A model generated the notes under the pieces. It saw nothing but the letters and a program-made list of their open reading frames with translations. It was not told the DNA's origin and ran no database searches. Shown here piece after piece: positions 1 to 30,695 of a stretch of 30,695 bases of DNA. The translations under genes were made by a program, and so were the position numbers. How positions within the stretch are numbered: position 1 is the stretch's first letter; each line of letters starts with the position of its first letter. The stretch comes from a bacterium (lineage in GTDB: Bacteria; Hydrothermota; 32-111): positions 1 through 30,695 of the forward strand of contig JBFXGO010000032.1 in NCBI GenBank assembly GCA_050239825.1. The letters run 5' to 3'.

Positions 1-82
1 CTGGAAATATCTTCTCTCCACCTATGCCTCTGTTCATAACATGGTGGTATGCTTCTTTATAAGTAACTCGCGCTCTTCTCAT
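1..82 (-). CDS. RAYT-like HUH/Y1 transposase, N-terminal 27 codons (runs off the window edge)
   Basis: Manual translation from the ATG at 82 gives MRRARVTYKEAYHHVMNRGIGGEKIFP. This contains the YH(V)xNRG N-terminal motif of Y1_Tnp/RAYT proteins and is 13/27 identical to the N-terminus of 11012..11902. GGAGG SD at 91-95. Confidence 0.85.
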   Translation of the reverse strand, partial: MRRARVTYKEAYHHVMNRGIGGEKIFP

Positions 83-110
83 AAGTCATGCCTCCTGTAA
101 ATCTAATAAT

Positions 111-389
111 TTACAAATTTACAAGCACCGTCCCCCATATCTCTGACGGTAATTCCGTATATTTATTGCAATCCAATACCGGTGATAATGAATAATCGTG
201 ATAACCTGATACTTGATGCATTGATGAATAGTAAACGGGATCATCTGGATTCTCTTTTTTAGTATCATTCCAAGTGAGCCACCCTATCGAATCAACGCCC
301 TCTGCCTTATTTCCATTTAGGAATATTATTGGCATAGAACTTAAATTAACTGAAGTTAATAATATCATAACAATTAGTATTTTCTTCAT
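111..389 (-). pseudogene. Probably truncated secreted protein; N-terminus resembles an alpha/beta-hydrolase (PIIFLNG)
   Basis: Signal peptide and GGAG SD. PIIFLNG resembles the PIIFxHG strand of lipase/PGAP1-like hydrolases. Only 92 aa, and the last ~9 codons and the stop are read through and just past the putative RAYT end motif. Confidence 0.5.
121..140. repeat. Putative end motif of the first RAYT-like element (ACAAGCACCGTCCCCCATAT)
   Basis: Shares the CCGTCCC core (128-134) followed by ATA with the upstream TIR of the second RAYT (…TACTCCGTCCCTATAG). Same orientation and side relative to the transposase gene. Any partner repeat would lie outside the window. Confidence 0.55.
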
Positions 390-397
390 AAACTCTC

Positions 398-1330
398 CTA
401 AAAGTTAAAGATTAACTTTATAGTATGATTCATCATTTTCGGATATAATTCATCAACTTTATAAATAATATCAGGATAATTGGTACTTGCTTTGAATTGA
501 AAGTACATCTTATAGTCCATTCCTAAATATAAAGATATTCTGTTATCATAAAATGATATTCTAAATCCTGCATTTATTCCTGTTTGATAAAAATATCGGT
601 TGATTATTAAATATGTTCCATCATCTTCACGGTCATACGGGTACGGATTGACTTTTTGTTTGATAAATGTAAATCCATTATTTATTGCAAAATAAATCAA
701 GTTCATCTCTTTTAATATGGTAACATTTAAAGAATTAAATGTAAAAAGATTTAATTTATGATAGTATGATATATAATAAGAGGAATCTTTTTCAAAATAT
801 AACTCCCGCACTCTATCAAATGAATTCGAATACTCATAGCTATATCCAATCTTCAACGGAAAGCTCTTTATTAAATTCAAGTTATGACTAATTTCTATCC
901 CATGAAATAAACATATCCAATTACCATAAAGGTAAATGAAATCCGTGGCAGGTCCAAATTCTTGTCCGCCATATATTAAAGCTAGGATTCTCGGATATAC
1001 TCCCAAGGTATATCCTATGCTAAAGTTTGATTTCCGTTGTTCTTTCTTTTCACCCAAACAACAACATGAAAGCAAACTCTCTTTCTTTTCGTTTTCCTTT
1101 TCTTGGTCAATTTTGTTTTCTCCCGTAAATAATGAATCTTTAATTGATGAAGCTGTATCATCTTCAATCTGCAATTCTTTAACATCAATAGTATCGGGTA
1201 GAGTAATTGTATCTGCTTGCTGTATTGTATCTGTCTCTGCCTGTGTCTCTGTTTGTAGTTCCCCCTCTGTTGTCTGTCCATATATTCCCAATACTCCAAT
1301 CATAAGAAACAATGTCATTAGTTTCTTCAT
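398..1330 (-). CDS. Hypothetical exported protein, possible outer-membrane beta-barrel
   Basis: Signal peptide and GGAGG SD. Acidic Thr/Gln-rich linker, a CCC motif, an aromatic-rich beta-like C-terminal half and a terminal Phe (KLIFNF). AT-rich. Confidence 0.6.
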   Translation of the reverse strand: MKKLMTLFLMIGVLGIYGQTTEGELQTETQAETDTIQQADTITLPDTIDVKELQIEDDTASSIKDSLFTGENKIDQEKENEKKESLLSCCCLGEKKEQRKSNFSIGYTLGVYPRILALIYGGQEFGPATDFIYLYGNWICLFHGIEISHNLNLIKSFPLKIGYSYEYSNSFDRVRELYFEKDSSYYISYYHKLNLFTFNSLNVTILKEMNLIYFAINNGFTFIKQKVNPYPYDREDDGTYLIINRYFYQTGINAGFRISFYDNRISLYLGMDYKMYFQFKASTNYPDIIYKVDELYPKMMNHTIKLIFNF

Positions 1331-1354
1331 CCTGCCTCCTGATTGTATAATCCC

Positions 1355-1383
1355 ATATTAGCACTTCTGAATATAACTGTCAA
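1355..1383 (-). promoter_or_regulatory. sigma70-type promoter for 398..1330
   Basis: Minus strand TTGACA-17 nt-TAATAT with an extended -10 TG. Confidence 0.55.
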
Positions 1384-1426
1384 TTCATTCAATAGACTAA
1401 CTTGAAATGATTAATTCTTTATTCTA

Positions 1427-2560
1427 TCAGAAGAATGACAGAAGGATGCCGGCTGCGACTGCAGAGGCTATTTGTCCTGCGAGATTTGCCCCCATTGCAT
1501 GCATCAGAAGGTGGTTGTGCTTGTCATACTCCCTTCCCACCATCTGAGAGACCCTTGCGGCGGCAGGAAAGGCAGAGACACCGGCAGAACCTATGAGTGG
1601 ATTTATTCTGTTTTCTTTTTTCATGAAGAGATTTATAAATTTCACAAATAAAACTCCTCCGACCGTCGAAAATGCAAAAGCAAAACAGCCGAGAATCAGT
1701 ATTTTCATTGTCTCCCATGTGAGGAACATGTCTCCCCTCGCTGAAGCTCCGACAACTACTCCGATGATAATCGTTGATGTGTCAATTATTGAATTTGCGG
1801 CTGTTTTAGCGAGTCTGTCTGTTACACCGCTCTCCTTCAAGAGATTTCCCAAAAACAGCATGCCTATCAAAGGAAGGGAGGCAGGAGCAAGAAGCGCGGA
1901 TATTATAAATCCCACTATCGGAAATATGACAAGCTCGGCTTTTTTCACAGTTCTTCCGGATTTCATTCTTATAAGCCTGTCTTCTTTGGTTGTCGCAAGT
2001 TTCATCAATGGAGGCTGAATTACAGGAACAAGAGCCATGTATGAGTATGCCGCCATGGCTATTGGTCCAAGAAGGTGAGGGGCAAGTTTCATTGCAGTGT
2101 AGATGGATGTCGGTCCGTCAGCGCCTCCAATAATTCCTATGGCGGCGCTCTCTTCAAGGGAAAATCCGAGATAGTATGCGCATAGCAGCGAAGCAAATAT
2201 CCCCACCTGAGCGGCGGCTCCGAGCATGAGCGTTTTGGGATTCGACAGAAGAGCGGTAAAATCAGTCATTGCGCCTATGCCGAGAAAGATCAGCGGAGGA
2301 AATATGTTTTTGTGAACCGCCTCAAAGAGAATGTTTAAGAGACTGCCCTCTTCGTAAATATTAACCCCCAAACCCTCTATGAAAGGAATATTTCCTATCA
2401 GCATTCCAAATCCTATCGGCAGAAGAAGCATCGGCTCATAATTCTTTTTTATTGCAAGATAAATGAATGTGCATCCTACCGAAAGCATTACAATGTGTTG
2501 CCAGCTTAAATGTGCGAAACCTGTGGAATTGATAAAATTGATGATGTTTTCAATAAACAT
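1427..2560 (-). CDS. oadB: Sodium-translocating decarboxylase beta subunit (OadB/GcdB/MmdB family)
   Basis: Family motifs YEPMLLLPIGFG, FPPLIFLGIGAMTDF, IGIIGGADGPTSIY, AAYSYMALVPVIQPP and HAMGANLAG. Confidence 0.93.
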   Translation of the reverse strand: MFIENIINFINSTGFAHLSWQHIVMLSVGCTFIYLAIKKNYEPMLLLPIGFGMLIGNIPFIEGLGVNIYEEGSLLNILFEAVHKNIFPPLIFLGIGAMTDFTALLSNPKTLMLGAAAQVGIFASLLCAYYLGFSLEESAAIGIIGGADGPTSIYTAMKLAPHLLGPIAMAAYSYMALVPVIQPPLMKLATTKEDRLIRMKSGRTVKKAELVIFPIVGFIISALLAPASLPLIGMLFLGNLLKESGVTDRLAKTAANSIIDTSTIIIGVVVGASARGDMFLTWETMKILILGCFAFAFSTVGGVLFVKFINLFMKKENRINPLIGSAGVSAFPAAARVSQMVGREYDKHNHLLMHAMGANLAGQIASAVAAGILLSFF

Positions 2561-2566
2561 AAGATT

Positions 2567-2594
2567 ATAATATCAATTGGAAATTCTTTGTCAA
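2567..2594 (-). promoter_or_regulatory. sigma70-type promoter, probably leaderless transcript
   Basis: TTGACA (2594-2589)-16 nt-TATTAT, ending 6 nt before the ATG at 2560. No SD. Confidence 0.55.
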
Positions 2595-2608
2595 TAGAAA
2601 TCGGAGAG

Positions 2609-4468
2609 TCAGTACTCGTCTTCCTCTGTATCCGCCTTGTACTTCTCCCCTCTTTGCCTCTTCCTTTCAAGAACTGAAAGCACCTTTTTCCTCAATCGTA
2701 TGGATTTCGGCGTTATCTCTATCATCTCATCATCTTTAATGAATTCCATTGCCTTTTCAAGAGTCATCGGAAGAACCGGAGTGAGCATTATTGCGTCGTC
2801 TTTTGAGACAGAACGCATATTTGAGAGACGTTTCTCCTTAGTAGGATTCACATTAAGGTCATTGTCCTTGTTGTTCTCTCCGACAATCATCCCCTCATAA
2901 ACAGGATCGTTTGGAATGATAAAGAGTATTCCTCTGGTTTCAAGGTGCGAGAGAGCATAGGCTATTGCCTTTCCATTGTTCTCCGACACGAGAGAGCCTG
3001 TGTGTCTTGTCGGCAAATCTCCCTTGTATTTCTCATACCCGTGCAGATAACCGTTCATTATGCCGGTTCCCCGGGTGTCGGTGAGAAACTCCGAACGGTA
3101 TCCTATTAAACCTCTTGAGGGTATCAAAAATTCCATTCTCACTCTTCCGGTGGAATTGGTGGACATGTTTGACAAAATTCCCTTTCTTTGAGAAAGCTTT
3201 TCCGTCACTATTCCGACATAAGCATCTTCGGTATCAATGAAAATATGCTCTATAGGTTCAAGAAGCTCCTTGTTTTTTTCTCTCATTATCACTTTCGGTC
3301 TGCCCACAGTCAGTTCATATCCTTCTCTGCGGATCGTTTCAATCAATATTGCAAGCTGTAGCTCACCGCGTCCTTTAACATTGTATGTATTCGGCGAATC
3401 ACCCTCCTCAATCTGGATTCCTACATTCTTCAGGGTCTCCTTGAAAAGCCTCTCTTTGAGTTTGCTTGATTGAACATAGCTTCCCTCTCTTCCGGCTAAA
3501 GGAGAAGTATTCACTGTAAAGAGCATCGAAACAGTAGGTTCGTCAATCATTATCCTCGGAGCCGCTTTAGGATTATCCCTGTTGCAGATTGTATCTCCTA
3601 TTCTAACATTCCCTATTCCTGCAAGAATAATAATGTCTCCCTGATCGGCTCCATCTATCTCCTTGAGTTTTATTCCCTCATAGGTCTGAAGATTCAAAAC
3701 TGTCAGGGCATTTATTTTTTCATCAATGTCAATGCACACGAGATTGTCATTTTTTTTCACACTGCCGTTTATTATTTTGCCTATAGCGAGTCTTCCCAAA
3801 TAATCCGAATAGCCGAGGTCGCACACAAGCATCTGAAAAACCTCATCCTCCGTATAAACAGGCCCCGGTATGTAATTAATTATCAGATCAAACAAAGGCT
3901 TTAAATCCTTTGACTCATCTTCCAGCTTTCTCTTTGCAACTCCGTCTCTGCCCACAGAGTAGAGTATTGGAAAATCAAGTTGTTCATCGGTTGCATCAAG
4001 GGTTATAAAGAGTTCGAATATTTCATCAATAACATCTTTGACCCTTGCATCGCTTCTGTCTATTTTGTTTATCAGCACTATTATTTTGAGATTCTTTTCA
4101 AGGGCTTTTTTGAGGACGAACCTTGTCTGCGGAAGAGGGCCTTCGGAGGCATCAACGAGAAGTATGGCTCCGTCAGCCATAAAGAGGGCCCTCTCAACCT
4201 CGCTCCCGAAATCCGCGTGCCCCGGAGTGTCTATAATATTAATCTTCACATCATCGTAATGAATGGAGCAGTTCTTTGCCGCTATGGTTATGCCCCTCTC
4301 TCTCTCAAGGTCAAGCTTATCCATCACCCTCTCTTCAATAACCTGATTTGCGCGAAATGTTCCGCTCTGTTTAAACATAGCGTCAACAAGAGTTGTCTTA
4401 CCGTGATCAACATGGGCAATTATAGCAAGATTTCTTATTTTGCTGTTGTATGAAATTTTTTTATTCAT
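2609..4468 (-). CDS. typA: Translational GTPase TypA/BipA
   Basis: IRNLAIIAHVDHGKTTL, ERERGITI, DTPGHADF, NKID, GRGELQL and EITPKSIRLRK. Confidence 0.97.
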   Translation of the reverse strand: MNKKISYNSKIRNLAIIAHVDHGKTTLVDAMFKQSGTFRANQVIEERVMDKLDLERERGITIAAKNCSIHYDDVKINIIDTPGHADFGSEVERALFMADGAILLVDASEGPLPQTRFVLKKALEKNLKIIVLINKIDRSDARVKDVIDEIFELFITLDATDEQLDFPILYSVGRDGVAKRKLEDESKDLKPLFDLIINYIPGPVYTEDEVFQMLVCDLGYSDYLGRLAIGKIINGSVKKNDNLVCIDIDEKINALTVLNLQTYEGIKLKEIDGADQGDIIILAGIGNVRIGDTICNRDNPKAAPRIMIDEPTVSMLFTVNTSPLAGREGSYVQSSKLKERLFKETLKNVGIQIEEGDSPNTYNVKGRGELQLAILIETIRREGYELTVGRPKVIMREKNKELLEPIEHIFIDTEDAYVGIVTEKLSQRKGILSNMSTNSTGRVRMEFLIPSRGLIGYRSEFLTDTRGTGIMNGYLHGYEKYKGDLPTRHTGSLVSENNGKAIAYALSHLETRGILFIIPNDPVYEGMIVGENNKDNDLNVNPTKEKRLSNMRSVSKDDAIMLTPVLPMTLEKAMEFIKDDEMIEITPKSIRLRKKVLSVLERKRQRGEKYKADTEEDEY

Positions 4469-4516
4469 AATTAGAGTGTAAATATATCATATATTTTTAA
4501 ATTTGCAATAGCAATA

Positions 4517-4544
4517 TTGACAATTCATAAACCCATGATAATAT
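4517..4544 (+). promoter_or_regulatory. sigma70-type promoter, probably leaderless transcript
   Basis: TTGACA (4517-4522)-16 nt-TAATAT (4539-4544), 7 nt before the ATG at 4552. No SD. Confidence 0.55.
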
Positions 4545-4551
4545 ACAAGCC

Positions 4552-5760
4552 ATGGATAAAAGACATTTAAAGAAAAATTACACTCTCGGCATAGTGAACG
4601 GAATTCTTATGAATCTGGTTGATGCTCTGACAGGATCATCGACAATGCTTCCACTATATCTAAGCACTCTGACTCGATCAAGTGTGATAATCGGACTCGG
4701 ATCATCTCTCCATGAGGCACTCTGGCCTCTCCCGCAGATATTCATGGCTCACTTCCATGAAGGAAAGCCGCTCAAAAAATATGTCTATGACTGGACCGCC
4801 TTCATCCGTTCTCTGATGATGTTTGTCCTGGCATTCGTTGTCTTTTTGAATCCTCCAGGTGTTCTTTGGATATTTCTTGCTTCACTCTTTACTTACCATA
4901 TTTTCGGAGGAATTGCAGGTTTATCTTTTATGGATGTTGTCGGAAAGACGATTGCTCCGAACAAACTCGCTTCATTCTGGGGACTCAGAATTGCTGTAGG
5001 AGGGGTTCTATCCGTAGGCGGCGGTTTCGCGGTAAAATATGTTTTAAACAAGTATCAATCGCCCTTTGACTTCTATCTTATCTTCATCTCTGCCGCATTC
5101 ATAGTTACATTCGGACTCTTCTCTTTCTGCCTCGCAGATGAGCCTCCCGATTCAACTCAAAAAAAGACAAAGAGTTTTCTTGTTTTTTTCAAAGACGGCA
5201 TAAAGGTTCTTTCAAGAGATAGAAATTTCAGATATCTCTATGCAGTCAGAATGCTTTTAGGCATCACGGCGGCTCTTGAGCCCTTCTATATGATTTTCGC
5301 AGTGAGAGAGCTGGGTGTTAGACCCTCCTCCGCAGGATTCATGATCGCCGCAAGAATGTCGGGTCTTGTATTATCAAACTTCCTTTGGAATTTTATAGCG
5401 AAAAAGAAATCTCTCAGACATGTTCTTGTGGCAGCTGCCGCTGTCGGATTTTTTCTTCCGGGAATTGCCTATATCTCCAAATTCAATAATTCAATCATCT
5501 TTCTTCTCTTTTTCTTTGCCGGAATATTCTATTCCGGGATTCAGGTGGGAGGCCATTCCCTTCTTCTTACAATAGCTACAGATGAAAAGAGACCCACTTA
5601 CATAGGATTTTTCAATACCATGATAGCCCCTGTCTATTTCGTATCAATAGTGCATGGAGCGCTGATTGACAGATTCTCCTTCTCTTTGCCTTTTGTGTTA
5701 GCCTCTGCCGCTTCAGCGGCAGGATTATTGGCCGCTCTAAGACTGCGCAGAATGAACTGA
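4552..5760 (+). CDS. MFS transporter
   Basis: 402 aa with about 12 hydrophobic segments in two halves and a central loop (RDRNFR). Confidence 0.85.
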   Translation: MDKRHLKKNYTLGIVNGILMNLVDALTGSSTMLPLYLSTLTRSSVIIGLGSSLHEALWPLPQIFMAHFHEGKPLKKYVYDWTAFIRSLMMFVLAFVVFLNPPGVLWIFLASLFTYHIFGGIAGLSFMDVVGKTIAPNKLASFWGLRIAVGGVLSVGGGFAVKYVLNKYQSPFDFYLIFISAAFIVTFGLFSFCLADEPPDSTQKKTKSFLVFFKDGIKVLSRDRNFRYLYAVRMLLGITAALEPFYMIFAVRELGVRPSSAGFMIAARMSGLVLSNFLWNFIAKKKSLRHVLVAAAAVGFFLPGIAYISKFNNSIIFLLFFFAGIFYSGIQVGGHSLLLTIATDEKRPTYIGFFNTMIAPVYFVSIVHGALIDRFSFSLPFVLASAASAAGLLAALRLRRMN

Positions 5761-8700
5761 TTATTTCAGCATCAGAAACTGTCTGAAAAAAGTATCAGAG
5801 CCATCTTTTACAGAGAAGAAAAATTTACCGTTCGGGAGAGTAATTGAAATAGACTGGCGCTCTTTTTGGATTATTCCGTTCAAAACCCTTCTTCCAGACA
5901 AATCATATATTGAATACTCGCTGCCCTTACTGAAATTTTTCGTGAGCAGAAAATCCTTTTTCACCTCTATCTCCGGGTTAAAGCTGGTGCTCTTTGACGA
6001 TATGCGGGTATTCAACTCGTATGTCCCCATCGAATATGATACTCCCGGCACAAGAATATTGTCAATATACACACCCTCATACTGATAAATATCGTTTTCC
6101 GAGTAAAACTCAAAAGCAAGGCGCGTGTTTCTGCCTTCAAAAAGAGGATAGTTTGATGCATTGAACAGATATTTTTTGAATGTGCATTCCCTGCCGGATA
6201 AGGTTATGACCGGTTCATAGAGAGTGTCAGAATACAAATATACCACCAAATAATCCATTCCGCTCTCAATATCCAAATAAGCGTCAAATCCTATAAAGGA
6301 GGTCGTGTCGAAACAGAATGAGTCGGAATAGATGCCTGTTATATAATCCGGCGGATAGGATGCAGATGATTCATACCCGCAGTAGCAAGAATACAAACCG
6401 GATAATGACCTGTTGTTGCTCTTATGAAAATATGCTGTGGATGAATCGACTTCAAGTTCTCTTGAATCCTCAAAGTCCATATAAGAAGAATTATAATTGG
6501 CAGATACTTTACAACTCTTGGAGTATTGAGACCCTCCGTATGAAAGATTGAAATAGAATAATGCGAATGAAAGAGGAGTGTTAACTGTGAACGGAATAGA
6601 AAATGAGATATTCTGTGATCCCGGGAATGTGTCCAGACTCAATGATTCTCCTTCAAATTCAAGAATAACACCGGATAAAAGATTCTTGTTGGATATATTC
6701 ACTTTAAATTCACCGGTCTCTCCATTCATATAGTTCTGTCTGTCAGGCAGAACATTAAGGATTACGCTCTCTTTTAGATTCCTGCCGTATTGAATGAAGA
6801 GTGTATCGCTGTCAACGATGACAGTTATCATGGTGTTATTTGAAGGTTCATTATCCAGAAGACAGAGAAATGAGAGATTTGTTTCCCCTGCTGTCAATAA
6901 AATGCTTGTATCTGCATCTGCGCATAAGAGGGTGTCTGAAATCTGAAGAATTGAAATCTCATAAACAGCGGTCGAATCAGTTATGAGCTCTAAATTCAAT
7001 TCAAGAGACTCTCCATCCATGCGTGTAAACTGGTATCCTTTAAGATAAGCTGTCTTCGTCTTGTTTGCAAGAGGATAAATAACCTCTTGATAGTCTGAAA
7101 CATCAGGAGAAATAACTCTCAACAATAGAGAGTCGGATCCGTCTATCCTTGCTGAGAAAACATTGTCGTAAGGATATAGAACCTTGCGGGCAACGAGAGT
7201 CTCAGAAAAAATTTCAGCATAGATTGAATCCGCAACATTCATTGTAAAAGAGATTATTCCGTTCTTATAGATTGAGTTCTGCTTGTCAAGACCGTAAACA
7301 GTCTTTGAGAGAGATAAACTCACCATCGGGTCGCCGAAATAATTTAAAGTGAAAAACTGCCAGCGCCAATCGTTGAGCTCGGATATCTCATATGCAAACT
7401 CGTCAAACACATTGTTTATCGCTTCAACAGGATTTGATGTTGTATTGTATAAATTCTTATAAAAAGCAAGATTGTAGATGTCTCCTGTGCCAAAGCCGGG
7501 AAAGTAGGGAGTATACCATCCGTATCTGGAGTTTCCGAGATAATATCCTCCACCGTTCGAAAAAAGATAATGAACCGCTATGCAATCGTGGTCGTATCCG
7601 GCCGAGAGACATGAGAGGGAATACATAAAAACCGGGAAAGGATTTGTCAATGCATCCATATCAGCAAGAGTCGCGTAACCTGTTCCACTCTGAATCACAC
7701 TGTAGTTTCCATGTCCGTCATGAGAGATAAACCGCGGCGATTTATTGATGGCTTTGATAAATGTGAAAACACTGAGATTGCCGAGGGATTCATATAGTCT
7801 TTTGACTGGAGAAGTAATTGGCACCAAACGCACCATGTTGTCCGCATGTATTCCTCCATCAGTATTTGCATCCAGATATGATGCGACTGCCAAGAATGTG
7901 TCAATCGTTATGTTTCTGAAACCAGCGACTTTGTTTAAGAAGTTGTTTACATCCTCTGAGTTTTCAACTGGCACTCGTCCAAGCAGAATGTCCGGGAATA
8001 TGTCCGCGGAATCCTCAATCTCCCCGTAAATAGTATCATTGTCATAATTCCATGAACCGTCCAGACACGAGTAAAACTTGTCCGTAAGCACTATTTGATC
8101 CTCTTCTGAAAGAGATGGAGTTATTAAAACAGGAACATATATTCCGGGTATGTACTCAGAGGTGCCCCCGAGAATCACGCCCTTCAATCCATTGTTTTCA
8201 TATAAATATTTAATGTATTCTCTTATGTTGTTGATAAATGAATCGGAAGGAGAAGTGAGTGCAATTATATCCTCTACGGAAAGAATGTCGACACTATAAT
8301 CAGGATAGAAATCTTTATAACCGCTCCATGATGCTTTCAAAGAATCCTCGGTTATTATTAGAATTCTCTTTTCTGCAGAGTTTAGAACTCTGTCAGAGAT
8401 TAGTTCGTACTGAATTGACAGTTTTCCCTCTCTTGCGGATACTCTGCCGTCCTCATAGAGAAAATTTGCTATATATCCGTAAATAATCGTCTTCCCGTTC
8501 TCATAGCCAATATTCACTTCAAAATCATTTTCAGGCAATCTTCCTTTTGATGCAAAGAAAGATGATCTTGGTTTTGGAGCCAAATTCTTAGGCAGAGGAT
8601 TCTCTCCAGCAATAGGTTTGGCATCCGTCAGAACTTCCCTGCTTGTTTCATAAAAAAGATTTTGGGAAACCAAAGCTCTTCCGTCTATTTCTATTTTGAA

Positions 8701-8874
8701 TTTCATTGCAGGAAGAACCGGACCCGATTCATCCATAAAATAATAGTAATCAGGATTGTAACTGTTTATAAGTGAATTGAAATCAAGATTCTTTTCCGAA
8801 TTTATAACAATCGTTTCCGAATAGACTGCAAGAATAGAAAATGCAAAAAACATGAGCAGAGAAAGTTTTTTCAT
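5761..8874 (-). CDS. C25 (gingipain-family) cysteine peptidase with a putative T9SS C-terminal sorting domain
   Basis: Signal peptide. C25 motifs VILGG, TDKFYSCLDGSWN and PDILLGRVP, catalytic His in HDGHG and Cys in SLSC, and LNYFGDP. The C-terminus YSIYDLSGRRV…LPNGKFF resembles a type-A CTD. Confidence 0.85.
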   Translation of the reverse strand: MKKLSLLMFFAFSILAVYSETIVINSEKNLDFNSLINSYNPDYYYFMDESGPVLPAMKFKIEIDGRALVSQNLFYETSREVLTDAKPIAGENPLPKNLAPKPRSSFFASKGRLPENDFEVNIGYENGKTIIYGYIANFLYEDGRVSAREGKLSIQYELISDRVLNSAEKRILIITEDSLKASWSGYKDFYPDYSVDILSVEDIIALTSPSDSFINNIREYIKYLYENNGLKGVILGGTSEYIPGIYVPVLITPSLSEEDQIVLTDKFYSCLDGSWNYDNDTIYGEIEDSADIFPDILLGRVPVENSEDVNNFLNKVAGFRNITIDTFLAVASYLDANTDGGIHADNMVRLVPITSPVKRLYESLGNLSVFTFIKAINKSPRFISHDGHGNYSVIQSGTGYATLADMDALTNPFPVFMYSLSCLSAGYDHDCIAVHYLFSNGGGYYLGNSRYGWYTPYFPGFGTGDIYNLAFYKNLYNTTSNPVEAINNVFDEFAYEISELNDWRWQFFTLNYFGDPMVSLSLSKTVYGLDKQNSIYKNGIISFTMNVADSIYAEIFSETLVARKVLYPYDNVFSARIDGSDSLLLRVISPDVSDYQEVIYPLANKTKTAYLKGYQFTRMDGESLELNLELITDSTAVYEISILQISDTLLCADADTSILLTAGETNLSFLCLLDNEPSNNTMITVIVDSDTLFIQYGRNLKESVILNVLPDRQNYMNGETGEFKVNISNKNLLSGVILEFEGESLSLDTFPGSQNISFSIPFTVNTPLSFALFYFNLSYGGSQYSKSCKVSANYNSSYMDFEDSRELEVDSSTAYFHKSNNRSLSGLYSCYCGYESSASYPPDYITGIYSDSFCFDTTSFIGFDAYLDIESGMDYLVVYLYSDTLYEPVITLSGRECTFKKYLFNASNYPLFEGRNTRLAFEFYSENDIYQYEGVYIDNILVPGVSYSMGTYELNTRISSKSTSFNPEIEVKKDFLLTKNFSKGSEYSIYDLSGRRVLNGIIQKERQSISITLPNGKFFFSVKDGSDTFFRQFLMLK

Positions 8875-8924
8875 CAGACCTCCATTGTTGGATAAATTAT
8901 AACAGATGAAGGCCTGAAAATCAA

Positions 8925-9356
8925 TTATCTATCAGAGTAAGATATTAAACTTGAAAGAGACCCGGAAGGCAATGGCGAAATTCCAGAAATGAACTCGTCT
9001 GCGATGGAAGAATTTTCGTTAACAGTCTTCTTGATATAAGCCGCCTTCCCCTGTTGAAGAGAGAATGCAAATGAGGATATGAATACCATAAGCATGGCAA
9101 GACCGAATGCCAACTGCATAACTCTCTTTGGCTTGGCATTTGTTTTAAATTGTGCTGATTCTTCAATTTTTGAATAGAGAGAGGAAGGAACCTCTATGTC
9201 GGCAAATCTGACCTCGCTCTTTATACTGAGAAATTCCTTATGCATATTTCTGCAAGAGTCGCATAACAAGAGGTGCTTTTCAATTTCTCTGAACCGATCT
9301 TTATCAAGTTCGCCATCAATGTATTTTGAAATTTCAACAGGTTCATAGTGTTTCAT
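8925..9356 (-). CDS. Zinc-binding anti-sigma factor (zf-HC2/ZAS) with one TM helix
   Basis: YIDGEL…HLLLCDSC (HxxxCxxC), a single TM segment, and a 4-nt overlap with the ECF sigma gene. Confidence 0.88.
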   Translation of the reverse strand: MKHYEPVEISKYIDGELDKDRFREIEKHLLLCDSCRNMHKEFLSIKSEVRFADIEVPSSLYSKIEESAQFKTNAKPKRVMQLAFGLAMLMVFISSFAFSLQQGKAAYIKKTVNENSSIADEFISGISPLPSGSLSSLISYSDR

Positions 9357-9922
9357 AAATTCTCCTTTAATGATTCGCTTGCATTAAGCTCTTTCAAACT
9401 CTGTCTGATGTTTTCTCTGGCTCTATAAATAAGAGATTCAACCGCCTTCTCCGATACCTTCATAATTGATGCTATCTCTCTGTATTTCAAATTCTCTTTT
9501 TGAGAGAGGATAAACGCCGTCTTCTGATTTTCAGGGAGAAGATTCAAAATCTTCTTTGCCTTTTCATCACGCTCTTTCTCTTCTTTGACTGGTGAATCTT
9601 CTGCCACATCCGCGGCGAACTCAATATTTGTCAGCAACTCATCCTTTTTATGTTTTCTTATATATGAAACTGCTGAGTTGGCAGTAATTCTGTATATCCA
9701 AGTGGAAAGGGATGATTTTTTTTTGAAACTTTCCGCCTTCTTATAAAGAATAAGAAAGACCTCCTGAGAGATATCTTCTGCGGCATGGTAATCATAAACA
9801 TGAGAATAAGAGAGATTGAAAACTCTCTTTGAGTATCTTTTAAAGAGCTCCTTGAACGCTTTCTGGTCATTCCCTGCTACGAGAATTATAAGCTGTTCGT
9901 CACTCTGAGTTGAATAGTCCAT
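9353..9922 (-). CDS. ECF sigma-70 factor (start re-called to 9922, MDYSTQSDEQL)
   Basis: Region 2 AEDISQEVF…STWIYRITAN and region 4 LPENQK…YREIASIM…VESLIYRAR. The ORF-track extension to 10015 overlaps the upstream gene and a hairpin. Confidence 0.9.
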   Translation of the reverse strand: MDYSTQSDEQLIILVAGNDQKAFKELFKRYSKRVFNLSYSHVYDYHAAEDISQEVFLILYKKAESFKKKSSLSTWIYRITANSAVSYIRKHKKDELLTNIEFAADVAEDSPVKEEKERDEKAKKILNLLPENQKTAFILSQKENLKYREIASIMKVSEKAVESLIYRARENIRQSLKELNASESLKENL

Positions 9923-9929
9923 AAGTTCA

Positions 9930-9949
9930 GGCGGGGCAAATGCCCCGCC
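9930..9949. terminator. GC-rich hairpin between the Spy/CpxP gene and the ECF sigma gene
   Basis: Perfect inverted repeat GGCGGGGCA-AA-TGCCCCGCC. No U-tract follows it on the coding strand, so function is uncertain. Confidence 0.45.
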
Positions 9950-9962
9950 CTCTCTGTGTGTT

Positions 9963-10478
9963 TTATTTACTGCAATTTCCGCAGTCTTCCATATTGTTTT
10001 GCCCGTTATTTCCATATTTCATGCCCTTCTCATTCTTCATCTTCATTCCCACTCTCTTCATGTCGAAGAGTTTCTGCTGATCCTTTGTAAGGATATTTCT
10101 TATCTGAAAATGGTGTGAAATCTTCGCTTTCTGAATCTCTGTATCAATTTTGCCGAGTTCTTCCACTGCGGAGAGAGCCTTCTTTTCGTCAATATTGATC
10201 TGCATGGCTTCGTGAAGGTCAATCATCTTCAAAGCGGATTTATAACGAAGTTCCGCCATTTTCTTTTGATGATTTAACCCAATCTTCTCGATCTTTGCAA
10301 TCTGGTCATCTGTAAGGTCGGGAATATTCATTATTCCTCCCGACTGATGCTCCATCATCATTCCCATGCCCTTGCCATCGCCCTGCATCGAACAGTCACC
10401 GTTCTTGGCGGATATCGGCATCATAAGAAGAACCGACACCAACGCAAACATACCTGTTAATGTTAGAAAACGTTTCAT
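9963..10478 (-). CDS. Spy/CpxP-family periplasmic chaperone
   Basis: Signal peptide, Met/Gly-rich N-terminus, and two LTxxQ motifs (LTDDQ, LTKDQ). Confidence 0.85.
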   Translation of the reverse strand: MKRFLTLTGMFALVSVLLMMPISAKNGDCSMQGDGKGMGMMMEHQSGGIMNIPDLTDDQIAKIEKIGLNHQKKMAELRYKSALKMIDLHEAMQINIDEKKALSAVEELGKIDTEIQKAKISHHFQIRNILTKDQQKLFDMKRVGMKMKNEKGMKYGNNGQNNMEDCGNCSK

Positions 10479-10486
10479 TGTGCCTC

Positions 10487-10930
10487 CTATTTTTTATTTG
10501 TTGTTTTCAAGTTATTCATATGCTGGATTCTTTTTTCAAGAAAATCCATCAGTATTATTCTTTCTGATTCCGGAAGTTCCTTTCTCAAACGGATCATATT
10601 TCTGACAACATTTTTCTCCATATCCTTCTGAATATTTGAAATGGTTATAAGAATTGAGTCAACCTTATGCGTATCAGGGTTCTCACTCTTTAGAACATCA
10701 AATAAACTCTCTCTTGCATTTTCAACTGCTATTATGTATGGTTTATTTGATCTTCCTACAGAATCCATCATCATGCGAAACCTCTCAAAATGCTCGCCCT
10801 TTCCCTCAAATTCGTGAGGCGGACAAGGCATATCTGGTTTATGTGTATTTAGAAATATTATTGAAGAGAGAAAACCGACATTTATTCCTACGCTTATTGC
10901 CAGAATTATATAAAGAATCTTTTCTTTCAT
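10487..10930 (-). CDS. Periplasmic heavy-metal sensor / ZraP-CnrX-like helical protein
   Basis: N-terminal anchor ISVGINVGFL, a His/Pro/Met patch, a helical body and C-terminal LPESER. Lies in the ECF operon. Confidence 0.7.
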   Translation of the reverse strand: MKEKILYIILAISVGINVGFLSSIIFLNTHKPDMPCPPHEFEGKGEHFERFRMMMDSVGRSNKPYIIAVENARESLFDVLKSENPDTHKVDSILITISNIQKDMEKNVVRNMIRLRKELPESERIILMDFLEKRIQHMNNLKTTNKK

Positions 10931-10949
10931 TTTTTCTCCTTTTGCATTT

Positions 10950-10978
10950 TAGACGCTCAATTTTCTCCCTCCCCTCGC
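10950..10978 (-). promoter_or_regulatory. Candidate ECF-sigma promoter
   Basis: Minus strand GCGAGGG-16 nt-CGTCTA, 20 nt upstream of the first gene of the ECF operon. CGTC is the typical ECF -10 core. Confidence 0.45.
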
Positions 10979-10991
10979 TTTTCTTCTTTCC

Positions 10992-11016
10992 CTATAGGGA
11001 CGGAGTATGGTTTATA
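10992..11016 (+). repeat. Left terminal inverted repeat CTATAGGGACGGAGTATGGTTTATA
   Basis: Exact reverse complement of 11917-11941. Contains the RAYT stop codon (11012-11014) and overlaps the 12-bp palindrome TCCCTATAGGGA (10989-11000). Confidence 0.95.
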
Positions 11017-11902
11017 GTTTATTATTTTTCTTCAAGTTGTTGTATAAAGATATGATAGAGCTGTATTTTAAAGTTTTAAATGGATAAATCGCATTGATTT
11101 CTTTAAATGATAATCCCGCCTTTTCCCTCAAATTTACGAGAAGCCTGTTTCTTAATATCAGATTTCTTTCCAAATCTTTTATTGTCACTTCATTTACGTA
11201 CAAAAACTCATCAATCACATCTTTCTTGCTTCTAAATTTCGAATTGATTCTCATGTTCGGTGCTTCCGATACATTCTTTTCCTCTCTTCTATCAAACTTT
11301 TTCTCTACAGTTTTGACAAAATCAGACTCCCCAATTATATCGCCAAATTTTGTTTTTATGCATGACATTGTTTTGCCTATCCAACTGCTTAAAAGTAATT
11401 TAAAATTGTCTTCATTTTGGAAAATATCGCAAACAAATCGTGTTTCTACCCAATCGTTTTCTTTTTGTTTAAAATATATATTGATTGTTGAAAATTGATA
11501 ATCAAAAGCATTATCGACTATTCCGGCGCGATACGGATTTAAAAGAGTATAAATTATTGCAATTTTCAAGTATTGATCATTTTGAATAATTTTTGAATAA
11601 TACCTATCTTGAAGTACATAACCATGCGATTTGTCAAGACTTCTATAAAAAGCAGCAAAAGTGCCATTAACATCCCTCATGAATTTATCCATTTTATTAC
11701 TGGTATTTTGAATTATAAGGTGATAATGATTATCCATTATACAATAAGCAAATAATTTTATTCCTCGTAATTTTGAGTATTTTTTTAGAAGTCCGATCAA
11801 ATAATTTTTGCAGAAAGCTTCTTTTAGAATAGGTTTTCCTTCAAGAGCTCTGCAAGTAATGTGATGGTAAGCACCATCAAATGTTACACGTGCCTTTCTC
11901 AT
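11012..11902 (-). CDS. RAYT-like HUH/Y1 transposase (IS200-like fold) with a C-terminal HTH-like extension
   Basis: AYHHITCR, HUH motif in YCIMDNHYHL, QDRYYS, catalytic Tyr region IYTLLNPYRAG and YQFST. The C-terminal LREKAGLSFKEI resembles a DnaA-C-type HTH. GGAGG SD. Confidence 0.9.
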   Translation of the reverse strand: MRKARVTFDGAYHHITCRALEGKPILKEAFCKNYLIGLLKKYSKLRGIKLFAYCIMDNHYHLIIQNTSNKMDKFMRDVNGTFAAFYRSLDKSHGYVLQDRYYSKIIQNDQYLKIAIIYTLLNPYRAGIVDNAFDYQFSTINIYFKQKENDWVETRFVCDIFQNEDNFKLLLSSWIGKTMSCIKTKFGDIIGESDFVKTVEKKFDRREEKNVSEAPNMRINSKFRSKKDVIDEFLYVNEVTIKDLERNLILRNRLLVNLREKAGLSFKEINAIYPFKTLKYSSIISLYNNLKKNNKL

Positions 11903-11916
11903 TCACACCTCCATAG

Positions 11917-11941
11917 TATAAACCATACTCCGTCCCTATAG
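11917..11941 (-). repeat. Right terminal inverted repeat TATAAACCATACTCCGTCCCTATAG
   Basis: Exact reverse complement of 10992-11016. Ends 14 nt upstream of the RAYT ATG. Confidence 0.95.
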
Positions 11942-11949
11942 CTAAAGTA

Positions 11950-12039
11950 CGGAGAGGCCGGGATTTGAACCCGGGGTAACGGTATAACCACTACAACGGA
12001 TTAGCAATCCGCCGCCTTAGACCGCTCGGCCACCTCTCC
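11950..12039 (-). tRNA. tRNA-Ser (anticodon GCT), long variable arm, CCA not encoded
   Basis: GGAGAGG/CCTCTCC acceptor stem, D-loop GAGCGGTCTAAG, anticodon arm GCGGA-TTGCTAA-TCCGT, T-arm CCGGG-TTCAAAT-CCCGG and discriminator G. Confidence 0.96.
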
Positions 12040-12052
12040 ATGACTCGTCCCC

Positions 12053-12080
12053 ATTATAAGGAATAAGAATAAAATGTCAA
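12053..12080 (-). promoter_or_regulatory. Consensus sigma70 promoter for tRNA-Ser
   Basis: TTGACA (12080-12075)-16 nt-TATAAT (12058-12053), followed by a GC-rich discriminator-like segment. Confidence 0.8.
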
Positions 12081-12089
12081 TTAAAATTT

Positions 12090-13499
12090 CTAAAAATAGA
12101 GCTCAAATTCATAGGGATGAGGCCTCTTATTCATTTCAAGAGATTCTTTTTCTTTATATTCAATATATGAGTCAATTGTTTGTTTTGAGAATACGCCTCC
12201 CTTAAGCAAATACTCATTGTCATCCTTCAAAGCCTTTAATGCTTCGTTGAGAGAGGTCGGGCAAGAATCAACCTTTTCAAGCATTCTCTTGTCTGCCTTT
12301 TCAATGTTTATGTCAAATGGCCCAAAATTGTTATCTTTCAAAGAGATTTTGTTCTTCACTCCGTCAATCCCTGCCATTAGCATTGCGGCGCAAGCAAGAT
12401 AAGGATTGGCAGTTGCATCAGGCGGACGAAACTCTATCCTTTTTTCATTTTCGCTTGTAGCGTATTTGGGAATTCTTATGGCAGACGACCTGTTCGCCAG
12501 AGAGTAAAACAATTTTACCGGCGCTTCAAATCCAGGAACAAGCCGTTTATACGAATTTGTTGAAGGATTGGTGAATGCAAGGAGAGACCTTCCATGCTTT
12601 AAAAGACCTGCAACATAATACTCTGCGAATTTCGAAAGTCCCCCGTACTCTTTCCCGTAAAAAAGGTTCTTATTGTCTTTGAAAATATGCTGATGATAGT
12701 GCATACCTGTTCCCGGCATATTGTACATGGGTTTCGGCATAAAAGTGGCCGACATGCTGTTTTGATACGCAATCATCTTTATAAAATATTTTATTATCTG
12801 AATATTATCTCCGGTTTTCATAAGAGGATACCTCTTTATTTCAATTTCATTCTGACCGGCGCCTACTTCATGATGGTGATATATCAGATCAATGCCATAA
12901 TCAAGAATAGCTTTTGAAATCTGAGATCTCAACGACTGAAATTTATCCTTTGGAGGCATAGAATGGTATCCCTGCTTTTTCTGCAGGAACTCTCCGGTCT
13001 CATTGATATTCTCTCCTCCCATTGGCATATTCGCTTCATACGACTCAATTCTGCATTCTGTGATGTTTTCACTATTTTTAACACTCACTCTGTCAAATAT
13101 GTAGAATTCAAACTCGGGACCAAACAGAATGTCATCCCCCAATTTTTCCTTTCTAAGGTAATTTTCGGCTCTCTCTGAAATACCCCTCGGGTCTCTTTCA
13201 TAATCATACCTTGTATCCGCCTCTTTTATGTTGCAGAAAAAGGAGAGTGTCGGTTCATCCGTAAAAGGCTCTTCAAATGCGCTCTTCTCATCAATCATCA
13301 AAACCATGTCGCCCCCTTCCACAGATTTGAATCCTGGACAACTCGAAGAGTCAAAACCCACTCCATACTTTCTGACTTCATCAATATTTTTTATAGGCAG
13401 GGTTATATGGTGCATACCTCCTATCAGATCCGTGAATTTAAGATCTATCCATTTGTATTTTTCTAAGTTATTTTTCTGCCGCATCTTATTTTTCGCCAT
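12090..13499 (-). CDS. glnA: Glutamine synthetase type I (start re-called to 13499)
   Basis: DLKFTD, GFDSSS, GPEFEF, HHHEV, ATFMPKP, GTGMHYH, NSYKRLVPGFEAP, NRSSAIRIP and RIEFRPPD. GGAGGT SD before the ATG at 13499. Confidence 0.96.
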   Translation of the reverse strand: MAKNKMRQKNNLEKYKWIDLKFTDLIGGMHHITLPIKNIDEVRKYGVGFDSSSCPGFKSVEGGDMVLMIDEKSAFEEPFTDEPTLSFFCNIKEADTRYDYERDPRGISERAENYLRKEKLGDDILFGPEFEFYIFDRVSVKNSENITECRIESYEANMPMGGENINETGEFLQKKQGYHSMPPKDKFQSLRSQISKAILDYGIDLIYHHHEVGAGQNEIEIKRYPLMKTGDNIQIIKYFIKMIAYQNSMSATFMPKPMYNMPGTGMHYHQHIFKDNKNLFYGKEYGGLSKFAEYYVAGLLKHGRSLLAFTNPSTNSYKRLVPGFEAPVKLFYSLANRSSAIRIPKYATSENEKRIEFRPPDATANPYLACAAMLMAGIDGVKNKISLKDNNFGPFDINIEKADKRMLEKVDSCPTSLNEALKALKDDNEYLLKGGVFSKQTIDSYIEYKEKESLEMNKRPHPYEFELYF

Positions 13500-13523
13500 C
13501 TTTACCTCCGTTTGTGTTTGATA

Positions 13524-13552
13524 ATTATAATAAAAAATGTGTATAATTGCAA
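13524..13552 (-). promoter_or_regulatory. sigma70-type promoter for glnA
   Basis: TTGCAA-17 nt-TATAAT on the minus strand. Confidence 0.55.
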
Positions 13553-13607
13553 GTGCATATAAACAAATCCGTCTTATGTTTGTCTTATATATCAAAACAC
13601 AGGAGGC

Positions 13608-14432
13608 ATGATGAAAAAAAGGTTTTTCTTAGTTCTTTTCACGGTCATCTTCGCAATATCCAATACCGCGGCTCCGCTTATTCCCCTCTTGATTACCGCT
13701 CAGGATGATGTTAAATTAATTGAAATGACAAGCGAACCGGTTCTTGAGGGCGATGGCAACGGAGATGAAAACGGCGGGGGCGGCGATAAGGATAAAGATA
13801 AAGATAAGGATAAGGATAAGGATAAAATCAAAGATGAGGATAATGATGAGAACAATGGTGATGGTAATGATGACAAGGAGAAGAACAAGGACAAAGATAA
13901 AGATAAGGGAAAGGAAAAAGTGAAGGATGACGATAAAGATAAAGATAAAGACAAAGACAAAGACAAGGATAAAGATAAAGATAAGGATAAGGACGATAAC
14001 AATGGAAAAAAGAAAGAACCTCCAAAGAATAAGGATGACAATGGAAATAATGGAAATAATGGTAATAATGGGAATAACGGGAATAACGGGAATAACGGCA
14101 ATAATGGGAATAATGGGAATAACGGCAATAATGGGAATAACGGAAATAATGGGAATAACGGAAATAACGGAAATAATGGTAATAACGGAAACCATTATGG
14201 ATGGAGAAACAGGTGGAGAGACGGTGGCAGCACAAATGATTGGTGTTGTGCCGGGTGCGCGGCCGGAAGCTGCTTAAACTTGGTCGGAAGTGTTGGAGTT
14301 ACTGGAGCAGCTTGTCTGGTTCCGTCAACTCACAAATCAACAAATGTAACTATGAGTATACTGGGCGGTCTTGCCGGAGCTATAATAAATACTGTTATAA
14401 TTGCTATAATTGTAGATCAGATAAAGAACTGA
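13608..14432 (+). CDS. Exported low-complexity protein with (DK)n and (NNG)16 tracts and a Cys/Gly-rich hydrophobic C-terminus
   Basis: AGGAGG SD and signal peptide. The repeats vary only at synonymous positions in this frame. The gene exactly fills the gap between the glnA promoter region and the MFS stop. Confidence 0.8.
   Translation: MMKKRFFLVLFTVIFAISNTAAPLIPLLITAQDDVKLIEMTSEPVLEGDGNGDENGGGGDKDKDKDKDKDKDKIKDEDNDENNGDGNDDKEKNKDKDKDKGKEKVKDDDKDKDKDKDKDKDKDKDKDKDDNNGKKKEPPKNKDDNGNNGNNGNNGNNGNNGNNGNNGNNGNNGNNGNNGNNGNNGNNGNNGNNGNHYGWRNRWRDGGSTNDWCCAGCAAGSCLNLVGSVGVTGAACLVPSTHKSTNVTMSILGGLAGAIINTVIIAIIVDQIKN
13785..13991 (+). repeat. 6-bp GAYAAR tandem tracts encoding (DK)7 at 13785-13826 and (DK)10 at 13932-13991
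   Basis: Read directly from the sequence. Confidence 0.95.
14046..14189 (+). repeat. 16 x 9-bp tandem repeat AATAAYGGN encoding (NNG)16
   Basis: Read directly. Variation is confined to third codon positions. Confidence 0.95.
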
Positions 14433-15830
14433 TTATTTCTTTCTGATAAACCATTCGCCTACTTGTGCGATACGCACTTTGGCAAATTCTTGAAAAAAGT
14501 AAAGAGCCTCTCTCAGCCTTTTTGAGCGGGGCTCTTTTATGAAAAAGAGCGGCACTTCCGCTGTCCATCTGGCAATACCTGTGATTCCGAAAAGCACCTG
14601 TTCGCTTGTGAGACTCAATCCAAAAATCTCCATGGGTTTTGGCGTGAAAATGCTTGAAATAAGCATCGTCAGCATCATTGATATTCCGGTAACAGCGCCA
14701 TAGATGCCTGAATAGATGCCTCTCTTGTTTTCGGGGGCAATCGATAAAACAAAATTCGTTGCAACAATACCTGCTCCGGACCACATTATGCCGGATGAGA
14801 ATGCCTCAATAAAAATCATCCAATATGAGTTCTCATTTGCAAAGAGCCAAATAAGCGGATTTATTCCTCCGATAACCACGGCTATCCTCATTGCCGTCTT
14901 GTTTCCAAATCTGTCAATAAATTTTCCCCAAGGTTTAAGAGCTAAGAGAGATGCCATCGTGCTTATAGTGCCGTATATCTGTATTTCAACCATGCTCATC
15001 TTCAGTACTTTTATCATAAAGGGCTGCCAGAACGGCGAACCAATGCCTACCGCGCACATCCACCAAAAACCATAGAGAAGAAATCTTCTGAAATTTTTGT
15101 CTTTGAAAGGTTCCAGATACATTTGAAGAGCATTTCCTGTCTCAATGCTCTTTTTCTTTTCAGGCTGCAGGCTAAGTATGAATATGCCGATTATCCCAGC
15201 AAGAGCCGCGAATGAGAATATAAATATGAAGGCATAATTCAGATTTGAGCTTCTGAATAAAGTTGGATTATTAAAGACAAAAAGGAGTTTTTTTGAAAGA
15301 ACTCCGGGGTCTCTATCAAACATATCTATAAACAGACTGAAGCAGTACCCGGTGAAGAGCCCAACCAAGAGGAGAAGCTGCGACCTTGATGAAAAGAATC
15401 TTCCTCTTATGCCTATCGGAACCATATCTGAAATCCAAGCGACCCAAAGATTTGCGCTCATCGCCTGTAGAGCATTGCTAAGGAAGAAGAGAATAAGAAA
15501 CGGCGCAACTCCCTCGGTGCCGACAAATAGAATCGACACAAAACCGAATGCAAACGAAAGAGCTCTCCCGACGAGAGCAAGGTTCAACACCATCCTCTTT
15601 CTTGAGTCCGAATTTTTGGCAATAACTGCTCCGAAGATCTGAAAAACCTGCGACAGTTGTCCCAAAGCGGAGAGCATTCCAAAATGTATGGGCAAGGCGT
15701 TCAGTGAAACCATGAATTTGGTTACAAATATGCTTCCCATCCCCGAAAGGGAGGTATATACCTGCGCAAATGCTCCGTCTAAATAGGATATTCTGAAAGT
15801 GCGTCTTGTTCTGCTTTCTCTTCTTTTCAT
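14433..15830 (-). CDS. MFS transporter (start re-called to 15830, MKRRES)
   Basis: About 12 TM segments, WISDMVP…RGRFFS, KDKNFRRF, and motif A-like WGKFIDRFGNK. The extension to 15905 spans an AT-rich promoter region. Confidence 0.85.
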   Translation of the reverse strand: MKRRESRTRRTFRISYLDGAFAQVYTSLSGMGSIFVTKFMVSLNALPIHFGMLSALGQLSQVFQIFGAVIAKNSDSRKRMVLNLALVGRALSFAFGFVSILFVGTEGVAPFLILFFLSNALQAMSANLWVAWISDMVPIGIRGRFFSSRSQLLLLVGLFTGYCFSLFIDMFDRDPGVLSKKLLFVFNNPTLFRSSNLNYAFIFIFSFAALAGIIGIFILSLQPEKKKSIETGNALQMYLEPFKDKNFRRFLLYGFWWMCAVGIGSPFWQPFMIKVLKMSMVEIQIYGTISTMASLLALKPWGKFIDRFGNKTAMRIAVVIGGINPLIWLFANENSYWMIFIEAFSSGIMWSGAGIVATNFVLSIAPENKRGIYSGIYGAVTGISMMLTMLISSIFTPKPMEIFGLSLTSEQVLFGITGIARWTAEVPLFFIKEPRSKRLREALYFFQEFAKVRIAQVGEWFIRKK

Positions 15831-15940
15831 TGTATATAAAATATAGATTTTTATGCTTATGTCAATACAATATGTATCAATTAACAAGTTTAAAGCATTT
15901 TTCATTTGACTTGAATTTTTTTTTAATGTATATATTATTT

Positions 15941-16426
15941 ATGCAGAATGCAAAAATAACTCTTCTTTATTCATCTCTCTCCAGAGGAAACACAAGCAAA
16001 ATAGCTCAGGTAATTGCCAGAGAAATGAAATGCGACCTTATGCGTACAGCGGATATATCGCTTTCTTCACTTAAAAAATACGACCTGATAGGATTCGGCT
16101 CCGGCATATATCATGGACTGCCGCATAAAAAGCTCATTGAAGCTATTGAATCGCTACCTGATGATTTTAGAGGCAGGCACGCATTTATTTTTTGCACAAG
16201 CCGTTTCTGCAGAAAATCATACTTGGATAAATTCAGAGAGGCAATTGAAAGAAAGGGATTTATCGTGCTTGGAGAATATCAGTCAAGAGGATTTTATACA
16301 AATAACTTGTTTAAATTTTTCGGAGGAATTAATAAAGGCAGACCAAATTCGTATGACTATATGGATGCGGCTGAGTTTGCCCAAAATATACTTAATCTAT
16401 ATAATGAAAAAATCAACAAGTCTTGA
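15941..16426 (+). CDS. Flavodoxin-family protein (start re-called to 15941)
   Basis: FMN-binding loop YSSLSRGNTSKIA, YDLIGFGSGIY, AFIFCT and GGINKGRP. Confidence 0.85.
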   Translation: MQNAKITLLYSSLSRGNTSKIAQVIAREMKCDLMRTADISLSSLKKYDLIGFGSGIYHGLPHKKLIEAIESLPDDFRGRHAFIFCTSRFCRKSYLDKFREAIERKGFIVLGEYQSRGFYTNNLFKFFGGINKGRPNSYDYMDAAEFAQNILNLYNEKINKS

Positions 16427-17087
16427 TATTATCACCGGCCTCTTCGTTGCAGTGCTTATCATATCCAACATTGTCTCTGTTAAGGTTTTAAAGTTCGGTC
16501 CCTTCACTTTTGACGGAGGCACACTCATCTTTCCTCTTGCCTATATTTTCGGCGATATACTTACAGAGGTGTACGGATATGAAAGGTCGAAACGAGTAAT
16601 CTGGATAGGATTCTTTTCTTGCCTGCTGATGTCTCTGACATTTTTCATTGTGGGTTATCTTCCTGCAGATGCAGGATGGCCGCTTCAGAATTCGTATAAT
16701 GACATACTCGGATTTGTACCCAGAATAGTTCTTGCCTCCCTGCTCGCTTATCTTTTCGGAGAATTTTCAAACTCATTCATTCTTTCAAAAATGAAAATTA
16801 TGACAAAAGGCAGATTTCTTTTTCTGCGCACTATTGGGTCAACATTAGTGGGCCAGATATTCGACACAGGTATATTCGTTTTTGCCGCTTTCGCCGGTAT
16901 ATATGAGGTAAAATTGCTTGTTTCAATTGCAGTTTCAAATTACATATTCAAGGTTGTTGTAGAGACAATAATGACTCCTCTTACATACATGACAATCAAC
17001 CGCCTCAAAAGAAAGGATGATTCGGATGTATATGATGACAAGGTCTCATACAATCCGTTTAAATTCTCTCAGTCATCTTCCGACTGA
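16404..17087 (+). CDS. yhhQ: Queuosine precursor transporter (YhhQ/QPTR family; start re-called to 16404)
   Basis: ISNIVSVK, FPLAYIFGDILTEVYG, PRIVLASLLAY and RTIGSTLVGQIFDT. Confidence 0.9.
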   Translation: MKKSTSLDIITGLFVAVLIISNIVSVKVLKFGPFTFDGGTLIFPLAYIFGDILTEVYGYERSKRVIWIGFFSCLLMSLTFFIVGYLPADAGWPLQNSYNDILGFVPRIVLASLLAYLFGEFSNSFILSKMKIMTKGRFLFLRTIGSTLVGQIFDTGIFVFAAFAGIYEVKLLVSIAVSNYIFKVVVETIMTPLTYMTINRLKRKDDSDVYDDKVSYNPFKFSQSSSD

Positions 17088-18362
17088 AAAATAATTGAAT
17101 CCCATTTTTTTCATTATGTGCGGCTCATAAGTATTTCTTCCGTCAAAGAAAATCGAACCTTTCATAAGCTTTTTCATTTTCTTCAAATCGGCGTTCTTGA
17201 ACTCAGCCCATTCAGTTACCAATATAGCTATATCAGCTCCCTTAACGCATTCATAAGCATTGTCTGCAAATGCAACGGTTTTACCGAGAGTTTTTTTTGC
17301 ATTTTCCATCGCAACCGGGTCGTAAACCGTCAATAGAGCTTTCTCCTTTAAAAGAAGCTTTATGAGTTTCAATGAAGGAGACTCCCTAAGGTCGTCCGTA
17401 TCCGGTTTGAAAGAGAGTCCTAGGACTGCCACTCTGCTGTTTTTAAGACGCGCTGTCTTTTTTATTCTACCGAAAAATCTCTCTATCCTGCTTTCATTGA
17501 CTCTCTTCACTTCCCTGAGAATTGAAAAATCATAACCGAATTCCCTGGCTGTGAATATAAGTGAACCCACATCTTTTGGGAAGCAAGAACCGCCATAACC
17601 GATACCTGCATTCAAAAACTGCCTTCCGATCCTTTTATCCAATCCTATGCCTTCGGCAATCTCCTCAACATCCGAATCAGTCAACTCCGCAATGTCAGCC
17701 AGAGAATTTATGAATGAAATCTTCGTCGCAAGGAATGAATTGGATGCATATTTTATAAGTTCGGCGCTTTTGAGTTTGGTGACTTTTACCACTGTATTCA
17801 TATCCTGGTATATTTCAACCACCTTCATTGCGGCCGCAGTATTTTCAGCGCCTATTATAACTCTGTCAGGATGAAGGGTATCACCTATCGCCTGTCCTTC
17901 CCTCAAAAATTCGGGATTTGACACCACATCGAATTTATACTTTTTTTTCTGATTTTGCTTTATTATTCTTTCGACAAGATTACCTGTTCCGACGGGAACT
18001 GTGGATTTATTGACAACGACTTTGTACCCGTTCATCCATACGGCGATATCCTTAGCAACTGCCTTGACGCTTCCGAGATTTGTCTGCCAGTTTTCTTTCG
18101 GCATTGTGTCGACAGCAATCATTATCAGATCTGATTTCTGCACGGCTTCCTTTATGTCGTATGTGTAGGAGAGTCTGCCTTCATCATGATTCTTTGCAGC
18201 CATCTCTTTAAGACCCGGTTCGTAAATTGGCATTATTCCCTTTTTGAGATTATCTATCTTTTTTTTATCCTTGTCCATGCAAATTACATTGTGTCCGAGA
18301 TGCGCAAAGACAACACCCGTAACCAGGCCCACATAACCTGTGCCGATAACTGATATTTTCAT
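17073..18362 (-). CDS. ugd: UDP-glucose/GDP-mannose 6-dehydrogenase
   Basis: GTGYVG, KSTVPVGT, SNPEFLREG, catalytic GYGGSCFPKD and FKPDTDDLRESP. Confidence 0.95.
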   Translation of the reverse strand: MKISVIGTGYVGLVTGVVFAHLGHNVICMDKDKKKIDNLKKGIMPIYEPGLKEMAAKNHDEGRLSYTYDIKEAVQKSDLIMIAVDTMPKENWQTNLGSVKAVAKDIAVWMNGYKVVVNKSTVPVGTGNLVERIIKQNQKKKYKFDVVSNPEFLREGQAIGDTLHPDRVIIGAENTAAAMKVVEIYQDMNTVVKVTKLKSAELIKYASNSFLATKISFINSLADIAELTDSDVEEIAEGIGLDKRIGRQFLNAGIGYGGSCFPKDVGSLIFTAREFGYDFSILREVKRVNESRIERFFGRIKKTARLKNSRVAVLGLSFKPDTDDLRESPSLKLIKLLLKEKALLTVYDPVAMENAKKTLGKTVAFADNAYECVKGADIAILVTEWAEFKNADLKKMKKLMKGSIFFDGRNTYEPHIMKKMGFNYFSVGR

Positions 18363-18372
18363 AGTTTCTCTC

Positions 18373-18828
18373 CTATCTGAAGACTATTTCCCAATTATAG
18401 GGTATTTTTTTAGTATTGAACGGGATGCGGATTTCATCCGGGTTAGCCGCATCGTAAGGTTCGGTGATTGTCGATATGACAATGCTCTCCTTCTCACTTA
18501 TGCATTTCCAGCCATGATATACTCCGCAAGGGATCTTTATAAGAGAATAATTGTATTCGCCTATAAAGTATTCCTCTATCTTACCATATGTGGGACTCTT
18601 CTCTCTGTCATCGAACAGAACCATCTTTATCATTCCGCTTACGCACACAACATAGTCAATCTGTTTTTTATGACAATGCCATGCCTTCACAACCTGCGGA
18701 TAATTTGTGGTCATATAAACCTGTCCGAATTTCGTGAAAAATTCGTCATCGTTTCTTACAAGCTCCATCACTCTGCCTCTCTCATCGCAGTGCGCTTTCA
18801 GCTCCTTGACAACAGCTCCTTCTATCAT
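18373..18828 (-). CDS. dTDP-4-dehydrorhamnose 3,5-epimerase (RmlC)-family cupin
   Basis: DERG, KAWHCHKKQ and IPCGVYHGW cupin motifs. Confidence 0.85.
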   Translation of the reverse strand: MIEGAVVKELKAHCDERGRVMELVRNDDEFFTKFGQVYMTTNYPQVVKAWHCHKKQIDYVVCVSGMIKMVLFDDREKSPTYGKIEEYFIGEYNYSLIKIPCGVYHGWKCISEKESIVISTITEPYDAANPDEIRIPFNTKKIPYNWEIVFR

Positions 18829-18837
18829 TATGCCTCC

Positions 18838-20778
18838 TTATTTTTTTACAATGTTATATGCTATCTTGTAAAGGTGGAAATTGATTCTCTCATAATCATT
18901 CAGCAGGTCAAGGTGCAAAGTGGATGTTTCAATAGATTCCTTCAATCCCTCTTTCAGGCGCTTTATATGATTATTATGCAGATCATTCAAAACAGATAGG
19001 ACATATTCTCTTCTCTTCAAAACCTCGTTTGCCGCCTTTTCATCGTACAATGTGAGAGCGGAGATAGTCATCTCATAGGTCTTCATTACTTCTGAATAAA
19101 ACATCTTCAGTTCCTGAAAACCTTCTTCAGAAAAATAATAATTGTTGTCTATTTTCTTCTTCACAGATGTCATTATATTTTTACTGATAACATCGCCGAT
19201 ATGTTCAATCTCATCAACTATGTATAGCATGTCCTGTGTTTTTTTAGATACCTGGTCTGAAGCATCTTCGGTATATATTGAAACTAAAAACATTGTTATT
19301 GACTTCTCATATTCATCTATAGTATTGTCCTCCTGTATTGTCTCCTTAAGAAGAATAGAATCATTTGTTTTTAAAACTAAAAATGATTTCTCTATCATCT
19401 CCCCAGCCAATTCCATCATTGAAATTATGTCTCTAAGACCTTTAGATAAAGCCACTGTGGGATTCTTAACAATATTCTCCCTGACCATCTTTTCGCCGTC
19501 TTTTGAAATCGCCGAAACCTTTATAAATTTGGAAAAATAATTTATGAGAGGAAGCATAATTATTATAATCAATGCAAAAAGAAGATTGTATGCAAGATGT
19601 GTATTCGCAATGCCTCTCGCGGAGAGCACATTATCCGTGAGTATAGCTTGATACTTTATCATCGCGAATATGAAGATGACCGATGCAATAATCTTTGATG
19701 TTATGTTGATTGAAGTCAGATATCTCGCCTTCTCATCGCCTTTAAGTCCGGCAAAAGCGGAGGTGAATGATGTTCCGAGATTTGAAGCCGCGACCATAAC
19801 TATTATTGCCCGATAGTCGGATATTCCGGAGAGGAAGAGTCCTATAACCAAAGCTACAATGACTGCTGAAGAATGCACTAAAAAAGTAAAGAATGCTGTA
19901 AAGACAAATAGAATCGGTAGATTTCTATTCATAAGTTTTATGGCATTTTCAAACATCTGCGTGTTCTCGAGAGGAAGCATGGTATTTGCCATCATTTGTA
20001 TAGCATAAAATATTAAACCGAAACCCATTATTGACATTCCTAAATACTTCATTTTTTTTGATTTTTCATCAATATAGAATCCCAGAATTATCATAACAAG
20101 CGAGAAGAATGATATATCAAAAGCTATGAGCTGGACTATAAGGGAAGTGCCAATTGCAGAACCAGCGAACATATAGACCGCTCCGGCTATAGATATAAGT
20201 CCATCCGATACAAATGAAATCACCATTACTGAAAATAGAGTTGATGACTGCATCATAAGAGTGAGCACTATTCCCGAAAGAAAGCCTTTGATGTTAGATC
20301 CGGTAAGATTCCATAAGATTTCTTTAAGCCTATATCCGGATATCCTTGATATTCCCTTAGATGAGAACCTTAAGCCCAGCATGAAGAGAACCAGTCCGAA
20401 GAGCATTTGGAGCACAACCACCCAAACCTTCGGGGATTCCTCTATCTTAACAGAAAAATTTAAAACCTTTTCTTTTTCTTTTGAAAGAACTTCTATATGA
20501 TATTCACCCGCTTCAATTTTGCGTGGATCGATTTCTATTCTTGATATTCCCAGAGAATCACGGATTATGGGAAGCGTATCAGACCCATTTCCCCAAAATA
20601 CAAAATATGATGTGTCATCCGGAGAGATGAATTTAAGATTAAAGGGATTATCCATTTTTCCTTTAACGGAATTGTTATTTGATATATCATTGCTCTCCGG
20701 GTCGGTCAGATACTGATAATCGGCTGAAAACAGATTCAATGCGGCCAAACAAGCAATGATAAGAAAAATTCTATTCAT
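18838..20778 (-). CDS. Na/Pi cotransporter (NptA/YjbB family) with PhoU domains and an N-terminal extracytoplasmic domain (start re-called to 20778)
   Basis: QSS and HSS repeats, IGTS/NLGTS, ANTH, and PhoU repeats (EHIGD, ERIN). Signal peptide MNRIFLIIACLAAL. Confidence 0.88.
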   Translation of the reverse strand: MNRIFLIIACLAALNLFSADYQYLTDPESNDISNNNSVKGKMDNPFNLKFISPDDTSYFVFWGNGSDTLPIIRDSLGISRIEIDPRKIEAGEYHIEVLSKEKEKVLNFSVKIEESPKVWVVVLQMLFGLVLFMLGLRFSSKGISRISGYRLKEILWNLTGSNIKGFLSGIVLTLMMQSSTLFSVMVISFVSDGLISIAGAVYMFAGSAIGTSLIVQLIAFDISFFSLVMIILGFYIDEKSKKMKYLGMSIMGFGLIFYAIQMMANTMLPLENTQMFENAIKLMNRNLPILFVFTAFFTFLVHSSAVIVALVIGLFLSGISDYRAIIVMVAASNLGTSFTSAFAGLKGDEKARYLTSINITSKIIASVIFIFAMIKYQAILTDNVLSARGIANTHLAYNLLFALIIIIMLPLINYFSKFIKVSAISKDGEKMVRENIVKNPTVALSKGLRDIISMMELAGEMIEKSFLVLKTNDSILLKETIQEDNTIDEYEKSITMFLVSIYTEDASDQVSKKTQDMLYIVDEIEHIGDVISKNIMTSVKKKIDNNYYFSEEGFQELKMFYSEVMKTYEMTISALTLYDEKAANEVLKRREYVLSVLNDLHNNHIKRLKEGLKESIETSTLHLDLLNDYERINFHLYKIAYNIVKK

Positions 20779-21478
20779 TCGTGAATTGGTCCTTCGTGAA
20801 TTGCCTGAATTCTCCGGGAACCATCTTAAAAACTTTAAGATTTCCAATGGAGATCCTCGCCAGAGAGATCACCGGATGCCCTACAGCTTTAAGAATGTTC
20901 CTTATCTCATGATTCTTCCCATGCGTAATATAAACTTCTATCTCTGATTTGTCCTTTGATTCATAATAGTGCTTTTCCACAATCTTATCCACTTTCAGAA
21001 GAGTGTTTTCAACATAAAGCCCCTTTTTCATCCTTTCAATCTCACCCTCTTTGACTCTTCCAAAAACAAGGGCATGATATACTTTTTTGACTTTATTTTT
21101 CGGATGAGTCAGATAGTTTATGAATTCGCCGTCATCGGTGAGAATTATCAAACCCTCAGTATTGCAGTCAAGCCGTCCGGCAGGTCTGAGATGAGCAAAC
21201 TTCTTCGGTATCAGGTCCATCACAGTCTCCCTTCCCTTGTCATCGTTTCTGGTGGTAATTATGCCCTTGGGTTTGTTGAGAATAATGTATGTAAAATGAG
21301 TCTTATTCAAATTGACTTTTTCACTGTCAATCTCTATCTCATCTCCTTCGTCGACAAACATTCCGAGCTCGGCGATCTTTCTGTTAACAGAAACTCTGTG
21401 TTCTCCAATCAGTTTGTCCACTGCGCGGCGGGATAGGCCGGTTGCATTAGACAAAAATTTGTTAATCCTCTCTTTCAT
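20771..21478 (-). CDS. rluB: RsuA/RluB-family rRNA pseudouridine synthase
   Basis: N-terminal S4 domain, LNKPKG, catalytic GRLD and GKNHEIR. Follows scpB. Confidence 0.85.
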   Translation of the reverse strand: MKERINKFLSNATGLSRRAVDKLIGEHRVSVNRKIAELGMFVDEGDEIEIDSEKVNLNKTHFTYIILNKPKGIITTRNDDKGRETVMDLIPKKFAHLRPAGRLDCNTEGLIILTDDGEFINYLTHPKNKVKKVYHALVFGRVKEGEIERMKKGLYVENTLLKVDKIVEKHYYESKDKSEIEVYITHGKNHEIRNILKAVGHPVISLARISIGNLKVFKMVPGEFRQFTKDQFTNE

Positions 21479-22016
21479 TGAATAAATTCTCCTGCTTTGG
21501 GGTTTCTCCGGCTATCTCTTCTATTGATGGAAGCTCCCTGAGCGATGAAATCTTGAAGTAAGTCAAAAATTTCTTTGTAGTATGGTAAAGCGATGGCTTC
21601 CCCGGAAGGTCAGCACTGCCTCTTCTGGTTACGAGGTCCCTGTCAAGCAGAGTCTTTATCACTCCGTCGCAGTTGACTCCTCTGATATCCTCAACCTCTT
21701 GTTTTGTAAGGGGCTGTTTATAAGCTATTATAGCGAGTGTCTCAAGAGCCGGTGTACTGAGTCGCGACATTTTTCTATTGCCGTAAAATTTTTCAAGAAT
21801 CTCTGCGAATTGTGGTTTTGTAACCATTTGGTACCCTCCCGCAGAATCAATTATCATTATTCCCGACTCAGGAACATTGTACTTCTCCTTCAGAAATTCA
21901 ATCACCTGAAGAAATAGTGTGCGGTCTATCCCCAATAATTTTATCAAAGCATCCCTTTCGACAGGTTCAGATGATGAGAATAATATAGCTTCGACTTCAG
22001 GAATTAATCTTTCCAT
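21462..22016 (-). CDS. scpB: SMC-Scp complex subunit ScpB
   Basis: EAILF, LSTPALETLAIIAYKQP, IRGVN and YHTTKKFL. Confidence 0.95.
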   Translation of the reverse strand: MERLIPEVEAILFSSSEPVERDALIKLLGIDRTLFLQVIEFLKEKYNVPESGIMIIDSAGGYQMVTKPQFAEILEKFYGNRKMSRLSTPALETLAIIAYKQPLTKQEVEDIRGVNCDGVIKTLLDRDLVTRRGSADLPGKPSLYHTTKKFLTYFKISSLRELPSIEEIAGETPKQENLFNERED

Positions 22017-22949
22017 TTAATCCTCCACAACGCTAATTTTGTTGTTAAAACCCTTCATTACCAGCCCCTTAAGCTCCAGCTGAGTCAGTGTGGCCGCAGT
22101 CACTGCGTAAGGAAGTTCGTTTGATTTCATCATTTCATTGATATCCCTGTATTTCTTCACCATTTGAAATACTATCTCCTCCTCTTCGGTAAGTTTTGTT
22201 TTCACATGTTTTTTCAGTGAAATTCCGGGCAGAAGGTCTTTCGTATATATAGGGATTGCACCTCTGTAAATTGCATAATTCGGCGCATAAGAAAGTTTGT
22301 TTGTAATCTCGCCCGGAAGTGCATACACCTGCTTTTGAAGCTTTAAAGCATGTGACAGAGTGCTCAATGTTCCGCTTTTCATGGCTCCCTGAGTTATTAT
22401 AACAATATCTGATATTGCGGCTATTATGTGATTTCTCTGAATGAAATTAAGTTTCATTGCTTTTATATACGGAGAATACTCTGTTAATAGCAATCCGTTT
22501 TCTTTGACTTCATCCCTCAATTTTTCATTGGAGGCAGGGTATATGTTCGCAAATCCGCCGGGCAGAACTCCTATTGTCGGTATGTTGTTCTCGAGAGATG
22601 CAGTGTGTACGAGAGAATCAATACCTTCAGCGAATCCGCTTACAGTGGCTATCTCCCTGTTTCTGTACCTTCTGATTATATCTGTCACAGCTCTCACGGC
22701 ATACTCGTCGGGTTTTCTCGTTCCAACAATTCCTATTCTGAATTTTCTGAGAGACTCTCTCTTTCCAAGTCCGAAAAAAATATTTGGTATCAGTTTTGAT
22801 TGAGATATTCTGGGAATTTCAGACGGTTTTAGAGTGAAAACTTTGTTTCTTTCCATGTAATCCAATGATTTTTGAACATACGACTTGTTCATTGAATGCA
22901 GGTCAATCTGCTCTTCTACAATCTTCATCATCTGAGAATCATCCGCCAT
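22017..22949 (-). CDS. dprA: DNA processing protein DprA/Smf, N-terminally short
   Basis: IGIVGTR, VSGFAEGID, FIQRNHIIAAIS, KSGTLST and VYALPG, plus a C-terminal winged helix (LELKG). Confidence 0.9.
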   Translation of the reverse strand: MADDSQMMKIVEEQIDLHSMNKSYVQKSLDYMERNKVFTLKPSEIPRISQSKLIPNIFFGLGKRESLRKFRIGIVGTRKPDEYAVRAVTDIIRRYRNREIATVSGFAEGIDSLVHTASLENNIPTIGVLPGGFANIYPASNEKLRDEVKENGLLLTEYSPYIKAMKLNFIQRNHIIAAISDIVIITQGAMKSGTLSTLSHALKLQKQVYALPGEITNKLSYAPNYAIYRGAIPIYTKDLLPGISLKKHVKTKLTEEEEIVFQMVKKYRDINEMMKSNELPYAVTAATLTQLELKGLVMKGFNNKISVVED

Positions 22950-23913
22950 ATATCTCCCTGAATAGAATTGATTCTATTCCGCCATTGTCATTTTTGAGGA
23001 GCGATGCAAAGGTATATTCAACTTCTAATTTTTCAATCCCTTTTACTTCAATCTTCTTTGTTTTAAGAAGGTCTGTCTTGTTGAATATTACTATCCGCTT
23101 TTTTCTTAAAAGTTTTCTGTCATAGTTTTCAAGCTCCTTTGAGAGGACTTTGTAAGTTTCAACAGGGTCTTTATCTGTTATGTCTATTATGAATAAAATC
23201 ACATTCACCCTGCTGATGTGTTTTAAGAATCTGTTGCCCAGACCTTTCCCTTCCGAAGCACCTTCAATAATTCCGGGAATGTCTGCCACTCTTATCACCT
23301 TTGTTCCATCCGAAAGAATCCCTAAATTAGGTTCAAGCGTAGTGAACGGATAGTCCGCAATTTTAGGATTTGCATGGGTTACGGACTTCAGAAATGTTGA
23401 TTTTCCGGCATTCGGAAGACCGACAAGACCTACATCGGCTATGAGCCGCAGTTCAAGAAGTATCTCCTCCTCCTCGCCGTCCCTTCCCTTTTCCGTGCGT
23501 CTGGGCGCGCGGTTTATTGAGGATTTGAAATGCACATTGCCTCTACCGCCTCTGCCGCCTTTTAGAAATATATATTCGCCTTCCAGTATCTCCAAAAGTT
23601 CATTTCCGTCTTTATCGGTGACTATCGTTCCGGGCGGAACCATTATCACGGCGTCTTTTCCGTCCCTCCCGAATTTTTTCTGGTCCATTCCGTCCTCTCC
23701 GTCCTCAGCTCTGAAATGGTGTTTGTACCGAAGATGGTTGAGTGTGAACATTGAGCGGTCAACTCTGAATATGACATGCCCTCCTCTTCCTCCGTCTCCT
23801 CCGTCAGGGCCTCCACGAGGTATGTACTTCTCTCTCCTGAATGAAGCCGAACCGTCTCCTCCTTTTCCTGATTTGAGAAACAGGGTGACTCTGTCTATAT
23901 ATCTGCTTTTCAT
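22939..23913 (-). CDS. obgE: GTPase ObgE/CgtA
   Basis: FRREKYIPRGGPDGGDGG, GLPNAGKST, YPFTT, DIPG and NKTD. Confidence 0.97.
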   Translation of the reverse strand: MKSRYIDRVTLFLKSGKGGDGSASFRREKYIPRGGPDGGDGGRGGHVIFRVDRSMFTLNHLRYKHHFRAEDGEDGMDQKKFGRDGKDAVIMVPPGTIVTDKDGNELLEILEGEYIFLKGGRGGRGNVHFKSSINRAPRRTEKGRDGEEEEILLELRLIADVGLVGLPNAGKSTFLKSVTHANPKIADYPFTTLEPNLGILSDGTKVIRVADIPGIIEGASEGKGLGNRFLKHISRVNVILFIIDITDKDPVETYKVLSKELENYDRKLLRKKRIVIFNKTDLLKTKKIEVKGIEKLEVEYTFASLLKNDNGGIESILFREIYGG

Positions 23914-25094
23914 GTATATTTTTTTACAAAATCATTTATTCGGGTCAATCCCTTCTTTATCTCATCAAGAGATGCGGCGTATGAGATTCTAAGCCAGCCC
24001 TCCGCTCCGAAAGCTCCGCCCGGGATTACCGCAACATTGTACCCTTCAAGGAGTTTCGTGCATACTGCCTCTGAATCAGGATACCTGTCCCTGTTCTCTT
24101 CAATAATTTTTCTAAAATCCAAAAAGAGATAAAAGGCACCCATAGGTTCAATGAAATCCACATTTTTCACTTTCTTCATGTAATCAAGAACAAACTCGCG
24201 CCTCTTGGCAAATTCCGAAATCATCTTGCCCGCAACCGACGGGTCTGTCTTCAATGCGGCTATTGCGGCTTTTTGTGAAATCGATGAAGGACAAGATGTG
24301 GAATGAGTCTGCACCATCAATGTTTTCTCAACGAGCTTTTTCTCTCCTCCAAGAAAACCGATTCTCCAGCCTGTCATCGCATAAGTTTTAGACAATCCGT
24401 TGACTGTGAATGTAAGATTCTTTATATCATCATTGAAAGAAGCAATTGAATAATGTTTGTGGGGAGGATAAATGATTTTTTCATAAATTTCATCTGATAT
24501 GCAGTATATTCCATGTTTGACTACAAGATATGCAAAGTCCCTCAGTTCGTTTTCGGAATAGACGACTCCTGTAGGATTATTGGGTGAATTTATAATTATC
24601 ATTCTCGTCTTTGAAGTTATCTTTTCCTCAATTCTCTTTACATTCAGCTTGAAATTATCAAGAGAGGTGTCTACTATAACCGGGACGGCTCCGGTCATCT
24701 TTATCATCTCGATATATGAAACCCAGAACGGAGCCAGTATGATTACTTCGCTGTCTTCATCGCACAGGGCCTGTAGCACATTATATATTGACTGCTTGGC
24801 GCCTGTTGAGACAATTATGTTCTCGTTTTTGTAATCAATGGAATTGTCTTTTTTGAATTTTTCGCAGACAAGTTCAAGAAGCTCTGAAACACCCCTCACC
24901 GGAGTATAACCTGTAAATCCGTCCTTTATAGCTTTTATAGCATAATCCTTAATCTCGTCCGGAGTGTCGAAATCAGGCTCTCCAGCCGCAAGTATCGCAA
25001 CATCCGCGCCTCTGTTTTTCATAGATTTTGCCAGAGCGGTTATTTTAAGAGTGGATGAGTCACCCACATTGGCAAATCTCTTCGATATCTTCAT
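23910..25094 (-). CDS. aspC: PLP-dependent class I aminotransferase (aspartate aminotransferase-like)
   Basis: GEPDF, NSPNNPTG, SDEIYE and the PLP-lysine motif SKTYAMTGWRIG. Confidence 0.9.
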   Translation of the reverse strand: MKISKRFANVGDSSTLKITALAKSMKNRGADVAILAAGEPDFDTPDEIKDYAIKAIKDGFTGYTPVRGVSELLELVCEKFKKDNSIDYKNENIIVSTGAKQSIYNVLQALCDEDSEVIILAPFWVSYIEMIKMTGAVPVIVDTSLDNFKLNVKRIEEKITSKTRMIIINSPNNPTGVVYSENELRDFAYLVVKHGIYCISDEIYEKIIYPPHKHYSIASFNDDIKNLTFTVNGLSKTYAMTGWRIGFLGGEKKLVEKTLMVQTHSTSCPSSISQKAAIAALKTDPSVAGKMISEFAKRREFVLDYMKKVKNVDFIEPMGAFYLFLDFRKIIEENRDRYPDSEAVCTKLLEGYNVAVIPGGAFGAEGWLRISYAASLDEIKKGLTRINDFVKKYT

Positions 25095-25122
25095 TTATAA
25101 CTCCTTTTTAAAATAATATTTT

Positions 25123-25150
25123 ATTATATCAGAAAACTTATTTATATCAA
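25123..25150 (-). promoter_or_regulatory. sigma70-type promoter for the aminotransferase-obgE operon
   Basis: TTGATA-16 nt-TATAAT, followed by an AAGGAG SD before the ATG at 25094. Confidence 0.6.
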
Positions 25151-25165
25151 GAGCGGGGATATGAG

Positions 25166-25193
25166 AAGGGAGACCTGCACTTTGGTCTCCCTT
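25166..25193 (-). terminator. Hairpin downstream of pyrG, likely intrinsic terminator
   Basis: 10-bp stem AAGGGAGACC/GGTCTCCCTT with an 8-nt loop, 7 nt past the pyrG stop. Weak U-tract on the coding strand. Confidence 0.6.
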
Positions 25194-25200
25194 TTGTCAA

Positions 25201-26937
25201 TTACATATTTAATGCTGACCGGATAAATCCGTAAAACAGCGGAGACGGAGATACTATTGATGATTTGAATTCAGGATGCGCCTGCGTTCCCACGAAAAAA
25301 GCATGTGAAGGGAGTTCTATGAACTCCATCAGTTTCTCATTTTTAGTAAGATTGTGGTAACCTGAAAATACTAAGCCCGCGTTGCTTATCGCACTGACAA
25401 AATCATTGTTCACTTCATATCTGTGTCTGTGCCTTTCAAGAACCGTGGGTTTAGATTCCTCTGTAATGCCCAATCTGAATGAGTTCTCTTTGTCTCTCTT
25501 CATTTCTGCTATTTGTTTTGCATCCTCTTCCAACCTCTTCGTCTCTTTATAGAGTGAGTAAACCTGAGATCCCTTGTTCAAAATCGCCGCATAAGCTCCA
25601 AGACGCATTGAACCGCCGTATCTGTTGTGTTTGATAAGGGCTTCCTGCGATTTTATGAAATTTATCACAGGATAATCTGTTTCAGGATCAATCTCTATTG
25701 AATTGGCATTTTTCATTCCGCATACATTTCTTGCATACTCTACAACAGCCAGCTGAAGTCCGAAGCATAAACCCAGGAATGGAACATTGTGTTCACGGGC
25801 GTATTTGATTGTCTTTATCTTGCCCTCCACTCCTTCTTTTCCGAAACCTCCGGGAATAATAAATCCCTTGTACTTTTTAAGGTCCTTCTCCTTGAATTTC
25901 CCGCACTGAACATCCTGAGCGGAGAGCCAATGTATGTTGACTCCGCAATTATTTTTTGCGCCGGCATGCTCAACCGCCTGAGCCACAGAAATATAGGAAT
26001 CCTTTAACGAGAAATCCCCTATGTTGAGATACTTTCCCACCATTGCGATGTCGACATTCTTTGGAGGATTTTCAATTATATTCACTGATTTGCGCCATAG
26101 AGACCAATTTGGTTTTGTTTTTTTCCTGAGGTTAAACTCCTTTAATATTTTTTCTCCGAGATTGTCCTTTTCAAAATTCATCGGACACTTGTAGAGAGTG
26201 TCGATATCCGGAGCTGAAATCACATGCTCAGAGTCTATGTTTCCGTATATTTCTATCTTTTTCTTCCTCACATTGTCAAGCGATTCATTTGCTCTGCACA
26301 GTATGAAATCCGGAAATATTCCGTGTTCGGAGAGCATCTTTATAGCCTGCTGAGTGGGCTTCGTCTTCATCTCTCCGATGTGGCGCGGCGTGGGCAGAAA
26401 TGTTATCAGCACATGCTTGACATTTTCATCGCCCACCTCTCTTTCCAGACTCTTGACAGCGAAGAGATAGGGGATATTTTCATAATCCCCTATCGTTCCG
26501 CCTATTTCAACCATGACAAAATCGAACCCTTTGCCTGCTTCCTTGATCCTCGTCTTTATTTCATTTGAGATGTGAGGTATAAGCTGCACTGTCTGACCGA
26601 GGAATCTTCCTTTTCTTTCGTCTTCAATTACCTTTGCATAGACCTGGCCGGTTGTGATGTTGTTCTTCCTGCTGAAATGCTGGCCGAGGAACCTCTCATA
26701 ATTTCCGAGGTCCTGATCAATTTCTCCGCCGTCATCCGTTACCCACACCTCTCCATGCTCCGTAGGACGAAGAGTTCCTGCGTCAAAATTGATATAGGGG
26801 TCTATTTTTACTGCTGAGACCTTGAAGCCGTAATTTTTAAGTATCAGGCCGATTGATGCAGTGGCAATACCCTTGCCAACACCGCTCATCACTCCGCCGG
26901 TGACGATAATGAATTTAGGAAATTGGTTCGATTTCAT
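25201..26937 (-). CDS. pyrG: CTP synthase
   Basis: VTGGVMSGVGKG, KIDPY, HGEV, EIGGT, KTKPTQ, PGGFG, catalytic GLCFG, ERHRHRYE and HPEF. Confidence 0.97.
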   Translation of the reverse strand: MKSNQFPKFIIVTGGVMSGVGKGIATASIGLILKNYGFKVSAVKIDPYINFDAGTLRPTEHGEVWVTDDGGEIDQDLGNYERFLGQHFSRKNNITTGQVYAKVIEDERKGRFLGQTVQLIPHISNEIKTRIKEAGKGFDFVMVEIGGTIGDYENIPYLFAVKSLEREVGDENVKHVLITFLPTPRHIGEMKTKPTQQAIKMLSEHGIFPDFILCRANESLDNVRKKKIEIYGNIDSEHVISAPDIDTLYKCPMNFEKDNLGEKILKEFNLRKKTKPNWSLWRKSVNIIENPPKNVDIAMVGKYLNIGDFSLKDSYISVAQAVEHAGAKNNCGVNIHWLSAQDVQCGKFKEKDLKKYKGFIIPGGFGKEGVEGKIKTIKYAREHNVPFLGLCFGLQLAVVEYARNVCGMKNANSIEIDPETDYPVINFIKSQEALIKHNRYGGSMRLGAYAAILNKGSQVYSLYKETKRLEEDAKQIAEMKRDKENSFRLGITEESKPTVLERHRHRYEVNNDFVSAISNAGLVFSGYHNLTKNEKLMEFIELPSHAFFVGTQAHPEFKSSIVSPSPLFYGFIRSALNM

Positions 26938-26945
26938 CTTTCACC

Positions 26946-28550
26946 TTATTCCATTTTGTCGCTGAATATTATTCTTCTCCTCTCTTTGTCTATGTCAACC
27001 ACTTTCAGCTCAATCTCGGCTCCTTTCACATAGTCATCAGAGAGATTATCCGACTGCTTCGATATGAGGCGCTGCGGTATAAGACCCTTTATTTTTTCAT
27101 TGACCTCTACATGAACATTCTTGTCCTTTACTTCAAAAATAACTCCCTTTACTATGTCACCCTCATTGTAATCATCAATGGGGTCCTTCTGAAGCTGTTT
27201 GATTCCAAGAGAGATTCTCTTCTTTTCAGGGTCAATATTGACTATGAGGCAGTCCACATCGTCTCCTACTTTATAGACATCCTCAATTTTTGAAACTTTG
27301 GCATCCCATGAGACATTTGAAATGTGAAGCAAACCTTCAATGCTTGGAGCTATCTCTACGAATGCTCCAAACTTGGTCAGCTTGGTTATCTTGCCGTTCA
27401 CTCTTTCGCCAACCGTGAATTTATCCCATGGATTGTCAGCCACCTGCTTGAGTCCGAGCGAGATTCTTTCATTCTTTTTGTCGATTGAAAGGACTATTGA
27501 TTCAATCTCGTCGCCGACATGTAGTATTTCAGACGGATGCTTCAGATGCTGTGTCCATGACATCTCTGAAATGTGAATCAAACCTTCGACTCCCTTTTCA
27601 AGTTCGACAAAAGCGCCGTACTCTTCAAGAGAGACTATTCTGCCTTTCACTTTCGTGCCTATGGAGTATTTATTCTCTATGTTCTCCCAAGGATATGGTG
27701 TAAGCTGTTTGAGGCCAAGGGATATTCTTCCCTTCTCCTTATTTATTGCAGTGACCATAACCTTTATCTTTTCATTCATGGTAAGAAGTTCTGAAGGGTG
27801 AACTATTCTGCCCCATGACATGTCAGTAATGTAAAGGAGTCCGTCTATTCCCCGTTCAATTTCAATGAATGCTCCGAATTCTGTTATATTCTTCACTATT
27901 CCTTCAACTACATCGCCCTGCTTGAGGTTCTTTATGAATTCCAGTTTCTTATTCTCTTTCTCGCTTTCAAGTATCACTCTTCTTGAAACCACTATGTTTC
28001 TGCGTTTGTAATTGAGCTTAATAACTCTGAAATCCGTCTTCACATTTAGAAGTTTGTCCATATCGACTACAGGCTGAAGGTCGATCTGTGAACCGGGCAA
28101 AAATGCCTCAACACCCATCAGATCTACAATCATACCGCCCTTTACTCTCTTCCTGATGATTCCGTCTATGTTTGTCCTATTTTCGAACGAATCATTTATC
28201 TTCGGCCAAAGTTTTATAAACTGCGCCTTTTTGAGAGAGATATCTGCAAATCCGTCTTCATTTTCAAAACCCTCTATGAAAACAGAAACAATTTCGCCTA
28301 TCTTCAAATTCTCCGGTTCGCTGAACTCTGATAAAGGAATAACTCCCTCTGATTTCAAGCCGACATCGATAATAACATCCTTCTCCGTTATTCTAACCAC
28401 TCTTCCGTCTATGACCCTCATATCCTCCTTTTCATCTTTCGTTCCAAGGTCAAGGTCATACCTGTTGAAGGATTTCTCATACATCTCCTTCAACTGTTCT
28501 TTTGTGTACTCCTGCTCTTCTGCAAACAGGTTCTTAACGTTTTCTGTCAT
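26946..28550 (-). CDS. rpsA: 30S ribosomal protein S1
   Basis: Tandem S1 domains: DVGLKSEG, AFLPGSQ, FGAF…GLLHIS…RISLG. Confidence 0.96.
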   Translation of the reverse strand: MTENVKNLFAEEQEYTKEQLKEMYEKSFNRYDLDLGTKDEKEDMRVIDGRVVRITEKDVIIDVGLKSEGVIPLSEFSEPENLKIGEIVSVFIEGFENEDGFADISLKKAQFIKLWPKINDSFENRTNIDGIIRKRVKGGMIVDLMGVEAFLPGSQIDLQPVVDMDKLLNVKTDFRVIKLNYKRRNIVVSRRVILESEKENKKLEFIKNLKQGDVVEGIVKNITEFGAFIEIERGIDGLLYITDMSWGRIVHPSELLTMNEKIKVMVTAINKEKGRISLGLKQLTPYPWENIENKYSIGTKVKGRIVSLEEYGAFVELEKGVEGLIHISEMSWTQHLKHPSEILHVGDEIESIVLSIDKKNERISLGLKQVADNPWDKFTVGERVNGKITKLTKFGAFVEIAPSIEGLLHISNVSWDAKVSKIEDVYKVGDDVDCLIVNIDPEKKRISLGIKQLQKDPIDDYNEGDIVKGVIFEVKDKNVHVEVNEKIKGLIPQRLISKQSDNLSDDYVKGAEIELKVVDIDKERRRIIFSDKME

Positions 28551-29409
28551 TTTTCAGTTCCTCCTTATATATTTTTTTTATGTTTGTTTTAACATCATTT
28601 ACTATCCAGTCAGGAGTTGATGCTCCTGCGGCTATTCCGATGCTCTTCACGCCTTTCAGCATTGATTTTTTAATCTCCTTTTCTGTCTCAATATGATATG
28701 TGTGTGTGGCGATTCTCCTGCAGAGTGTATAGAGTCTTTTTGTATTTCCGCTGTTTTTTCCCCCGACAATCAGCATCAGGTCAACTTTTTCTGCGAGGGC
28801 AATAGCCGCCTCTTGCCTCTGAGAAGTGGCACTGCAAATCGTATTGATTACGAGAACCTCTTTGAAATAGTCCATAACGAGACAAACCATTGCCTTGAAA
28901 TTCTCGATTGACTGGGTTGTCTGAGAAACAATACCGACCTTTTGGCCTTTCAGGATTTTTATCTTCTCAATTTCTTCAGCATTCTCAATAACGATGGCAT
29001 CCTTCACTTGACTCTTTAAAGCAAGAACTTCAGGATGATTGTTCTCTCCAACAATTATCACATTGTAGCCGTTTTTTCTGAGCTTCTTCACATAGTTCTG
29101 AGCCCTTGAAACAAATGGGCATGTAGCGTCAATCACATCAAGATTTGACGACTTCAGCTTTTCAAGAAGATTTTTTTCAACGCCGTGCGTTCTAAGCACG
29201 ACCGTGCCTTCCTCAATATTCTTTATGTCATCAAGCGGAGTTACTCCTCTTTCCTTTAGTTTGTCAACCGTCTGAGGGTTGTGAATTATCGGTCCAAGAG
29301 TGTAGATTGGTTTCTTTTTGCTTGTTTTTGCCACATCGTCAATTATGTTCATTGCTCTCTTTACTCCAAAACAGAATCCAGAATGCTTTGCAATATAAAC
29401 TTTAATCAT
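28534..29409 (-). CDS. ispH: 4-hydroxy-3-methylbut-2-enyl diphosphate reductase
   Basis: GFCFGV, IIHN, DATCPFV, HPEV, TICSAT, SGNT and AGASTP. Confidence 0.97.
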   Translation of the reverse strand: MIKVYIAKHSGFCFGVKRAMNIIDDVAKTSKKKPIYTLGPIIHNPQTVDKLKERGVTPLDDIKNIEEGTVVLRTHGVEKNLLEKLKSSNLDVIDATCPFVSRAQNYVKKLRKNGYNVIIVGENNHPEVLALKSQVKDAIVIENAEEIEKIKILKGQKVGIVSQTTQSIENFKAMVCLVMDYFKEVLVINTICSATSQRQEAAIALAEKVDLMLIVGGKNSGNTKRLYTLCRRIATHTYHIETEKEIKKSMLKGVKSIGIAAGASTPDWIVNDVKTNIKKIYKEELKNDRKR

Positions 29410-30037
29410 CCAATATTCCTATCTCTTTCATCATGATCTGCGTGGCAAGGCGCGAGTTGGAGGAGTTTGCCCTCAGAGGAGGAAATTCAAGCGGATCTCC
29501 GAATTTTATCTCCATCCTGTTTATTCTCAGAAGCTGAGTGATAAACGGTTTATCCATATTCTTCATAAAGACGGGTATTACCTTTGCGCGGCTTTTAAGA
29601 GCCAAAAACCCGGCTCCGGGCTTTCCTTCGAGAAGCTCATTGGTCTTATTCCTTGTTCCCTCAGGAAATATAATTATATAATCTCCTTTTTCGAGGAGAC
29701 CCAGAGTGTAATTGATTGCGCTTAAATCCAATCCATCTCTCTGAAGAGGTATGGAATGAAGTATCTTGAGTATTCTTGTAAATAGAGGATGTATATTGAA
29801 GAGCTCACTCTTTGCAAGCCCGTGCACATCATTCGAATGCCTGAATGAATATACAAGAGCTCCGAGAGCAGGCGGATCATTGAACGACCTGTGGTTGGCG
29901 ACGAAAATCAAAGGCCTGTCCTTGGTCTTTATTTTTCCGACAACTTTTACGCCTAGAAAATAGAAGTAGTAGAAGTAAATCAGGAAATAGAGTGCGTTAA
30001 ACGCAATCCTTGAGCTCCTGCGCCTTGGAAACGACAA
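29402..30037 (-). CDS. plsC: 1-acyl-sn-glycerol-3-phosphate acyltransferase (start uncertain, TTG)
   Basis: NHRSFND (HxxxxD) and FPEGTR motifs. Usual position between cmk and ispH. Confidence 0.88.
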   Translation of the reverse strand: MSFPRRRSSRIAFNALYFLIYFYYFYFLGVKVVGKIKTKDRPLIFVANHRSFNDPPALGALVYSFRHSNDVHGLAKSELFNIHPLFTRILKILHSIPLQRDGLDLSAINYTLGLLEKGDYIIIFPEGTRNKTNELLEGKPGAGFLALKSRAKVIPVFMKNMDKPFITQLLRINRMEIKFGDPLEFPPLRANSSNSRLATQIMMKEIGILDD

Positions 30038-30671
30038 ATTTAATCTGTTCCTCCTTACTCAGTCTTGTAGTATCAATCAAGATGGCATCAGAAGCCATCT
30101 TCAAAGGTGCGTGCGTCCTTGATTTATCGCGTTCGTCCCGCTCTTCAATCTGGCGCTTTATATCTTCAAGGTTTGCCTCGACATTCCTTTCGGAATATTC
30201 AAGAAACCGTCTCTTTGCTCTCTCCTCAATCGTGCAGTCCATGTAGAACTTAAGCTGGGCGTTTGGAAAGACAACTGTTCCAATGTCCCTTCCCTCTGCC
30301 ACAAGAGATGTGTTCTTCGAAATCCTCCTCTGCTCCTCCACAAGAAAGTCCCTTACGGATTTCAGAGTGGAGACCTTGGAGGCCATCTGCGACATCTTCT
30401 CATTTCTGATTTCATCGGAAACATCCTTTCCGTTGAGGAATATTCTTCTCTCACCGTCTATGTTTTCGAAATTAATCTTTATCTCCGCGAGAATCGGCTT
30501 TATTTTCTCCTCATCGAGAGTGTCGCCGAGCTTTGAAAGAACGAAAAGCCCCACTGCCCTGTACATTGCGCCTGTGTCCAGATAGATGACCTTCAAAATC
30601 TGAGCGACCCTTTTCGCTGTCGTGGTCTTGCCCGACCCTGCAGGTCCGTCTATGGCAATTATAAAGGACAT
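29997..30671 (-). CDS. cmk: Cytidylate kinase
   Basis: IAIDGPAGSGKTT, LDTGAMYR, EGRDIGTVVFP and RDERD. Confidence 0.97.
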   Translation of the reverse strand: MSFIIAIDGPAGSGKTTTAKRVAQILKVIYLDTGAMYRAVGLFVLSKLGDTLDEEKIKPILAEIKINFENIDGERRIFLNGKDVSDEIRNEKMSQMASKVSTLKSVRDFLVEEQRRISKNTSLVAEGRDIGTVVFPNAQLKFYMDCTIEERAKRRFLEYSERNVEANLEDIKRQIEERDERDKSRTHAPLKMASDAILIDTTRLSKEEQIKFVVSKAQELKDCV

Positions 30672-30695
30672 AGGAGATGAATTATACGGAAAAAT

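Follow-up and report, generated by a model that had tools for sequence, protein, structure and literature searches.

The element described here is almost certainly a TIRtron, that is, a RAYT-related Y1/HUH transposase gene (TIRYT, of the TnpA-Y1 subclass 2.1 type) located between its own terminal inverted repeats (TIRs), and it adds a member to a kind that was described in 2013 and has been little studied since. The best explanation, to which a probability of about 0.6 is assigned, is that this TIRtron has long resided behind a tRNA-Ser gene and acts as a RAYT-like resident enzyme for a family of dispersed repeats, using a mechanism in which a helix-turn-helix (HTH) and the Y1 domain cooperate. 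Comparison of relatives suggests how the TIRYT protein may recognise and renew its repeats. The weight of the finding lies in this recognition model and in the concerted replacement of repeats, not in the architecture, which an earlier note on this DNA had flagged.

RAYT-like genes with flanking TIRs were named TIRYT, and the elements TIRtrons, by Di Nocera, De Gregorio and Rocco in 2013 (PMC3733652); the part of that paper available here describes a GGGGWSAS motif in some TIRs and dispersed repeat families in a few genomes. According to the available part of Quentin et al. 2018 (10.1101/279083), 20 of 26 TIRYT examples fall into subclass 2.1, each of them bearing an HTH at the C-terminus, this subclass is equated with group 1 of the RAYTs in the scheme of Bertels et al. 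2017 (PMC5581495), and whether the HTH reads the repeats is left open. Since subclass 2.1 was found in 14.9% of strains in the same study, the substrate of TIRYTs is a real question. The proposal in the earlier note that the element represents a distinct, undescribed class has to be withdrawn in view of these two papers, in which the kind is named and tied to subclass 2.1. Experimental or biochemical work on TIRYTs was not found in the literature searched (subscription journals not covered). What the present comparison adds to the question of recognition is a substrate composed of the core and tandem boxes, a helix as the candidate for recognition, pairs of variants that occur naturally, and a relative that was mobile recently.

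Materials and methods

The window, i.e. the whole stretch of DNA that was analysed, comprises positions 1-30,695 of contig JBFXGO010000032.1 (30,695 nucleotides) and belongs to a genome of 67 contigs, referred to as G000. For the analysis of homologue flanks 80 loci from genomes and 80 loci from metagenomes were used, of which 69 and 57, respectively, were testable, i.e. with enough flank and an intact frame. For the co-variation analysis 37 loci were selected in which the repeat was clear, the core could be recognised and the protein was full-length; dereplication reduced them to 33. Box similarity was compared with the similarity of protein windows (n=71), and tree distance was controlled.

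Organization of the element

Positions 10992-11016 of the window are the exact reverse complement of 11917-11941, and the resulting 25-bp inverted repeat surrounds an HUH/Y1 gene encoding 296 aa, the TAA stop codon of which (11012-11014) lies inside the left repeat (Table 1). The corresponding description in the earlier note is confirmed by the sequence, as are three further properties: the unit is AT-richer than its surroundings (GC 30.4% vs 39.7% in the whole window and 39.8% in the genome), the arms fold into poor hairpins only (-1.6 to -2.0 kcal/mol), and the flanks are not of the REP type, being terminal inverted repeats without a GTAG or GTGG foot. With its extension the pair reaches 31 nt at 94%. 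Its score of 25 is far above chance, the maximum in shuffled-flank controls on homologous loci being 13.

In the orthologues from the two other genomes of the genus, G001 and G002, the outer 5 bp (CTATA) have not been retained in both arms. Because both arms of these orthologues share the inner 20 bp alone, the latter are regarded as the conserved repeat; the length of 25 bp given previously is exact for this copy but exceeds the conserved part. The outer extension is neither a proven target duplication nor a part of the conserved repeat. A terminator-like site was not seen between the tRNA-Ser promoter and the transposase gene, and read-through transcription of the TIRYT gene from the tRNA promoter is therefore plausible.

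Table 1. Features of the element and its immediate surroundings; positions refer to the window.
Feature	Position	Strand	Basis or remark
TIRYT gene, 296 aa: HUH/Y1 nuclease domain, linker and predicted C-terminal DnaA-domain-IV-like helix-turn-helix	11012..11902	-	Pfam, fold match, model
HUH motif H59-Y60-H61	11720..11728	-	conserved among 31 homologues
Y118-x-x-x-N122-P123, class-2 Y motif with presumed catalytic tyrosine	11534..11551	-	Y118 invariant; catalytic role inferred
C-terminal helical domain, aa 219-296	11015..11248	-	model, structure search, co-variation
Last helix, aa 280-292, predicted recognition helix	11027-11065	-	co-variation peak at aa 281-292
Upstream terminal inverted repeat: inward-pointing GGGACGG core, 2-bp spacer, two imperfect 7-bp boxes	11917..11936	-	sequence comparison
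Downstream terminal inverted repeat, same 20 bp, overlapping the stop codon	10997..11016	+	sequence comparison
Outer 5-bp extension, self-complementary, mirrored at 11937-11941	10992..10996	+	not conserved in orthologues
GGAGG ribosome-binding site, between repeat and start codon	11908..11912	-	sequence; retained in G001 and G002
tRNA-Ser(GCT), same strand as the TIRYT gene	11949..12040	-	7 bp outside the right 25-bp arm; 12 bp upstream of the repeat core
Promoter with perfect sigma-70 consensus, upstream of tRNA-Ser	12053..12080	-	sequence

Directly downstream of the element (8925-10930) the window contains an ECF sigma/zinc-finger anti-sigma cluster together with two genes for Spy/CpxP-like periplasmic proteins, and an ORF opposite to glnA (13608-14432) carries a DK repeat of low complexity as well as a collagen-like stretch. 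At positions 1-134 the contig end truncates a further TIRYT gene, of which the start is present (1-82, minus strand), and a repeat of another, related family; contig C57 terminates in the same way, with a paralogous TIRYT start and a repeat.

The encoded protein

The protein matched Pfam Y1_Tnp (E 3e-8, above cut-off) and NCBIfam REP_Tyr_transpos (E 1e-19, below cut-off with 70.9 vs 80), and the top fold match of its model was the E. coli TnpA-REP structure 4ER8 (E 1.7e-6). The closest named protein originates from a WOR-3 bacterium. Among 31 homologues H59 and Y118 were invariant and H61 was nearly invariant, and the class-2 Y---NP motif, present here as Y118-T-L-L-N122-P123, was conserved. 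Comparison of the gene with its homologue L021 revealed 139 third-position vs 38 second-position differences in 289 codons, which indicates purifying selection.

The C-terminal 78 residues were modelled with a pLDDT of 92, and the four best structural matches of this model among 48,161 chains were all DnaA domain IV (Z 6.9-7.5), two of them being DNA-bound structures. According to the model, the domain is a DnaA-domain-IV-like HTH, the Z values near 7 being middling. The full-length protein could be aligned by profile to P0034, which carries Bac_DnaA_C. Pfam returned no HTH match for the 296 aa, and Foldseek returned nothing for the C-terminal domain at E<=0.001; structure rows of the ESM Atlas for this part indicated DnaA_C, each of them falling below the bar for naming, and the Atlas features were uninformative. 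The last helix presumably falls at the position of the DnaA recognition helix.

Repeats of homologues and co-variation with the protein

Inverted repeats scoring at least 15 were present at 53 of the 69 testable genome loci (shuffle maximum 13) and at 45 of the 57 metagenome loci (shuffle maximum 12). Taken together, 98 of 126 testable homologues are flanked by inverted repeats, these counts not being independent due to the fact that several loci are close kin. The core is of the GGGACGG type throughout the closest clade, and both outcomes agree with what the earlier note had expected of a flank search. Many more distant homologues carry exact GGGGTCAG, the published motif; the fit to GGGGWSAS amounts to 6/8 positions in the window copy and 7/8 in one arm of G001.

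The arms are composed of a GC core and tandem boxes of 7-8 bp. Tandem matches of at least 4 nt at a lag of 7 or 8 were detected in 33 of 51 distinct arms as compared to 12% in shuffles, and the enrichment was limited to these two lags (z 4.9 and 6.3). In the same test the window's own arm scored 3 and the arm of the G001 orthologue 8.

Box similarity correlated best with aa 281-292 (partial r 0.39, 33 proteins). The six best of the 71 protein windows were all located inside aa 257-292, whereas the best window elsewhere reached r 0.20. With 200 shuffles the permutation p could not fall below 0.005, the value obtained, and the permutation ignores kinship; the peak persisted when the long branch L061 was left out. 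These data favour the last helix, which co-varies best with the boxes, as the candidate reader of the repeats, and an affirmative answer to the question left by Quentin et al. as to whether the HTH reads them. The earlier suggestion that the C-terminal extension is an HTH plausibly reading the repeats is supported by this peak and by the matches of the model to DnaA domain IV. The predicted TIR/HTH co-variation was recovered as a peak but not as a strict code: the last helix is identical in G000 and G001, yet the boxes differ at two bases, and it differs between G000 and G002, yet the boxes are equal.

Repeat population and concerted change

The repeat family comprises 11 arms in G000 (9 beyond the pair of the element), 21 in G001 and 10 in G002, and arms were not found in G003, G006 and G012, which are family genomes lacking the gene at this site. 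The repeat is indeed unique in the window, as reported before, but not in the genome, where the 9 additional copies occur, and a repeat of a related family is present at the window's edge. At two box positions AC was found in 21/21 arms of G001, GG in 10/11 and AG in one arm of G000, and GG in 7 and AC in 3 arms of G002. Five orthologous arms (both of the element and those on contigs C27, C28 and C33) carry AC in G001 and GG in G000. Three arms of G000 with a decayed core have kept AC, and one of them is orthologous to an arm that is intact in G001. On C18 a GG arm is situated directly outside a decayed AC arm. As five independent double substitutions are unlikely, intact arms appear to have been overwritten or replaced by a core-dependent process, judging from these three genomes.

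The same data bear on two other explanations. In a REPIN-like scheme the arms would pair in single-stranded DNA and the enzyme would read a long-range stem, the HTH serving autoregulation or fork targeting. Near-identical arms within each element, the existence of short arm pairs of 120-300 bp, the self-complementary arms of the distant homologues L057, L058, L079 and L080 and the fact that known HUH enzymes of the family act on folded single strands would all fit such a scheme. It is nevertheless considered unlikely, since 7 of the 11 arms in G000 are unpaired and intact and yet carry the current variant, and since neither the tandem box periodicity nor the link to the last helix is needed for a stem. 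Alternatively, the repeats could be operators of a domesticated DNA-binding protein that are homogenised by host recombination and not moved by the nuclease. All 9 other arms of G000 lie outside long ORFs, some of them close to promoters, and Group 1 RAYTs have been described as single-copy, co-opted genes, both of which would suit operators. This explanation is rendered improbable by the restriction of the variant switch to arms with an intact core, by the invariance of the presumed catalytic residues, by the new-variant arm directly outside the old decayed arm on C18 and by the shortness of 20-bp repeats in unrelated flanks as substrates for host recombination.

Several other repeats were observed. 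Seven repeat families with GGGACGG-like cores occupy 80 sites in G000, not counting 6 sites that belong to the contig-end element described below. They include 148-bp pairs that enclose 3 kb on C19 in inverted orientation, and a 67-bp hybrid between two families at C17:62735-62801. In addition, 48 short palindromes ending in GGGGAC...GTCCCC and a second family of about 8, spread over many contigs, share core letters with the TIRs; none of them was linked to a Y1 gene. On contig C2 of G001 two arms are 37 bp apart.

Residence behind tRNA-Ser

The TIRYT gene of the window is present as a single copy in the genome. The site behind tRNA-Ser(GCT) is occupied in all three genomes of the genus, the protein identity being 72% to G001 and 64% to G002 and within the range of the flanking genes. 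It is also occupied in G004 from another genus (50% identity, visible only up to the contig end). Because the same site is filled in 3/3 genus genomes at 64-72% identity, the window copy looks long resident rather than recently inserted. The gene is nearer to that of G001 while 4/4 flanking genes are nearer to those of G002, and a replacement in place is therefore possible; in the glnA tree the branching of the three genomes was not resolved.

Empty tRNA-Ser sites in relatives, for which the earlier note had proposed to look, were found in the other 8 of the 12 family genomes having the tRNA (it is missing in 2/14); those in G006 and G012 are syntenic but too diverged for boundaries at base level. 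Due to the fact that no base-level empty site was found for the window element among the genomes compared, the cut position is a guess. Neither an abutting-ends (circle-type) junction in the assembly nor a joint at the repeats in the contigs of two sequencing runs was found; since contigs drop rare variants, the latter result carries no weight in either direction. Among 72,556 plasmid records no full-length match to the TIRYT protein was detected.

It is improbable that the window copy is at present moving autonomously as an insertion sequence, as the earlier note had viewed it. The intact gene, the perfect ends, the recent movement of relatives, the empty sites and the discordance between the gene and its flanks would agree with such mobility; the single copy, the position being filled in G001 and G002 as well as in G004 (where the identity is 50%), and the missing plasmid match argue against it. 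The single copy, the constant site across the genus and the dispersed cognate repeats make an IS-like packaging reading weak, and the copy rather seems to act in a RAYT-like manner, as the resident enzyme of a dispersed cognate repeat family.

Targeting of tRNA genes as a trait of the whole family was rejected, as a tRNA was present at 3 of 60 scanned loci, all of them the same tRNA-Ser site. One further paralogue in G000 (on C5) is likewise located just behind a tRNA. At the empty site behind tRNA-Ser in L008 and L009 an 11-base stretch resembles the box part of the repeat, which may be a scar or chance. In G010, G011 and G013 the site behind tRNA-Ser(GCT) holds 5-11 kb of other DNA and hence appears to be a variable spot; the insert in G010 and G013 contains TIRs of another family.

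Mobility of relatives

Four related loci (L034, L035, L036 and L043), two of them in one genome, share 95-97% identity along some 990 bp extending from one repeat to the other; their flanks are unrelated, and a duplication is absent. On this comparison, relatives have recently moved as repeat-to-repeat units without target duplication. A clean empty allele around L036 was not found in a search of three genomes. In G000 a gene-less unit of 211 bp, which bears the repeats of the paralogue on C14, occurs in three 95-96% identical copies, one of which (G000:C28:13860-13896) is located just behind what we take to be the 3' end of the tmRNA. Four complete Y1 genes are present in this genome, each with its own repeat family.

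An abutting direct repeat is absent in 31 of 43 units, and the remaining 12 have only self-complementary ones; the apparent absence of a true target duplication fits HUH chemistry, as expected. TA or TATA adjoins both ends in 11/43 units, the window element included. CTATAG, TATA or TA as target duplication was not supported, a TA duplication and TA-containing ends being inseparable from sequence alone. Movement of the repeats in trans by a DDE transposase (IS630-like, with a TA target) and with the Y1 gene as a passenger, which the adjoining TA and the other multi-copy elements at contig ends of G000 might suggest, is very improbable given the lack of any direct repeat that is not self-complementary, the separate repeat family of each Y1 paralogue and the way in which the repeat sequence follows the Y1 protein.

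Directly outside the element at L034 (1170-1240) three tandem copies of core plus flank suggest repeated joining at the core, and the left flank of L035 and the right flank of L036 contain, by eye, apparent fragments of other TIRYT genes, hinting at nested insertion. At six contig ends of G000 (C3, C9, C13, C23, C28 and C41) an unassembled multi-copy element begins right behind GACGGTGCTT in 6/6 cases. A multi-copy TIRtron, considered because these ends share 100-125 bp behind a GGGACGG-like motif, was rejected since the full core is missing at two of them and a Y1 frame is not present behind it. The contig-end element may be of the IS110 type and target TIR cores; two IS110-family matches are present in G000.

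Proposed mechanism

A mechanism of four steps is proposed, and the chance that it is correct as a whole is put at about even. The TIRYT gene would be read through from the tRNA promoter. The HTH would then bind the tandem boxes as double-stranded DNA, which would take the place of the recognition of hairpins by IS200 and RAYT enzymes. Subsequently, the Y1 domain would nick one strand at the outer edge of the GGGACGG core, inside a T-purine step, and form a 5'-phosphotyrosine; such a step precedes 11/11 arms in G000. Finally, strand transfer between core sites would copy or replace single arms, make short arm pairs and now and then move a whole repeat-bounded unit without duplication.

More generally, and more tentatively, TIRYTs may be HUH transposases with a protein-read code, in which a DnaA-type HTH on double-stranded boxes sets the Y1 domain on the core, and which serve both for transposition and for overwriting intact repeats in place. 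If true, TIRYTs would combine, in an HUH system, a retargetable specificity for double strands with a gene conversion driven by the enzyme, neither of which was found in the literature searched. If the model holds, it would show how an HUH enzyme can handle ends like those of an IS and by what means short, dispersed repeats remain alike.

Comparison with known systems

In comparison to DDE insertion sequences with TIRs, the protein has a Y1 fold, and a non-palindromic duplication is absent in 43 units. With the TnpA of IS200/IS605 elements (IS608, ISDra2) the element probably shares HUH/Y1 chemistry and the absence of target duplication, but it has symmetric ends, neither subterminal hairpins nor tnpB and a protein twice as long (296 aa), for which no NCBIfam IS200 match at E<=0.1 was obtained.

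Members of RAYT groups 2 and 3 with their REPs and REPINs (4ER8; PMC8266576, 10.1101/2021.07.10.451892, as far as available) show the same catalytic fold and likewise combine a single-copy resident gene with dispersed cognate repeats. The element differs from them in the missing GTAG/GTGG foot and hairpin, in the extra HTH domain, in about 10-20 instead of hundreds of repeats per genome and in the movement of its relatives as whole units.

The likeness to subclass 2.1, subgroup 2.1.2 (RAYT group 1; PMC5581495), as characterised in the available text, comprises the Y---NP motif, the long protein, a DnaA_C/HTH-like C-terminal domain, the absence of REPs and a low copy number. The HTH would be related to Bac_DnaA_C, HTH_23 and HTH_28 according to the structural matches and the P0034 alignment, Pfam giving no match.

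The closest agreement is with the TIRtrons. The core here is of the GGGACGG type with 6 of 8 positions of GGGGWSAS, a motif described for some TIRs only, and the available text of PMC3733652 is silent on tandem boxes, target duplication, concerted change and recent spread of whole units. Like the TIRYTs of that text, the gene encodes a RAYT-like tyrosine transposase with HUH motif and presumed catalytic Tyr, its flanking TIRs, unrelated to GTAG REPs, take the place of REPs close to or overlapping the gene, the core is G-rich, and the dispersed repeat family is moderately abundant and occurs as singles and pairs.
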